Origin: a virus
Taxonomy: Duplodnaviria > Caudoviricetes
Strand: one strand, 5' to 3'
DNA length: 62,907 nt
IMG/VR virus record: IMGVR_UViG_3300044638_001368
Location: 1-62,907 of that record
How positions within the stretch are numbered: the stretch's first letter is position 1; each line of letters opens with the position of its first letter. A model generated the notes under the pieces. It searched no databases and had not been told where the DNA came from. It saw only the letters and a program-made list of their open reading frames with translations. Made by a program: the position numbers and the translations under genes. Positions 1 to 62,907 of the stretch are shown here, piece after piece.

Positions 1-71
1 CCACGATGATCGGGATTACCGCTTTGAGTACGTCTGCCCAACCCATGGTTCACCTACTTCTTGTTCAAGGC
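1..71. repeat. 71-bp direct terminal overlap (copy 1), identical to 62837-62907; most likely circular assembly overlap
   Basis: First 71 nt (ccacgatgat...gttcaaggc) are identical to the last 71 nt; the genes at both ends read continuously across the join. Confidence 0.95.
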
Positions 72-464
72 TTCAGCGATAGACGGCACGATTTTTTCGG
101 CGCTGCGCCCAATCACATACCCGCCCAAGCCAAGCTGCACGATGTCCCATAGCTTGAGATACTCAGCCTCCTGAAGGTTGGGCGCAGCAAAGCCAAACCA
201 CCGGGCTGTAATAAGGCCCACGAAAATCAGCATAGTAATAGGACGCCAGCTAGAAGCGAGAAACCCGCCAGCCGCTTCCGTCTTGATGATGTCCGCAGCG
301 CCCTTGGCAAGCTCCGTCTGGGCCGCAAGAACGGCCAAATCACCGTTTTGGTAGAGCTTCATAAGCTCCAGTTTGGCAGCATCTTTCTGGGCCGGATCAG
401 GCCACACACGGTCAATAACTTTGCCACCAATATCAAGAGCGGCTGAGACAGGATCAAAGGCCAT
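54..464 (-). CDS. Holin, 3TM GTA-type holin family
   Basis: SWRP motif followed by two hydrophobic helices and GLGGYVIGRSAEK; N-terminal IDRVWPDP. Confidence 0.75.
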   Translation of the reverse strand: MAFDPVSAALDIGGKVIDRVWPDPAQKDAAKLELMKLYQNGDLAVLAAQTELAKGAADIIKTEAAGGFLASSWRPITMLIFVGLITARWFGFAAPNLQEAEYLKLWDIVQLGLGGYVIGRSAEKIVPSIAEALNKK

Positions 465-473
465 CTAAATCTC

Positions 474-1193
474 CTATGTGTAAGTGAACGCCACAGAACC
501 AGCCGCGCCGTCGCTACCCGGAACACCAGACCCAACGCCGCCCACACCGCCAACACTGAAGCTAGCGCCACCCTGACCACCAATGTTGTTGCCGCCGTAA
601 TCACCGGCACTGCCAGAACTGTTAGAAACATTGCCGTTAGAAGCCGAGCCACCAGCACCACCAGCAGCAGACGGATAGCCGTTATCACCTGCGTTACCAC
701 CACCAGCAGTCATTGTGGTGATAAGACCGCCGCTAACAGAGGACGCACCGCCGTTGGCAGACGTACTCCAAGACCCGGCAGCGCCAACAGAGTAGCTAAG
801 GCTTTGACCGCCGCCACTGGCGGCAACACTAGTTATGGACTTAGAACCGCCACCACCACCACCGCCGCCGTAATCTATGTCGGAATCGCGCGTACCAAAG
901 CCACCAGCACCAGCACCGCCAATAACCTCAATAACAAGGGTAGTCGTACCCGTAGGCACAGTGAAGCTGCCCGAACCGCTTGTGAAGGTTGTCGTACCGG
1001 GTACAAACGGTGCTGTAGCCGAAGTACCAGCTAGCTTGGAAAGAGGTATTGGCAGGCTACTTGGCACGGCCCCATTAACGCCGGTTGTTCCGGGCGCAAC
1101 GTAAGCACCACCAGCCAGATAAGAACTAAGCGAGCCGGGACCGCCGAATATAGTTACAACACTTGTGAGTTGTGCCGGGTTTGTAACAGGCAT
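474..1193 (-). CDS. Glycine-rich tail fibre tip/adhesin (T-even gp38-like arrangement)
   Basis: Poly-Gly tracts and FTVPTG...IEVIGGAG strand; lies directly downstream of a chaperone-bearing fibre gene. Confidence 0.6.
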   Translation of the reverse strand: MPVTNPAQLTSVVTIFGGPGSLSSYLAGGAYVAPGTTGVNGAVPSSLPIPLSKLAGTSATAPFVPGTTTFTSGSGSFTVPTGTTTLVIEVIGGAGAGGFGTRDSDIDYGGGGGGGGSKSITSVAASGGGQSLSYSVGAAGSWSTSANGGASSVSGGLITTMTAGGGNAGDNGYPSAAGGAGGSASNGNVSNSSGSAGDYGGNNIGGQGGASFSVGGVGGVGSGVPGSDGAAGSVAFTYT

Positions 1194-1195
1194 GT

Positions 1196-2368
1196 CTAAC
1201 CCTTCAGCGCCTTAACTTCGGCCCGCAGTTCCTTGATTGCCTCAACCAGCAGTGGGATGACACGGTCATAGGCGACGACCAGATACTCAGGATCAACCGA
1301 CCACCGGCTAACAGCTTCCGGCAAGACATCCTGTAGGTCTTGGGCAGACAAGCCAACCTGCTGCTCTTCTTTGACCTGACCCAGCGAACGGGCTTTGTCG
1401 TTGTTGCGATAGTAGAACCCGTTCAGGGCGTCTACCTTGTCCAGCGCATCAACAATCGGGCCGTAAACGTCCTTCAGCCGCATGTCCGAGGTGGCTGTGA
1501 AATCTACGGCGGTATAGGAATTGCTAGCGTTCAAGGCGTTGGCTGTAGTAGCGGTGGTGGCCGTGGTGGCTGTAGTAGCCGTCGTAGCCGTAGTGGCTGT
1601 GGTAGCCGTAGTGGCCGTAGTAGCCGTAGTAGCCGTCGTAGCCGTCGCGGCATTACCCAAGATGCTGATATTCCAACTTGCCCCAGAAGCACCCGTACCG
1701 TCAGCCGCAGGGACACCAAGGGTAGTCCTAGCGTCAGCCGCAGTTGTAGAAGCCGTGCCGCCGTTGGCAATTGGGAGTGTACCAGAGACGCTAGTGGTAA
1801 GAGAGACACCCGTACAGTTAGTCAGGTTACCGGAAGTGGGGGTGCCGAGGATCGGGGTAACCAGCGTCGGGCTGGTGGACAGGACCACGTTGCCCGATCC
1901 AGTAGAAGTCGTAACGCCAGTACCGCCGCTAGTCACCGGAAGGGGCGCAGCAAGTGTCAACGAAGTCAGGTGGGTGACAGCGTTTGTAACATTCGTGCCG
2001 TCATTGTAGACCCACATGGTCTTACCGGCGGGGACCGCAGTGCCTGTGCCCGAGTTGTTCTTGACCGTGATGGCGTCGGCGCAACCGTTGTTGATGAGGT
2101 AGACCTTCTCAACGGCGGGAACTATCAAGTTCTGTGCGCCGCCCGAAGTGCCAACCAAATTAAGGCGTAGGTGACGCGCCGTCTGGCTTGCGTTGGTATC
2201 GGTTAAGGACAGGGTGACTGTAGCGCTAGCAAAGGTCACATCCGCCGACCCGACTACCATCTCTTCGATAGCTGTGCCTAGGTTGACGTTGGTCACGTTG
2301 CCCCACGTGGTGATGTTCTCACCCGTAGCCATCAACTGAATTTTTAAGGGACTGTAAGTACTAGCCAT
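1196..2368 (-). CDS. Tail fibre protein with C-terminal intramolecular chaperone (peptidase S74-like)
   Basis: LPVTSGGTG and LPIANGGT fibre motifs; C-terminal SDMRLK...GLSAQDLQDVLPEAV...LLVEAIKEL; internal (ATT)x11. Confidence 0.85.
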   Translation of the reverse strand: MASTYSPLKIQLMATGENITTWGNVTNVNLGTAIEEMVVGSADVTFASATVTLSLTDTNASQTARHLRLNLVGTSGGAQNLIVPAVEKVYLINNGCADAITVKNNSGTGTAVPAGKTMWVYNDGTNVTNAVTHLTSLTLAAPLPVTSGGTGVTTSTGSGNVVLSTSPTLVTPILGTPTSGNLTNCTGVSLTTSVSGTLPIANGGTASTTAADARTTLGVPAADGTGASGASWNISILGNAATATTATTATTATTATTATTATTATTATTATTATTANALNASNSYTAVDFTATSDMRLKDVYGPIVDALDKVDALNGFYYRNNDKARSLGQVKEEQQVGLSAQDLQDVLPEAVSRWSVDPEYLVVAYDRVIPLLVEAIKELRAEVKALKG

Positions 2369-2377
2369 TTTCGGTCC

Positions 2378-3271
2378 TTACGTGGGGATTTCTACCCAGT
2401 TTGGTGTCTGGTTATCATTGATTATACCCCAAACAAGCACGCTAGCGATAGAACCGGTAGCCTGAACACCAGTTGGGAAGACGTTGGCCGTACCTGTAAC
2501 CGTTACTGTGCCTACCGATCCAGTGGCCGAGACCCCGGTGACTGCAACGTTCTGGCGTACACTAATCGCAACAGTACCAACATCCCCAGTGGCCGAGACC
2601 CCGGTGGGGGAGGCGCTAGCCCCGGCTGCAACGTCAACAGTCCCGACAAACCCCGTAGCAAAAACACCCGATACGTTAAAGTTTGCAGCGGCAGATATGG
2701 TTGCCGTACCTACAGACCCAGTGCCTGAGACCCCGGTGACGTTGACTCGTATCCCAAAAACAACAGTAACCGTGCCTACTGAACCAGTGGCATCGACCCC
2801 GGTGACGTTGGCATTAGCAGCGGCGGCGGGGGTAACTGTGCCTACCGAACCAGTGGCTTCCACCCCAGTGACGTTGGTATTAGCGGCAGCGGCGGGGGTA
2901 ACTGTGCCTACAGACCCAGTGGCCTCGACCCCAGTGACAACGGCGTTAGTGACCGCCTGAACGGTAACTGTGCCTACAGACCCAGTGGCATCAACCCCAG
3001 TGACGTTGGTATTAGCGGCAGCGGCGGGGGTAACTGTGCCTACCGAACCAATGGCTTCGACACCAATTAATGTAACATTTCCAATAGCTTGGACGGTAAC
3101 TGTACCTATGGAACCGGTGGCCTCGACCCCGGTGACATTAACCTGCTCGTTCTCAAATACCGTTACAGTGCCAATAGACCCAGTGGCATCGACTCCAGAT
3201 ACAACTACTGAAGCAGCGCCAGAGCCAGAACCTGCGAAGGTATCCGCCGCAAAGGGGAAAAAACCAAACAT
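2378..3271 (-). CDS. Virion structural repeat protein with 12 x 22-aa VTGVxATGSVGTVT repeats
   Basis: Regular 22-aa repeat in the translation; located in the tail gene cluster. Confidence 0.65.
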   Translation of the reverse strand: MFGFFPFAADTFAGSGSGAASVVVSGVDATGSIGTVTVFENEQVNVTGVEATGSIGTVTVQAIGNVTLIGVEAIGSVGTVTPAAAANTNVTGVDATGSVGTVTVQAVTNAVVTGVEATGSVGTVTPAAAANTNVTGVEATGSVGTVTPAAAANANVTGVDATGSVGTVTVVFGIRVNVTGVSGTGSVGTATISAAANFNVSGVFATGFVGTVDVAAGASASPTGVSATGDVGTVAISVRQNVAVTGVSATGSVGTVTVTGTANVFPTGVQATGSIASVLVWGIINDNQTPNWVEIPT

Positions 3272-3286
3272 TTTAGTCCCCTCTGG

Positions 3287-3748
3287 TTAGGTGTTCAGAC
3301 CCGGGGTGTATACCATTTTCCCGCTAGAAACAGTAGCGGTTAGTGCTACTTTGCGGTTACCATAGACTTTGTAGCTGACGTGGACCCACCCGCTGTTGGG
3401 CTGACCCTTGCGGTAGCACTCTAGGATGACCTGATCGAAGTCTAGGTTGTCGGCAATCCAAGTAGCCAAGTCCCCATTAGCTACCCCGGGCACCTCGATA
3501 TCTGCCGCCTGACCCATGCAGTGCTGGGAAGTAACTGCACCCCCAACTGCCTTGTTCAGCGCCGGTCCCCGGTAGCCTGAGTTGATATGGACTGGCCCGT
3601 AGTGGGCCCGGATGGGCTCTAGTACCCGTTCACATAGCTCTTTGAGACAGTCCAGCTCGGCTGCACCGGGCACGTTGTCAATACCCCGCCGTTCCCCGGT
3701 TTGAGACTTGGTAAGCTCCTCAAGGGTGAAGTGCTGGGTTAACTGCAT
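3287..3748 (-). CDS. Endolysin, peptidase M15A family
   Basis: NSGYR...SQH...AADI...WVHVS zinc peptidase motifs. Confidence 0.9.
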   Translation of the reverse strand: MQLTQHFTLEELTKSQTGERRGIDNVPGAAELDCLKELCERVLEPIRAHYGPVHINSGYRGPALNKAVGGAVTSQHCMGQAADIEVPGVANGDLATWIADNLDFDQVILECYRKGQPNSGWVHVSYKVYGNRKVALTATVSSGKMVYTPGLNT

Positions 3749-3750
3749 GG

Positions 3751-3978
3751 CTATGGCTGTTCAACTGTCCCAGTGGAGGTTTCTCTGTCTATTTTTAGTA
3801 CGCCTTCGCAGCATATGCTCCAATCTTCGCCTGTTTTTTGCCCACGGCTTGGAACATTGATGCAAATGTTTTTGAACAGGTATTCTTTTTCGTCTTCAAA
3901 TACACGCCAGACATGATCCATCGTCCCACGGTTTACCTGACCACGGGCCTTGTTAAACCGTATCTGGAACTGAGCCAT
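3751..3978 (-). CDS. Hypothetical protein
   Basis: Tightly packed in the operon; start overlaps the upstream stop. Confidence 0.6.
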   Translation of the reverse strand: MAQFQIRFNKARGQVNRGTMDHVWRVFEDEKEYLFKNICINVPSRGQKTGEDWSICCEGVLKIDRETSTGTVEQP

Positions 3979-4616
3979 TAGACAACCTCTGCCGTTGGCG
4001 GGTGACAGACTTGGGAAACCACCGGCCTAGTGTCGATGTTCATGTGCAAGAACGTGAAGGGCTTGCTGGAGGTATTTCGGGTAAAACTGTGCGGTAGCCA
4101 CGAATTAGCAAACATCAGAGTTCCCGGCTTTGGCGTAAAGTTAATTGCACTGGATGCTGGTGAAACTACATTTACATCAGCCTCGCGCAGAGGAGACATA
4201 ACCTTACCGGGCCTTGGGTCATGGATCACCAAGCGCGGCGGGTCTTTCGGACATTCCAAAAAGTAGAATGCAACCAGCTTGCAGTCACCGTGGAGGTGGT
4301 ATTCCATAGACGAGTATTTATCGTGCTGTTGGCACCAGAACTCGGTAAAATACGTCTCCAGCCCCTCCATCACATAGCCTTGGTCCTTGAGCAGGTTCCA
4401 GCCGGTGTTGATGGTATAGTCCCAGAACGGGGTTATGCGCGGCTCATTATCGAACCCAGCCATTGTGACCGGGTAGATTTCATCCAGTTTCACTTCTTTA
4501 CGGACCTTCCGCAGGCTGTCCTTGCTGGCGGCGAGAACGTCGCTCAGGAACTCGGGCTTTTCTATGCTGTATACCGGCGACGAAAAATACTGCCACTGGT
4601 CTAGTGTGTCTGCCAT
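3978..4616 (-). CDS. Putative 2OG-Fe(II) oxygenase (TIGR02466-like)
   Basis: YHLH...FYFLECP...IHDPRP...PKPGTLMFANSWLPH double-stranded beta-helix motifs. Confidence 0.75.
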   Translation of the reverse strand: MADTLDQWQYFSSPVYSIEKPEFLSDVLAASKDSLRKVRKEVKLDEIYPVTMAGFDNEPRITPFWDYTINTGWNLLKDQGYVMEGLETYFTEFWCQQHDKYSSMEYHLHGDCKLVAFYFLECPKDPPRLVIHDPRPGKVMSPLREADVNVVSPASSAINFTPKPGTLMFANSWLPHSFTRNTSSKPFTFLHMNIDTRPVVSQVCHPPTAEVV

Positions 4617-4621
4617 GTCGA

Positions 4622-5218
4622 TTACCTAAACTGCGGGCCGGTAGTCCACACGACGATGGACTTGCGTATACCCTTGGTGACTGGGGTAACCCTGTGAAGC
4701 CTGTAGGCTGGAAAAGCCACGACCAAGCCGCGCTCTCTATTAGCAACCGTAACGTCTTTTCCGTTCATAAATTCTAATTTCCCACCCTCATATTCGCCGG
4801 GGTCGGAAAGTTGCAGTGACAGGCTTAGTTTGCGCGGACAGGTATTATCCCCGCCAGCGTCGATGTGCCAGTCATAGTGGTCGCCGCCACTGCCGTAGAC
4901 CGTGTACTGCATATCCTCCACGAACCCGTACAGATCAAAGCGGTAAAAGATTGAATTGATCTTACGGGCTATGAAGGCCATTTTATCGTAGAACCAAGCC
5001 GTATCGTTGTTGTTAGTGATCCAGCCAGTGCGCGATTGACGCCACTCAGGGGCAGTCCCGCCACCACTTATTATGGACCCAGATAGAGGTAGGTTCTGGT
5101 CACAATACGCCGAAATCCTGTCCAACTCTTCCTTAGAAAAACCGTTCTCCCAAGTGGCAAACACGTTGTTCTCAGCTTCAGTTGGCGGCGGCGGCGCAAA
5201 CACATAGTTCGACATCAC
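4622..5218 (-). CDS. 2OG-Fe(II) oxygenase, prolyl-4-hydroxylase/PKHD-like
   Basis: YDWHID (HxD), RKLSLSLQL, YEGGKL, FPAYRLHRVTPVTKGIRKS (distal H and R). Confidence 0.88.
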   Translation of the reverse strand: MMSNYVFAPPPPTEAENNVFATWENGFSKEELDRISAYCDQNLPLSGSIISGGGTAPEWRQSRTGWITNNNDTAWFYDKMAFIARKINSIFYRFDLYGFVEDMQYTVYGSGGDHYDWHIDAGGDNTCPRKLSLSLQLSDPGEYEGGKLEFMNGKDVTVANRERGLVVAFPAYRLHRVTPVTKGIRKSIVVWTTGPQFR

Positions 5219-5934
5219 AGTTTCCTATGGATGTGGTTGCGGTACACGGACTGGTTGACGAGCGTCTTCATCTTACGCATCCAGCCAGTGTTCTTCTTGT
5301 CCTCTTCTGAAACCGGACGGCACCTATGGGTCGAAAGCAGACTGTCTTTTCGGATCGGTATTACCTGCATCAAGGGCGTCCCGGCTTCTACGACACCCCG
5401 AAAATCATTCTTCGTAAATATGAAAGGAAAGTTTACATACTCGTACTGAAAGTACGGGTGATCCACAATGCCAGAGTAACAGACAAATCGGTCCTCGACC
5501 CGGTTGAGTGGCGGCAGGAATAGCAGCGAGTATTCCGGCGGCGTCTTAATCATCCACCAGTTGAGGAACTTCATGGGTGGGCGCGGGTCCGAAGGGTTCG
5601 GACATTTCTCGGAAGAGATTTGTTTAGGGTTGTGCGTTTCCACCATATTTTTGTGGAACATCCACTTAAAATCTACGCCTGATCCATCGCTGTTGGATAC
5701 AAACTCAACGTCAGCGGCCAGTGGTATAATGTAGCCAACGGAAAGCGCGTCGAGGAAGGGAGAGCATCTTTTTATGGTTGATGTTCCCAGACCCTGATTT
5801 CCCAGCTTCATAGGCAGAGCCTTGAACCAGTCGGGGATGTTCTTTTTGGAAGGGTAGGGTGTCGGGATTATACCATAGTCCTCTTCGGCGCAGAGGAACT
5901 CAATCTCGTCGTTCTTGAACGCGGTCCTAAACAT
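5215..5934 (-). CDS. Conserved phage protein (DUF6065-like beta-rich fold)
   Basis: IPDWFK...TIKRCSPFLDA...GTPLMQVIPIRK; start reassigned to ATG 5934 overlapping the upstream TGA. Confidence 0.6.
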   Translation of the reverse strand: MFRTAFKNDEIEFLCAEEDYGIIPTPYPSKKNIPDWFKALPMKLGNQGLGTSTIKRCSPFLDALSVGYIIPLAADVEFVSNSDGSGVDFKWMFHKNMVETHNPKQISSEKCPNPSDPRPPMKFLNWWMIKTPPEYSLLFLPPLNRVEDRFVCYSGIVDHPYFQYEYVNFPFIFTKNDFRGVVEAGTPLMQVIPIRKDSLLSTHRCRPVSEEDKKNTGWMRKMKTLVNQSVYRNHIHRKL

Positions 5935-6134
5935 CAGTTCTGTCCGTTGCCCCTCTTGTAGTAAATGCTCCCCCCTTTGACGGCGAGGATGCACCTAGAA
6001 ACCTCCCGCTCGCCCATGAGTATATGGTCGTCGTGAAGGTTTAATTTCTCGTTATTATTTATCCAGTTACGTTGGTACTGCGGTAATCCGTCGAACGCGG
6101 CCATGACGGCCCTGCGCCTGCTCTCGTCTACCAC
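5934..6134 (-). CDS. Hypothetical protein
   Basis: Fills the gap between overlapping neighbours in the operon. Confidence 0.55.
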   Translation of the reverse strand: MVDESRRRAVMAAFDGLPQYQRNWINNNEKLNLHDDHILMGEREVSRCILAVKGGSIYYKRGNGQN

Positions 6135-8125
6135 GTTACCGTAATTGTACCAGAACCACCACCCGATCCTACGGTGACGGAGATTTGTTGGAAGGGATAA
6201 ACCTGAGATGCGGTGGTGTTACTTGTGGGGGCTACAGAACCAGAATTGCCAGCGCCGCCTGAGTTAAAGGACCCTGCGTTACCAGAAGTTGCGCCTGTAC
6301 CCGCCGAGCCGGTAGTACCTGCATTACCGTTAGCCCCCGCATTGCCCGGTGTGCCTGCGCTGCCAGCAGTAGCGCCTGTACCATTCGCGCCGGTAGTACC
6401 TGCGTTACCGTTCGCTCCAGCGTTACCCGGAGAGCCTGCACTACCGCCAGTCGCACCGTTGCCGTTTGCGCCCGTAGTACCTGCGTTACCGTTTGCCCCA
6501 GCATTGCCCGGATTACCCGCGCCGCCGCCTGTCGCACCGCTACCACCGCCACCGGGATTACCCCCTGCGCCAGAACCACCAGCATTACCGGCACTGCCGC
6601 AAGCATAGCAACCACCGGCACCACCGCCGTTACCGGCACTTGTATTATTACCCGCTAATCCCGGATTGCCGCCACCGCCACCCTGTCCGCCAGCACCGCC
6701 GCCACCACCGCCACCACCGCCTGTGGAACCAGCATTGCCAGCCGCGCCCGGATTACCCGCACCGCCCGCGCCGCCGCCGTTACCGCCGTTACCATTACTA
6801 CCGGGGTTGCCCGAATTGCCTGTAGCGCCGGGATTGCCAGCATTACCCCTAGCCCCACCTGCGCCGCCATTACCATTGGTGCCGGGATTGCCCGAATTGC
6901 CTGTAGCGCCGGGATTGCCAGCATTACCCCTAGCCCCACCAGCCCCACCAGTACCGTTATTACCGGGATTGCCGGGGTTCCCGGTGCCGCCCGAATTACC
7001 AGCAGCGCCGCCCGTTCCATTGGCACCCGTTCCAGCAGTTCCGCCATTACCGCCAGCGCCGCCAGCAAAGCTCGCTATGTTACCAAAAGTTGTCGCGTTC
7101 CCCGTATTACCGGGATTGCCGACATTGCCGTTTGCAGCGCCCGTGCCTGCGTTACCATTTGCGCCAGCATTACCCGGACTACCAGCAGCGCCAGAAGTTG
7201 CGCCTGTACCATTCGCGCCGGTAGTACCCGCATTACCGTTGGCCCCGGCATTACCGGGGCTACCAGCCGCACCAGCATTTGCACCAGTGCCATTAGCGCC
7301 GGTATTACCGGCATTCCCGTTTGCTCCTGCGTTACCCGGAGAGCCCGCGCTACCGCCTGTCGCACCGCTACCACCGCCACCGGGATTACCCGGATTTCCG
7401 TTCGCGCCAGCATTACCCGGATTACCGCCGCTACCGCCTGACCCACCGCCACCGCCACCGCCGCCACCGCCGCCAATGTTGTAATTACAGCAACCTTGAG
7501 GAGAGCCAAGGCCACCACCGCCGCCCGTTCCACCAAAAGGACTACCACCGGGTCCGCCGGATCCACCCGCAGGAAACCCTGCATTCCCACCAGTACTTCC
7601 TCCCGGATTGCCAGCCGCGCCGCCACAGCCAAAATAAGAGCCGCCGCCGCCGCCGTTACCACCCGCGCCACCCGCACCGCCACTACCGCCATTACCGTTA
7701 TTACCGGGGTTGCCAGCGTTGCCCGACGCACCGGGGTTACCTGCATTGCCGCGTGCGCCACCAGCGCCACCGTTGCCATTAGTGCCGGGATTGCCCGAAT
7801 TACCTGTAGCGCCGGGATTACCTGCATTGCCGCGTGCGCCACCAGCGCCGCCATTACCATTGGTGCCGGGATTGCCAGCGTTTCCTGTCGCACCGGGGTT
7901 GCCTGCGCTCCCCCCTGCTCCACCAGCGCCACCATTGCCGTTATTGCCCGGATTACCCGGATTTCCAGCAGTACCGGGATTACCGGCACCGCCCGCATTA
8001 CCCGTTCCGCCTTTGCCAGACAAATTAACGCTGTAGACCCCAGTCGGAACCGTAAAGGTTCCCGACGTGTTGAAGGTCTGGCTGCTGGACCCGACGCTAG
8101 TCGAGCCGAGGTGGGGCAGAGGCAT
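6128..8125 (-). CDS. Gly-X-X repeat (polyglycine-II/collagen-like) fibre protein
   Basis: 665 aa dominated by GNA/GNP/GAT/GAN triplets in ~27-aa blocks; terminal beta-strands resemble those of 474-1193. Confidence 0.75.
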   Translation of the reverse strand: MPLPHLGSTSVGSSSQTFNTSGTFTVPTGVYSVNLSGKGGTGNAGGAGNPGTAGNPGNPGNNGNGGAGGAGGSAGNPGATGNAGNPGTNGNGGAGGARGNAGNPGATGNSGNPGTNGNGGAGGARGNAGNPGASGNAGNPGNNGNGGSGGAGGAGGNGGGGGSYFGCGGAAGNPGGSTGGNAGFPAGGSGGPGGSPFGGTGGGGGLGSPQGCCNYNIGGGGGGGGGGGSGGSGGNPGNAGANGNPGNPGGGGSGATGGSAGSPGNAGANGNAGNTGANGTGANAGAAGSPGNAGANGNAGTTGANGTGATSGAAGSPGNAGANGNAGTGAANGNVGNPGNTGNATTFGNIASFAGGAGGNGGTAGTGANGTGGAAGNSGGTGNPGNPGNNGTGGAGGARGNAGNPGATGNSGNPGTNGNGGAGGARGNAGNPGATGNSGNPGSNGNGGNGGGAGGAGNPGAAGNAGSTGGGGGGGGGAGGQGGGGGNPGLAGNNTSAGNGGGAGGCYACGSAGNAGGSGAGGNPGGGGSGATGGGAGNPGNAGANGNAGTTGANGNGATGGSAGSPGNAGANGNAGTTGANGTGATAGSAGTPGNAGANGNAGTTGSAGTGATSGNAGSFNSGGAGNSGSVAPTSNTTASQVYPFQQISVTVGSGGGSGTITVTW

Positions 8126-8127
8126 TG

Positions 8128-8553
8128 TTAAGCACCGCTCGTCGAGCCTGATGAACGCCCCATGGCGTAAAGTTCTGCAATGTTAGATGACAGTATGTTT
8201 TGCAGACCCATAATTACAGCCTTCGGCCACTGATCTAACGGCAGAACGTCATCGCATTTAGTGAAGATCAGGAATGGAAACTCGTTAAAAGTATGCAGAC
8301 CATCCTCAAAAACCCAATCATTTAGAGGGGGGAAAACTTCTGCGTGCTGCGCAGGATCAGCATAATTCAGCCAGTTATACTTGATCCCCAGACTATCTAG
8401 GTGCGCCTTGGCTTTGTAGCTGTCGCTCGTCTCGTCCTCAACCCACTTCAAGGTATCGTGTTCGACACCATCGGGGGTTGTCACCTTTGTCGGAACCTGA
8501 ACATAGGTCACGGCGGTGTTGAGATAGATAGCGTCTATTTTGGTAAATGCCAT
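8128..8553 (-). CDS. Hypothetical protein, possibly a glutaredoxin-like fold without CxxC
   Basis: SYKAKAHLDSLGIKYNWLNY...FPFLIF resembles the Grx helix/strand/cis-Pro pattern. Confidence 0.45.
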   Translation of the reverse strand: MAFTKIDAIYLNTAVTYVQVPTKVTTPDGVEHDTLKWVEDETSDSYKAKAHLDSLGIKYNWLNYADPAQHAEVFPPLNDWVFEDGLHTFNEFPFLIFTKCDDVLPLDQWPKAVIMGLQNILSSNIAELYAMGRSSGSTSGA

Positions 8554-8567
8554 GACGGCCCCCTTCC

Positions 8568-9320
8568 TTACAAGTTAGCCAAAGACAGCGAGCCGAAGTA
8601 CGTCGTGCCGCCGTCAAACGTGATGAAATTGAAAATATCAACCTTGCCAACCGTTGTTGTCAGGGAAGGAGTCGAATTATTAGGGAACTTTACAGAAGCA
8701 GGCCAAGTGGCCGTGTAGGAACCCGATCCACCCTGCTTGATAGCAATCAGGAAATTAGACGTTGTGCCGCCAGCAGCCGGGTTTGAGAACGTAAATGTCG
8801 TGCTACCGGTCAAAGTTATATTGAAAATGTTAGCCGTAGACATGTCAACGGTGAAGGTGCCGGTGACGGTTGCGTTAGTCGTGGTTGTTTCGCGGTAGGC
8901 TGCAAACGTAGGTGTGGTCAGCGCCGTTCCGTTAAAAGTTAAAGTCGCCGCATCAGTGAGTAGACCATCAGTTGTAACAAAAGGCACACGACCTGAAGTA
9001 AGCGCGGCGCTGTTAAGGTTTACAGACCGCTCTGAGGGGTAAGTTACGAAGACGTTGGAAGTACCACTAAGGGTGATCTTAGTAGTACCGCCCGCGCTGG
9101 AGGAAAGTACAGTAGTACGTGCTAGTGTAGTACCAGACGACGTGTAGGTACCGATACCAACTTCCCAGTTGTTACCGCTCGTAAGCGTGTAGTACGTCGT
9201 ATTACCATCACCTACAACCGCAAAAGACTGATAGCCAGTAAGGGCACCAGCAAGTGTTACCGTGCCAGTGCCCGTTGTGGTAGTCGTCTCTTGTACGCGG
9301 TCTGCGAGAACTAACGCCAT
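8568..9320 (-). CDS. Tail fibre/baseplate-associated structural protein
   Basis: MALVLADRVQETTTTTGTG N-terminus; C-terminal QGGSGSYTATWPASVKFP...VDIFNFIT domain typical of phage tail proteins. Confidence 0.65.
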   Translation of the reverse strand: MALVLADRVQETTTTTGTGTVTLAGALTGYQSFAVVGDGNTTYYTLTSGNNWEVGIGTYTSSGTTLARTTVLSSSAGGTTKITLSGTSNVFVTYPSERSVNLNSAALTSGRVPFVTTDGLLTDAATLTFNGTALTTPTFAAYRETTTTNATVTGTFTVDMSTANIFNITLTGSTTFTFSNPAAGGTTSNFLIAIKQGGSGSYTATWPASVKFPNNSTPSLTTTVGKVDIFNFITFDGGTTYFGSLSLANL

Positions 9321-9794
9321 TTAGGCAATCCTGATGATAGCCGTCGTGTTGGTGGCGGCAGGGAAAATGATGGTAAAGTCACCCGCAGTGGATGTCTTGT
9401 CCGAACCAAAGTCCAACGCACACACCGCAGCGTTCGTCAGCGTGGTGTTCGCCGTGCCGTTAGCCGAAGGCGTGGTGTTATAGATAAGCGCACCGCGAGC
9501 CGTGATTGTGGCCGTGCTGAACGTCAGGTCGCTGAAGTCCGTGAAACCCGTACCCGCCGAGGCATTGGTGTTGGTCGCAGTCACACCGCTATTAACCAGT
9601 GCGCCGCCGCCAGCCGAATAGTTCGTGCCGGTAACTTCGTTGGAAGACGTATATGCCGTGGTGTTGGCGTCAATCGTAGCCGACGAAGTATATAGCGCCA
9701 GCTTGAAAGAGTCGCCGGATGTAGCCCGGAAGTCGTGCACGGCCAGCATAAGTTCGGCTTTAAAGCTAGTGCACATTGTCTGCGTGATTGCCAT
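9321..9794 (-). CDS. Virion structural protein
   Basis: MAITQTMCTSFKAEL...FKLALYTS...LDFGSDKTST; Thr/Ala/Ser-rich; tail cluster. Confidence 0.65.
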   Translation of the reverse strand: MAITQTMCTSFKAELMLAVHDFRATSGDSFKLALYTSSATIDANTTAYTSSNEVTGTNYSAGGGALVNSGVTATNTNASAGTGFTDFSDLTFSTATITARGALIYNTTPSANGTANTTLTNAAVCALDFGSDKTSTAGDFTIIFPAATNTTAIIRIA

Positions 9795-9804
9795 GGTATT
9801 CTCC

Positions 9805-10098
9805 TTAACTTTCTAAGATTGAAGCCAACTCTGGGTGGCCTACGTTGTTGAGTTTATTTACCAGAGTAACATGATTAGACCTAATGGCCTCGTGCATGTA
9901 GAACACCAGCACCTTGCGGATGCTGTCTTTAAAAGCTTCGGCCTGATCCCGGATAGCGGGATGGCTCTGGCTACCTACGTAGACAATCTTGTTCAGCGCA
10001 CGTTCGGCAATTTCTTCAGGCGTAAACCCACGGTTGCTGGTGGTCTGCACCATGACGCTGCCAGCTTCGACACCAAAAAGGATGGACATGTCGCTCAT
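9805..10098 (-). CDS. Conserved hypothetical phage protein
   Basis: TTSNRGFTPEEIAE...HPAIRDQAEAFK; operon position. Confidence 0.6.
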   Translation of the reverse strand: MSDMSILFGVEAGSVMVQTTSNRGFTPEEIAERALNKIVYVGSQSHPAIRDQAEAFKDSIRKVLVFYMHEAIRSNHVTLVNKLNNVGHPELASILES

Positions 10099-10757
10099 CG
10101 AACGGGGTACCTGATCTGGGTTGTACGGTACATGTCTTGCCGGTTCTTACCTTCACCCAGCGCCTTGAGCTGCGCCAGCGCTTCGTTATACCGCTCTTGG
10201 TACTTAGCAAGGACATCAGCCTCACCTTTCATGAAGGTGTAAGCTTCCAGCAAAGAGCCGTAGAGCAGGGCAGAACTGAAGTTGTCACCCAACCACGACG
10301 TACCAGCGGTCACGATAGACTGCGGGTAGTAGAAATAGTGCAGTTCCATTTCGTAGCTTGCATCCGGCGTAGGGCCGAGGATGTAGGAGTTCTGGTCAAA
10401 CATGGCATAGTGGGTGGGCTTGCCAGTGGTCGCCGGGTACGGGAACGCTTCGCGGATGAAGTTAACATCCTTGTTCAGTAGGTACTCGTACGCCCCGCTA
10501 GTCGGGTCGATCACAGCAAGTGAGAAGTTAGCCAGCCAGTCAGACGGTACGCTCAGATACTTGTTCGCAGCCGTAGCATTGCCCGTCACGTTCTTACGCA
10601 GTTCAAGCAGCTGCACATTATTGTATAGGCGCTGCTCAGCCTGTTCGACAAACGTAGCTACCTGCTCCGCAGACGTGAGACCACCAGACCCCGCCGTGTC
10701 CGGGAAGTCGTTCTCAGTGTAAGCCTGTATCGTTTCGACAAGCGTGGCGTAGTTCAT
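10095..10757 (-). CDS. Head-tail adaptor/tail tubular A-like protein
   Basis: MNYATLVETIQAYTEN...AEQRLY...GPTPDASY...LLYGSLLEAYTFMK. Confidence 0.65.
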   Translation of the reverse strand: MNYATLVETIQAYTENDFPDTAGSGGLTSAEQVATFVEQAEQRLYNNVQLLELRKNVTGNATAANKYLSVPSDWLANFSLAVIDPTSGAYEYLLNKDVNFIREAFPYPATTGKPTHYAMFDQNSYILGPTPDASYEMELHYFYYPQSIVTAGTSWLGDNFSSALLYGSLLEAYTFMKGEADVLAKYQERYNEALAQLKALGEGKNRQDMYRTTQIRYPVR

Positions 10758-10906
10758 TAGCCCATCTTTTTGCTGCTATTGGTACCCTTGGTCGCCGCGC
10801 CAGTGCCCCGAGTCTTCAGGGTCTGGGTGTTGGCAACGTTATTCGGGTAGCCACTATTGCCGTTAATTGGCACCGGCTTCGGCTGTCTGTAAGTAGTAAT
10901 AGCCAT
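10757..10906 (-). CDS. Small basic virion protein (49 aa, not in ORF track)
   Basis: Read manually: MAITTYRQPKPVPINGNSGYPNNVANTQTLKTRGTGAATKGTNSSKKMG; exactly fills the gap between neighbours. Confidence 0.7.
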   Translation of the reverse strand: MAITTYRQPKPVPINGNSGYPNNVANTQTLKTRGTGAATKGTNSSKKMG

Positions 10907-11089
10907 CTACGTGCCCTTCTTCTGGTTTGCCACCTTGGCGAGACCGCGACCCAACGTCTTCATCTGCATGTTAGTCTTGCCGCCCTTAGCCAGCTTCGTC
11001 AGCGGCTTACCCGGGTGCATACCCTTTTCATGCTTGTGGACAGCGGCCTTAACCATGCCCTTATCCTGCTTAATATCGCTTTTAGCCAT
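10907..11089 (-). CDS. Small Lys-rich protein
   Basis: 60 aa, LAKGGK motif, GGAG SD upstream. Confidence 0.7.
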   Translation of the reverse strand: MAKSDIKQDKGMVKAAVHKHEKGMHPGKPLTKLAKGGKTNMQMKTLGRGLAKVANQKKGT

Positions 11090-11098
11090 CTGGTACTC

Positions 11099-11536
11099 CT
11101 ATGTAATTTGTATGGTCACTGTGCCTATTTGTCCTTGCCCTACCAAACTATCTGTAAGACCTGATAACTGCAAAGGGTTGTTTAACCCCACAGGGTTGTA
11201 GCCCCACTGTATAACACGACTACCGCCCGAAGGGTCACCAAAAGATATAGCCGCCGTGGGGTTTGGGGGGTTAACCGTCAAAATCTGCAAACCGGTCAAA
11301 CCAGCCTGTAGGTACGTGGTATCCCGCCTTGGGTTGCGCAGAGCCTGTGGGTCGTCCACGGGGTACATACCCAGCTGGAGCTGGGGCTGGTCAGGTTCCC
11401 AGCAGGTGGGGCAAACCAAGATATTCACGTTCTTAGTCTTAATGACGAGCTGCCGCAGCTCCTTCAGCATGTACTGAAAGCCGCACCTATCGCACATGGC
11501 GATGGCTTTTTTACCAGAGGCGAACCTATTGGGCAT
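11099..11536 (-). CDS. Zn-finger (CxxC...CxxC) virion morphogenesis protein
   Basis: CDRCG...VCPTCWE; C-terminal GQIGTVTI. Confidence 0.65.
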   Translation of the reverse strand: MPNRFASGKKAIAMCDRCGFQYMLKELRQLVIKTKNVNILVCPTCWEPDQPQLQLGMYPVDDPQALRNPRRDTTYLQAGLTGLQILTVNPPNPTAAISFGDPSGGSRVIQWGYNPVGLNNPLQLSGLTDSLVGQGQIGTVTIQIT

Positions 11537-11545
11537 AGCCGCCCC

Positions 11546-12256
11546 CTAGAAGAACATCTGGCGCGGAGCAAGTCTCAAGGACGCCTTTTCTCGGTCCTCG
11601 TCTGCCGCCAACTGCCATGATTCGTCGTACATCGCCTTCAGCATAGGCACCCTCGGTAGGGCATCCGGTAGCTTAATCGACAGGTAATAGGCCAATCCAG
11701 CCACCAAGGCCGGGAGCAGGCGGAACGGGATGTCCTGAGTATTGACGCCGTTACCCGCGTCCTGAATACGGCGCAGCCGCCAGTAGACGAACGTGTAGAA
11801 ATTACTCTGGTCTGGGGTAGGCCAGACGTTGATATTTGGGTAGGCCACCCCCGTAGTCGGCTCGGTAGCCCCTGACTGCCTATTGATCCAGACCTGAATG
11901 GGACGGCCTTGGGTCAGCTTGTTGGGGATGGTAGCGTAAGTATCTACGCTAATACGGGTAATATTGATGTCGGTCTGGTTGGAGCCAGTACCGGTACGGA
12001 TGACGTGGTCCAGCAGATCAATGGTATCTGCCGGGAGGCTGTAGGTAACCGTGCCCTGAGTCATGGCTATGGACCCCTGTTCAATGGTCCACAGGTTTAT
12101 CCCCTTATTTGCCCACTCTATTGTCAACAGGTTAAGGCTACGCCGCGCTGTACGCATGTCGTAACCCGTGCGCATCTCAGCACCGCAACGCTCAAAGGCT
12201 TCTTCAATCAGATTATTTAGGTCAAGATTGAAGGTTGTGGTACCGGAAGTGGTCAC
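11546..12256 (-). CDS. Head-tail connector (P22 gp4/tail tubular A-like)
   Basis: TTSGTTTFNL...IEEAFERCG...ARRSLNLL...PFRLLPALVAGLAYYLS. Confidence 0.7.
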   Translation of the reverse strand: MTTSGTTTFNLDLNNLIEEAFERCGAEMRTGYDMRTARRSLNLLTIEWANKGINLWTIEQGSIAMTQGTVTYSLPADTIDLLDHVIRTGTGSNQTDINITRISVDTYATIPNKLTQGRPIQVWINRQSGATEPTTGVAYPNINVWPTPDQSNFYTFVYWRLRRIQDAGNGVNTQDIPFRLLPALVAGLAYYLSIKLPDALPRVPMLKAMYDESWQLAADEDREKASLRLAPRQMFF

Positions 12257-12529
12257 TTACTTACCTTTCTTGAAGCCCTTCAGCATCTTGGCAAAACGGG
12301 CCCGCTGACCAAGCTTACCGGGGGCTTTAGTAGCCTTAGCCAGTTTACCAGCCGCGATAGGCTCGCCCTTCTTGGCACCAAGGCTGGCCCGCAACGCACC
12401 GGGCTTCTTGATGGCCTTGGCAATGTTGAGCCTACCGCCCTTTTTCATGTAACCCATTTTGTTACGTACATCCGTGGGCAACTTAGACAGTCCGGGATTA
12501 GCGCTGGGATCAACCGGTTTGAGTGCCAT
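12257..12529 (-). CDS. Small Lys-rich protein
   Basis: MKKGG and AIKKPGALRASLG motifs. Confidence 0.7.
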   Translation of the reverse strand: MALKPVDPSANPGLSKLPTDVRNKMGYMKKGGRLNIAKAIKKPGALRASLGAKKGEPIAAGKLAKATKAPGKLGQRARFAKMLKGFKKGK

Positions 12530-12783
12530 TATCTGAACCCTTTCGTTTTGTTTGCGATATTCTTTGGCTGCTTAACGAATTGCTTACCCGCAGCTTTACC
12601 AGTTCGCTTGGCCTTTGTCGTCGCTGCATATTCCGCAGAAGACAAAGACTTTATCGCGTTCTCCGGTAAGTACCGTTCACCTGTCGCCTTGGGTCCCTGC
12701 GTCGATGGCTTACCGCTTTTGGTCCGCCACTTTTGCTGGGTCCAAGACTTCAGGCTCTGCTGGGATTTAGCAAGCCCGCTCAC
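12529..12783 (-). CDS. Small basic protein (DUF5872-like C-terminal half)
   Basis: SQQSLKSWTQQKWRTKSG...GERYLP. Confidence 0.6.
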   Translation of the reverse strand: MSGLAKSQQSLKSWTQQKWRTKSGKPSTQGPKATGERYLPENAIKSLSSAEYAATTKAKRTGKAAGKQFVKQPKNIANKTKGFR

Positions 12784-13277
12784 TTATAACCGCCGCCCTT
12801 CTTCTTGTACTGCAAGGCTAGCATCTGGGCTTTGCGGGCCGACCACTGACCCGGTGCACCGCCCTTACCACCAGACTTGATGGAGCTAAACAACGACTTA
12901 CGCATACCCGGTTTGGTGTAGTTTCCAGCTGCGTTAACCTTTGACGTACCACCCTTGGCCTTACGACGACTTTCAGGGACGTACGGCTTCCCATCGGGAC
13001 CCTTGACCAGAGGCTTATTCCCAACGATATCCTCATCGCTAGGCCCCAGACGCTTCATCGGGGCTTCTTTCTTCGGTTCAGCCTTCGGACGCGGGCGGGT
13101 AACGATTTCGTTAATCCGGTCAAAGCTTTCCTTGACCGAATCACCACCAGCGTACTTCTTCACCTTGCCGCCCTTAGCGTACATCTCGACCTTATCCGGG
13201 TTGTCTTTCCGGGTGATCGTCTTTGCCTTGGGCATCTTAGAGGGGGACATAATGCCCATACCCCGGGACGGTCTCAT
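12780..13277 (-). CDS. Lys-rich protein ending in a DUF5872-like N-terminal half
   Basis: YAKGG and YAGG motifs; C-terminal YTKPGMRK...GQWSARKAQMLA...GGGYK; start reassigned to ATG 13277. Confidence 0.6.
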   Translation of the reverse strand: MRPSRGMGIMSPSKMPKAKTITRKDNPDKVEMYAKGGKVKKYAGGDSVKESFDRINEIVTRPRPKAEPKKEAPMKRLGPSDEDIVGNKPLVKGPDGKPYVPESRRKAKGGTSKVNAAGNYTKPGMRKSLFSSIKSGGKGGAPGQWSARKAQMLALQYKKKGGGYK

Positions 13278-13278
13278 A

Positions 13279-13539
13279 TCAGCACTTGCCGCCATTCTTC
13301 ATGGTGATCTGCTTGGCCTTAGTCTTGCCCTTCGTGGCAATACCGTCAGTGGAAGAGCGGAACGAACCACCCTTGGCGTACATTCCGCCCATGTTCATCT
13401 TCTTCGCGGAGCCACCCTTCTTCATGCCCATGCCCATCGGGGCAGCAGGAGCAGCCATTGCACCACGACCAGCGCGAGCAGCCATAGCGCGACCCATCAT
13501 GTCCTTAAGCGCACCCATCTTCTTGTTAGACTTTTTCAT
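13279..13539 (-). CDS. Small Met/Lys/Gly-rich protein
   Basis: MKKGG, YAKGG, DGIATKGKTK motifs. Confidence 0.7.
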   Translation of the reverse strand: MKKSNKKMGALKDMMGRAMAARAGRGAMAAPAAPMGMGMKKGGSAKKMNMGGMYAKGGSFRSSTDGIATKGKTKAKQITMKNGGKC

Positions 13540-13835
13540 TAGCGCATCTTTCCTTTTGTCTTACCTTTTATGGCTATACCGTCACCACGACGGGAAGCTG
13601 AACTCTTAGCCGGGGCGCTCTTGGCCTTGGCCTTGACTTTACCACCCTTTTTGAACGGGGTGGGACGGCTAGCCATGGGGCCCATAGCGTTAAACGCCGG
13701 GGGGTTGGTGCCCATCGCAGGGTTCTGGTTCGGCATATTCGTGCCCATCGTCTGACCCGGCATGGGGTTCATCTGGTTAAACCCGTAGTTAGGGGTACCA
13801 GAAGCTACGTTACCACCATCTGCATACTTCTTCAT
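13539..13835 (-). CDS. Small basic protein
   Basis: Start reassigned to MKKYADGG (ATG 13835); FKKGG and RGDGIAIKGKTKG motifs. Confidence 0.65.
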   Translation of the reverse strand: MKKYADGGNVASGTPNYGFNQMNPMPGQTMGTNMPNQNPAMGTNPPAFNAMGPMASRPTPFKKGGKVKAKAKSAPAKSSASRRGDGIAIKGKTKGKMR

Positions 13836-13839
13836 GGCC

Positions 13840-14085
13840 TTAGCCTTTTTTGTTGATTTCGTCGATTTTTGTTTCAAGCCGTAGAAAAGCCGCATCAAAG
13901 CGGTCACCCAGTTTCTCAAAATCACGGCTGTACTCCGCTCTAGTAATATGATCCCGGGCAATCTCTTCCCGGGTCTTGTTCATAAGGATACCAAGACGAG
14001 CCAGCTCGTCAAACTTGCCCTTCAGCAAAAGCCCCATGCCTGCTACAATAGCACTAAGAATAATGTTCCAGATCATCATTTCCAC
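13840..14085 (-). CDS. Small membrane-anchored coiled-coil protein
   Basis: N-terminal hydrophobic helix followed by LMNKTREEIARDH coiled coil. Confidence 0.6.
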   Translation of the reverse strand: MEMMIWNIILSAIVAGMGLLLKGKFDELARLGILMNKTREEIARDHITRAEYSRDFEKLGDRFDAAFLRLETKIDEINKKG

Positions 14086-14086
14086 G

Positions 14087-14341
14087 TCAGCAGTCCCACG
14101 CCCTAAGGCTTTTGTTGATCCGGCTATTGGGGTCGTTAGCGGTCTTGGCGCTGGTAAGCTTCTTCTTCATCCCGGACATCCGGGCACAAAATGACTTCTT
14201 GCGGGCACCACCTTCAGGCTGGGGGCGCTTCAGGCCGGGTTTCCCGGGGTTGGCAGCATTGTAGGAAGCACGTCCCTTGGCGTTTAGACCGCCCTTGGGG
14301 TTCTTACCTTCTTTGCGTGTCCATGCCGGGGACTTAGCCAT
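14087..14341 (-). CDS. Small basic protein (DUF6321-like)
   Basis: AWTRKEGKNPKGGLNAKGR...RKKSFCARM...SLRAWDC. Confidence 0.65.
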   Translation of the reverse strand: MAKSPAWTRKEGKNPKGGLNAKGRASYNAANPGKPGLKRPQPEGGARKKSFCARMSGMKKKLTSAKTANDPNSRINKSLRAWDC

Positions 14342-15074
14342 TGGACGCCTTCTGGTCAGGGACTATCATGGGGTAGAGGACATCGTTACCAAAAGCACCT
14401 TTGTACTCCTGCACGCCCATGTGACCCAGCTTGATGGTAGGGTCGATCCAGACTTCGAAGCCTTCGGCCCGGACGCGGTCACAGAAGAGGAAGTCCTCCC
14501 CCATGTAGCCCTCGGCGGTGACCTTGAAGTCGAACATGGCGTTCAGGCGGCGGTTAGACCGCTTGTCGTCGTATTCCCACTCAGGGTGCTTGGAAGACAG
14601 GACTTCGAAGACTTCGCGGCGGACCATCATGAAGGCAGTAGCCACCCGCTTCGCACGTACTAGGCCCATACCGTTCATGGTCAACTGGCCGTTCTCGTCG
14701 TAGTCTAGGTCGGTGATATAGACCTTGTCTTCGCTGCGCGTGCGGGGAACCCCGGCGACGATGCCCTTTTTGGGGTCCGAAGCCCAAGCCATAAGCCGGA
14801 AAACGTCGTCCGGTTCGAAGTTAATGTCGGAATCAATGAAGAGCAGGTCCGTGCAGTCGGACTCCAGCATGTCCTTAGCCAGCAGGTTGCGGACCCGGGA
14901 AACCACCGAGCAACCGCAGATACTGCCTATCTGGATACTGACACCGTGCTGGCCTGCGGACTGGGCAAAGCTAGCCAACGACACTGCCAACTTCAAGGAA
15001 ACCTTGAAATCGTAGGCTGGCAGAGCGATGAAGAGCCGCCTTCCCGCTAGTTCGTAACCCTTAGTTGCCGCCAC
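14334..15074 (-). CDS. GT-A fold glycosyltransferase-like protein (late copy)
   Basis: FIALPAY, SRVRN, LLFIDSD (DxD), GEDFLFC, LGHMG. Confidence 0.75.
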   Translation of the reverse strand: MAATKGYELAGRRLFIALPAYDFKVSLKLAVSLASFAQSAGQHGVSIQIGSICGCSVVSRVRNLLAKDMLESDCTDLLFIDSDINFEPDDVFRLMAWASDPKKGIVAGVPRTRSEDKVYITDLDYDENGQLTMNGMGLVRAKRVATAFMMVRREVFEVLSSKHPEWEYDDKRSNRRLNAMFDFKVTAEGYMGEDFLFCDRVRAEGFEVWIDPTIKLGHMGVQEYKGAFGNDVLYPMIVPDQKASNG

Positions 15075-15078
15075 AGCA

Positions 15079-15567
15079 TCACCCGTAGAATATGGTTGTG
15101 GTTAAGTTAGCGACTAGACCTACGTAGATACCGTTCTCGGCAAGGATACCTTCACCGGGGATAAAAGCGGTGAAAGAAGTGGAGTTGTAGCTATCCACTT
15201 CCATAAGGATCGTCGCGTACATCGTCACGTTGCCGTTTGTGGTCAGGCTTGCCGTGGTAACCGTGAAGGCGTTGGGGGAGGTGACGGTGACGGCGTAGAC
15301 GTTGTTTGTCGCACCGCTTCCCGTGGTGAAGTTCAGCCAAACCCTATCACCAGTAGTCAGACCATGAGCGGTAATCGTTACCGTACACACAGTAGAACCG
15401 GGAATATCGTAGGTACCCGTCTGGGTGCTGTTATCCGCGAAAACAGCGTTTCTAGCCGCTGCCGCAGCGTTAGCAGAGACAATAGCTCCCTTTAGGCGAG
15501 TACGGTAGTTAACCGCAACACCCGAAGCAGACATGTGCTTAGACTTGACATCATATTGCATTGCCAT
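15079..15567 (-). CDS. Virion structural/decoration protein
   Basis: Beta-rich, TVTITAHGLTTGD motif, IPGEGIL...GIYV C-terminus. Confidence 0.55.
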   Translation of the reverse strand: MAMQYDVKSKHMSASGVAVNYRTRLKGAIVSANAAAAARNAVFADNSTQTGTYDIPGSTVCTVTITAHGLTTGDRVWLNFTTGSGATNNVYAVTVTSPNAFTVTTASLTTNGNVTMYATILMEVDSYNSTSFTAFIPGEGILAENGIYVGLVANLTTTIFYG

Positions 15568-15727
15568 CAACGAGCTCCTTGGCTTCTTCCGGCGTATTAA
15601 GACGCTGAATAAGCATTTTATAAGCAGTTACAGTGGCTTGGGCCCTAGCGGTAAAGGTTTGTGCCTTTTCCATTTCGCGCTCCAAGTCACTGATTTCCGA
15701 AAGCAAAAAGTCTTCGGTTATCTGCAC
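15551..15727 (-). CDS. Small coiled-coil protein (58 aa, not in ORF track)
   Basis: Read manually from GTG: MQITEDFLLSEISDLEREMEKAQTFTARAQ...; fills the gap. Confidence 0.55.
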   Translation of the reverse strand: MQITEDFLLSEISDLEREMEKAQTFTARAQATVTAYKMLIQRLNTPEEAKELVDGNAI

Positions 15728-15728
15728 G

Positions 15729-16325
15729 TTAAGCTACCGTCGAGACCATGATGTAGTAGGTCGTCCCGTTGGCGCTCAACACCGGCATGGTGTGGGTGAC
15801 CGAGGGGCTGCCAACCGCCGCACGGAACACACCAGCAGCAGCAGGGGTCGGGACGCTCATCATGTTGGCGAGAACCTTGCTGCCCGAGTTGGTCACGCGA
15901 ATGAACGCAGCCGACGCCGGGACCGTGCAGTTAGACGCCAGATCACTATCGAGCTGGAGGGCCGACAGGGTGCCGCCCGGGTTAGCCAGAGCGCCCATGC
16001 CCAGAGTAGCACGCAGGGCGTTGCCCGCACCGGAGATGGTACCGGGGCTGTTGATCGACATCGAGATATGGGCACCATTGATCGTGCCACCAGTCGCCGC
16101 GCCAACGCCAGTCACAACCGAGAACGCACGAAGGGTTTCGCCCGAACCGGTGGAGGTGAAGGTCAGCTTTTCGTACACAAGGCGGGTGTCGCCCGAGGTG
16201 GCCGAAGTCGTGCCGAAAGAACTGGAAATGTTAGTAGCAGTAGTAACGGTAACGGGGTCGGAAGAAGTACCGCCGATAAAGCCGTTCTGGGACGCAACGG
16301 GTCCGCTAAAGGTAGTCTGGGCCAT
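15729..16325 (-). CDS. Capsid decoration/fibre-like protein
   Basis: MAQTTFSGPVASQNGF N-terminus; first gene after the major capsid gene; GGAGA SD. Confidence 0.6.
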   Translation of the reverse strand: MAQTTFSGPVASQNGFIGGTSSDPVTVTTATNISSSFGTTSATSGDTRLVYEKLTFTSTGSGETLRAFSVVTGVGAATGGTINGAHISMSINSPGTISGAGNALRATLGMGALANPGGTLSALQLDSDLASNCTVPASAAFIRVTNSGSKVLANMMSVPTPAAAGVFRAAVGSPSVTHTMPVLSANGTTYYIMVSTVA

Positions 16326-16338
16326 GGAAATTCTCCGT

Positions 16339-16410
16339 GTTGTAGCACATCCCCGTACCGTCTCTACAACGTCTGCTAGGACAGTCGGTACAGGTAAAGG
16401 AACCTAGATT
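16339..16410 (-). ncRNA. Candidate structured RNA leader (kissing-loop/double pseudoknot)
   Basis: Three interleaved helices of 5, 9 and 7 bp in order A-B-A'-C-B'-C', ending 2 nt before the SD of 15729-16325. Confidence 0.55.
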
Positions 16411-16433
16411 GGGAAAAACATACAGTCTATTAG

Positions 16434-16463
16434 AAAAAAGGGAAGGGGTTTTATCCCCTTCCC
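16434..16463 (-). terminator. Rho-independent terminator after the major capsid gene
   Basis: GGGAAGGGG/CCCCTTCCC stem followed by T6 on the minus strand. Confidence 0.8.
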
Positions 16464-16473
16464 CCTAGTCTTC

Positions 16474-17385
16474 TTACGGAGCGCCAGCCGAGGCGAACAT
16501 GCCCAGCGGGTCGGACCAACCGAACGAATAACGCTCGCGGCTCTTGTAACGAACGTTGCCGGTATCGAAGTCTCCGTCCATCGACTGCGTCATCGGTGCG
16601 CGGATAAAGTGCTTCAAACCATTCGGAACGTCCGTGGTCAGGAACCAAGCGTCGGTGTCGGTCAGGTAGTGGTTAACAGTGTAACCCTCCGGGATCGAAC
16701 CGTTGCTCTTCAGAGCGTTGATGTCGTTGTCGGCGGTGCTTACACGGAGTTCAGTCTCCAGCAAGCGGGTCGAAACGAACATCAGGCTCGGCGGGACAAC
16801 CAACTTACGGGGCTTAGCTGCGATGAGCAGGCCGCGTTCATCCGTCCAAGCCGCGATCTGAATTACGGCAGCTTCGAGGCTGGTTTCATTCAGGTCGGCA
16901 GGGGTGGGCGGAATGTTGGAGTTGGTACCACCGGAAACCAGCGGATGCGAAGCGCTGAACAGAGGCTGACCGTCGCCGCCCAGATAGGACGAGCTAAAGC
17001 CGTTGTTCAGAATCGCAGCCGCCTTGGTCTGCTTGGTATACGCCATGGCACGAGCCAGAGCCTTGGTGTAACGCGAAGACAGAGAGTCATAGAGGTTGTC
17101 CTCGATGGCTTCTTCCGTCAGCGAAAACCCAAGAGCAATCGTCTCGTGGTTGTAGCGGGCAGTGAAGACTTCCTGCGCATTGTCATAAGCAATGGCAGAG
17201 CCTTCGTTCTTAACCGGAGCAGCCGAAAAACCGGACAGCTTGGTTTCTTCTTCGAACGAGCGTTCCGAAGTTTCGGTCTCAAAGATTTCCTTATGCTCTT
17301 CGCCGTAACGAGCATATTCCAGACCGAACAGAGCGTTCAGGCCGGGAAGGAGTTCCTTAAGAAGTTGTGCGCGTGAAATAGCCAT
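16474..17385 (-). CDS. Major capsid protein (Mu gpT-like annotation class common in aquatic phages)
   Basis: MAISRAQLLKELLPGLNALFGLEY...EEAIEDNLY...RERYSFGWSDP; 303 aa; after the scaffold; followed by a terminator. Confidence 0.9.
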   Translation of the reverse strand: MAISRAQLLKELLPGLNALFGLEYARYGEEHKEIFETETSERSFEEETKLSGFSAAPVKNEGSAIAYDNAQEVFTARYNHETIALGFSLTEEAIEDNLYDSLSSRYTKALARAMAYTKQTKAAAILNNGFSSSYLGGDGQPLFSASHPLVSGGTNSNIPPTPADLNETSLEAAVIQIAAWTDERGLLIAAKPRKLVVPPSLMFVSTRLLETELRVSTADNDINALKSNGSIPEGYTVNHYLTDTDAWFLTTDVPNGLKHFIRAPMTQSMDGDFDTGNVRYKSRERYSFGWSDPLGMFASAGAP

Positions 17386-17399
17386 TTGTCATGTTCTCC

Positions 17400-18017
17400 T
17401 TAAACGCCGGTAGGCTGGGTATACTGGTGCCCGCCAACAGCGCCGGTTGTCGGCGCATTCCACTTCACAATCACTTCGGTGTAAGAACCGGGATAGCCCG
17501 CGATGGCGGTTTCCGGGACCACGTCGATGATGCGAATGGGGTACGTGTTGGTGGTAGCCGTGGTAGCCAGAATAGCCACCGCAGAGTTACCAGTGATCGT
17601 GGAGCCAACGTTCTGAACCAGCAGGGCGTTGTTGCCAACGTTACTGCGATTGACATAGCCAATCGTGGTGGTGGCAGACACTACCGCAACCTTGAACAAC
17701 TGATCCGGGTCATCCGCCACGAAGGCAACGATGTCCGAAGCATAAACAGCGCCGGGATAGTACTGACGGAACGTCTTTCCGAAGACTGGGTCCGTATAGG
17801 AGCAGCCGAGAAGAACGCCAACAGGGGTAGCAGCGTCAGTGCCGGTGTCCTGAACCAGAAGTCCGGTGTTCGCCAGCTTCACAACGTCACCATAAAAGAT
17901 GGCCGTCGCGGAGTTGGAAGCAATCGGAATCTGGCGCGTCGCGCCTGCAAAAACCTGCCCGCCAATCAGATTGATCGGAAGAAGCCCATACGGGGCTGTG
18001 ACAGAAGGGTATGCCAT
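17400..18017 (-). CDS. Head decoration/cement-like protein
   Basis: APYGLLPI...IFYGDVV...GVLLGC...DDPDQLF; directly upstream of the capsid gene. Confidence 0.6.
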   Translation of the reverse strand: MAYPSVTAPYGLLPINLIGGQVFAGATRQIPIASNSATAIFYGDVVKLANTGLLVQDTGTDAATPVGVLLGCSYTDPVFGKTFRQYYPGAVYASDIVAFVADDPDQLFKVAVVSATTTIGYVNRSNVGNNALLVQNVGSTITGNSAVAILATTATTNTYPIRIIDVVPETAIAGYPGSYTEVIVKWNAPTTGAVGGHQYTQPTGV

Positions 18018-18030
18018 TAGTTTCTCCTAG

Positions 18031-18480
18031 TTATTTGCCTTTGCCAAACGAGGACGAAGACTTCCTTTCACTAAAAAGGGGCATCTTCGGATTGTTCTCG
18101 CGCATAAAGTTATTGTCTACCGACTCGATTTGGTCTCGGTTCTTCTTAGCGAAGTATTCGCTGCGTTGAGCCATGAACTCCTCGGGAATCTTGCAGAGCA
18201 ACAACCCACCGACCTCAATGTTGTTCTTAAAACGACTATTGGGGTCCACCATCATGTGGAACTTGGGCTGTTCTTCGGACTTTACTGGTTCCCAACCTTC
18301 GCGCATCTTCGCAGACACATTGCTCGGGTCGGCTACATTCAAGTTCGAAACACGAATCCACCGGTACGAATATCCGGGCTGTTTGTCCGGTTCAGGCAGG
18401 GCCGAAGCTGGCTGCCATGATTTGGGACGCTCGGACTGGGTACGGTTTTCAAGTTCGCGTGCAAGTCTAGTCTCAGCCAT
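18031..18480 (-). CDS. Conserved head morphogenesis protein
   Basis: YRWIR...REGWEPV...GGLLLCKIP. Confidence 0.6.
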   Translation of the reverse strand: MAETRLARELENRTQSERPKSWQPASALPEPDKQPGYSYRWIRVSNLNVADPSNVSAKMREGWEPVKSEEQPKFHMMVDPNSRFKNNIEVGGLLLCKIPEEFMAQRSEYFAKKNRDQIESVDNNFMRENNPKMPLFSERKSSSSFGKGK

Positions 18481-18481
18481 T

Positions 18482-19432
18482 TTAGTTCTCCAACTTTCTC
18501 AGTTCCCGGGCGTACTGCTCGGGGGTTAAACCTAACTTCTTCGCAAGTAGAACTTGCGATTGTTTCAGTACGATCTTTTTGGAGGACGTACTGCGAGAGG
18601 CCGAAGCAACTACTGTGGCTGGCTTGGTTTCGGTGCGCGTAACGGGCTTGCCGCCCCCGTTAGCCGGTTGTTCCTGCTCCCCAAAATACTCTGGAAAGCG
18701 GCGGCGCATCGTGTCATCGACGTTGCGCCAATACTCGTCAGTACCAACATATTCTTTGCCGTACTGTTTTTCGAGTTTCTGATGGTATCCCAAAGCAAGG
18801 GATGTCATCTCCACGTCTGTTCCCCACCACGTATTGCGCTCTTGCCACGCAGTAGTCTTAGGGTCGAGACGCGGAGCTTGGGCCACGTCCTGAGCAATTT
18901 CTACCTCAGGTTCTGGAGCTTGTAAAGTAGACCTATAGTTTTTTAGCTGATGCAGGCGGTAGTTAGCGTCTGTCATCTTTTCCTGAGCTTCGACAACCTT
19001 GTCCGAGTCCCCGGCTTCGTAGGCTTCCTTGTAGGCTTTCCGTGCCGCAGTCATCTCCATTTCCGCAGAGTTCTTGGAGGTATCGACCAGCATCTGCTCA
19101 CCCTGAGACAGGCTGTTCTTTAGGCGGCGGTTCTCATCAACGACGCGGCGGGCTAAGTTAATGGCCTCCTGCTGTTCGCGGACAGCAGCTTCCTTTTCCC
19201 GACGCTCATCGTGCCAGACCTTCTTCATCTGCTTGAGTCGGGTCTTGACCTTGTCGGAGTATTCCTCCAGCTCGTCGGCTTCCAGCTCATCAACCAGAGC
19301 CTTGGGCATCGGGGTCTTACCCCGGTCTTCTACTGGAGTGTCATCCTCAACTTCGATTTCAGGCTTCTCCGCGCCTTCGATCTCTATTTCTAGGTCTTGG
19401 ATATCGTCCTTTTTCTTAGTATTATCAGCCAC
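18482..19432 (-). CDS. Capsid scaffolding protein
   Basis: Acidic coiled coil with C-terminal LAKKLGLTPEQYA helix-turn-helix. Confidence 0.7.
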   Translation of the reverse strand: MADNTKKKDDIQDLEIEIEGAEKPEIEVEDDTPVEDRGKTPMPKALVDELEADELEEYSDKVKTRLKQMKKVWHDERREKEAAVREQQEAINLARRVVDENRRLKNSLSQGEQMLVDTSKNSAEMEMTAARKAYKEAYEAGDSDKVVEAQEKMTDANYRLHQLKNYRSTLQAPEPEVEIAQDVAQAPRLDPKTTAWQERNTWWGTDVEMTSLALGYHQKLEKQYGKEYVGTDEYWRNVDDTMRRRFPEYFGEQEQPANGGGKPVTRTETKPATVVASASRSTSSKKIVLKQSQVLLAKKLGLTPEQYARELRKLEN

Positions 19433-19441
19433 TTGTGCCTC

Positions 19442-19852
19442 CTAGGCTCTGCTGATGCCGCGAGGGTCTTCAACAATGCCCTCCACGGAATCGTCGTTAA
19501 TGATCCTGAACTCACGCCCGTGGATTTTCACCCGGGTGCCGGAATGGGGGCGCACAAGGATAAAGTCGCCCTCCTTGCACCAAGGGCCACTGGGGAAACG
19601 TGTTGCATCTTTGTAACAGTCAGGGCCCATTTTCAGGACAAACAGGACTGTGGTGAGGAGCTCTTCATGGTGAACGGTGATATCGGCCTTAAGGATGCCG
19701 CTATCGAACTTCTTGTCCACTTCGGGGATAGCGCACAGAATACGGTACCCAGACGGGTCTGGTAGCTGCTTGGCCTTAAGTTCAGGAGTATCGGGTAGTA
19801 CGGTAGTGTCTTCCAAATTGTCGGGGTTTGAGCCGACGAGAAGTTCAGTCAT
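19442..19852 (-). CDS. GroES-like co-chaperonin
   Basis: PSGYRIL...SGI...MGPDCY...WCKEGDFIL...RIINDDSV. Confidence 0.8.
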   Translation of the reverse strand: MTELLVGSNPDNLEDTTVLPDTPELKAKQLPDPSGYRILCAIPEVDKKFDSGILKADITVHHEELLTTVLFVLKMGPDCYKDATRFPSGPWCKEGDFILVRPHSGTRVKIHGREFRIINDDSVEGIVEDPRGISRA

Positions 19853-20039
19853 CTGAATTTTCCAACCTTTCTGCGGTTTCGATTAGCATGTTGTTTGCAA
19901 GGAGCAGCCCACGGATAATCCCGCAGGCGTACTTGTAGTCTCCGAAGTCCTTGGCTTTACCCATGGACATGTCTTCGGACAGCACTAGGCGTTCGTCTCT
20001 TAGTTTGTCTGAAAGATATTTCAGTATGTCGTCCCTCAT
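19845..20039 (-). CDS. Hypothetical protein
   Basis: DYKYACGIIRGL; between portal and GroES-like genes. Confidence 0.6.
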   Translation of the reverse strand: MRDDILKYLSDKLRDERLVLSEDMSMGKAKDFGDYKYACGIIRGLLLANNMLIETAERLENSDD

Positions 20040-22513
20040 TCAGTCTCCTCTGGTTTACTTCCTTGCGCTGTGGTTCGGGCTTCCTGAGCCATCTCCCTAG
20101 CGATATCGACGCCTATACGGAGTTTGGCTTCCTGCTGTTTGGCAGACAGGTTGGCCTTATCCGTGGCGATCTTTGCACCGACATTCATGCCAGCGATTCG
20201 TTCCTGAACGGCGAGACGTTCGCGTTCGAGGTCCAGTTTGTCCTTGGCGGTTGCGCCATCAACAAGCAGCTTCTGGCGCTTGATCTCGGTTTCGTGTCCC
20301 TTGATCTCAAGTTCCTTCTGCTGCATCTGGACAAGCGGGTCCTGCTGTAGCTGCTGTGCTTTTTGCTGCGCGGCTTCAGCTTGGTTCTTCTGGAGCAGTT
20401 GCTGTGCGGCGGCAGCAGCCAGACGAGAAATCTGGACCTCTGTCTGCTCATCCATCTCAGCGTCAGGTGCCGGGTACGGGACACCAGCCTGCTCTTCGAT
20501 CTGCTGACGGTACTCGAACGCCATATGTTCCGAAATATGCGCCTGAAGAGCCGCCATCATCGCCTGCGCCTGCGGGTTCTGCCCAATAATCTGTGCGATC
20601 TTGGGGTCCTGCATCATGGTCTGGTGGACGGTAATATGGGCCTTGTGGTCCTGATAAATGAACGCCTTCATGGGTTTGCCCTTCAGGACCGACATATTCT
20701 CACTGACTGGGTCCACAGGCTTCTGGTCGTCGTCCAGTTTGACAAGCTTATTAGCGTTCTGAATGCCCAAGACTTCGAGCATCTCCCGGTGCAGGTAGGG
20801 CATGTCGTACAGCTGCGGCGCACCCTGCGCCAACTGCATCACTGCCTGATACTGGACAACCTTCTGCGCCATGGTGGCAGCGTTGGGGTCGGACACCGGG
20901 ATTACAGTGACGAGATCGTAGTCGCCCCTTTTGGCACGCGGCGTGCCATCTTCGGGTTCGTAGTCGTAGGACTCGGGGGTGTAGTCGCGGATGATGTCCC
21001 GCAGCAGGATGAACTCCTGCTTCATGGAGTAGTGAATGCGGGCCTGCACAGCCGACATCACCTTCAAGGTTCGTTCAAGAATAGCCAACGTCGTACCCAC
21101 CGGGCTGTTGGCGGACATGTCGCTAACCTGCAAATCAGCAGCGCCAGCGAAGCGGCGACCTTCATCAACGATGGTACCAAGTAGCGTGTAGAGGACCTGA
21201 GACGGCTCCTTGTACGGGAGCGTCATGATGTTGTCTTTGATCGTACCAGACGAAACGTCTACGTCCCGGAACTCAGCCGGTGCAATAGGCGTGTCGTCTC
21301 CTTTGACACGAAGTCCGCGAGTCTTGAAACCACCCGGTAGGTTTGACAGGGTACCAGCATCAACAAGCTGACGAATGATACTAGTGCCAGACTTAGCAAA
21401 AGCGCCAATGAGATGAATAAGGCCAAAAGCGTAGAAGCCAAAACCCGGAATATAAGAGTAGTGAACAAAATGATTGCGCTTGCGCTTGCTTTTATCATCT
21501 GAATGCCAATTCCTTCTGATAGCTAAAACGGTTTCTGTGCCCTTCTCAATCGTAATGACGTAGGGCAGGGCGATGCCTGTCTCTTTGCCGTCGTCGTCCT
21601 TGTCTTCAAACCCGGGCAGGTCAACGTCAACGTGCATCTCAAGAATCTTGAAGCGCTCATCGTACGAAGCCCGGAAGCCCATCTTCTCCGCGATCTTCTT
21701 CTCGACTTCGTCAAACGTGCTGTTCGGCTCACCAAGGTCCTCATCCCGATAGAAGCCAGCAGCCTGTAGCTTCTTGATCTCGTTGGGTGTCTTGCGCATG
21801 ACGTGCGTGACACGTTCAGCAGACTGGAGATTACTGGCACCATACGGAACGACGACATCCTCGGCGGGCACGTACATCGACACCTGCCTAGAAAGGCTCG
21901 GATCGTAGTAGACCTTCTTGAAGGCGTTACCCGACAGACCCAAGCCCCACAGCATCCGCTCGTGTTCGGGGCGGTACTCAGCCATCACGTCGGTCAACTG
22001 GTAGTTCATGTCAGCAGCGACACGAACCGAAGCTTCTTTCTTCTCCGTGGTCTCCTTACCAATAATCTGCGTCTTGACCGGACCAGCGGCGGGGAACGTA
22101 CTCATCATGGTCTCGGCTTGGAACTTGACCAGTGCTTCGGATAGCAGAGGGTGGTAGACACCACACGCTCCCGGCCACGGCTCGGTGCGGTCTTCGACCT
22201 TCAAACCAAGCAACTCAAGGCCGTCCACGTAGGTCTGAATCCAGTCCTTACGGGCGCTAATATCTTCGTCAAACTCGCTCAGTAGATCACCTACTAGGCT
22301 AGTCAGTTCCTTCTCGTTCATTTCTTCGGCAAGGTTAGCGTTGAACTCGTCGTCTTCCGCATCACCGGGTTCAAGTTCGATCTCCATGTCCCCGGTCTTG
22401 ATCTTGACACTCTCCGGGTCTTCGATCTCGATTTCGATATCGGGTCCAAGGTCTTCTTCGTTTAGACCGGTGAGACCCAGCGGGGCTTGGTTCACTGCTT
22501 TGTCGATAGCCAT
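20036..22513 (-). CDS. Portal protein
   Basis: 825 aa; PWPGACGVYHP, GNAFKKVYYD, RQLVDAGTLSNLPGG; C-terminal Gln-rich coiled-coil barrel. Confidence 0.88.
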   Translation of the reverse strand: MAIDKAVNQAPLGLTGLNEEDLGPDIEIEIEDPESVKIKTGDMEIELEPGDAEDDEFNANLAEEMNEKELTSLVGDLLSEFDEDISARKDWIQTYVDGLELLGLKVEDRTEPWPGACGVYHPLLSEALVKFQAETMMSTFPAAGPVKTQIIGKETTEKKEASVRVAADMNYQLTDVMAEYRPEHERMLWGLGLSGNAFKKVYYDPSLSRQVSMYVPAEDVVVPYGASNLQSAERVTHVMRKTPNEIKKLQAAGFYRDEDLGEPNSTFDEVEKKIAEKMGFRASYDERFKILEMHVDVDLPGFEDKDDDGKETGIALPYVITIEKGTETVLAIRRNWHSDDKSKRKRNHFVHYSYIPGFGFYAFGLIHLIGAFAKSGTSIIRQLVDAGTLSNLPGGFKTRGLRVKGDDTPIAPAEFRDVDVSSGTIKDNIMTLPYKEPSQVLYTLLGTIVDEGRRFAGAADLQVSDMSANSPVGTTLAILERTLKVMSAVQARIHYSMKQEFILLRDIIRDYTPESYDYEPEDGTPRAKRGDYDLVTVIPVSDPNAATMAQKVVQYQAVMQLAQGAPQLYDMPYLHREMLEVLGIQNANKLVKLDDDQKPVDPVSENMSVLKGKPMKAFIYQDHKAHITVHQTMMQDPKIAQIIGQNPQAQAMMAALQAHISEHMAFEYRQQIEEQAGVPYPAPDAEMDEQTEVQISRLAAAAAQQLLQKNQAEAAQQKAQQLQQDPLVQMQQKELEIKGHETEIKRQKLLVDGATAKDKLDLERERLAVQERIAGMNVGAKIATDKANLSAKQQEAKLRIGVDIAREMAQEARTTAQGSKPEETE

Positions 22514-23541
22514 TATATTAACTTTCTTCTTTTCGCCGGATTACCGTCGTCGATGGTTATTGCGCCGCCTTTGGCGTTCCCAAGAAGCGGGTCTGTGTAA
22601 TCAAACTTAGTGGCAAATTGTGATTTAAATTGACCCGGATCGAACACAGCGATACCTGTGGGAGGATTCTTTAGCGCGTTGCTTTCATAATCCAGATAGG
22701 AGTCAAACCCGGCGTTCTTTATATTACTAGTGTTATATTCTATGTCGTGCCAATCCCATGGGTATTCATCTAAATGACTACGCAAACCACCAACGTTTTT
22801 TAATTCTTTTACTTTAGATGGATTTTTTTTAACTTTAACTAGTTTGCGGTGCTTTGGGTTGGCAATATCAAACAAACTAGTAGCACGAACACGTAGAGGG
22901 TATATATTTTGACCCTCCCCGACCCCCATATCAGCAAATATTTTCGCAAAAGATGGATCGAAAGCCGCAAACCCAGCTACAGGCGCATCAGGGTTCCCGC
23001 GAGTACCTGTAAATTTATCTATAGTCACACTACCACGCTCTTGTTCTGGAATAGGACGCCACATACCACTATCAGGTACTACGGCTTTTTGGTCTGCTAC
23101 TTTTAATTGATTTGTCCCATGATACATTACGGGCGGCGCAGCACTTCCTTTGTAGAAGTTCTGTAGGTTAGGATCATCCGGAAGTGGTGCGGTGTTTTTA
23201 TATTTTTGCAAAAACTCTTCTATTTCTGGACGGTGTAAAAAACGTTGTGCTTCCCTTACTGCCTGCATCTCGCCTACTCTGCGGGGTATAACAGAACCTA
23301 CGCCCACCATGTTCATGGCGGCGTTCAAAGTATTTTCGGGGGTTGCTTCGCGCTCCCCAGAGTAGACATCCCCGGGCAAGGTGATGGCGTCATAGATAGA
23401 ATTAACCGCACCAGACAAAAGGCTGGGAACCGCTAACTCTTTAGCGCCGGTTTTTTTGTTTATCCGAACAGGCAGAATGTTAAGGTAGTCGTACTTGTTG
23501 TCCTGCGGAATAATCTCAGCCAACCCCTTCTTCCCAGCCAT
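22513..23541 (-). CDS. ADP-ribosyltransferase-like protein (ART-PolyVal-like)
   Basis: VMYHGT...FAAFDPSFAKIFA...NIYPLRVR...AGFDS...IAVFDPGQFKS pattern. Confidence 0.6.
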   Translation of the reverse strand: MAGKKGLAEIIPQDNKYDYLNILPVRINKKTGAKELAVPSLLSGAVNSIYDAITLPGDVYSGEREATPENTLNAAMNMVGVGSVIPRRVGEMQAVREAQRFLHRPEIEEFLQKYKNTAPLPDDPNLQNFYKGSAAPPVMYHGTNQLKVADQKAVVPDSGMWRPIPEQERGSVTIDKFTGTRGNPDAPVAGFAAFDPSFAKIFADMGVGEGQNIYPLRVRATSLFDIANPKHRKLVKVKKNPSKVKELKNVGGLRSHLDEYPWDWHDIEYNTSNIKNAGFDSYLDYESNALKNPPTGIAVFDPGQFKSQFATKFDYTDPLLGNAKGGAITIDDGNPAKRRKLI

Positions 23542-25070
23542 CAGTAGTATCCCTTACCCCGGTTTGACTTAAACATCTTGGGCTCTTCTTTCTCGTCCAA
23601 ATCGGAACCCACGTAGCCACCCCTGCGGAACCGCATCAGGGCCAAAGAAACCGAGTCAACATAGTCGTCGTGCTCACCCGCAGGGAACTCAGCGACTTCG
23701 TTAACCACCTCTTCAGCCCAGTGGGTGTTGGGACACCATACTCTACCACTAGCAAATAAGTCACTAACTGCGTTCAGTCGGCTGATCTTATCATTACCCT
23801 TGCTTGGTGTGAACTCCTGCACCGGGATGCCCATGGCCCGCATCTCATATATAAGTGGGGCACCGCTGGCCTTCTTCTCGATGATGATACTGTCGGGCTT
23901 CCACGACTTGTACTGGTCCACCGCCACCTGTTTTAGCTGGGGAAACTCCATTCTTTCCCGGAAGGCATTAAGAAGTATGATGTTTGCCTGCTCCTTACCC
24001 GTCGCATCGGCTTGGTAGAACACCCCCCACGTGGTTAGGGCCGAATAGTCGGCACGCTGGCTCTTCTCAAACGCCGTATCCCACGCCATTAGGGTAAAAG
24101 TGCACTTGGGGGGCACTTCGGACTCCCAAATCATCCACCAGTCCCGCTTAACGATGGCCGAAGTCTCACTAGTGGGGTTCTGCTGGTACTGAGCCATCCA
24201 TTTTGGGTTCGGAAGCTCTTCTTTTAGGGCCGTAAGCTCCTCAAGTGACCAAAATTCAGGCCAGAGGGGGTTACCGGAGGGCAAAAGCGCCGGAAATTCA
24301 ATGACTTCCCACTCTTCACCGCCCCGTTGGAGCGCCGCCTTGACTACTTGCCCCGTCAAGTCACGTTTAGACCACCGCGTCATCACTATGACGATGGCAC
24401 CACCGGGCTGGAGTCGCTGCCGGGGTCCCGAAGTGTACCATTCGTAGACCTTATCGTAGACTTCCGGGCTGGTTTCCGCGATTGCCGCTTCCTGTTCACT
24501 GTGCGGGTCGTCGATAATGAGCAGGTCGGCACCTTTACCAGTCACCGCACCCCCAACACCGATGGCGAAGTAGTCACCACCCTTGCTGGTGTTCCACCGG
24601 CCAGCCGCCTTGGAGTCTGCCTGCAAGACTAAGTCCGGGAAAATCTTATGGTATGCCTCTGTATCTACTAAGTTACGCACTTTGCGCCCGAAGCCCACGG
24701 CCAACTCAGCCGTATGGGAGGTCTGGATGACCTTCTTGCCCGGTTCCTTGCCTAGGAACCAAGCTGGCAGCAGATAACTGGCGAACTCGGACTTAGTATG
24801 CCGGGGTGGCATATTGATAATGAGCCGCTTGCACTCACCCTTGGCTACCCGTTCAAAGGCATCGGCCATGCGGGCATGGTGCCTACCCCCGATGAATGAC
24901 GGCCACATCTGGGCCACGAAGGCCAAGAATTTGTTCTTGGCTAGCTTCTGTTTCTTCAGGGACTCTAGGTGATCCAGCTCAGCTAGGAGCTTCTCCTGCT
25001 CTGGTATGGACAGGGCTGAGAGTATGGTCGGGATGTCTTTAAGTGAGATGTTGTCGAGCAGGTCGGTCAG
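23541..25070 (-). CDS. terL: Terminase large subunit (frame open to a CTG at 25070)
   Basis: MPPRHTKS Walker A, LLIIDDP Walker B, AWDTA/EKKASG/HDDYVDS nuclease; frame extends 48 codons upstream of the track start. Confidence 0.92.
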   Translation of the reverse strand: MTDLLDNISLKDIPTILSALSIPEQEKLLAELDHLESLKKQKLAKNKFLAFVAQMWPSFIGGRHHARMADAFERVAKGECKRLIINMPPRHTKSEFASYLLPAWFLGKEPGKKVIQTSHTAELAVGFGRKVRNLVDTEAYHKIFPDLVLQADSKAAGRWNTSKGGDYFAIGVGGAVTGKGADLLIIDDPHSEQEAAIAETSPEVYDKVYEWYTSGPRQRLQPGGAIVIVMTRWSKRDLTGQVVKAALQRGGEEWEVIEFPALLPSGNPLWPEFWSLEELTALKEELPNPKWMAQYQQNPTSETSAIVKRDWWMIWESEVPPKCTFTLMAWDTAFEKSQRADYSALTTWGVFYQADATGKEQANIILLNAFRERMEFPQLKQVAVDQYKSWKPDSIIIEKKASGAPLIYEMRAMGIPVQEFTPSKGNDKISRLNAVSDLFASGRVWCPNTHWAEEVVNEVAEFPAGEHDDYVDSVSLALMRFRRGGYVGSDLDEKEEPKMFKSNRGKGYY

Positions 25071-25672
25071 GGGGTTTCCCCTTCTTCGTCTTCCTCAGTA
25101 CCCGTCTCGTTCGCGCTAGCTACCCCAAGCTCATCGTCGAGGTCATTGTTCAGCGGGGTGATATCTATAATGTCAGCGTTAAGCAGGCGCTTGACCCGTT
25201 CCTTGATGGCATTCTCAAGGTCCTCGGGGTTCTTGTAGTTGATGGTGATTTCGCTGCGCTCGGTAAAGATTCCAATATCCGAGTGCTTACCCAGCAGTTC
25301 CAGAGCCTTAAGTTCAAACTTAGGGTCACCGCAGTTGGCGATCTCCATGAGCTTGTTTGTAATAGCAGCACGTGCGCTGGCTGCGTCTAGTGCCAGCTGT
25401 TGGCCGTAGGTTTTGAGGAATGCAGCGGCTGCGAATGCCGTGTTCACATTAGTAAGGTTCTTGGATTTTTGCTTGCTTATAACGGCCTTTAGCAGGCTTT
25501 CCTGCCGTGCCGCGTCAGCCGGGTCCAGCTCTAGTGAAGCACCAAGATCAACCTGAAGTTCCGCAGTTGCTCCTGCTACCGCCATTTCCTCAAGGAAAGT
25601 CGGGGATACCTCTGGCGAAGTATCGTAGGGAACCGGGTGTTCGTCGGTAGGCTCTACGTGGACTATAGGCAT
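25067..25672 (-). CDS. terS: Terminase small subunit
   Basis: ELKALELLGKHSDIGIFTER motif; immediately upstream of TerL. Confidence 0.7.
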   Translation of the reverse strand: MPIVHVEPTDEHPVPYDTSPEVSPTFLEEMAVAGATAELQVDLGASLELDPADAARQESLLKAVISKQKSKNLTNVNTAFAAAAFLKTYGQQLALDAASARAAITNKLMEIANCGDPKFELKALELLGKHSDIGIFTERSEITINYKNPEDLENAIKERVKRLLNADIIDITPLNNDLDDELGVASANETGTEEDEEGETP

Positions 25673-26041
25673 AAATATGGTGTCTGCACGCCGTTTGGGG
25701 CCTCAGTTAATGAAGTAGTAGGAGAAACAAGTTGCGAAGTAAACCCAAGCAAAAACTTTTTGAAAAAATATACCCCCCGGGGGGTGTTGAAATAAAATTA
25801 CATAGGGGGGGTCTGCTGTGAAAACGCGGTATTGGTTGAGCATATTAATATGTATAGGGAGTCCCGCCGTCACATATATAAAGTGAGGGATAGGGGGCCG
25901 GTAGGGTCTGACTGGGGCGAAAACGTGCTTCCATGCCCCATGCGGTTCGCACGACAAAGCGGCCCAAATAGTGACACGTCACTAAATCCACCCCGGAAAA
26001 AACCCAGCTAACCCCAGTCAATTCCCAGTTTCGTAAGGCCC

Positions 26042-26069
26042 TTGCATCTTGCGTGTACTTCGCTACACT
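26042..26069 (+). promoter_or_regulatory. Putative sigma70 promoter for the first early gene
   Basis: TTGCAT-16-TACACT upstream of ATG 26119. Confidence 0.5.
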
Positions 26070-26118
26070 CAACGAACCGATGGGGATTTTCCCAACGGTT
26101 TTTAAAGGGAACTAGAAA

Positions 26119-26964
26119 ATGAATAAGACCAGCAAGACCAGCAAGACCAGCAAGACCAGCAAGGCCAGCAAGGCCAGCAAGACCAGCAAGACCAGCAAGA
26201 CCGAAACCAATACCGCCAACACCCTCACCGACCTGTCATCCTTCACGGGCCGCGCCGCTGACGGCACGTGGAACGAACTGGATTTTAAGGCGGTTTCCGC
26301 CTTGTCCAACCCCGCTTTTGCTTCGCTCTTGTCCATTGGGTCCGCTGATTTCAAGGTCGCCAGTGATGCTGACAAGGAATTGGGCGAAAAGAAGAAGCCC
26401 TATCAGAAGAAAATGGGAACCATCCAACATAACATGGCGGTTGCCTTGTTGAAGCGTCACCCCATCAAGGCTGGAGACTGGCTTTCGATCCCCGTCGGCC
26501 AATCGCGTTGGACGTTGCAGAGTAAGTTTAAGGAGGTCGGCGCGGATATCGCGGCATTCAATACCGCTTTCACTGGTGCCGGGTTCAAGGAAAACAATGT
26601 TAAGAAAATCCGTCAGCGCATTTTGGACAAGGCGCGGGCACTGGCTTTCGAGAAGGATTACGATGCTGAAATGCATTCCGCCATTGTCGCGTGCTTCAAC
26701 AAACTGGCGACCCTTTCGACGGAAATCACTGGGCGCGTTTCGGAAACTATTTGGGAAAAGGCCGAGGAAGTATTCGCCACCGGCGCGGGATTGATCCCCA
26801 GTGAAACCCGGACGGCTATCTATGCCGACACGCTCAACCGCATGGAAGCCAAAGCGGACGAAAAGGCAGAACGGGAAGCGGCGAAACGCGCTAAGGAAAT
26901 CGCCAAATCCGCCAAAGCCAACAGCAACACCTCGCCCAAAGTGAACGGCGCGATGGTCGGTTGA
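26119..26964 (+). CDS. First early protein with N-terminal (KTS/KAS)x8 repeat
   Basis: AAGGGA SD; 9-bp tandem repeat at 26125-26202; has its own terminator. Confidence 0.75.
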   Translation: MNKTSKTSKTSKTSKASKASKTSKTSKTETNTANTLTDLSSFTGRAADGTWNELDFKAVSALSNPAFASLLSIGSADFKVASDADKELGEKKKPYQKKMGTIQHNMAVALLKRHPIKAGDWLSIPVGQSRWTLQSKFKEVGADIAAFNTAFTGAGFKENNVKKIRQRILDKARALAFEKDYDAEMHSAIVACFNKLATLSTEITGRVSETIWEKAEEVFATGAGLIPSETRTAIYADTLNRMEAKADEKAEREAAKRAKEIAKSAKANSNTSPKVNGAMVG

Positions 26965-27015
26965 TCCTACTGGGGCTGGCTTGCGCCAGCCCCTCCCTTC
27001 CACCCAGTGACTTTG

Positions 27016-27046
27016 ACCCTGTGCCGAAAGGCACGGGGTTTTTTTT
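27016..27046 (+). terminator. Rho-independent terminator
   Basis: ACCCTGTGCC-GAAA-GGCACGGGGT followed by a T run. Confidence 0.85.
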
Positions 27047-27154
27047 GCCAAAAAAACGGTCATTGGGAACTGTCATTTTTTTAAGAACGGTCATAGGGGG
27101 TAGCCTTAGGAGCAACAGCGGCTTTTTAGGGCTAGGAGCAACGGCGGCTTTTCA

Positions 27155-27571
27155 GTGACAAGTCACAATGTTAGAATGTTCAAAAGCCACTTGGACAATG
27201 TTCAAACTAAGTGCTTGATATTGCTGCACTGTTCACCATGTTAGAATGTTAGAGAGCCAAATGGTCATTTGGGGATTTGGGGGTCCGGGCTAATCCGCAA
27301 GTGCGCAGCGCCCCCATTTTTTCAAAAAAACCCCCCAACCAATAAAATCAATAAAAATCTATAACATTATAACTTTGTCCAAAAACTCGACTTTTTTTCC
27401 TTTACTTACAGGGCCATAGGTTGTTCAAACGATTGTTCAAAACCGTTTTTCGTTTCTAACATTCTAACATTAGGCCCCCTACTTTTTCACCCCGACCTCC
27501 CAAAACGCCCCACCGCTCTTCTAACATTCTAACATTTGAACATTGGGCCACCGGGTTTTGTGACTTGTCAC
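27155..27571. other. Candidate replication origin: inverted octamer iterons plus IHF-consensus site
   Basis: AATGTTAG/AATGTTCA copies on the left, CTAACATT/TGAACATT copies on the right, A/T-rich centre, TAAGTGCTTGATA at 27208-27220. Confidence 0.5.
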
Positions 27572-27592
27572 TAATCCTTCCCCAGAAACCCC

Positions 27593-27621
27593 TTGACATT
27601 TACTACATACTCTGCTATACT
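27593..27621 (+). promoter_or_regulatory. Strong sigma70 early promoter
   Basis: TTGACA-17-TATACT with extended -10 TGn. Confidence 0.85.
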
Positions 27622-27659
27622 TAGCATAATGGGAAAAACCCCCAGACAACCCAGCCAAC

Positions 27660-27700
27660 TTAGTGACAAGTCACTAAACAAGAGAAAGACCAAACCAATG
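27660..27700 (+). repeat. 41-bp leader cassette, identical to 28227-28267
   Basis: ttagtgacaagtcactaaacaagagaaagaccaaaccaATG occurs twice. Confidence 0.9.
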
Positions 27701-27859
27701 ACCCAGTTCGTAGACGCCATGTTGTTCACCGCCTTCGCCGTGTTCTGCTTTGTTATGGCGCTGCTGTTCATGGACCTTCAGCAGTCCACCGAAGCCGTCA
27801 TCCTCTTGTTCCTGTCCGTTGCATCCTTTGGTGCAGCTGGCTACCGCGCAACCCACTAA
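27698..27859 (+). CDS. Small early membrane protein (two TM helices)
   Basis: MTQFVDAMLFTAFAVFCF...; start at the cassette ATG. Confidence 0.6.
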   Translation: MTQFVDAMLFTAFAVFCFVMALLFMDLQQSTEAVILLFLSVASFGAAGYRATH

Positions 27860-27884
27860 CCCCTACCAGAAAAGGATCAACACC

Positions 27885-28208
27885 ATGAGCCTAGACATCT
27901 ACCTGACCGCCAGAGTTATCACGGACGTATTCAGTGCCAACATCACGCACAACCTGAACAAGATGGCTGATGCTGCGGGCCTGTACCAAGTCATCTGGCG
28001 CCCTGAAGAACTGGATTTCATCGAGGCCAAGCAGTTAATCGAGCCGCTGAAGGCGGGACTGGAGCTGCTCAAGTCTGACCCGGACAAGTTCCGTGCGTTC
28101 GATGCGCCTAATGGCGGGGGTGACTACGTGACCCTAGTTGATTTCGTCGAGAAGTACCTTGCCGCCTGTATCGCATGGCCCAAGGCATCCATAAGCGCCC
28201 ACTGCTAA
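27885..28208 (+). CDS. Conserved early phage protein
   Basis: MSLDIYL...ANITHNLNKMA...APNGGGDY; AAGGA SD. Confidence 0.7.
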   Translation: MSLDIYLTARVITDVFSANITHNLNKMADAAGLYQVIWRPEELDFIEAKQLIEPLKAGLELLKSDPDKFRAFDAPNGGGDYVTLVDFVEKYLAACIAWPKASISAHC

Positions 28209-28264
28209 CCCAACCCACAAACCCCATTAGTGACAAGTCACTAAACAAGAGAAAGACCAAACCA

Positions 28265-28474
28265 ATGTCGAACCACGCTCACGAACTCTACACCTACATG
28301 TACTACACACCGTACAAGGCCAAGACCATCTACAACCCCCAACCACTCCTTTTCACCTGCCACTACGGAAGCCGCACCAAACGGGTCCGTGCCGATGGTC
28401 GCTTCGCTGCCCGCGAGAAGGCCGCTAGGTATTTCGGCGTAGGCGCAGACAAGATCATCGCGGTGAGGGTGTGA
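28265..28474 (+). CDS. Small early protein
   Basis: Start at the second cassette ATG. Confidence 0.55.
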   Translation: MSNHAHELYTYMYYTPYKAKTIYNPQPLLFTCHYGSRTKRVRADGRFAAREKAARYFGVGADKIIAVRV

Positions 28475-28671
28475 TGGCGGTTCACTTCGTTGGGTTCAAG
28501 GACGAGCGGTTCAACAATGCCCGCAAGGTCTGGCGACCTGATTTTATCCATAGGTTCTGGGACTACCGGGCTGTAGCTGAAGTAGCAGAAGGCGACATGG
28601 TTATCTTCGCTGATGCAACCGAGACGCAGCCCGTCAACCCCTACACCTACGACGACAGCGCATACTTCTAA
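28471..28671 (+). CDS. Small early protein
   Basis: VHFVGFKD...PDFIHRFWDYRA; overlaps the upstream stop. Confidence 0.6.
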   Translation: MMAVHFVGFKDERFNNARKVWRPDFIHRFWDYRAVAEVAEGDMVIFADATETQPVNPYTYDDSAYF

Positions 28672-28696
28672 CCAACCCAACACTGGAGAACGACAA

Positions 28697-28918
28697 ATGA
28701 CCAAGAAACCGACGAAGCAGGAATGGCAGGACTGGGTGATGCAGGACGAGTACACCACGCCCGTATCTGACAAGATCAAGGCCACCCTGCATAGGTTGCT
28801 CGAAAGCAACCCCGAACTGACGCAGAAGGACCAAGACTTCATCATCCGGCACGAAAAGACGCACGAAACCTATGCCGCCATGCGCAAGATACTGAAGGGA
28901 ACCAACGATGAGACATGA
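28697..28918 (+). CDS. Small early protein
   Basis: GGAG SD then MTKKPTKQEW. Confidence 0.6.
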   Translation: MTKKPTKQEWQDWVMQDEYTTPVSDKIKATLHRLLESNPELTQKDQDFIIRHEKTHETYAAMRKILKGTNDET

Positions 28919-29105
28919 ATGCAAGTGCGGCGGGACCATCCCGGCTGGCCGATGGGACATAGGCTTCGAACTATGCCTTGAGTGCGGGGACTGGACTGCT
29001 AGGCAGAGGGTCTTCACCGTGGCCCCCGGACACAAGTCTAACTACCACCTAGTAACGAACCTGCAAGAACTGAAGCAGCTCAACCCCAAGAGGAGCGAGA
29101 TATGA
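28908..29105 (+). CDS. C4 zinc-finger protein (DksA/TraR C-terminal-like pattern)
   Basis: CKCGGTIPAGR...CLECG. Confidence 0.55.
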   Translation: MRHECKCGGTIPAGRWDIGFELCLECGDWTARQRVFTVAPGHKSNYHLVTNLQELKQLNPKRSEI

Positions 29106-29278
29106 ATATGTTTTTAGTGTTTGCGGGTGAGGAGTACTACCCCGGTGGTGGATGGAGCGACCTTTTGGGGTCTTACCCTACCCTGCATGAAGCCAAGGAA
29201 GCAGCTGCCAAACAACGCCGTGGCTGGTGGCACATCGTGGACCTGAATGTGATGGAAGAAGTGGAGAGTGATTTCTAA
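29102..29278 (+). CDS. Small early protein (58 aa, not in ORF track)
   Basis: Read manually: MNMFLVFAGEEYYPGGGWSD...WWHIVDL; AGGAG SD. Confidence 0.6.
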   Translation: MNMFLVFAGEEYYPGGGWSDLLGSYPTLHEAKEAAAKQRRGWWHIVDLNVMEEVESDF

Positions 29279-29457
29279 TGGCATGGCTTAAGCACCCGCA
29301 TACCAAACAGGAGATGGCTGCGTGGTTCATGGCACCCGAGGTGAAGAGGCGTAGTAAACGCTCCCCCCGCCAGCTTCCTACCTTGTGGGACGACAAGGCA
29401 CGCACCGATGTGAACGCCAAGTCTTGGAAGAAGCACCGCCGTACCAAGTGGAAGTAA
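29278..29457 (+). CDS. Small basic early protein (59 aa, not in ORF track)
   Basis: Read manually: MAWLKHPHTKQE...LPTLWDD...KSWKKHRRTKWK; TAATG overlap. Confidence 0.6.
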   Translation: MAWLKHPHTKQEMAAWFMAPEVKRRSKRSPRQLPTLWDDKARTDVNAKSWKKHRRTKWK

Positions 29458-29517
29458 CCCGACCAACTTAGTGACAAGTCACAAAGCAAACACCTAGCAA
29501 AGAAGGAGTACCACACA

Positions 29518-30381
29518 ATGTCTTTCAGTTTAGACACACGCAACACCAAGTATCTGCACAACTACGCAGGTGCCTTGGCCCACCACGACAGCATCACCCC
29601 GATACGCAACTCCAACTGCCGACCCATGGCCGAGCGCCGCAAGCAGCACTTCAATATAAGAAAAAACCACGAAGGATCGGTCATAGTGAGGCTGCACAGG
29701 ACCGACATCATCACATACCATCAAGACAACAAGATCACCCTCGACATGGGCATATGGTTTTCGCAGTCCACCCGTGGTGCGATCCGTGCGGTTACTGGCG
29801 TGGACACACACAAACAGCACAGCCGCACATGGGTGAAGGACCATGATGCGAAATGGTATCGGTTCAAGAACGGGATGCAGCTACAAGCCGGGGACTATTA
29901 CTGCAACCCCAAGATCATCGACCCCGTGTATCCTGAGACGCACACACTAAAGAGAAAGGAACTAAACGCGAAACTCAAACAATTCAAAAACTACTACAAC
30001 TACCTGCTTGGCCTAGCCAAGGTAGACGCTTGGCGCGGGCAGAGCATGGAGCAACGGCACGCGCTGGACGCGCTGACTAACCCGGACAACTACAAGGGCG
30101 GTGTGTTCGCACCTGAACCGGAGGCTGCGTTCGAATTGTCCAAGGTGCTTATGTATAACTACTCCCTCACTACCAGAGATACATACTGGCGGTTCTTTGT
30201 TAATCACCATAACCCTAACTACAGCCCCATCGCCGGTCTTGACCTAGAGAATGTCATGTCCACCGCGCTGAAGCGAACGATCATCAAGACCCACAAGGAC
30301 GAGCTGCTTACAAAAACCACGGTGACCAGCGGCGAGATCGTCAAAGACCCGTATGCGTGGGTATGGAAGGCGTATCAGTAA
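29518..30381 (+). CDS. Hypothetical early protein
   Basis: AAGGAG SD; 287 aa; RLHRTDIITY motif. Confidence 0.7.
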   Translation: MSFSLDTRNTKYLHNYAGALAHHDSITPIRNSNCRPMAERRKQHFNIRKNHEGSVIVRLHRTDIITYHQDNKITLDMGIWFSQSTRGAIRAVTGVDTHKQHSRTWVKDHDAKWYRFKNGMQLQAGDYYCNPKIIDPVYPETHTLKRKELNAKLKQFKNYYNYLLGLAKVDAWRGQSMEQRHALDALTNPDNYKGGVFAPEPEAAFELSKVLMYNYSLTTRDTYWRFFVNHHNPNYSPIAGLDLENVMSTALKRTIIKTHKDELLTKTTVTSGEIVKDPYAWVWKAYQ

Positions 30382-30385
30382 CCTC

Positions 30386-30414
30386 TTGACAATGTAAAGT
30401 AAGTGTGCTACAGT
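30386..30414 (+). promoter_or_regulatory. Sigma70 promoter for the AAA-vWA operon
   Basis: TTGACA-17-TACAGT with extended -10 TGn. Confidence 0.75.
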
Positions 30415-30506
30415 ACGTACAATGAAAAGACTACCCCGGCAAACAGGGGTGATAACCACAACCAACCAATTAGTGACTTGTCACTAAACAGAAAGAGAGC
30501 AACACC

Positions 30507-31586
30507 ATGAGCACGACAACCCTTAACTATGACCTTTGCGTATCGCTCGAAGAAGCCGAGCAGCTTATCCTTAACAACCGCGACCTGTGCTTCTTCCTTG
30601 AAGGCGAGCCGGGTATGGGCAAGACCAGCCTGAAGAAGCGGATGAAAGCCATACTGGGTGACACGTATGAGTACTGCTACCTAGACTGTGCGGCCACCGA
30701 CTTCAGCGGCGTGGGTTATCCCGGCGTGGACCGTGACAAGGGCATCGCGCAGTTCTTTCCGATGGAAGTGCTGAAGCTGCACACCGGCAAGCCCGTGTTC
30801 TACATGCTTGACGAGTTCACCAAGGCACCCGGTCCCGTGCAGACCATGCTGCACACCATGCTGGAGAGTAGTGACAGGCGCGTGGGTGATCGGTTCCTGC
30901 CCAAGGGTAGCATCTTGACGCTTACAGGCAACCTGTCGGGCAACGGTCTGGGTGACGTGATGAAGGCGCACACTGGCAACCGTGTGATCCGTGTCCGTGT
31001 CCGTAAGTCTACCGCTGATGAGTGGATCAAGAACTTTGCAATCCCAGCGGGTATCGAACCGGTGCTGATGGCTTGGGTCAAAGAGAACTCTCACTGCATG
31101 GCATCCTATCTGGACGGCGACCAAGACAGCAACCCGTACATCTTCAACCCCAAGTTCCAGCAGCGTGCCTTCGTGTCTGGTCGTTCTCTGGAACGGGCGA
31201 GCGGTATCGTTAGGAACCGCGAGGGTTACTCTACCAACGCGCTGACTGTGGCACTGGCCGGGTGTGTTGGTGAAGCTGCGGGCAAGTCTATCGAAGCGTT
31301 CGTTGCCTATCAGGACGAACTGCCGCCGCGCGAAGTAATCCTGCGTGATCCCAAAGGTGCGCCGTTGCCCACAACGCCCGGTGCGTGTGCCGTAATGGTA
31401 TTCAGCGCTATCGCTGCGCTGGATAAGAACAACGCAACGCCGCTGATGACATACATCCAACGACTGAGCCTAGTGTGGCAAGCTTGCTTTACCATCAACG
31501 CCGCACGTGACCCGATCAAGCGGCCCATCGTGTGTTCCAACGCGACCTTCGCCAACTGGCTGCGTGAAAATCAGGACCTGCTGTGA
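30507..31586 (+). CDS. MoxR-like AAA+ ATPase
   Basis: GEPGMGKTS Walker A, YMLDEF Walker B, TGN sensor. Confidence 0.85.
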   Translation: MSTTTLNYDLCVSLEEAEQLILNNRDLCFFLEGEPGMGKTSLKKRMKAILGDTYEYCYLDCAATDFSGVGYPGVDRDKGIAQFFPMEVLKLHTGKPVFYMLDEFTKAPGPVQTMLHTMLESSDRRVGDRFLPKGSILTLTGNLSGNGLGDVMKAHTGNRVIRVRVRKSTADEWIKNFAIPAGIEPVLMAWVKENSHCMASYLDGDQDSNPYIFNPKFQQRAFVSGRSLERASGIVRNREGYSTNALTVALAGCVGEAAGKSIEAFVAYQDELPPREVILRDPKGAPLPTTPGACAVMVFSAIAALDKNNATPLMTYIQRLSLVWQACFTINAARDPIKRPIVCSNATFANWLRENQDLL

Positions 31587-31702
31587 TGCAGGGCTACATC
31601 ATACTAGCCGTAGTTTTCTTCGCCCTAGTCCTGTTCTGGGGTTTCCCAAGAGACTGACCAACTAAAATAGTGACAAGTCACAAATCAACAAGGAGCAACG
31701 TA

Positions 31703-32905
31703 ATGCAACCGATACTCAGACAAGAAGAACAGACAGCGGAACGCAAACTACAAGCCGCTAGCGTCGCTATCATGCGTGACCCCAAGTTCCGTGCGCTTGG
31801 TGGTGTGATGATGATGGGCAAGATACAGGTTAGCGACACCTGCCCAACTGCCTATACCAACGGGCGGGACGAAATGTATGGCCGGGGCTTCGTTGCCAAG
31901 CTTCAGCGCAAGGAGGTGGCGTTCGTTCGCTTGCATGAGACTATGCACAAGGCGCTCAGGCATCTGACGACCTACCGCAGACTGTGGGACATAGACAAGC
32001 AGGTGTGCAACCAAGCTTGTGACTACGTCATCAACGGTATCCTCGTGAAGATGGACCCCAATGAAACGGTCATAGCCATGCCGCGCGATGAGAACGGCCA
32101 GCTGATCGGTCTGTACGACCCGCGCTTCGACGGTATGAGCGAGAAGCAGGTGTTCGACATTCTCATGAAGGAGAAAGAAGAGGACGGCGGCGGGGGTGGT
32201 GACGAAGAAGGCTTCGACGACCACGACTGGGAAGGCGCTTCTGACATCCCCGAGGAGGAGCAGAAGAAACTAGGTGAGGAGATCGAACGCACGCTGCGTC
32301 AAGGTCTGATGGCTGGTAACGCTGCGGGTGATTTGGAGCGCCTGTTCGGTGAACTGCTGGCACCCAAGGTGGACTGGCGCGAGGTGCTGCGTGAGTTCAT
32401 TCAGTCTGTCTGCACGGGGATGGACGACTCATCGTGGAACAGGGTGAACAAGCGGTTCGTCGGTGACGATATCTACTTCCCTTCCATGATTAGCGAGAGC
32501 GTTGGTGAGATCGTAGTAGGCGCTGATATGTCCGGTTCTATTAGCGGTGCTGTGGTTACTAAGTTTTTATCCGAGGTGAAGGCCATTGCTGACGAGGTGC
32601 ACCCTGAGAAGCTGCACCTAATGTACTGGGACACCGCTGTTGCGGGGCATGAAGAGTATGACGCGAGTAACATGGACAGTCTGGTACAGAGCACCAAGCC
32701 GCGCGGTGGTGGTGGGACTGATCCTAGGTGTGTGATGAACTACATCAACAACCACAGCATCAAGCCTCAGTGCATCATCATTCTAACTGACGGAGAAGTA
32801 GGCAATGCGTGGGGTAACGATTGGAACGCACCCGTCCTGTGGGTGGTTGTTGGTAACCGCAAGATCGTGGCCCCGGTGGGTACGACAATTCATATGGAGG
32901 AGTAA
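31703..32905 (+). CDS. DUF2201-like metallopeptidase + vWA domain protein
   Basis: TAYTNG, LHETMH (HExxH), NQACD, DMSGS MIDAS, GGGGT, LTDG; start moved to the ATG after AGGAG. Confidence 0.85.
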   Translation: MQPILRQEEQTAERKLQAASVAIMRDPKFRALGGVMMMGKIQVSDTCPTAYTNGRDEMYGRGFVAKLQRKEVAFVRLHETMHKALRHLTTYRRLWDIDKQVCNQACDYVINGILVKMDPNETVIAMPRDENGQLIGLYDPRFDGMSEKQVFDILMKEKEEDGGGGGDEEGFDDHDWEGASDIPEEEQKKLGEEIERTLRQGLMAGNAAGDLERLFGELLAPKVDWREVLREFIQSVCTGMDDSSWNRVNKRFVGDDIYFPSMISESVGEIVVGADMSGSISGAVVTKFLSEVKAIADEVHPEKLHLMYWDTAVAGHEEYDASNMDSLVQSTKPRGGGGTDPRCVMNYINNHSIKPQCIIILTDGEVGNAWGNDWNAPVLWVVVGNRKIVAPVGTTIHMEE

Positions 32906-32909
32906 CCCA

Positions 32910-33158
32910 ATGACCAAAGCAATCGTTCGGTTTGGGTACAAGGAATACGTCATGGAGCCAGCACAGGCTCTGCAATTTGCCGAGCTGCTTAACAGCATGG
33001 AGCGTTACGAAAGCAAGTACAACAAAGGGAGTGACGACAAGACAAGCAGCTACACATACCACGTTTATGAAGAGGAGGCTGAATCAATAACAGAGATCAA
33101 GCTCGTCACAGACCATCACTACCGGGTAGCAAAAGCTGCCGGGAAACCCGCGAAGTAA
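32910..33158 (+). CDS. Hypothetical protein
   Basis: GGAGG SD then MTKAIVRFG. Confidence 0.6.
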   Translation: MTKAIVRFGYKEYVMEPAQALQFAELLNSMERYESKYNKGSDDKTSSYTYHVYEEEAESITEIKLVTDHHYRVAKAAGKPAK

Positions 33159-33179
33159 CAAAACAAAAGGACCAACACC

Positions 33180-34034
33180 ATGAGCATTACATCATCTTCT
33201 ATGCTGGTTGAACTGAACATCTCTGTCTGGACTGCTAACAAGCTGGACAAAGGTGCTACCGACAGCGTGACTAACAACGCCCACGCCGTGAAGAACGCAG
33301 CGCAAGTCCGTAAGAACCTGATGGCTGGTACTCACCAGCGAAAGGAGATTGCCGACCATGCTGCGGCTTGCCGGTTGTGGCACAACATCAAGACCTTGCC
33401 GTGGGCTGATAAGGGACCGCGTCTGCTCCCGACCAGCTTGTTCCTAGACTACAAGCAGGAAGCCAACACGCGCCGGGACGCCTTCCACAGGATGGTTGAC
33501 CAGTTCGTTCAGGACTACCCTGCACTTGTTCAAACTTCGCACAACTACTTGGGCGACTTGTTCGATGCGGCTGACTACCCATCTGCCAACGAAGTGCATA
33601 GCAAGTTCGGGTTCCGCATGGTATTTGCCCCGGTGCCTGAGAGCGGTGACTTCCGCTTGGACCTGCCAGCGCAGGAGCTGGACGAGGTGAAGCGTGGCTA
33701 TGAGGACAGCTTCAAGGACCGCTTGGCCGAGGCCATGAAGGATCCGTGGGATCGACTGCACAAGACGCTGCTGGGTATAAGCGAGAAGCTTACTGATGTG
33801 GACAACATTGATGTCAAGAGGCGCTACCACGACAGCTTGATCGACAATGCAGTGGAGCTGTGCGGTGTTCTTACACATCTCAACATAACAGGTGACCCCG
33901 AGCTGGAGCAGGCACGGCGTAGCTTGGAGCGTGTCATCGCCAGTGCGGATATCGAAGTAATCCGTGAGAACCCCGACAGCCGTGCTGACGTTAAGCAGCA
34001 GGTTGATGACATCCTGAAACAGTATCGCTGGTAG
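33180..34034 (+). CDS. DUF3150-like protein
   Basis: MLVELNISVW...TLPW..G.RLLP...DYP...LNITGDPEL; usual partner of phage AAA/vWA genes. Confidence 0.55.
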   Translation: MSITSSSMLVELNISVWTANKLDKGATDSVTNNAHAVKNAAQVRKNLMAGTHQRKEIADHAAACRLWHNIKTLPWADKGPRLLPTSLFLDYKQEANTRRDAFHRMVDQFVQDYPALVQTSHNYLGDLFDAADYPSANEVHSKFGFRMVFAPVPESGDFRLDLPAQELDEVKRGYEDSFKDRLAEAMKDPWDRLHKTLLGISEKLTDVDNIDVKRRYHDSLIDNAVELCGVLTHLNITGDPELEQARRSLERVIASADIEVIRENPDSRADVKQQVDDILKQYRW

Positions 34035-34077
34035 GAGCAACCATGACCAAATCGCTGGTAGGAGCAACCATGACCAA
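34024..34077 (+). repeat. Perfect 27-bp tandem duplication containing stop, RBS and ATG
   Basis: atcgctggtaggagcaaccatgaccaa x2. Confidence 0.9.
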
Positions 34078-34897
34078 AGTATTCGACCACACCCACTACA
34101 AGTACACCCCTGACCCCGAGAACCCCCGGCTTATATCGGAGAACTACCTAAAGGACGAGAAAGCCCATCACTGGTGGCTTAGCGGGCCAAAACGTAGTTT
34201 TGCCGAGCGGCTGTTGTCCAAGTTCCCTAAGTGGCAGTGCGTTCAACCGTACCATGGCGGCTTCTTTCGTATCCTTAACGGGACGGAGTATCTTGGCACG
34301 GTTCGTATGTACGACGGTAAGTTTGAAATAAAGAACCACCGTATCGACAAGGCACGTACCCGAAAAGGCGGCATGGTAACCAAAGACCCTGACAAGGCGT
34401 TCAAGCTTGTGTGCAAGTACTTCAGTACCAAGACCAAGAAGGAGCGTGTGTCTGCTGTGCTTCTGGAAACAGGGGTCTGGATAAAAGGTGAGCAGTACAA
34501 CACCAGTACCAACTTCCGTATGCAGCTTACCAACTTGGCCTACGCTGCTAAGGACTACATCATGCAAGACCTTGAACCTTATCGTGCAGCGGCAAAAGCC
34601 GGGGGCTATGACATGACGAAGTGCTCTCAGGTAGAGAACCTGTACGCACGGAGTAGTGTGTCTACTGTAATGCAAGCCATGTTCGATAAGAACTTAGGGT
34701 CCGTCATTACGCGCGAAGGTGACGGGTACTTGCTGAGTGACCCCAATGGTACAGAAGTACTGAGCATAGAAGACACGTTGCTGCCCGGACCTGTTCGGGA
34801 GGCGTTAGGCAAACTCAAGCTAATGGAACCCCGCACCATGCTTGAAGGTGTAGGTGTCCGTGTAGATACGGATACTTTCTTTGTTGTAGTGAAGTAG
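34043..34897 (+). CDS. Hypothetical early protein (alternative start 34070)
   Basis: Two in-frame AGGAG/ATG starts; C-terminal LP...LGKLKL...GVG.R. Confidence 0.7.
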   Translation: MTKSLVGATMTKVFDHTHYKYTPDPENPRLISENYLKDEKAHHWWLSGPKRSFAERLLSKFPKWQCVQPYHGGFFRILNGTEYLGTVRMYDGKFEIKNHRIDKARTRKGGMVTKDPDKAFKLVCKYFSTKTKKERVSAVLLETGVWIKGEQYNTSTNFRMQLTNLAYAAKDYIMQDLEPYRAAAKAGGYDMTKCSQVENLYARSSVSTVMQAMFDKNLGSVITREGDGYLLSDPNGTEVLSIEDTLLPGPVREALGKLKLMEPRTMLEGVGVRVDTDTFFVVVK

Positions 34898-34922
34898 TTT
34901 TGTGACTTGTCACTAAATCTCT

Positions 34923-34954
34923 GGGGTTGCCTTAGCGGGCGACCCCTTTTTTTT
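34923..34954 (+). terminator. Rho-independent terminator ending the early region
   Basis: GGGGTTGCCT/GGGCGACCCC stem plus T8. Confidence 0.85.
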
Positions 34955-34958
34955 GTCT

Positions 34959-34986
34959 TTGACTTTGTCTAGACGTAGTGTATGGT
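34959..34986 (+). promoter_or_regulatory. Putative middle promoter
   Basis: TTGACT-16-TATGGT directly after the terminator. Confidence 0.5.
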
Positions 34987-35011
34987 GGTAAACCAACAAA
35001 CGAGAGAGCAC

Positions 35012-35320
35012 ATGGCCGCTACACCCGAGAAGAAGGTAAAAAATAAGGTAGTCGAGATACTTAAGTCGCACGGCGTCTATTACTTCTTCCCTGCTACCTA
35101 CGGCATGGGGCGCAGCGGCGTCCCTGATATCATCTGCTGTTACCACGGTAAGTTCCTAGCCATTGAGTGCAAGGCGGGCGCGGGTAAGACCACGGCGCTA
35201 CAGGAGCGCGAGCTTGCGGCCATCAAGGCTGCGGGCGGTGTTCAGCTGGTAGTCAACGAGAAGAACGTGGGCGAGGTGGCGGTGCTGCTGAACGTGCTGC
35301 GGAAGATGGAACGGTCATAA
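35012..35320 (+). CDS. VRR-NUC domain nuclease
   Basis: TPEKKVK...GVPDII...AIECKA...TALQ. Confidence 0.85.
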   Translation: MAATPEKKVKNKVVEILKSHGVYYFFPATYGMGRSGVPDIICCYHGKFLAIECKAGAGKTTALQERELAAIKAAGGVQLVVNEKNVGEVAVLLNVLRKMERS

Positions 35321-37137
35321 TGAATATTATCACCCTAGACTTCGAAACCTACTACTCCCAGAGCTTCTCGTTATCCAAGATAACGACGGAGGAGTACGTC
35401 CGTTCGCCTGAGTTCGAGACGATAGGGGTATCCGTAAAGGTGGACGACGCACCTGCCGTTTGGTTCAGCGGGTCATGGGCCGATACCAAGAACTTCCTTA
35501 ACCGGTTCGACTGGGACAATGCGATAGCGGTAGCCCACAACGCTGTGTTCGACATGGCTATACTTAACTGGGTGTACGACATCAGGCCCAAGCGCATTGC
35601 GGATACGCTGTCCATGGCACGTGCGCTAGGTGCGGGTAGTGTCAGCCTTGCTAACCTAGTCAAGCAGTACAAGCTTGGCGAGAAGGGCGACGAGGTTATC
35701 AACGCGCTAGGCAAAGGGCGGCTGGACTTCGACGAAGCATCCCTGCGTAGGTACGGTGCGTACTGCAAGAACGACACCGAGCTTACCTACAAGCTGTTCC
35801 AGACCCTTGGCCCTGACTTCCCTGTGTCCGAGTTCAAGCTTATTGACCTGACCATACGGATGTTTACGGAGCCAACCCTAGAACTAGATGCGGCGAAGCT
35901 GGAGGGCCATCTATTCAGCGTTCAGCAACGTAAGGGGCAGTTACTTCTTTCCGTCGCCGCTAACCAAGAAGTCCTTATGTCTAACCCAAAGTTTGCTTTG
36001 GCGTTGCAGAATATGAACGTTGAGCCGCCCGTGAAGATCAGCCCAACCACGGGCAAGGAGACTTGGGCCTTTGGTAAGACCGACGAGGACTTCAAGGCAC
36101 TGCTGGAGCACGAAGATGTACGGGTGCAAACGCTGGTGGCGGCGCGTCTGGGTATTAAGTCTACGCTGGAGGAGACAAGGACCGAGCGGTTTATAGGCAT
36201 AGCCAAGCGGGGCAAGCTGCCCATCCCCCTGCGTTACTACGCAGCGCACACCGGACGGTGGGGAGGCGACGACAAGGTGAACATGCAGAACCTGCCGCGT
36301 GCGTCAGCGCTTAAGTTCGCAATGCTAGCCCCTAAGGGTCACGTTATGATCGACAGCGACAGCAGCCAGATCGAAGCACGTACTTTGGCGTGGCTAGCAG
36401 GGCAGAATGACTTGGTCGAAGCCTTTGATAAGGGCATGGACGTGTACAAGATCATGGCGGCTGCAATTTACGACAAGAAGGAAGAGGACGTTACAAAGGA
36501 CGAACGGTTCGTCGGCAAGACCACGATCCTTGGGTGCGGCTACGGTATGGGCGCTGCCAAGTTCAAGAAGCAGCTGAAGACCTTTGGCGTTGAGATCAGC
36601 GAAGACGACGCGCGTATTATTATCGACGTGTACCGTAAGTCTTACCCGGCTATTACTAAGCTGTGGCGCGAAGCTGGTGTCGCGTTGGATGCGGTTCTAG
36701 GTGACAAGACGACCCCATTAGGGCAGTACGGTGTACTGGTAGTTGAAGGTGAGAAAGGTATACGTCTGCCTAACGGGCTGTACCTGCGTTACCCAAACCT
36801 GCGTAAGCAGAACAACGACGACGGTAAGTCCGAGTACGTCTACGATACCAAGAAGGGCAAGACGACTGTGCCTAACCGTATCTACGGCGGCAAGGTTATC
36901 GAAAACGTCTGCCAAGCTCTAGCCCGCATCATCATTGGCGAACAGATGCTGTTGATAGCCAAGAAGTACAAGGTGGTCATGACGGTGCACGATGCTATCG
37001 GGTGCGTAGTTCCCGAAAGTGATGTTGATGTTGCACTGGAGAATATCCAGATGTTCATGCGCGTGCGCCCCGACTGGGCGCTGGAGTTACCGCTTAACTG
37101 CGAAGCAGGTGCGGGTAAGAGCTACGGAGACTGCTGA
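35320..37137 (+). CDS. DNA polymerase family A with 3'-5' exonuclease
   Basis: LDFET exo I, AHNAVFD exo II, HTGRW, DSSQIEAR motif A, RFVGKTTILGCGYG motif B, VHD motif C. Confidence 0.93.
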   Translation: MNIITLDFETYYSQSFSLSKITTEEYVRSPEFETIGVSVKVDDAPAVWFSGSWADTKNFLNRFDWDNAIAVAHNAVFDMAILNWVYDIRPKRIADTLSMARALGAGSVSLANLVKQYKLGEKGDEVINALGKGRLDFDEASLRRYGAYCKNDTELTYKLFQTLGPDFPVSEFKLIDLTIRMFTEPTLELDAAKLEGHLFSVQQRKGQLLLSVAANQEVLMSNPKFALALQNMNVEPPVKISPTTGKETWAFGKTDEDFKALLEHEDVRVQTLVAARLGIKSTLEETRTERFIGIAKRGKLPIPLRYYAAHTGRWGGDDKVNMQNLPRASALKFAMLAPKGHVMIDSDSSQIEARTLAWLAGQNDLVEAFDKGMDVYKIMAAAIYDKKEEDVTKDERFVGKTTILGCGYGMGAAKFKKQLKTFGVEISEDDARIIIDVYRKSYPAITKLWREAGVALDAVLGDKTTPLGQYGVLVVEGEKGIRLPNGLYLRYPNLRKQNNDDGKSEYVYDTKKGKTTVPNRIYGGKVIENVCQALARIIIGEQMLLIAKKYKVVMTVHDAIGCVVPESDVDVALENIQMFMRVRPDWALELPLNCEAGAGKSYGDC

Positions 37138-37316
37138 TGAACATTAAAAGCGGACTGAAGTTTCTAGCTACTATGTGGGGGGGAGTGGCCGCCGTGTTTC
37201 TTGTGGGTTGGGCGGTGGTCCAGTTGGGCATTCTGCTCGCAGGTTTCGTGGGGGCTATGGCGGCGGGGGTTATTGTTCTCTCGGTGCTTATATTTTTGCT
37301 CGGGGCTTTGGTATGA
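37137..37316 (+). CDS. Small membrane protein (59 aa, not in ORF track)
   Basis: Read manually: MNIKSGLKFLATMWGGVAAVFLVGWAVV...; TGATG and ATGA overlaps. Confidence 0.55.
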   Translation: MNIKSGLKFLATMWGGVAAVFLVGWAVVQLGILLAGFVGAMAAGVIVLSVLIFLLGALV

Positions 37317-37564
37317 CCGACATGATCGAACGGGTAGCGAAGGCTATTGATGCGGATAGGCGTGGTTGGGCATTGGTGCCGCCCGAAGGCGCGACTGATG
37401 AAAACCGTTGGAAGACCTACACACCTATAGCCCGCGCCGCCATTGCCGCCATGCGGGAGCCTAGTGGGGAGATGTTAACAGCAGCAGACCTGCGGGACGG
37501 CATATGCACATCATACGACGAACTGTGGAAGACCATGATCGACGCCGCGCTGGAGGATGAATGA
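37313..37564 (+). CDS. Conserved small phage protein
   Basis: MIERVAKAI...ARAAIAAMREP...WKTMIDAAL. Confidence 0.65.
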   Translation: MTDMIERVAKAIDADRRGWALVPPEGATDENRWKTYTPIARAAIAAMREPSGEMLTAADLRDGICTSYDELWKTMIDAALEDE

Positions 37565-38190
37565 GCTACCTAATAACCAACCTACCCGCCCAGCACGTTT
37601 GGGTCCGCAAAGAATACCTGCGCGACCTAGAGGACGGGCATGGCGAGTTTGTCAAAGGGGTTTGGGTCTGCGCCAAGAGCATACCCGGACGGGCTTTGTA
37701 TTTTGAGACGTACCTGCCGCATTACGGAGCTATGTTCGACAAGCTGCCGCTGTCTGCCTTCGTGGCAGAACCGAAAACGCCTGACCCAGATTTGCCGCTG
37801 ACCGACCTGCAATTCTGGAACTGCATGGATTATGGGGTAGTGTCTGTAATCAAACAGTTTACCGCCTCGATGTCATACGAGGCTAGGCTGAAGTCTGGCG
37901 GGTCTATGCGCGGCACCTACGTCTGCACACTGGACAACTACCACCCCGCGCCGGATACCATTGACTACTCGACCAGCGAGACGCCCAGCGAACACAAAAG
38001 CAATAACATCGTTGAACTGGAGAATGGGCAATACTGCGCCTACCCGAACAATAGGCTGCGGATCATAGACACATCGCTATCACCCAAGACGTTACTGGTG
38101 CCTGATTTTAAATGCTCGACCCAGTTCTTTGCGGTGGAAAATGAAACCGATGCAAAGACATACGGGGACAGCGATGCGTATCATTATTAA
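37561..38190 (+). CDS. Conserved hypothetical phage protein
   Basis: WVRKEYL...KLPLSAF...EHKS...NGQYCAYPNNR. Confidence 0.7.
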   Translation: MSYLITNLPAQHVWVRKEYLRDLEDGHGEFVKGVWVCAKSIPGRALYFETYLPHYGAMFDKLPLSAFVAEPKTPDPDLPLTDLQFWNCMDYGVVSVIKQFTASMSYEARLKSGGSMRGTYVCTLDNYHPAPDTIDYSTSETPSEHKSNNIVELENGQYCAYPNNRLRIIDTSLSPKTLLVPDFKCSTQFFAVENETDAKTYGDSDAYHY

Positions 38191-38202
38191 AGGAACCAAC
38201 AC

Positions 38203-38469
38203 ATGAACACTGAAGAACTACACCCCGCTATCGAACTACTTATCGCCCGTATGCAGAGCAACCCTGAGGAGTTTATCAGGGGTGAATGGGACATGGAGGA
38301 GAAGAATTGTATAGCCCATGCGAACGAGGAGGAACTTACCGCGCTAAAGACCACCCGCCGTAATATAACACTCGATGGGATACACAAACAGATAATGAAG
38401 CACCTACTTAATCCAGAGCAGACGGATTTGTTTACAGGAATGACGAACCAGAAAGCCCCTAAACCATGA
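38203..38469 (+). CDS. Hypothetical protein
   Basis: AAGGA SD; LLIARMQSNPEEF. Confidence 0.6.
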   Translation: MNTEELHPAIELLIARMQSNPEEFIRGEWDMEEKNCIAHANEEELTALKTTRRNITLDGIHKQIMKHLLNPEQTDLFTGMTNQKAPKP

Positions 38470-39056
38470 CCGACTTCAAGTTCACCCAAGACTGGTTCCA
38501 CTGGTCACCCGCTATATGGGAACAACTGGTCCCTTCTCTACCGGGACGTAAACGCTTATTGGAACTGGGCGCGTTCGAAGGGCGTAGCACTGCATGGATC
38601 GTGGAGAACATGCTCGAAGACGACGGCACACTTATCTCTGTTGATACGTGGGGAGGTGCAGAGGAGCACCTTATAATGGGACTGGCGATGTCAGACGCCG
38701 AAGATAACTACGACCACAACCTGCGCCTGTTAGGTGAGCAGTACCCTGAACGGGCGGTGCTCAAGTTCAAGATGACTTCCTACGAAGCGATTACCAAGCT
38801 GGCCGGTGGGCCGCAGTTTGACTTCATCTATGTAGATGCTTCGCATACCGCGCCTGACGTGCTTACCGATGCTTGCGTAGCTTGGCCGATGCTCAAGGAC
38901 AACGGCGTCATGGTATTCGATGACTACCTGTGGGGCGACAACCGCGACGTGCTGCACAGACCCAAGCTGGCTGTTGATGCCTTTACCAACATATTCGCGG
39001 AGCAACTGAAGCCCGTGCACATGGGTTACCAGTACATAGTAAGGAAAGAAAAGTGA
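38466..39056 (+). CDS. Class I SAM-dependent methyltransferase (Methyltransf_24-like)
   Basis: LELGAFEGRS, VDTW, FDFIYVDASH, GVMVFDDY. Confidence 0.85.
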   Translation: MTDFKFTQDWFHWSPAIWEQLVPSLPGRKRLLELGAFEGRSTAWIVENMLEDDGTLISVDTWGGAEEHLIMGLAMSDAEDNYDHNLRLLGEQYPERAVLKFKMTSYEAITKLAGGPQFDFIYVDASHTAPDVLTDACVAWPMLKDNGVMVFDDYLWGDNRDVLHRPKLAVDAFTNIFAEQLKPVHMGYQYIVRKEK

Positions 39057-39487
39057 CCACAACGAGCCCTCGTCCTTTCTACCAAACCGGACAAGACATA
39101 CTCAACGCGCAGGTAGCGGTGGACAAGCTGTGCAAACATATTAAGTGCGAAGCAGTTAGGCTTCCTCTCGACGCTCATGCGGACTTCATGTTGGCGCGTA
39201 ATAAGCGGGGTAGGGCGATTGTCCGCGTAAAGACGCGCAATAACAAACGTAAAGCGTACAGCACCTACATGCTCAGTCTGGATAAATATACTTCGCTGGG
39301 TGAGTGGGCCGGTAAAGGCTTTACTCCCATCCTGCTAGTTCAGTGGTCGGATTTTCTAGGGTGCGTGACCCTGCCTGTTGAACACACGGTGTCTACGGGC
39401 GGCAGGTATGATCGCGGTGATCCGAAAGACGTAGAGACTGTAGTTTTAATAAACGTAGATAAATTTGAAAACGTGGAAAAAATATAA
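39053..39487 (+). CDS. PD-(D/E)XK-fold protein, possibly catalytically degenerate
   Basis: ADFM...IVRVKTR...YSTYMLSLDK...GGRYDRGDPKDVE. Confidence 0.5.
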   Translation: MTTTSPRPFYQTGQDILNAQVAVDKLCKHIKCEAVRLPLDAHADFMLARNKRGRAIVRVKTRNNKRKAYSTYMLSLDKYTSLGEWAGKGFTPILLVQWSDFLGCVTLPVEHTVSTGGRYDRGDPKDVETVVLINVDKFENVEKI

Positions 39488-40269
39488 TGACCGACGAAAT
39501 CAAAGTAGCCGTCAAAGACCCCGAGAAGAAGCCTAGCATTATGATCGCCACGCCGATGTACGGCGGTATGTGTACTGGGCACTACGTAAGCGGCCTACTC
39601 GCCGCCGTGTCCAAGCTGCGTGACATGGGTGTGCAGGTGTTCTGGGCGCAGCTGATGAACGAAAGCCTGATTACCCGGGCGCGTAACGACCTGACCAATG
39701 CGTTTCTGGAGCGCGGCCACGACTACCTTATGTTTATCGACGCAGACGTTGGTTTTACCGCCGAGGCTGTACTTACTCTACTTGCCGCTGACAGGGACGT
39801 TGCCTGCGGTATCTACCCCAAGAAGGAAGTGGACTGGGCGCGGATAGAAAAGGCCGCGAAGGATGGCAAAGAAGGCTTGCACGACTACGCTGGGTCTTTC
39901 GTGTTCAACATGATCGGCACAGGCCACGCAGAGACTGACCCTGAAGGCATGATCGAAGTGCGCCACGCCGGTACTGGCTTCATGCTAATCAAGCGGGGGG
40001 TATTCGAACACCTGAAGCCCCACGTGCCTACGTACCGCGTAGCATCCTTCAAGGACGAGAACGGTGAGTACGCCAAGCCGCTGATCCATGAGTACTTCGC
40101 TACCAGTATCGACGCTGGCGGCGCTCTGCTGTCTGAGGACTACCACTTCTGCGAACTGTTCAGGAAGCACGGCGGCAAGATTTACGCCAACCCGTTCCTC
40201 CGGTTGCAGCACGTGGGTACGTACGTGTACGGCGGGGACATCGTGAAGTCGGGAGGCAACCTGAAATGA
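39487..40269 (+). CDS. GT-A fold glycosyltransferase-like protein (middle copy)
   Basis: MIATPMYGG, ESLITRARN, MFIDAD, GTGFMLIKR, SEDYHFC, LQHVG. Confidence 0.78.
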   Translation: MTDEIKVAVKDPEKKPSIMIATPMYGGMCTGHYVSGLLAAVSKLRDMGVQVFWAQLMNESLITRARNDLTNAFLERGHDYLMFIDADVGFTAEAVLTLLAADRDVACGIYPKKEVDWARIEKAAKDGKEGLHDYAGSFVFNMIGTGHAETDPEGMIEVRHAGTGFMLIKRGVFEHLKPHVPTYRVASFKDENGEYAKPLIHEYFATSIDAGGALLSEDYHFCELFRKHGGKIYANPFLRLQHVGTYVYGGDIVKSGGNLK

Positions 40270-40754
40270 CCCCGTTCTGGACCCCGGCGAAGATCGCCCT
40301 GCTTGAACGGTATTGGGCCGAAGGGCGAACCGCGCAGCGTATTGGCGACAAGCTTGGAGCGACTAGGAACGCAGTTATTGGTAAGGCCCACAGGCTGAAG
40401 CTAACGCCCCGGGGGGAACCAGCGCGGGCACCGGTTAAGCAGAAGATACAAAAGGTTAAGGCTGTTCGACCTGCTGCGGAACCGAAGCTAAAGGGTTCAC
40501 GCAAAACCACGACGAGGTCTAAGCCAGTGCCGCCTAGACCTATTGTGCACGAGACTGTCCCTATGGGTGATGTGTGCACCGCCACTATGGCGCTTAAGGC
40601 TAACGACTGCCGATGGCCTTTGGGTGATCCCTACACGGATAGGTTTATGTACTGTGACAAGAAGAAAACAGAGAAGTACCCGTACTGCGAAGAGCACTGC
40701 CGTATGGCGTACAACGAGGCTGGTTCGCTAAAGTACCGGGGGAAGGTGAAATGA
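40266..40754 (+). CDS. gcrA: GcrA cell-cycle regulator homolog
   Basis: WT...W.EG.TA..I...LG.TRNAVIGKAHRL HTH and CRWPLGDP...C...PYCEEH C-terminal domain. Confidence 0.9.
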   Translation: MTPFWTPAKIALLERYWAEGRTAQRIGDKLGATRNAVIGKAHRLKLTPRGEPARAPVKQKIQKVKAVRPAAEPKLKGSRKTTTRSKPVPPRPIVHETVPMGDVCTATMALKANDCRWPLGDPYTDRFMYCDKKKTEKYPYCEEHCRMAYNEAGSLKYRGKVK

Positions 40755-41032
40755 CAATCGGATCGGACATGCTGCTCAAAGCTAGCCAAGTCATCAAGGA
40801 ACGGGGGCTGACGTATGGCCCCATGAGCCAGAACATGGACAGGATTGCGGCCCTTTGGGCCGTTTGTCTCGGGATGCCTATCACCCCGGTACAGGTTGCG
40901 TGCTGTATGGTAGCCGTTAAACTGGCTAGACTTGTTCAAACACCGGGTCACGAGGATTCAGCAGTTGATATCGCGGGCTACGCTGCGGTGATACGCGAAT
41001 GTCAGGAGGATAGTGATGTTAGAAACAGCTAG
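40751..41032 (+). CDS. DUF6378-like protein
   Basis: ERG..YG...IAALW...VKLAR...HEDSAVDIAGYAA. Confidence 0.75.
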   Translation: MTIGSDMLLKASQVIKERGLTYGPMSQNMDRIAALWAVCLGMPITPVQVACCMVAVKLARLVQTPGHEDSAVDIAGYAAVIRECQEDSDVRNS

Positions 41033-41204
41033 GGACGTACTAAGCAACCTGCGGAGTATGGCGGGTTCGGATACACAATATGTGGAAAACGTATGGGCTC
41101 TGCGGTATCCTGATCCCTCACCTAAAGCATCTCACGGTTGGCCTTACCACCCCGCCGGGGAACGAATTGAAACACCAAGCAAAGTAAGAGCAATACGCCC
41201 ATGA
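41013..41204 (+). CDS. Hypothetical protein
   Basis: GGAGG SD; overlaps neighbours. Confidence 0.45.
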   Translation: MMLETARDVLSNLRSMAGSDTQYVENVWALRYPDPSPKASHGWPYHPAGERIETPSKVRAIRP

Positions 41205-41467
41205 ACTACTTGAAAGACCTGAGAGAGCGGAGATACAAAAAGGCGAGCAGAGATCGTGACGTAAAGGATACGCAGTCCATGCAGGACTGGGCTCGCCGCC
41301 TAGACGAAGAGCGCTATATAGCACACCATAAGGACAGCATTGAACTCATGCAGTACAGCGCACAGCGTGGGATGTCCCGGTCTTCTATGGTCCGTATATG
41401 GGGAACCCGGCTCGTGGATGCTGTTTTAGGGTACAGACAAGATGAACAAAAACCCAAGACAGCGTGA
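41201..41467 (+). CDS. Hypothetical protein
   Basis: ATGA overlap with the upstream gene. Confidence 0.55.
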   Translation: MNYLKDLRERRYKKASRDRDVKDTQSMQDWARRLDEERYIAHHKDSIELMQYSAQRGMSRSSMVRIWGTRLVDAVLGYRQDEQKPKTA

Positions 41468-41576
41468 CGAGCTTGGGCAACCGCTAGGTATTAGTGGCTG
41501 CTTGATATTGATATTATTCGGTTCCGGCTTCTGGGCCGCGATTATTATTGTTGGGAATTGGTTGTTAGACACATGA
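41442..41576 (+). CDS. Small single-TM protein (44 aa, not in ORF track)
   Basis: Read manually; ATGA overlap with the exonuclease start. Confidence 0.4.
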   Translation: MNKNPRQRDELGQPLGISGCLILILFGSGFWAAIIIVGNWLLDT

Positions 41577-42241
41577 TTACGTGGTCCTACAGTAGCATCA
41601 AGACCTTCGACCAGTGCCCGAAGAAGTACTACCACCTTAAGGTAGCCAAGGACGTTAAGGACTCGGGCAGCGATGCCACGGTCTACGGACAGGAAGTACA
41701 TAAGGCCGCTGAAGACTATATCAAGTTTGGTACGCCGATCCCTGCCAAGTTCAAGTTCATTGAACCTACTGTAGCTTCCCTTAACAACATCCCCGGCGAA
41801 AAGCACACGGAGATTAGGTTGGGTATCAAGAAGACAGACGCTGGCTACGAGCCCTGCGGGTTCTTCGACAAGGACGTGTGGTGGCGCGGCATTGCCGACC
41901 TGCTTATCGTAGACCGTGGTAGAGGGTGGCTGGTGGACTACAAGACCAGCAAGAGCGCCAAGTACGCAGACACTATGCAGTTGGACTTGCTAGCGGGCGC
42001 TGCGTTCCTGCACTTCCCGCAGCTTAAGCGTATTAAGTCGGCGCTGGCGTATGTAGTCTGCGAAGCGTTTCCCAAGAAGACCCACGATGCCGCGAAGCGC
42101 GATGCTTATATTGAAGTCTTTAGCGATGAACTGGAGCGCCTAGCTGGTGCCCATGAGTCGGGGGTTTGGAACGCCAAGACCGGGCCGTTATGCGGCTGGT
42201 GCCCCGTAACTAGTTGTGAACATTATAATAGGAGACGTTGA
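41573..42241 (+). CDS. PD-(D/E)XK exonuclease (RecB/Cas4-like)
   Basis: WSYSS...CP...G..VH...RGIADL...VDYKT...Q...CGWCP..SC. Confidence 0.85.
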   Translation: MITWSYSSIKTFDQCPKKYYHLKVAKDVKDSGSDATVYGQEVHKAAEDYIKFGTPIPAKFKFIEPTVASLNNIPGEKHTEIRLGIKKTDAGYEPCGFFDKDVWWRGIADLLIVDRGRGWLVDYKTSKSAKYADTMQLDLLAGAAFLHFPQLKRIKSALAYVVCEAFPKKTHDAAKRDAYIEVFSDELERLAGAHESGVWNAKTGPLCGWCPVTSCEHYNRRR

Positions 42242-42531
42242 TGCCATACGTAAACAAACCCCGTCCGTACAAGAAAGAATACGAACAGTACGACGGCACC
42301 GAAAAAGTTAAGAAAAAACGGGCTGTCCGTAACGCCGCCCGCCGTGAGATGATGAAGAAGGGCAAAGTGCACAAAGGTGACGGTAAGGACATTGACCACG
42401 CCAAGCCGCTGTCCAAGGGCGGCACCAACGCGACCAGTAACCTGCGGGTCAAGAGCGCCAGCGCCAACCGTTCGTTCAGCCGCAACTCAGACCACACTGT
42501 GAAGACTAACAAGCCTAAGAGGAAGAAGTAA
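42241..42531 (+). CDS. HNH endonuclease-like protein
   Basis: DIDHAKPLSKGGTN..SNLRV...NR. Confidence 0.7.
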   Translation: MPYVNKPRPYKKEYEQYDGTEKVKKKRAVRNAARREMMKKGKVHKGDGKDIDHAKPLSKGGTNATSNLRVKSASANRSFSRNSDHTVKTNKPKRKK

Positions 42532-42701
42532 TGAACTCGGTTGGAATACCAAGACTAGTAGCAAGTCTCGAAACAGGCGAGGGCGATGTTAGGTTTCCTA
42601 AAGATTGGGAAAATTGGTCTTCGCTTCTACGGGCTGACCTACTTAAAGACTGGATTGGCGTGCTAACCAACGAATACGAAAAGTCGTTCCCGCTCAAATG
42701 A
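42531..42701 (+). CDS. Small protein (56 aa, not in ORF track)
   Basis: Read manually: MNSVGIPRLVASLETGEG...RADLLKDW; TAATG and ATGA overlaps. Confidence 0.55.
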   Translation: MNSVGIPRLVASLETGEGDVRFPKDWENWSSLLRADLLKDWIGVLTNEYEKSFPLK

Positions 42702-44080
42702 CCATCCTAACTGACTACGACTGGCCGGGTAAGTTCAGACCGTTTGCCCACCAGAAGGAAACTGCTGACTTCTTGACCCGCCGCCGCAAGGCGTTTTGCT
42801 TCAACGAGCAGGGTACGGGTAAGACTGCGTCCGTTATCTGGGCCGCTGACCATCTGATGAAACAGGGCAAGGTGAACCGTGTGCTGGTGATCTGCCCCCT
42901 GTCCATCATGAAGTCGGCGTGGCAGCAGGACCTGTTCAAGTTCGCCATGCACCGCAGTTGTTCGGTAGCCCACGGGGATGCCAAGCAGCGCAAGAAGATC
43001 ATCGCAGCTGGCTCTGAGTTCGTCGTCATTAACTTCGACGGGCTTGCCGTGGTCAAGGACGAGATCATCAAGGGTGGTTTCGACCTGATCGTGGTGGACG
43101 AAGCCAACGCCTACAAGAACCCTATGACCACCCGCTGGAAGGTGCTGCGCGACGTAGCCGCCGCAGCTAAGGGGTTATGGATGCTTACTGGTACGCCAGC
43201 AGCGCAGTCTCCACTGGATGCCTACGGCCTAGCCAAACTGGTTAACCCAGACAATACGCCCAAGTACTACGGCGCTTTCCGCGACCAAGTTATGTACAAG
43301 GTCACCCAGTTCAAGTGGGTAGCCAAGCCGGGATCACAAGATACGGTGCATCAGGTACTCCAGCCCGCTATCCGGTTCGAACGCAGTCAGTGCCTAGACC
43401 TGCCGCCCGTCACCCACGTAGAGCGCGAAGCGCCGCTTACCCCGCAGCAAGTCAAGTACTACAGCCTGCTTAAGGAGAAGATGACTATGCAGGCGGGTGG
43501 AGAGTCCATTACCGCTGTTAACGCAGCCACTAACATTAACAAACTACTCCAGATCAGCGGGGGTGCGGTCTATACGGATACTGGCGAAGTCGTTGAGTTC
43601 GACGTTAGCAACCGCCTGAATGCTGTTCTTGAAGTGATCGAGGAGTCCAGCCACAAGGTGTTGGTGTTCGTACCCTTCACACACACTATAGAGCTGCTCA
43701 AGGCTACGCTCGACAAGCACGGTATCAGCAACGACATTATCAACGGCAAGGTCTCGGTAAACAAGCGTAGTGATATAGTTACGCGGTTCCAGAACAACCC
43801 AGACCCCTACGTGCTCATCATCCAGCCACAGGCTGCATCCCACGGATTGACGTTAACGGCAGCGAACACCATCATCTGGTATGCCCCGGTGACTTCCGTT
43901 GAGACTTACTTGCAGGCAAACGCCCGCATCAACCGTCCGGGCCAACACAACCCAATGACTATTGTGCACATCAAGGGTAGTGAGATAGAAGACAAGCTGT
44001 ACCGGATGCTCCGGGCCAACATCAACAACCATGAAAAGATAATTGACTTGTACCACCAAGAACTCTCCGGTACCGCTTGA
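42698..44080 (+). CDS. SNF2-family SF2 helicase
   Basis: EQGTGKT, VVDEA, LTGTP, HGLTL, QANARINRPGQ. Confidence 0.92.
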   Translation: MTILTDYDWPGKFRPFAHQKETADFLTRRRKAFCFNEQGTGKTASVIWAADHLMKQGKVNRVLVICPLSIMKSAWQQDLFKFAMHRSCSVAHGDAKQRKKIIAAGSEFVVINFDGLAVVKDEIIKGGFDLIVVDEANAYKNPMTTRWKVLRDVAAAAKGLWMLTGTPAAQSPLDAYGLAKLVNPDNTPKYYGAFRDQVMYKVTQFKWVAKPGSQDTVHQVLQPAIRFERSQCLDLPPVTHVEREAPLTPQQVKYYSLLKEKMTMQAGGESITAVNAATNINKLLQISGGAVYTDTGEVVEFDVSNRLNAVLEVIEESSHKVLVFVPFTHTIELLKATLDKHGISNDIINGKVSVNKRSDIVTRFQNNPDPYVLIIQPQAASHGLTLTAANTIIWYAPVTSVETYLQANARINRPGQHNPMTIVHIKGSEIEDKLYRMLRANINNHEKIIDLYHQELSGTA

Positions 44081-44104
44081 CTTTGTCAAATACAGGCGTA
44101 GATT
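44077..44104 (+). promoter_or_regulatory. Putative middle promoter with palindromic -35 (TTGAC-N3-GTCAA)
   Basis: TTGACT-16-TAGATT, then AGGAG SD and ATG 44126. Confidence 0.5.
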
Positions 44105-44125
44105 GTCGGGCCACAAGGAGCAACC

Positions 44126-44542
44126 ATGACAGACACCATTGAGAAACCCCAGACCATCGAAGAGATGGTTGATATCTACATCAAAATCCGTAACCGGATC
44201 GAAGAGACTGAGGAGCGCCACAAGTCGGAGCTCGAAAAGATCAAGGAAGAATACGACATCGTCAGCCAGCACCTGCTGGGTATCTGCAACGAACAGAACT
44301 TGGATAGCATCAAGACCCCGGCGGGCACTGTCTCCCGTACTGTCTCTACCCGCTACTGGGCCAGTGACTGGGAACAGATGTACTCCTTCATCAAGGACCA
44401 TGACGCCCCGCAGCTGTTAGAGCGCCGTATCCACAATGGGAACATGAAGCAGTTCCTAGAAGAGAACCCTGACACACTGCCTATTGGACTTCAGGCAGAC
44501 AGTCGGTACACAATCAGAGTCCGCAAACCTACGGCTAAGTAA
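44126..44542 (+). CDS. Conserved replication-module protein
   Basis: YIKIR coiled coil, SIKTPAGTV, DW...FI...LLERRI. Confidence 0.65.
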   Translation: MTDTIEKPQTIEEMVDIYIKIRNRIEETEERHKSELEKIKEEYDIVSQHLLGICNEQNLDSIKTPAGTVSRTVSTRYWASDWEQMYSFIKDHDAPQLLERRIHNGNMKQFLEENPDTLPIGLQADSRYTIRVRKPTAK

Positions 44543-44551
44543 GGAACTACT

Positions 44552-45460
44552 ATGACCACGACTAATCTAGCAATCTTCAAAGACCAAACTAGCGTTTCGG
44601 TAGTAGAGCGCGAGCTTAGCGAATTTGCTAAGGCCACCATGGGTAGCAACAACTACCGGCGCATTCAGACCAACACCAACGGCACCTTCAAGCGCATCGT
44701 CAACGGTGAGCAGGTTGGTAACGCCGTGCGCGGTGAGATCAAGGTCATCATCATCGCGTGGCTGAACGGGATTTCCCGTACTTTCTACAAGGAAAAGTAC
44801 GACCCCAACAAGGAAGCGACCCTACCTGACTGCTGGTCCAATCTGGGTGACGCACCCGAAACCGCTGCTAAGAACAAGCAGGGTACAAGCTGTATGACCT
44901 GCCCCCAGAACGTTAAGGGTTCTGGCGATAACGGTGGTAAGGCTTGCCGGTTCCAGCGCCGCATTGCAGTCCTGCTGGCCGACGACCCGTCTGGCGAAGT
45001 CTACCAGTTTAACATCCCGGCTAAGTCGCTGTTTGGTGTGGGGTCTGGTAACACGCATGGGTTTGTAGGGTACAAGAAGTATCTCGACGCCAACAACGCG
45101 CTTCTGGATAACGTGGTTACCACTATTAGCTTTAATATCAATGCTAATACTATGGAACTTCAGTTCTCACCCCACCGGCTTACTACCGACGCCGAGTACC
45201 ATATGGTCCGAGAAGCGCAGAAGCGCCCGGAAACCAAGGCGTACATCATGCTAACGGTGGCGCAGGCGGATGGTGTAAGTAAGCAGCCCCCTGCTGTGGA
45301 AGCTAAGGCCAAGGCTACACGCGTTGTGGAACTTGAAGACGAAACCGAACTGGACGCTCCGATTGAACCCACGAAGCGTGCTAGCAAGAAGCAGGAAGCT
45401 ACACCAACACCCAAGAAGAGCATTGCTGACGCGGTAAGTGCTTGGGGCGAAGACGATTAA
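44552..45460 (+). CDS. Putative ssDNA-binding/annealing protein
   Basis: PDCWS...CMTCPQN..GS...ACRFQRRIAV; acidic/aromatic C-terminal tail AWGEDD. Confidence 0.55.
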   Translation: MTTTNLAIFKDQTSVSVVERELSEFAKATMGSNNYRRIQTNTNGTFKRIVNGEQVGNAVRGEIKVIIIAWLNGISRTFYKEKYDPNKEATLPDCWSNLGDAPETAAKNKQGTSCMTCPQNVKGSGDNGGKACRFQRRIAVLLADDPSGEVYQFNIPAKSLFGVGSGNTHGFVGYKKYLDANNALLDNVVTTISFNINANTMELQFSPHRLTTDAEYHMVREAQKRPETKAYIMLTVAQADGVSKQPPAVEAKAKATRVVELEDETELDAPIEPTKRASKKQEATPTPKKSIADAVSAWGEDD

Positions 45461-45462
45461 CC

Positions 45463-45702
45463 ATGATTTATGGCTATAGTGCGCGGCTGATAGGGTTGAA
45501 TAAGAAGGCAGACGCACGGATGCTTGGCGTACGACTGGGGAGGGTTTGTATGAAAAACAATATTCCTGTGTCCCTAGTCGCCGCCAAGCTGAGCGTCAGT
45601 AGACAGACGGTTTACAACTGGTTTTGCGGGACGCATAGTCCCAAGCCTGCGGTAAGCCGACAAGTTACGGCCTACTATAACAATATCACTGCCCCCAAAT
45701 AA
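45463..45702 (+). CDS. XRE/Cro-like HTH protein
   Basis: VAAKLSVSRQTVYNWFCG. Confidence 0.75.
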   Translation: MIYGYSARLIGLNKKADARMLGVRLGRVCMKNNIPVSLVAAKLSVSRQTVYNWFCGTHSPKPAVSRQVTAYYNNITAPK

Positions 45703-45757
45703 CAACGCCTAACAAACCCCTTAGTGGCCGGAAGTGCAAACTTCCGAACGAGCACCC

Positions 45758-48598
45758 ATGTCCGAATTTGATCTCCTTACTGCCGTGCAGCCCCCCGAGG
45801 GGTGGTTTGCTGTTATAGGGATCAAGGATAAGGCTGTAGTTCAGAAGTTTACGCAGGATAGGGAAGAAGTAGACGCAATAGCTGCCGAGTTTATGGCGCA
45901 GGAGCGTAACGTATTCTTCGGTGTTGCCAAGTATACTGAAGCTGGTAGCCGCAAGAAGGACAACGTCAAGGCGCTTAAAGCCTTCTGGCTGGACATAGAT
46001 TGTGGGGAGACCAAGGCCCGAGTTGACGAGAAGACTGGCAAACCAGATGGGTACATCGACCAACCTACAGCACTAGAGGAACTAAAGCGGTTCTGTAAGC
46101 TGGTCGGTTTGCCCAAGCCTATTCTCGTCAATTCGGGCCGAGGGGTACACGTATACTGGCCGCTTACTGAGGAGATCACCCGGGAACAATGGGAGCCTGT
46201 GGCTGACCGGCTACGTGAGCTTTGCAATACCCATGAACTCTACGTTGACCCAGCAGTCTTCGAAGTGGCTCGCGTGCTGCGTATACCCGGCACGTTGAAC
46301 TTCAAGGACAACCCACCGGCAGAAGTAACGGTGTTGAGCGAAGGTGCCCCCGTAGAGTTCGGGAAGTTCAAGGCTCTCCTAGGTATAAAGGACAAAGAAC
46401 GGTCACTGGTCACCCCACCAGAACGCGAGATTAGTGAGTTCGCTAAGGCTTCGCAGGAGAACATTAACAAAAGTTTTACCAAGATTATGCGCCGTAGCGC
46501 CAAGGGCGAAGGTTGCCAGCAGCTATGGGACTGCTACGAGAACCGCGCCACGCTGCCAGAATCGCGCTGGTTCAACGCCCTGTCCGTAGCCAAGTTCTGC
46601 ACTGACAAAGACACCGCTATACATACGTTGTCTGAGGGTTACCCCGACTACGCCCCAGATAAGACTGAGCGGAAGATACAGCACATCGGTGGCCCGCAAG
46701 GGTGCAAGGAGTTTGAGAAGAATAACGCGGGTGGCTGCAAGGGCTGTCAGTTCAAGGGCAAGATTACCGGCCCGATCATGCTGGGTAAGGAACTGGCAGA
46801 GGCCACAGACGCCGATAACACCGTTGTCGAGGAGACCGAGGACGGTACGCAAGGTAAGACCTACAGTATACCCAAGTATCCCAAGCCGTATGCACGTGGG
46901 GTAAAGGGCGGCATTTATCTTGTTAAGAAAGACGAGGAAGCCGAGCCTATCCTTGTCTACCACAACGACCTGTATGTCGTGAAGCGTATGGTGGACCCAC
47001 AAGAAGGCGACGTAGTGGTCATGCGACTGCACACGCCCTGCGACGGGATAAGAGAATTTACAGTCTCAAATAAGATCGTAATGAAGAGAGACGAACTAGG
47101 CGGCGTACTGGCCGCACGGGGTGTGGTGTGCCCGTCTAAGCAGTTCACCATGGTTATAGACTACGTAATAGCGTCAATTAACAGTATGCAAAACAGAGGA
47201 AAGGCAGAACAAATGAGACTTCAATTTGGTTGGGCTGACAACGACAGCAAGTTCATCATCGGAGACAGAGAAATCAGCGCGGACGGGACGTACCATAGCC
47301 CACCGTCGTCTGTTACCAAGAAGCTAGCCGAATGGATGGTACCTACGGGCAGCTTAGATAAGTGGAAGGAAGTCTTCAACCTGTACGGTAGGCCGGGTCT
47401 GGAACCCAACGCCTTCGCCGCCCTGTCTGCCTTCGGTTCTCCGCTGCTTAAGTTCTTGGGGCAGAGCGGTGTTATCATCAACTTGATTAACTCCCGTTCG
47501 GGTACGGGCAAGACTACTGCCCTACACATGAGTAACAGCGTCTACGGCCACCCCAGACTACTGTGCGCGGTCAAGGCGGATACTTTGAACGCCAAGATCC
47601 TGCGTCTGGGTCTTATGAATAACCTACCATTTGCCGTGGACGAACTAACCAACATGAGCGCCGCAGACTTCTCTGAACTGGCCTACTGCATGTCCCAAGG
47701 GCGCGGTAAGGACCGGCTCAAGCAGTCTACGAACGAAATGCGCCTCAACCTGACTTCGTGGGCTTGCATATCGCCGTGCAGTTCTAATGCGTCGTTCTAC
47801 GAAAAGATGTCGTTAGGTAAGCGCAACCCAGACGGCGAGATGATGCGCCTTATAGAGTACAAGGTTGATTACAGCGATGCGGTTGACCCGGCGATAGCCA
47901 AGCAGATGTTCGACCACCAGCTTATGGAGAACTACGGCCACGCTGGTCTTATCTACGTAGACTGGTTGGTGAAGAACCTAGAGGAAGCCAAGGGCATCCT
48001 GCTGGCTACCCAAGCCAAGATTGACCGGGAACTTAAGCTGACACAGCGCGAACGTATCTGGTCTGCTGCCTTGGCCGCTAACATTACAGGGGGCAGGATC
48101 GCCAAGCGCCTTGGTCTGATCGACTGGGATATGAAGGCTATCTACCTGTGGGCCACCAACATGCTTACAGATATGCGAGATGACGTAGCGCCGCCTATAA
48201 GCAACGTGTCTGCGGTTATTGCAGAGTTCTTGAACCGACATATGCAGAACTATGTCGTTGTGAAAAGCGAGCTAGATGGAAGGACTGGGTTTGAACCGCT
48301 GCCCACGTTGGAGCCCAAGGGCGAGCTTATGATCCGGCAGGAACCTGATACCAATAAGATGTTTATCTCTATCAAGCCGTTCAAAGAAGACTGCGTGAAG
48401 TACCAGATCAACTACAAAGAAACGATCAAGGAACTTAAGGCCAAGGGCATTATGCTCAAAATGGAAAACAAGCGGCTGTCCAAGGGCATGCAGATTGTTA
48501 CACCTTCTGTGTATTGCATGACGTTGGATATGCTGCACCCAGAGTTCTTGTCTAGGCCCCCTTTTACGGAAGCTGAAAATGCAGCTGGAGAAGGTTAA
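45758..48598 (+). CDS. Primase-helicase (AEP-like N-terminus + DUF927-like helicase)
   Basis: WLDID, NSGRGVHVYW, RVLRIPGT; Cys cluster; SGTGKTT Walker A, VDE Walker B. Confidence 0.85.
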   Translation: MSEFDLLTAVQPPEGWFAVIGIKDKAVVQKFTQDREEVDAIAAEFMAQERNVFFGVAKYTEAGSRKKDNVKALKAFWLDIDCGETKARVDEKTGKPDGYIDQPTALEELKRFCKLVGLPKPILVNSGRGVHVYWPLTEEITREQWEPVADRLRELCNTHELYVDPAVFEVARVLRIPGTLNFKDNPPAEVTVLSEGAPVEFGKFKALLGIKDKERSLVTPPEREISEFAKASQENINKSFTKIMRRSAKGEGCQQLWDCYENRATLPESRWFNALSVAKFCTDKDTAIHTLSEGYPDYAPDKTERKIQHIGGPQGCKEFEKNNAGGCKGCQFKGKITGPIMLGKELAEATDADNTVVEETEDGTQGKTYSIPKYPKPYARGVKGGIYLVKKDEEAEPILVYHNDLYVVKRMVDPQEGDVVVMRLHTPCDGIREFTVSNKIVMKRDELGGVLAARGVVCPSKQFTMVIDYVIASINSMQNRGKAEQMRLQFGWADNDSKFIIGDREISADGTYHSPPSSVTKKLAEWMVPTGSLDKWKEVFNLYGRPGLEPNAFAALSAFGSPLLKFLGQSGVIINLINSRSGTGKTTALHMSNSVYGHPRLLCAVKADTLNAKILRLGLMNNLPFAVDELTNMSAADFSELAYCMSQGRGKDRLKQSTNEMRLNLTSWACISPCSSNASFYEKMSLGKRNPDGEMMRLIEYKVDYSDAVDPAIAKQMFDHQLMENYGHAGLIYVDWLVKNLEEAKGILLATQAKIDRELKLTQRERIWSAALAANITGGRIAKRLGLIDWDMKAIYLWATNMLTDMRDDVAPPISNVSAVIAEFLNRHMQNYVVVKSELDGRTGFEPLPTLEPKGELMIRQEPDTNKMFISIKPFKEDCVKYQINYKETIKELKAKGIMLKMENKRLSKGMQIVTPSVYCMTLDMLHPEFLSRPPFTEAENAAGEG

Positions 48599-48773
48599 CT
48601 ACGACATTAACTGGAAGACATTTAAGCGGGGTTGGTCTTTTTTCCTACCGTGCTTGGACCCAGTGCGAGCCAAACGGGAACTACTTTGCACTACGAACCG
48701 CCTACGAATAAAGGTTCTTACCAAAGTGGTTATCGTAGAAGGTATAAGGGGCTTGCGCGTCTGGCGCATGTAA
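48579..48773 (+). CDS. Small conserved protein
   Basis: W..F..G.SFFLPCL...GIRGLRVWR. Confidence 0.6.
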   Translation: MQLEKVNYDINWKTFKRGWSFFLPCLDPVRAKRELLCTTNRLRIKVLTKVVIVEGIRGLRVWRM

Positions 48774-48786
48774 GGTAGTTTTACCG

Positions 48787-48858
48787 CGAGAGTTGCTCCT
48801 CTCGTTGGTTGTTGTTGGTCAAACTGGCCCTCGTCGGGAAACTGGCGGGGGTCTTTTT
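48787..48858 (+). ncRNA. Candidate trans-acting small RNA with anti-RBS loop
   Basis: TTGCGC-17-TAGTTT promoter (48753-48781), CGAGAG/CTCTCG hairpin, U/G-rich linker, terminator. Confidence 0.5.
48826..48858 (+). terminator. Rho-independent terminator at the convergence of plus and minus arms
   Basis: 12-bp stem with four G-U pairs on the plus strand, GAAA loop, T5. Confidence 0.8.
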
Positions 48859-51800
48859 ATCGCCCTTCTTCCACGGCGTCGTAAACGTAATTGAAGGCGC
48901 TTTGCAGTTTGTTCATTTCAGCGCGGTAGTATTCAAGCAGGGCTTTCTTGTCGTCGGCGCTTAAGTTTTCAGTGCGCAAGTCTTCCCGACGTTGCTTATA
49001 GAGCTGTTGAATCGTCCTGTTCGTATCTTCGTAAGCGGAGATCACACGGGGGTCGAGCGCAACAGGGTTGCGTCTTACTTCCAACTGAAGCTGGGCATCA
49101 CTAAGTTTGTCTATACGGGAGACAATCTTTTCCAGTGCAGCGGTGTTCTTCTGGTACTTGTTCTGCGGTATGTAATCAAAACCGTCCCCAAGGAAGCCAC
49201 GCACGATAGGCACTTTGCCCGCTGACGGTTCTTCTGAAAAATCTAGAACCTGTTTGCCCAACCGCGACCAGCCGCCAAGGTAGGTCTGCAAGATGTATTT
49301 ATACACTTCAGGTTGGAAGTTAACGTAGCCGCCTGTAGCAGGTGATCCACCTGTCATCTGGTTGATACCACGCGCAATAGACTTCCACATTTCGCCGGTT
49401 GTGGCGCGGCCTAGTTCGGCTGCGGGGCCAGTATCATCACGCTCTGGTTGATATATGGGTACACCAAAATAGTTCTGGTTTATTGCAAGGTCAGTAATCG
49501 GCCTACCCCAGAGCGGGGTTAACGAAACAAGGGTCCGTTCAAGGTCTCCCCCCATAACACGCGCAGGAGAAAGCAACCCAACAAGCCCCCCAACTACGTC
49601 AGCGCCCGCCGATAGAATAGCAGCGCCAGCCTCTTCCCCTGACTGCGTTCCCAGCCATGTATCGGTGATTTTGCTGCCGACATACTTAAAGTACCCCAGC
49701 ATCTGCCCTATCGGGATGCTCACGTAATCGTCGCCGCCGCCACCGTAATAAAGGGTAAGGTGAGTCATTTTCTTACCCGGGTTAATATCAAGATAGTCAG
49801 GGGTACCGTCGTCGTCTTCGTCGCCCCCCATGGTGGCGTTTGCAAGGGATTCCATCATACCGATTGCGATCATACCCCCCACAACCTGCACCATGGTTTT
49901 AGGGTTCGTAACAATACGCTTCACCTTGCGGCTACCTTCAACGCTGGCGCTAAAGAACGGGAATATGTTATCCATCAGCATAGACATCTCACCGCGCCGT
50001 GTAAGATTTAACGACGAGTCCAAGGCGAGTGACGCCGCTTGGGGCCCGGTAAGCCCTTCCTCTATAGCAGCGCGATAAGTTGCGAAGCGCGGCACCAGAT
50101 CGTTGATCTCAGCCCAATGGTCAAAGAAGCGCCCTAACTTCTTCGCGCCTTCGCGGGCAACCGCTAACGAGTTACCTTCTTGCCGTCTACGGAACCAATC
50201 AAGGTCCTTTATAGCAGCGGAAGCGCGATCTTGTGCGGTACGGAACGCAATACCCATAGGTGCGCCGCCGTCTGTCAGCATTTGTTCCAGCATGACAGTA
50301 AGGTTTTCTTGCCCGGGCACGGGTTCACGATTTAACAGATAGCGAGTAACAGTACGCCACGTAGCGACCTGCGTAGAATACGCCACTACTTTGCGGACCA
50401 GTTTTTTCTTGTACGCTGGAGAACCTTTAATGTTCCTGTTCAGCATAGCCGTTGCCACAGCATCAAGCGTATCGCGCAGCGGAGCCACAATAGAGAGATA
50501 GATCGGGTTACGGTAGGTGAGCATAGCCTTGAGCACATTGTTAATGCCGGTAATAGCCCCCAACACCTGCCCCACCTGCTCTGGCTGCAAGTTAGTAAAC
50601 AGACGCTGCGCCGCCAACCCTGCTTCGCTATCGCTAAACTCTATATACTTGGTAACACCTTTGTCCTTAACCACATGGTAGCGGTTGCGATCCCGCATTA
50701 CTTCTTCCGCCATATTAACGTTGATTGTACGGCCCGCAGGGTTATCTTTGTCTACTATCGTGGTCTTTTTAGGCTGCGTATCCGTGTAGATACCTTGTAT
50801 AAAACCTTTCATCCCTTCGGGGTTTGCTTCCACCATACGAAGAAAAGTAGTGTAAACATCGTTCATAGCCGTGCGCCGCACTAGCGTTTCGGCGTCGTAA
50901 AATAAGTTGTAGAGCGGATGGAACGGCAAAGAGTCACGTCCCTTCGCTTTAATAAACTCTCGCATCCCAAGACCGCGTTTATCGCGCAGAAGTTTCTGAC
51001 GGCTTTCTTCTGCGTGGGGGTCTTCTTGTAGGTCCGAAGTAAGCATATCTCCCGCAACGGCGAACCCTTTAAAGGGTGTGTAGAACGGCTGTTCTTTACG
51101 TAGCGCATCCTGCGCTTTACGGGATAGAATGCCGGAACGCACGCGCATTTCGCCCATGAAATCCACCAAGGCATCGTGCATCTTGGCTGCACGTTCCAGT
51201 TTTGGCAGGAGACCCCGGGCTTTGAAGTCCGCCATATAGGAAGCGGCTTCAGCGTCGTCCATACCCGATCCCCCTTCAGGGAAGGCAGCGTTTACTTCGC
51301 GCACCATACGGTTGCGGTCTGGCGCAGCGCGGGCCAAAAGATACAGACCAAAATCTCCAAGGTCTACACGATCACGCTTTAGCGCGGCAGCAATAGGGTC
51401 AAAGAACTTACGCTCCAACATACGTTGAGCCGCGTTCTTTTTAGTTTGAAAAAGTTCAAACGCCCGATCAAGGTTCATATTTTCCGGGAGAACATCAACG
51501 CCCATAAACTTCTTAAGGAAGTTACTGATCTCCGTAGCAGTAGCGAACCGGTTATTAAAGTTCCGCGTGAATAGATTAACTAGCCCCTTGATCGTGTTCA
51601 GCTTGGGTATAGCCATTTCTATGGCTGGCGCGGCTGGTGCTGCTGCGGTGGAGCCGGGTGGTGGGGGCGGGGGCGGGGGCGGGGGCGCGGCTGCTGCTGC
51701 GGTGGAGCCGGGTGGTGGGGGCGGGGGCGGTGCTGCTGGCGGCTGGATGGCTTCTTCTACCGGTGAGGTGGCTTCGGCTACTACTTCAGGAGCAGCGGCT

Positions 51801-54349
51801 TTGGTTACTACTTCAGGAGCAGCCGCTGTGGGCGCGGTATTAGTGTCTTCAGCCTTACGCTGATCTTTTCCAAACTGATAACCAGCTTTGTACGCGGCCT
51901 GCCACCCCGGCTGCTTCTTGTTTATTTCGGCTTGGTCAGAAAGTTCTTTACCCGCAGAGGCTTCCAACATTCCACGCTGGAAGGCAGGGCGGTAGCGCGG
52001 AGAGAAGTCCATAACAGATACTGCGGGCGCAACGGGGTCGGTTACAGGCTCGGCGGTGTCGGTAAACCCCTTAAGGGCGTCTACCTTACTGGTTGCTATG
52101 GTTAACCCACCAGTAAACCCCTTGGTGTAGGCTTTCTTCTCCGCCGCAGAAAGTTCAGCAGGCACCGTGGGTTTTATGTCTGTGGAGTCTACCCCAGCCA
52201 ACGCACCAGCGTGGAACGCATCAAACAGCGCGGGGTCCATGCCCTTGAGAAGCTCTGTCAGTGGGTAGTTTTCGGGAATGGCGGCGGGCGCAGCGGGGGG
52301 TACTTTCGGAAACTCACGCGCCAAGGCTTCCCCGGCAGCGCTAGGTTGTTCCGCTACAGTCTTAGCCGTAGTCCGGGCCGCGTTTAGACGAGCAAGAACA
52401 TTGTCAATGTTGCTGCGCAATGCAGTTGGGGCGTTGGGTACACCGTTTTCTGTAGGCGTCAACCCAGCATTAAGGGCATCCCAGTGGGGACCTGTAGCAC
52501 CTACACGGGGGGTAGTGTTGTCTTGGCGGATATCCCCAACGGTGCTGTCAAGGTGCTCAGCAGCTTCACGCAGCTCTTGGCTACCATAGTAGTTGTTTAT
52601 CTCTGCGTCGTTGGTTTTGTTTATCCAACCATCCGCACCGACACCGAAGAAAGGATACCATTTACCTGCCGCTACGCCCTTCTTGCCGCCAAGCCCCGTG
52701 CTTAAGTAAAACGGCACTCTGACACCGCCGATATTAAGGATCGTCATTTTACGACCCGAATAATCTACAACGCTGTTTTCGCCTGTAGACCGCACAGCTT
52801 GGTTAGTCGCGGGGTCCCACGTACTTGTTCCGTACGGCACCGGTTCTGGTGCAAACGAAAGCCCAGTAGAAGTAGTGCCGCCCTTTAGTGTACCCGGCTT
52901 ACCATCTTTTCCACTTCCAACCTGCTCAGCAGATTCACCAAGAACTCCCAGTCCTGCTCCCGCAGTTCCTGTAGCTGGGTCGGTAACTCCTGCATCGACA
53001 CTTTCCCCGCCAGCAGGAGGAACGCCACGCTTACGTCCTCTAACTCTAGGTTTCCTAGTTTCCCCAAGGATATCTTGTTCAGGTCCACTTGGTGTCTCCG
53101 TCGTGGTTTTAGGGGTAGCGGTGGTAGCAACTCCTTGAAATTCGTTAAGGATCGTACTTGCTTCGGCCAACGTACGCCGAAGCGGCTCAATCTCCACTTC
53201 CGGTATTTGTCCAGCTTCGATCTGGTCCTGAAGACTTTTAATGTAGGCAGCGCTCTCCGCCAGTTTTTCTGGGGTACCAAGCGCGATATCGTTGTTAAGT
53301 TTTCTAGAGACGGCTAGAGCCTGCCCCTGACCCTTCGGGGTATCTTCACCCGCTGCCGTGCGCAGGCGCTGTTCAACTTCTTCACGCCCAAACCCCGGAA
53401 GAGTAGTTGACTCCGTACTAGTGGTCTGTTGGGTCTCGCCCTCTTCCTCTCCAGTCTTTTGTTTCGCCGCCCCACGGCGTCCGCTTATACCGCCGCTAAC
53501 ACCACCGATACCACCGCCGATAAGGCCCGCGCCCACAGCAGCATCCGTATACTCCTGCATGGCTTCGTCGTCATCAAGCGGCAACCCCGCCTGAGCCCGC
53601 TCCAAAACCTGCTGGCCGATCTCCGTGGGTACCTCAGTTACAACACCAGCACCAGCGCCTTTAGCCAACCCAGTGAACAATCCGCTCCCGGGCTTAACCA
53701 GAAGCCTACCGGTACCTATCAGCAGTCTATCGGCAATACCTTCGAGCGCCGCTTGCGGAATAGCCGTTAAGAAAGCAGCAGACTCAGATACTTCCGGGAT
53801 GATACCTTGCTGTACAGCTTCCTTCTGGCGTTCGCGGTTCCAACCATAGAACAATGGTATCTGGGATAAGGCCGCGCCCGCCGCGCCTATAGCCGCCCCC
53901 GCTACAGTACCAATTCCGGGAACAACTGATCCTGCTAATGCACCGGCACCTATACCAGCACCAATACCGATACCCATAGGCACGGCGGATTCAGCCAAGG
54001 TTTCACCGGCATAGCTAAGCCCGGTACCTACGCCTTCGACATCTTGGCGGCGGGTGGCATATTGTTCGGCTTCTTCCAGTTCCTTGGTGTTTCTGGCGGC
54101 TACGTCCGCGCCGTACTGTTCCAGACCACCAAAGCCCGTAGAGCGGCCAATACCCTCTAGCGCAGAACCAAGACCTTGCTGGGTAATGTCAACGCTACGA
54201 CTTAGGCCACGCCCAAACGCACTACCGGGTTTGTCTTCTGCCCCTAACTGAGACGAAAGGAACGCAATCACATCTTCGGGTCTGGCATCATCTGGGGCTT
54301 CGATACGATGAATATTCCCATCAGGCCCCTGAATCCGGTGGATAGGCAT
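48857..54349 (-). CDS. Large ejection/polyvalent protein with C-terminal LPD38-like region
   Basis: 1830 aa; N-terminal Gly/Ala hydrophobic helices; RFATY...A...SLNLTRRG...FPFFSAS..G motif near the C-terminus. Confidence 0.7.
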   Translation of the reverse strand: MPIHRIQGPDGNIHRIEAPDDARPEDVIAFLSSQLGAEDKPGSAFGRGLSRSVDITQQGLGSALEGIGRSTGFGGLEQYGADVAARNTKELEEAEQYATRRQDVEGVGTGLSYAGETLAESAVPMGIGIGAGIGAGALAGSVVPGIGTVAGAAIGAAGAALSQIPLFYGWNRERQKEAVQQGIIPEVSESAAFLTAIPQAALEGIADRLLIGTGRLLVKPGSGLFTGLAKGAGAGVVTEVPTEIGQQVLERAQAGLPLDDDEAMQEYTDAAVGAGLIGGGIGGVSGGISGRRGAAKQKTGEEEGETQQTTSTESTTLPGFGREEVEQRLRTAAGEDTPKGQGQALAVSRKLNNDIALGTPEKLAESAAYIKSLQDQIEAGQIPEVEIEPLRRTLAEASTILNEFQGVATTATPKTTTETPSGPEQDILGETRKPRVRGRKRGVPPAGGESVDAGVTDPATGTAGAGLGVLGESAEQVGSGKDGKPGTLKGGTTSTGLSFAPEPVPYGTSTWDPATNQAVRSTGENSVVDYSGRKMTILNIGGVRVPFYLSTGLGGKKGVAAGKWYPFFGVGADGWINKTNDAEINNYYGSQELREAAEHLDSTVGDIRQDNTTPRVGATGPHWDALNAGLTPTENGVPNAPTALRSNIDNVLARLNAARTTAKTVAEQPSAAGEALAREFPKVPPAAPAAIPENYPLTELLKGMDPALFDAFHAGALAGVDSTDIKPTVPAELSAAEKKAYTKGFTGGLTIATSKVDALKGFTDTAEPVTDPVAPAVSVMDFSPRYRPAFQRGMLEASAGKELSDQAEINKKQPGWQAAYKAGYQFGKDQRKAEDTNTAPTAAAPEVVTKAAAPEVVAEATSPVEEAIQPPAAPPPPPPPGSTAAAAAPPPPPPPPPPGSTAAAPAAPAIEMAIPKLNTIKGLVNLFTRNFNNRFATATEISNFLKKFMGVDVLPENMNLDRAFELFQTKKNAAQRMLERKFFDPIAAALKRDRVDLGDFGLYLLARAAPDRNRMVREVNAAFPEGGSGMDDAEAASYMADFKARGLLPKLERAAKMHDALVDFMGEMRVRSGILSRKAQDALRKEQPFYTPFKGFAVAGDMLTSDLQEDPHAEESRQKLLRDKRGLGMREFIKAKGRDSLPFHPLYNLFYDAETLVRRTAMNDVYTTFLRMVEANPEGMKGFIQGIYTDTQPKKTTIVDKDNPAGRTINVNMAEEVMRDRNRYHVVKDKGVTKYIEFSDSEAGLAAQRLFTNLQPEQVGQVLGAITGINNVLKAMLTYRNPIYLSIVAPLRDTLDAVATAMLNRNIKGSPAYKKKLVRKVVAYSTQVATWRTVTRYLLNREPVPGQENLTVMLEQMLTDGGAPMGIAFRTAQDRASAAIKDLDWFRRRQEGNSLAVAREGAKKLGRFFDHWAEINDLVPRFATYRAAIEEGLTGPQAASLALDSSLNLTRRGEMSMLMDNIFPFFSASVEGSRKVKRIVTNPKTMVQVVGGMIAIGMMESLANATMGGDEDDDGTPDYLDINPGKKMTHLTLYYGGGGDDYVSIPIGQMLGYFKYVGSKITDTWLGTQSGEEAGAAILSAGADVVGGLVGLLSPARVMGGDLERTLVSLTPLWGRPITDLAINQNYFGVPIYQPERDDTGPAAELGRATTGEMWKSIARGINQMTGGSPATGGYVNFQPEVYKYILQTYLGGWSRLGKQVLDFSEEPSAGKVPIVRGFLGDGFDYIPQNKYQKNTAALEKIVSRIDKLSDAQLQLEVRRNPVALDPRVISAYEDTNRTIQQLYKQRREDLRTENLSADDKKALLEYYRAEMNKLQSAFNYVYDAVEEGR

Positions 54350-54354
54350 ACTCT

Positions 54355-56505
54355 CTAGTCCCCTTCCGGCTCCGTACCGAGATGTTTAAAGCCCGGAAAA
54401 CTATCGCCGTTGCCCCCTAACTTCTTCACCCGCTCTGCGGTATCTTCGGCATTATTGGTGCTACCCGTACGACGCGCGAGCTCCATTTGCAGAAGTTTAT
54501 TGCGGGCTTTCACCATAGATATACCCTCTGCGTCCGCAATTACTTTAGCCTTGAAGTCAAAAATTTGCCGTTCCTTATTTGACATATTATTGTAGTGGTC
54601 CGCAGTAATTCTCTGACCCGCAGCCGTAATAGCCTGCCCTTCCCGTTGAACTTCACGGTTAAGTCTGTTCTCTTTTTCCTGCGCTTTGATACGCAGTTTT
54701 TCAAGGTAAGCCCGCTGTTCCCGGTCTTCCATACTGCTAAAGATAGTATACGCAGACTTAAAGTTATCGCCCCTGATACCTGCCGCCTTAGCTAAGTAGT
54801 CAAATTCGCGGTTACGTTCCTCTTTAGTGTCAGCACGACGTTCCTTAGCCGCAGCCTGCATAGCGGGCATCGCCGCAGCGGCAGCTTTACCTATGTTAGT
54901 AAGAGCGTTGGGGCTCTCGCCCGCAGCCATACCGAACCCGATCTGGGCCAGAATAGAGTACAAATCCTCGTTCTTTCTTGCAGCTAGTTCTTCAGCAGAA
55001 GTTCTCTGAAACTCAGGAAGTTTTCCGGCTTCATCAATCCTAGCTTGAATTTCTCGCAACGTCATAGCGTTAGGAGTATCAGTACCGGCAGCGGGAGTGG
55101 TTTCTTTTTCAGTGGTAGCAGGCGCACGGGTTGCACGGGGTGCACCAACAACACCGCGTTCACCACGGGGAGCGGGGGTACGGACGGGGGCGGAAGGAAC
55201 TTTTTTGGAGGTAGGCACAGCGGAAGACGCAGGGCGCACATTGGGGTTATTTGACGCTATAAGTGCGTTAAGTCCTGTGGGGTCACTGGGCGGAGGCGAA
55301 AACTGCGATGCAATAGTTCTAGTAAGTTCACCCAAGTTGTCTATGGAACCCATAGCGCGGGGACCACGCTGAGCAGCTTCTCTATTACCGTATGTGTTAA
55401 TCTCAGCGTCACCAAGGATAGCAGCCATACGATCAGCAGTGTCACCAAACCCACGGAAAGGGCCACGCTGAGCAGCTTCTGCGTTACGGAACAGATTAGC
55501 TGGCGGTTCTTTATAACCTGAAGGGTCCATACGGGTGCCGCCCACTGGGGCTCCAGTGGCTTCATCTAGCTGGTTCAGTAAGTCCATAATGCCGGGACCA
55601 CGGAAAGGAACCTGCCCTGCGGCTTCGTTCCTAGCTCTGGACCTAGCGTCAATAGCAGCCAACTCAGGACTCCTCAGGCTCATACCACCAGAAGCATCAG
55701 TCCCACGAGCAGCGTCCGTTTCTCTAAGGTTAGCAGCCATAATAGCGTCACCAAACCCAGAGAAGTTGGGCATCTGCGGACCACGCTGAGCAGCTTCTGC
55801 GTTACGGAACAAGTTGGAAGGCGACGGGTTCCTATTAAACTCCGCAGGGTCGAGACGAGTGCCACCCACTGGGGCTCCAGTGGCAGCGTCTAGGTCAGCC
55901 AAAGCGTCAGCAAGCCCGGGGCCGGGGGTCCTTCCGGGACCCATACCATCCATAGCATTCAGTTCCATACGCGCAGCCATGCGCTGGTCGGAAGTTTCCG
56001 CCGTCCGTATAATATTCATCAGAGCCTTACGGCGTTTAGTCCGCACATCGCCCGCGTCAGCAAAAGCCACGATACCGCCGCCAGCGAAGGACTGCTCGTC
56101 ATACATATCGTCAGGAATAGGGAGCGTCGTTAGACCACCGCCAGCCATGCGAACGGGACCCTGCGGGGCAGGGGGGACCATCTGGGGAGGAGGAGGAGCA
56201 CTAGCCATCTGCATCGGCGGCGCACCGGGAGGAGGACCACCCTGAGGACCACCCTGAGGACCACCCGGGGGAGCGGGAGGAGCCTGCGGTCCAAGGACCC
56301 GCTGGGCTACAGTCTGGTTGGGTGCCTGCTCCTGTGCCTGTGCGGAACGCATCCGGTCAATAAACATACCAGCCATAAGACCCGTCGTAGGATCAATGAC
56401 GCCCATCTGAATGGCCCGAGCAATTTTCTGCTTGTTGCCACCGTACGTTTCGGCAACACGTTCAGGGGACTGCATACTAAGGGTATTGGAATTAGCTTGA
56501 GCCAT
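54355..56505 (-). CDS. Internal virion/ejection protein with internal duplication
   Basis: MAGGG and FAGGGIVAF motifs; duplicated ATGAPVGGTR...NLFRNAEAAQRGP; C-terminal coiled coil. Confidence 0.65.
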   Translation of the reverse strand: MAQANSNTLSMQSPERVAETYGGNKQKIARAIQMGVIDPTTGLMAGMFIDRMRSAQAQEQAPNQTVAQRVLGPQAPPAPPGGPQGGPQGGPPPGAPPMQMASAPPPPQMVPPAPQGPVRMAGGGLTTLPIPDDMYDEQSFAGGGIVAFADAGDVRTKRRKALMNIIRTAETSDQRMAARMELNAMDGMGPGRTPGPGLADALADLDAATGAPVGGTRLDPAEFNRNPSPSNLFRNAEAAQRGPQMPNFSGFGDAIMAANLRETDAARGTDASGGMSLRSPELAAIDARSRARNEAAGQVPFRGPGIMDLLNQLDEATGAPVGGTRMDPSGYKEPPANLFRNAEAAQRGPFRGFGDTADRMAAILGDAEINTYGNREAAQRGPRAMGSIDNLGELTRTIASQFSPPPSDPTGLNALIASNNPNVRPASSAVPTSKKVPSAPVRTPAPRGERGVVGAPRATRAPATTEKETTPAAGTDTPNAMTLREIQARIDEAGKLPEFQRTSAEELAARKNEDLYSILAQIGFGMAAGESPNALTNIGKAAAAAMPAMQAAAKERRADTKEERNREFDYLAKAAGIRGDNFKSAYTIFSSMEDREQRAYLEKLRIKAQEKENRLNREVQREGQAITAAGQRITADHYNNMSNKERQIFDFKAKVIADAEGISMVKARNKLLQMELARRTGSTNNAEDTAERVKKLGGNGDSFPGFKHLGTEPEGD

Positions 56506-56514
56506 CGTCGTTCC

Positions 56515-57627
56515 TTAGGAATTATACAGTTTAGACAGGCCAAGCGCACCAAGACCCAGACCGGTAGCTTGGCTAAACATAGACGGCGGGGGTGCGTACG
56601 TAGTCGCCGTGGAGCCCATGGTCATCGGTAGACCACGGATCAGGCTGTTATAGTAGCTAAGCTGTTCCATCGGGTAGTCGCGCTGGCGCAGGAAGTCAGC
56701 GTACCGCGTATCCAAGTACCGCTGATCCAAAGCCTGCTGTTCCGAACCCGCCGCTGCCTGAGCCTGAATACGAGCAAGGTCCGTCTGCTGCTGCGTCTGG
56801 CCGAGAGTACCAAGGGTCTGGGCGCTTTGGAGAGCCTGAGCAAGACCCTGAAGACCACTAGAAGTACCAAATTGACGTGAAGCTTCAGAAGCCTTCTGGG
56901 CATCCATATCGTACTGCTGGTTAGCCCTCTGGGCCTCCATCTGCTGACCCGAACCAAGCTGCTGTGTGTTGAGCATGGCTTCAAGGTTAGTGCGGCCAAC
57001 ACCCATCTGGGCTGCACGATCCCGTTCAAACTGCTGCTGCGCGTTCTCATACGCGGACTGGAGACCCTTAGCTTGGATATCCCCCATCTGCATACCAAGA
57101 TTGCGCTCGCGCTCCGTGCCAGCTAGCAACTGCCTTGCACCACCGTAAGTACCCTGACGCGCCGCGCCAAGGTTGGTCATCAACTGGCTCTTCTGGGCAT
57201 CCGTAACGGCTTCGCGCTTCTGCACATCCAGCACATTCTGGAAGTACGGCGACATATACTGCTGGGCTTGGGCCTGACCGAACTGATCCGGCGTAGCCAT
57301 CTGGTACTGCTGAAGCTGGGGAGCAGTGACGTTCTGGGCAGTAAAGGAAGCCGGGGTGTACTGGCCCGCAGCCAAAGAACCAAGACCCGCAGCGCCCGCT
57401 AGATCGGTAGCCTGACCAAACTGATCCGGCCTCTGCAAGTCATAAGCCTGCTGCTGGGCATAGGTCTGACCGGGGGTGAAACCAGCGATGCGCTCCCCAT
57501 CGTAAGGAATATAAGGCTGGTAAGAAACATCGCGTGCGCGATCCAGCATCTCCGTAACATATGGCTCTGCATACGTGGGTAGGTTAGTGCTTGTAATCGT
57601 TTGGTTTTGGACGGGCATATTAGCCAT
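56515..57627 (-). CDS. DNA ejection/transfer protein (Gln/Ala-rich)
   Basis: YQPY...RIAGFTP.Q, YMSPY, GTYGGARQ; C-terminal GLGLGALGL. Confidence 0.7.
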   Translation of the reverse strand: MANMPVQNQTITSTNLPTYAEPYVTEMLDRARDVSYQPYIPYDGERIAGFTPGQTYAQQQAYDLQRPDQFGQATDLAGAAGLGSLAAGQYTPASFTAQNVTAPQLQQYQMATPDQFGQAQAQQYMSPYFQNVLDVQKREAVTDAQKSQLMTNLGAARQGTYGGARQLLAGTERERNLGMQMGDIQAKGLQSAYENAQQQFERDRAAQMGVGRTNLEAMLNTQQLGSGQQMEAQRANQQYDMDAQKASEASRQFGTSSGLQGLAQALQSAQTLGTLGQTQQQTDLARIQAQAAAGSEQQALDQRYLDTRYADFLRQRDYPMEQLSYYNSLIRGLPMTMGSTATTYAPPPSMFSQATGLGLGALGLSKLYNS

Positions 57628-60032
57628 TATCTTGCTCCTGCAAGGGCACGCAGCCCCGTGTCTTTACCACGAGAAGCCGACTTTCTGGCCTTCTCAGCTT
57701 TTTTCATCATGTCGTAGAGCCTGTCGGCACCCTTCTTGGGGTTACCGCGACCCAAACGTTTAACCGCTTCGGGGCTGAACTTAACCTCGTCACGGGCGAC
57801 CCGGGCTTCCTGCGTACCACCGATATTAGCACGGATAGAGTCACTTACGCCATCGCCGGGACCGTGGATAGGACGACCACCAAGGCGGGCTAGGACTTCC
57901 TGACCAGCGCCAGACGACCCGTTACCCAGCTCAGCCACCGTGCGGGCATCGACCACAAAGGACCCGTCTTCAAGGTTTACGCCGCCAGCTGCGTTCTTGT
58001 TGGTGCCACCGAGCAAACGGTTAAACTTAGCACCTAGCTGGGCCCCTATGCCGGGGCTAGTAGCAGTATTACCCACAATCCCTAAAGTATTAGTGCCGGG
58101 GGCAGAAGCCAAACCACCACCGTATGTATTCCTAAGAAAGTCTATGAAGGTACCGGGTAACCCTGCATACCCAGTGGCGGCATTTAGCACCTGCCCAAGA
58201 CCAAGACCAACTTCTGGTGCGTTAGGGTCGGGCTGAGAGGAAAAGCCAGTAAAACTACCAAGAGTGCGATTACCGCTGTAAAGGTCTGACAAACCCGGCC
58301 CCGAAGGCGCAGCACGGGGAGCAGCGCGAGGAGCAGCACTGGACCCAGACAGACTAGGTATAATGCTGTTCAAAGCGCCCAAGAACGTGGAGCTACCGGA
58401 GGACGCGGGGGGAGAAGACGGCACCGGGGAGATATACCTGCCTGTATCTTCAGGAGCGTCTGGACCACCATAGAGGGCGTAGTTCTCTGCTGTGTTATCC
58501 GCAGCGTTTTGGGCCATAGCAGCCTGACGCTGGGACTCTACATTCTTATTTGCTTGGTATGTACCGTAAGTATTAGCGTAATTCTGCCCGTCAGAACCCG
58601 AACCCGTGTACCCAGTGGCACGGTTAAACATAGGGTCTTTAAGCATAGGGGGTGCGCCGGGGAGCGTTTGCACGTTCGTGCCCCAAGAGGGGTCGCCGTA
58701 ATCTCCAAACATCGGGCTAACCATGCCCCGGAAACCCGCGAGGAAGTCGGAGTCTGGCTCAGTAATGCCTTCCATAGACATCCTAGCGCGGCCCATCGCG
58801 TTATCGGCGCTAGCTTGCTCTTCCGCAGTCGGGGTCCAACCAATCGGGTTACCAAAAGCATCTACGGGGCGGGAGTCGCGGTATCTGTCGCCCTTATAGT
58901 CTGGGGACCCCGGCTGGAGTGTTGTAATACCGGACGTGGGGCCGTATGCCTGCATTAAGGACCGGGTTGCCCTAGGGTCGCCGCCGCCTTCTATTGCGCG
59001 TTCGTACTCACTTAGCTGAGCCTTAGTAGCCGTAGGGTACTGTGTCTGAAGCGCAGCGTTTTTTGCAGTGGGCTTGACCAACTTCGGTACATTGGTAGCC
59101 CGGGGGAAATTATAGAGCTGTTCGACGTAAGACCGGGCAGGGGCTTGTGCGGTGTACCCGGGAGGTAGGGCAACAGTGGGAGCATTACGGGGCTTTGCCT
59201 GTACGTCGCCGCCATCGGCGTATGCCGGGTAGTATGGAACCTCCGGGGGGAAGAACATAAACTCCGAAGAGTCCCTAGGGTCCCGGTTAACGGGGTAAGT
59301 GGGCCTACGGTTGTACATCCTAGGCGGGGGAAGTTTCTTAGGTTCCGTGGGCTTAATCGCCCCAAGACCAGAACTGCTAGAGCCAAGGAACGGCATCGCC
59401 AGACCAAGTCCAGCCGCGTAGGGGGCTAAGTTTTGCAGGGTGGGGTTAGTAATACCCGCGCTAGCAGCCGTACCAAACTTATCAAACATACCCTGCGGTG
59501 CCGGGGGAGTGGGGGGCGTTAGTGGGATAGTGGGTGCAACACCGGACGCAGAATTAGCACTCTGGTAGATAGGGTCTGGTGAGGGAGTAGCACCCGCTAT
59601 ATCACTGGGGGGCAGTGGGGTGGTGGCTAGTGTAGCGGGGGCTGCGGGGGCTGCGGGGGTGTTGAAACCAAACCCGCCAATAGTACCTTCCGGGTTCAGA
59701 GTGCGACCCAATGACGCACCACCATAAGCACTAAGGCCAGCCGTCAGACCCTTCTCAAGGTTGCCAGTAATTGCACCTTGGGCCAACCCAGCCCCAGCCG
59801 CTACCAGATACGGGTCTATATTTAGAGCACCGCCCACCGCACCGGCAAGCATAGGCAGGATAGAGTCCAAGAACCCAGCTTCTGGTAGGCCCGTGGTAGG
59901 GTTACGGGTCAGCGTACCACCATAAGACTGGGCAAGAGCCTGCAAACCTCCGACTTCCCGGGGCGTCATATGCACCAGAACCGAGTCATTACCCCGGCCT
60001 TGGGCTTGCATCTGCTGTGAGAAGGGGTTCAT
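57627..60032 (-). CDS. Internal virion/ejection protein
   Basis: GRGNDSVLVHM...NPTTGLPEA N-terminus; YADGG; GPGDGVSDSI C-terminal domain. Confidence 0.65.
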   Translation of the reverse strand: MNPFSQQMQAQGRGNDSVLVHMTPREVGGLQALAQSYGGTLTRNPTTGLPEAGFLDSILPMLAGAVGGALNIDPYLVAAGAGLAQGAITGNLEKGLTAGLSAYGGASLGRTLNPEGTIGGFGFNTPAAPAAPATLATTPLPPSDIAGATPSPDPIYQSANSASGVAPTIPLTPPTPPAPQGMFDKFGTAASAGITNPTLQNLAPYAAGLGLAMPFLGSSSSGLGAIKPTEPKKLPPPRMYNRRPTYPVNRDPRDSSEFMFFPPEVPYYPAYADGGDVQAKPRNAPTVALPPGYTAQAPARSYVEQLYNFPRATNVPKLVKPTAKNAALQTQYPTATKAQLSEYERAIEGGGDPRATRSLMQAYGPTSGITTLQPGSPDYKGDRYRDSRPVDAFGNPIGWTPTAEEQASADNAMGRARMSMEGITEPDSDFLAGFRGMVSPMFGDYGDPSWGTNVQTLPGAPPMLKDPMFNRATGYTGSGSDGQNYANTYGTYQANKNVESQRQAAMAQNAADNTAENYALYGGPDAPEDTGRYISPVPSSPPASSGSSTFLGALNSIIPSLSGSSAAPRAAPRAAPSGPGLSDLYSGNRTLGSFTGFSSQPDPNAPEVGLGLGQVLNAATGYAGLPGTFIDFLRNTYGGGLASAPGTNTLGIVGNTATSPGIGAQLGAKFNRLLGGTNKNAAGGVNLEDGSFVVDARTVAELGNGSSGAGQEVLARLGGRPIHGPGDGVSDSIRANIGGTQEARVARDEVKFSPEAVKRLGRGNPKKGADRLYDMMKKAEKARKSASRGKDTGLRALAGAR

Positions 60033-60110
60033 CGGGAAGTCCTTAAACTCAAGGAGTACTTAGGGTTATATTACCAACTACGCTAAAACTAAAGCCTAGA
60101 AACGAACCCC

Positions 60111-60488
60111 CTACGGGGTGGAAACTGTAACTGTACCTATAGACCCGGTGGCCGAGACTGCCGTAGGAACTACCGTTGTACTGGGGACCGTGCTTATGAC
60201 CCGCCAACCACCACTGTAGTACACGCTAATCTGGTTCAGGGTCGTATCAAACACCATCATCCCGGTAGCCGGGGTAAGGAGTAGCTTCTCTGCGTTGGTG
60301 TAATTCCCAAGGGTAATAGTCCCCCCGATAAACGCAGACGCCGTGTAGGACTGGGCTTGGTTGGGCGTCTGGGAGTCCAGCTGGCTAAAGTACAGCTCAA
60401 TCACCCGGATAAGTTGCCGCATATTCTGGGCATCATAGTCCTGCGTCGGGTTCGGCAGGGGGGAGTGCTTGAAGCCAACCAGAGCCAT
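60111..60488 (-). CDS. Tail-associated structural protein
   Basis: Follows the hub gene; GMMVFDTT...GGW fibre motif; ends in SATGSIGTVTV. Confidence 0.6.
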   Translation of the reverse strand: MALVGFKHSPLPNPTQDYDAQNMRQLIRVIELYFSQLDSQTPNQAQSYTASAFIGGTITLGNYTNAEKLLLTPATGMMVFDTTLNQISVYYSGGWRVISTVPSTTVVPTAVSATGSIGTVTVSTP

Positions 60489-62620
60489 TAACGCTTACCA
60501 TCGGGGCGGACTTCAAGGCGCGGAACACCAAGTTGCCACTGGACCCCCAGAGCAGTCGAACTGACCTTCAGAGCCATCTGACGACCCCGGGCACGGATAA
60601 AGACCTGTCCCGTATACACATCAACCGAAGTCTCAATCACTGACTGGGAGTCCGACGCATTGCCAGAGAACGCCGAACCCGGGAAACTACGGGGGCGTAT
60701 AGTAAGTATAGCCGCTGGCGCAGCCGCCGTGGAACCCGCGAAGTCGATGTCAGGTATAATACGTCTGGTGAGCATGAACTGCTCCCCGTCTTCGATGTCA
60801 AAGTCGTTGGACTGGATGTAACTTTCCATCGCTACATCGTCGTCGTTAACGCCGTTCTCGTGGTTATACAGGTAACCGGAAGCACCGATAGACCCTGTGA
60901 TTGCAGTAGTGATAACCGTCTGAGACGGGCTGATCTCGTAGGTACCAGTGCTGCCCGTGGTGCCAGTCTTCTGCCCAACGACGTAGGTATCAGCACTCAC
61001 GCCGTCCCCGGTAAGGATCATGCCGACCTGTATTGTCCCAGTCACAGCTGTGACAGTTAGCGTGGTGGTAGTAATGGACCCAGTGATCGCCGCCGTGACG
61101 GGGTCTTCAGCTGTGTTCAGTGCCTGCGGAAAGAGCCGAAGCGGTGTGTCCAACCAAGCGGTACGCTGGATTGTTCCGTAGTACCAAATCTTGTCTAAGT
61201 AGTTATAGATTATGTACTTATCGTTCCAGTTGGAACTCGCGCTGGGGTACATCCACCAGACTTCGTTCCACTGCTCATTCGTGCCGCAGACAATCTGCGC
61301 GGTTTGGTTGTAGTTCAGGTCCTCGAATACGTGGTTACGCAGGGTGCAGGGCAGCGTCTCGATACGACCCGAATACGCATAGAACTTATCTTGGCCCATC
61401 CAGTACGTGACACTCGCGGCGCTTATGGTAGCGCGGGGTGAGATAATAGAGATGTTGTCTGCGTATTCCTGCAAACTGAACACGTCCGTGGTACCGGTAA
61501 ACTGCAAGGTATAGAGGTGGGTGTCTGTCCAAACCAAGATTTCCTGCCGTGTTGGCAGAGCAACGGTAATACGGGAACCACGAGATATACGCAGGAAGCC
61601 AGCCGAGTTTGTAACCGCAGGAGTCCACTGACCGGGTTCGTCTTGGCTAGCCCACCGGATAAGAAGTGGGTCAAAGTCGTCGGGGTCAGTGCTGCCGTAA
61701 GGCACCGCACCAAAAGCAAGAACGTGCTTGTCCTGCTGAGACACGAGGGTCTGCATAACTTTGACTGGGACAGCGTTGGGGTCAAAACCATCAGCCGTAG
61801 CAACAGCCTGCAAGGTAATAGCCCGGGTAGCCAGCGCCGTGGACGGGTCCGTATTGGTACCGCGAGCCCAGTAGTAGGGCGCACCGTCGCGGATGTTCAT
61901 GACAAGGTCGTTGTCGATATTGTTAAACCACCAATCCTGTTGCGGCAGAAACACCGCGCCAGTGGTAGAACCCAGACCCCAAGCGTCACGACTCCAAGCA
62001 CCCGCGCCCCAACCATAACCGGCTGTGACTACCGCGTTACCGGGGGCGATTTCAAAACTGACAGTGATACCCGTTCCGCCACCCGCAGCTACAGTGGAAG
62101 AAGCAGCCGTAGTAACTGGGAAATAAAACGCGGTTGAGGAGGTAACTACGATCTCGTGGTTAGCGTTAATCTCAGAGTCGGGCACACCGCCAACGGTGCC
62201 GGTAACTCCAGCAATGGTTACGTAAGACCCTGTATCCGCACCGTGCGCGACACCTAGATTGATAATTACTTTGAAAGACCCAGACACTGTAGCCACGCTA
62301 TTATTTGTGTCAGGATTAGACAGCGTAGGAGTAGTCGTACGCAGTGGGGTGATGTCAAAGAAAGCACCGCCAGCTTCAATATAGACCTTCTTCTCAGTCC
62401 CTAGAGAAAGTAGATCATCCGAGTAAGTAGTGATCCAGTTCCACATCTGGCGGCTTACGCCGACGAAAGAGTTGGTAGTAGCCTTGACCCAGCCACCAAG
62501 CTTCTGCGGATAGCCCGAGCGGAAGCGTATCTTCTCGCTCTCATACCAACCACCCTCACCGGAGTAGTCAGTCTGGTCCCGGTTAATACCGGGTTTGAAC
62601 TGGAGTTTGATAAGGGCCAT
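60488..62620 (-). CDS. Tail hub/tubular B (P22 gp10-like stabilization) protein
   Basis: KPGINR...RF..G.PQK.GGW; LIRWASQD; YWMG..KFY.Y.G; RARGRQ...PDGKR. Confidence 0.75.
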
Positions 62621-62624
62621 GAGT

Positions 62625-62882
62625 TTACTTCTTCAGTTGTTCGAGCAGCATAACGCGAACGTGCAAATCGCTGATTTCGCGCTTCAATTCTTCTTTCATA
62701 GCAGCCCGACGTTCAGCCGATAGCGGGGAGTCTGTGGGGGTGCCTTCCTTGGTGATTAGGGCGGGCATAGCCGCTTCAACCTTAACCAGCCGCTCATTGG
62801 CAGACGACACTTGCCCCAACACCCAAGCCAGCGCCGCCACGATGATCGGGATTACCGCTTTGAGTACGTCTGCCCAACCCAT
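62625..62882 (-). CDS. Small membrane-anchored coiled-coil protein (lysis-associated?)
   Basis: N-terminal TM helix; directly downstream of the holin across the circular join. Confidence 0.55.
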
Positions 62883-62907
62883 GGTTCACCTACTTCTTGT
62901 TCAAGGC
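62837..62907. repeat. 71-bp direct terminal overlap (copy 2)
   Basis: Identical to 1-71. Confidence 0.95.

Follow-up and report, generated by a model that had tools for sequence, protein, structure and literature searches.

A conserved, intricately knotted leader RNA between the capsid gene and a probable cement-protein gene in lake and ocean phages

The DNA analyzed here, referred to as the window, is a complete virus record of 62,907 bp with terminal repeats (IMG/VR record IMGVR_UViG_3300044638_001368). Its major capsid protein gene (303 amino acids; 16,474–17,385, minus strand) was assigned through PHROG family phrog_371, "major head protein" (E = 8.2e-23). The encoded protein shares 62–73% amino acid identity with the capsid proteins of Pag-Yong1, DSL-LC04, and HTVC023P, and it is 62% identical to those of the Pelagibacter phages HTVC023P and HTVC027P. 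On the 3′ side of the gene lies a hairpin of 12 pairs with a U-tract that resembles an intrinsic terminator (16,434–16,466, minus strand), the only strong minus-strand terminator-like site within positions 12,500–20,500. Continuing along the minus strand, this hairpin is followed by a −10-like hexamer, TATGTT (16,417–16,422), 9 nt 5′ of the structured RNA that is the subject of this work, and then by that RNA, a Shine-Dalgarno sequence (GGAGA, 16,332–16,336), and the ATG (16,325) of a gene of 198 amino acids (15,729–16,325). An earlier reading of the same letters made without database searches (the sequence-only reading) had picked out the hexamer and the GGAGA, and we find both in place. The rest of the structural gene block is also on the minus strand and reaches down to the start of the window.

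The 198-amino-acid protein is probably a capsid cement or decoration protein. PHROGs contains no family for it, and its structure model (mean pLDDT 48.9, from an 11-sequence alignment) was of too low a quality to search for similar folds, which leaves the GenBank annotation of the syntenic gene of DSL-LC04, "cement protein," as the source of the label. Its N-terminus, MAxTTFSGP, is conserved among relatives. When 93 downstream open reading frames were compared, 70 fell into one BLAST-linked cluster, and the others have mainly the N-terminus in common.

The RNA between terminator and Shine-Dalgarno sequence spans about 70 nt and consists of five helices, with almost every base paired and two crossing topologies. 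Three of these helices, all on the minus strand, had been proposed in the sequence-only reading. Helix A (5 bp) joins CUAGG (16,407–16,403) to CCUAG (16,380–16,376), and helix B (9 bp) joins CCUGUACCG (16,394–16,386) to CGGUACGGG (16,360–16,352). Both agree base for base with the proposal, including the single G-U pair of helix B, U16392-G16354, which is valid on the minus strand only. Helix C was likewise found at its proposed position, in reduced form: the inner six pairs, UUGUAG (16,369–16,364) with CUACAA (16,345–16,340), hold, and the proposed seventh, outermost pair, G16370:C16339, is ruled out, as it forms in 16 of 42 rows of our main alignment and C16339 belongs to another helix. The earlier proposal listed ACUGU and CAGAC as short linkers and named three helices, and on both counts our analysis departs from it. 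Within those linkers, CUG (16,384–16,382) pairs and covaries with CAG (16,375–16,373) to form helix D. On either side of the 3′ strand of helix C, GUG (16,348–16,346) pairs with CAC (16,339–16,337), again with covariation, to form helix E.

Hairpin D, of 3 bp, carries a six-base loop made up of U16381 and the 3′ strand of helix A; five of the loop bases pair with the 5′-terminal strand as helix A, so that the 3′ strands of A and D run as one continuous strand. Hairpin E, also of 3 bp, carries a six-base loop that is the 3′ strand of helix C and that pairs fully with an upstream strand, and the 3′ strands of C and E are continuous for this reason. The long connecting loops of the two resulting mini-pseudoknots, A/D and C/E, pair with each other as helix B, and the two modules are pseudo-symmetric. 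In H-type pseudoknots and fully paired six-base kissing loops, one or even zero bases can cross the deep groove of a helix of 5–6 bp. By analogy, the geometry of A/D and C/E, with one or zero bases over the deep groove, should be allowed.

Few unpaired bases are invariant or nearly so: A16385, A16372-C16371, and G16362-A16361. A16385, between helices B and D, is A in all 93 parsed homologues, and the parse did not demand it. The junction A-C-N between helices D and C (16,372–16,370, with N = G in the window) reads AC in 92 homologues and AU in one; here the parse demanded the A and permitted C or U next. The junction AGA (16,363–16,361) reads AGA in 83, CGA in 7, UGA in 2, and CAA in 1 of the 93, none of these bases having been demanded. 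Loop L1 (UUCCUUUA, 16,402–16,395), which connects helices A and B, is variable and rich in pyrimidines, U in particular.

Considered as a single sequence, the window proves nothing about this fold, because both measures that we applied to it are at chance level. A strict search for an interleaved triple of helices of 5, 9, and 6 bp (A, B, and C) returned one instance per strand in the real window and 1, 1, 0, 0, 0, 0, 0, 0, 2, and 0 instances in ten dinucleotide shuffles searched on both strands. The nested minimum free energy is equally unremarkable (z = −0.30), being equaled or surpassed by 78 of 200 shuffles. The case for the structure is thus made by its relatives. In DSL-LC04, the first relative found, helices A, B, and C all persist, even though three pairs of B and one pair of C are changed on both sides.

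To sample relatives widely, we searched IMG/VR with the capsid proteins of the window and of DSL-LC04; each search drew at least 600 candidate stretches, and the top 80 from each gave 160 loci. A covariance model (R1) was built from 14 ungapped sequences of the class to which the window belongs, the main class, with only helices A and C entered as pairs. It matched 56 times across 83 sources, always on the strand of the capsid gene and at most once in any source. The model misses or misaligns divergent classes, and the copy of HTVC027P and a CCGGG-class (class 3) copy at G001/L030 escaped it; such cases were read by eye or with a descriptor of fixed junctions. This descriptor superseded looser scans, whose hits on either strand included many false positives, and it recovered 109 instances (93 unique) from the window and 162 loci. 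MAFFT alignments of mixed classes (A1, A2, A3, and A6) misplaced gaps and were excluded from all counts.

The sequence-only reading had named covariation and linker conservation in homologues as the check on its proposal. In the 42 main-class homologues (alignment A7), 97.4% of 1,090 cells are paired under the five-helix structure, 20 of 26 pairs show changes on both sides, and 113 cells are compensatory. Helices B, D, and E were absent from the covariance model that produced this alignment. None of 500 shuffles scored as high on any of five measures, and sliding the partners by 1–3 columns left only 17.8–49.2% of cells paired. Double changes occur in all nine pairs of helix B, and three of five pairs covary in A and five of six in C. 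The putative linkers covary as well: in helix D, a U:A pair becomes C:G in 6 of the 42 rows. The compact double-pseudoknot or kissing arrangement first proposed for this RNA is thereby borne out.

Variation across classes tells the same story at the level of whole strands. The 93 unique capsid-retrieved homologues contain 8 strand-pair types for helix A, 6 for D, 13 for C, and 8 for E. Those of helix D are CUG/CAG (44), CAG/CUG (37), CCG/CGG (7), CGG/CCG (3), CCC/GGG (1), and CUG/CGG (1); those of helix E include GUG/CAC (34), CUU/AAG (25), CUC/GAG (22), GUA/UAC (2), and GAG/CUC (1), the remainder being imperfect. An ungapped MAFFT alignment of 28 RNAs of the CCGGG class, fitted to no model, is 99.1% paired and has double changes in 8 of 10 B pairs. 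This smaller alignment is not exceptional in its number of pairs with double changes (10 versus 7.5; 25 of 500 shuffles reach it) or of further pair types (23 versus 21.5; 133 of 500), and helices A and D are invariant in it because 21 of the 28 rows were chosen by a pattern that fixes them. G-U pairs outnumber A-C pairs in the helices by 29 to 6; the structure therefore belongs to RNA of the minus strand, and an element acting at the level of DNA or of an antisense transcript is ruled out by the same count. Judged by this comparative evidence, the knotted RNA is a real, evolutionarily conserved structure.

The RNA is also abundant. Standard geometry was found at 107 of the 160 capsid-retrieved loci (the 80 best from each search, out of at least 600 candidates); among the remainder, some end soon past the capsid gene, some hold variants that the descriptor missed, and some have a different leader. 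Two 15-base patterns gave at least 120 matches each in IMG/VR. Among the matches listed, we evaluated 115 for the main pattern and 119 for the CCGGG pattern (234 in all), and the standard parse accepted 134 of them, 33 from the first set and 101 from the second; about eight of the rejected matches looked unrelated by eye, and nearly all others are variants. Altogether, we obtained at least 181 unique sequences of standard geometry and at least 62 of an AT-rich class in which helices A, D, and B and the junction bases are kept and the C/E module is replaced. Searches of whole records found one strong copy per genome. Among cultured phages, Pelagibacter phage HTVC023P has the motif 5′ of gp41 (L164:2992–3070), and HTVC027P probably carries a divergent copy upstream of gp62, a reading made by eye of a copy that the covariance model missed and whose helix D contains a mismatch. 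Other leaders occur in Pag-Yong1, Roseobacter phage CRP-902, an Alcaligenes phage, and a Caulobacter phage, and folding those of Pag-Yong1 and CRP-902 produced other structures. A comparison of gene presence and absence across seven cultured relatives found no protein exclusive to the motif-bearing phages.

Several observations suggest that the transcript starts just before helix A. In the 93 homologues, the series T-A-T-A-n-T is enriched at −15 to −10 from helix A, with A at −12 in 68. Among the 181 unique sequences of standard geometry, 118 have TAnnnT ending 6–10 nt 5′ of helix A; in these 118, TTG occupies the −35 position in 57 cases versus 4 in a shifted control, and TTGACA is matched at five or more of six positions in 9 versus 0. 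In genomes with an extra gene between the capsid gene and the motif, the motif and its promoter-like site keep their place next to the downstream gene. We therefore place a probable sigma-70-type promoter about 7–9 nt 5′ of the motif and 3′ of the capsid terminator, and its fixed distance suggests that the RNA begins 1–4 nt before helix A. With such a start, the knotted RNA would make up essentially all of the 5′ untranslated part of the mRNA for the gene that follows the capsid gene, an arrangement shared by hundreds of phages from lakes and oceans.

Contigs from RNA libraries of two studies span the motif unbroken, one covering 15,937–16,440 (X1) and the other 16,321–16,657 (X4). Such contigs reveal neither the ends nor the strand of a transcript and could stem from DNA carry-over, and the second, because it bridges the terminator, could reflect either read-through or such carry-over. 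Their unbroken course speaks weakly against the idea that the RNA is a ribozyme that cleaves itself and so cuts read-through transcripts back to a fixed 5′ end. Small ribozymes are common in phages, and the strand order A-B-A′-C-B′-C′ agrees with that of the pistol ribozyme (P1-PK-P1′-P2-PK′-…-P2′), with one pseudoknot strand set between the two strands of a hairpin and the other between the two strands of a second helix. In pistol, however, a hairpin, P3, stands between the 3′ strand of the pseudoknot and the 3′ strand of P2, and the cleavage site lies in the internal loop between P2 and P3. The window has at this point, between the 3′ strands of B and C, only three unpaired nucleotides (GAU) and the 3-nt strand of helix E, and neither the main nor the CCGGG class has a hairpin there. 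The conserved bases differ from those of pistol, unpaired conserved bases are few, and no ribozyme family, pistol included, matched the motif at E ≤ 10 in the window or, for ribozyme families, at E ≤ 1 in other classes. We regard a pistol-like ribozyme lacking P3 as highly improbable.

A start so close to helix A also invites a purely protective reading, in which the knot would act like a cap, burying the 5′ triphosphate and resisting RppH and RNase E or the 5′-3′ exonuclease RNase J, with no role in translation. Four features would fit such a role: a predicted start that, in almost every member, precedes helix A by 1–4 nt; a 5′ strand held within the A/D pseudoknot; a fold much more complex than is needed to mask a ribosome-binding site; and, in the main class, a Shine-Dalgarno sequence that is left free. 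Viral exonuclease-resistant RNAs (xrRNAs) and 5′-terminal stabilizer hairpins such as that of the ompA leader oppose 5′-end-dependent nucleases, and by analogy a knot at the 5′ boundary of an RNA could block them too. The xrRNAs known to us come from eukaryotic viruses, and the motif shows no similarity to the xrRNA families in Rfam, none of which it matched. Protection alone also leaves unexplained why, in other classes, the Shine-Dalgarno sequence, and probably the AUG, is taken up into the 3′ module. Protection as the sole function is, in our estimate, unlikely without being far-fetched.

The uptake just mentioned is part of a consistent association with the downstream ribosome-binding site. 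The motif stays directly 5′ of the ATG of the same gene even where insertions follow the capsid gene (for example, at loci L012, L036, L040, and L052). In the main class, the Shine-Dalgarno sequence begins 0–4 nt after the 3′ strand of helix E (CAC), with 7–15 nt from this strand to the AUG; in the window, GGAGA follows helix E without a gap. In the two largest other classes, AAG and GAG, the 3′ strand of E is itself the first part of the Shine-Dalgarno sequence (AAGGA or GAGGA), and its spacing to the AUG is 4–11 nt. At three loci (L039, L050, and L072), the Shine-Dalgarno sequence falls within the 3′ strand of helix C. In the AT-rich class it sits in a separate small hairpin, and a conserved GCCA after the AC junction is complementary to the UGGC of AUGGC. 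Counts for this pairing in the 62 sequences are GCCA/UGGC 44, GCCG/UGGC 9, CCCA/UGGG 2, and ACCA/UGGG 1, the last unpaired; in the remaining 6 of 62 the script picked an earlier ATGG. The AT-rich 3′ module thus probably takes in the AUG, a pairing weakly backed by covariation because AUGGC is also constrained by coding. In every class, then, the 3′ module meets the ribosome-binding region, which it adjoins, contains, or covers, and, as in autogenous translational operators, the structured leader adjoins or overlaps the ribosome-binding site. Close relatives of the window's 198-amino-acid protein (55–67% identity) sit behind leaders of different sequence classes. Of the functional options in the sequence-only reading, that of a cis-regulatory leader alone gains support, in that the RNA goes with the next gene when other genes are inserted and its 3′ module touches the ribosome-binding region of that gene; a role as a switch is an inference.

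This division into a constant 5′ core (A, D, B, and the junction bases A, AC, and GA) and a variable 3′ module resembles the pattern of a sensor joined to an expression platform. A ligand-sensing riboswitch, with the core as aptamer for a small molecule or ion and the 3′ module as platform, would account for the conserved core and for platforms that touch the Shine-Dalgarno sequence or the AUG. The CCGGG class even has a second conserved CCGG in L1 that could form a local hairpin as an alternative to helix A. About five invariant unpaired bases are nonetheless few for a binding pocket, the regulated gene encodes a virion protein with no metabolic link, and the main class conserves no terminator or clear mutually exclusive structure. 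The likeness to the H-type riboswitches (preQ1-II, SAM-II, SAM-V, and guanidine-III) extends to small size, a pseudoknot, a Shine-Dalgarno sequence at or in the 3′ helix, and a core with variable 3′ ends; it ends at the lack of an Rfam match, the few invariant unpaired bases, the virion gene, and the absence of a suggested ligand. We consider a metabolite or ion riboswitch improbable.

The same coupling to the Shine-Dalgarno sequence or AUG, tight and class by class, is unexplained if the leader instead works on transcription. An antiterminator that works like the put RNAs of HK022 would, as a nascent leader, bind its own polymerase and carry it through about 16 kb of late genes. The position of the motif directly 3′ of the probable promoter, at the head of the remaining minus-strand structural block, would suit this role, as would a size similar to that of put RNAs. 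The motif nevertheless has no sequence or model similarity to any catalogued family, and downstream, within 12,500–16,300, no strong minus-strand terminator-like site was found. Antitermination is very unlikely in our view.

Covariation cannot separate intramolecular from intermolecular pairing, and helix B could in principle form between molecules to give rings or chains for assembly, in the manner of the phi29-type pRNA; the pseudo-symmetry of the two modules would fit. The motif is not a separate small transcript, however, and runs on into a Shine-Dalgarno sequence and open reading frame with no terminator between, and it matched no Rfam family, any pRNA model included. An oligomerizing RNA is extremely improbable. 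Nothing that we computed favors the ribozyme, riboswitch, antiterminator, or pRNA-like readings.

We favor, with a probability of about 0.5, a reading of the knotted leader as a gate on translation that acts in cis and, in addition, keeps the 5′ end buried. A sigma-70-type promoter between the capsid terminator and the motif would start the RNA 1–4 nt before helix A, and the leader of about 71 nt would fold into five helices with its 5′ end buried and the fold stopping exactly at the Shine-Dalgarno sequence. So folded, it would limit or time access of the 30S subunit to the ribosome-binding site of the probable cement gene and would also shield the 5′ end from end-dependent decay. The gate might be operated by a trans-acting factor (a phage protein or small molecule) or by folding kinetics, and the leader would presumably repress rather than activate. 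In the main class, the window included, the Shine-Dalgarno sequence is free of the fold, and simple sequestration therefore does not apply there. Motif-bearing phages, HTVC023P among them, vary greatly in the base composition of their leaders, which argues for universal machinery or a phage-borne factor as the partner.

Two observations weigh against the proposed gate. Each capsid takes hundreds of copies of a cement protein, a demand that speaks against a repressive leader unless the gate opens late, and a plain hairpin would be enough to mask a ribosome-binding site. So intricate and conserved a knot hints at an additional function. In a bolder form of these ideas, which we consider unlikely, the five-helix core would represent a new class of sensor RNA, either a riboswitch or a receptor for a phage-encoded factor, that silences a constitutively transcribed virion-gene message until late infection, or else the first RNA knot of a bacterial virus that blocks 5′-end-dependent nucleases. 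If the sensor version were true, phages of the HTVC023P type, which do not encode an RNA polymerase, would rely on RNA folding for the timing of some of their late expression.

Function should be directly testable, given a culturable host-phage pair and existing RNA sequencing series of infection; a time course of HTVC027P infection has been published (PMC12753301). If the leader were shown to switch, to block nucleases, or to act as a ribozyme, it would represent a new class of RNA. Should it be merely a tuned leader, it would still offer an unusually clear natural compact double pseudoknot for structural study.

The sequence-only reading could not match the RNA to a known family, and two Rfam scans likewise left the motif without a match. 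Against Rfam 15, the region 16,100–16,700 of the window gave seven weak matches at E ≤ 10, all within 16,424–16,563 (the terminator and the end of the capsid gene) and none on 16,337–16,407; seven loci of other classes gave two weak matches at E ≤ 1, neither on the motif. No five-helix, covarying, double-crossing fold of this kind was found in Rfam 15. A 2023 study reported 8,495 unnamed structured-RNA candidates, "DNAVirus_N," from intergenic regions of IMG/VR (PMC10690425), which shares both our data source and our kind of evidence. The motif, being abundant, may already be among these candidates as a nested model; those models being nested, its pseudoknots would not show there (PMC10690425). 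Our literature searches returned no description of the motif and, in the main text of that article, none of a motif upstream of cement or decoration genes (PMC10690425). We regard this RNA as a new leader that belongs to a known general kind and stands out by its abundance and unusual intricacy; comparison supports its structure, and the function given above is a proposal.

That general kind is best represented by the pseudoknotted translational operators, among them the double pseudoknot of the E. coli alpha operon bound by S4, the rpsO leader bound by S15, and the leader of phage T4 gene 32. As in these, a compact pseudoknot in the 5′ leader lies at or in the ribosome-binding site and would act in cis on the adjacent gene, and T4 supplies a phage precedent. 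The gene 32 leader is also mentioned in the main text of PMC10690425. The present RNA differs from these operators in having five helices in a pseudo-symmetric arrangement of two modules and a probable beginning at the first transcribed bases, and it has no similarity to them in sequence or model. Its likeness to the pseudoknotted operators, and to the H-type riboswitches, is one of function and not of homology.

Outside the main class of the knotted leader RNA, to which the window's motif belongs (helices A–E; minus strand, 16337-16407), two sequence classes show further pairing potential. At CCGGG-class loci (for example, L042:3472-3500, L082:1065-1090, and L137:2699-2725; L-numbers denote loci of relatives), a conserved CC forms the 3′ end of L1, the loop between the 5′ strands of helices A and B. 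This CC and the GG that opens helix B make up a second partner (CCGG, CCUGG, or GGGG) to which the 5′ strand of A could pair; in L082 and L137 this partner varies in step with helix A. In this class a local hairpin may compete with the pseudoknot. In the AT-rich class (for example, L204:3690-3790, minus strand), a small hairpin located 3′ of helix B and ahead of the start codon holds the Shine-Dalgarno (SD) sequence, and the arms of this hairpin covary (AUUUCC/GGAAAU, UUAAG/CUUAA, and UUUUUC/GAAAAA).

Several relatives place an additional gene between the capsid terminator (16434-16466, minus strand, in the window) and the promoter plus motif. The ORFs found immediately 3′ of the terminator are GIY-YIG-like (L013, L025, L046, L047, and L049) or Cys-rich (L022, L030, L031, and L081), and some have a homing-endonuclease-like N-terminal sequence of the GIY...YVG type. 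In Caulobacter phage GB2A, the gene that follows the capsid gene carries a homing-endonuclease annotation. This gap looks like an insertion hot spot. As for the terminator itself, the summed contig depth in four lake metatranscriptome runs was far greater over the capsid gene (interval 16496-17424) than over the cement-like gene (interval 15400-16440), which, because contig depths cannot rank genes, only hints that it is effective.

A strict triple-helix scan of the window returned one other interleaved candidate (5/9/6 bp; 48661-48745, plus strand), located either where a large ORF (45734-48598, plus strand) terminates or a little past that point; this is the frequency expected by chance. Two long ORFs on the plus strand (15633-16379 and 15769-16407) lie opposite the cement-like gene, in antisense orientation, and also overlap the motif. 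They lack relatives among seven cultured phages and look like composition artefacts.

The motif is absent from the corresponding leader of Planktothrix phage Pag-Yong1 (L002:3444-3515), a close relative by its capsid protein (73% amino acid identity). There, a GC-rich 9-bp hairpin takes the motif's place, and its CCGUCU loop is the complement of an AGACGG stretch at the SD. Judged by this complementarity, the hairpin would be another way to touch the same ribosome-binding site.
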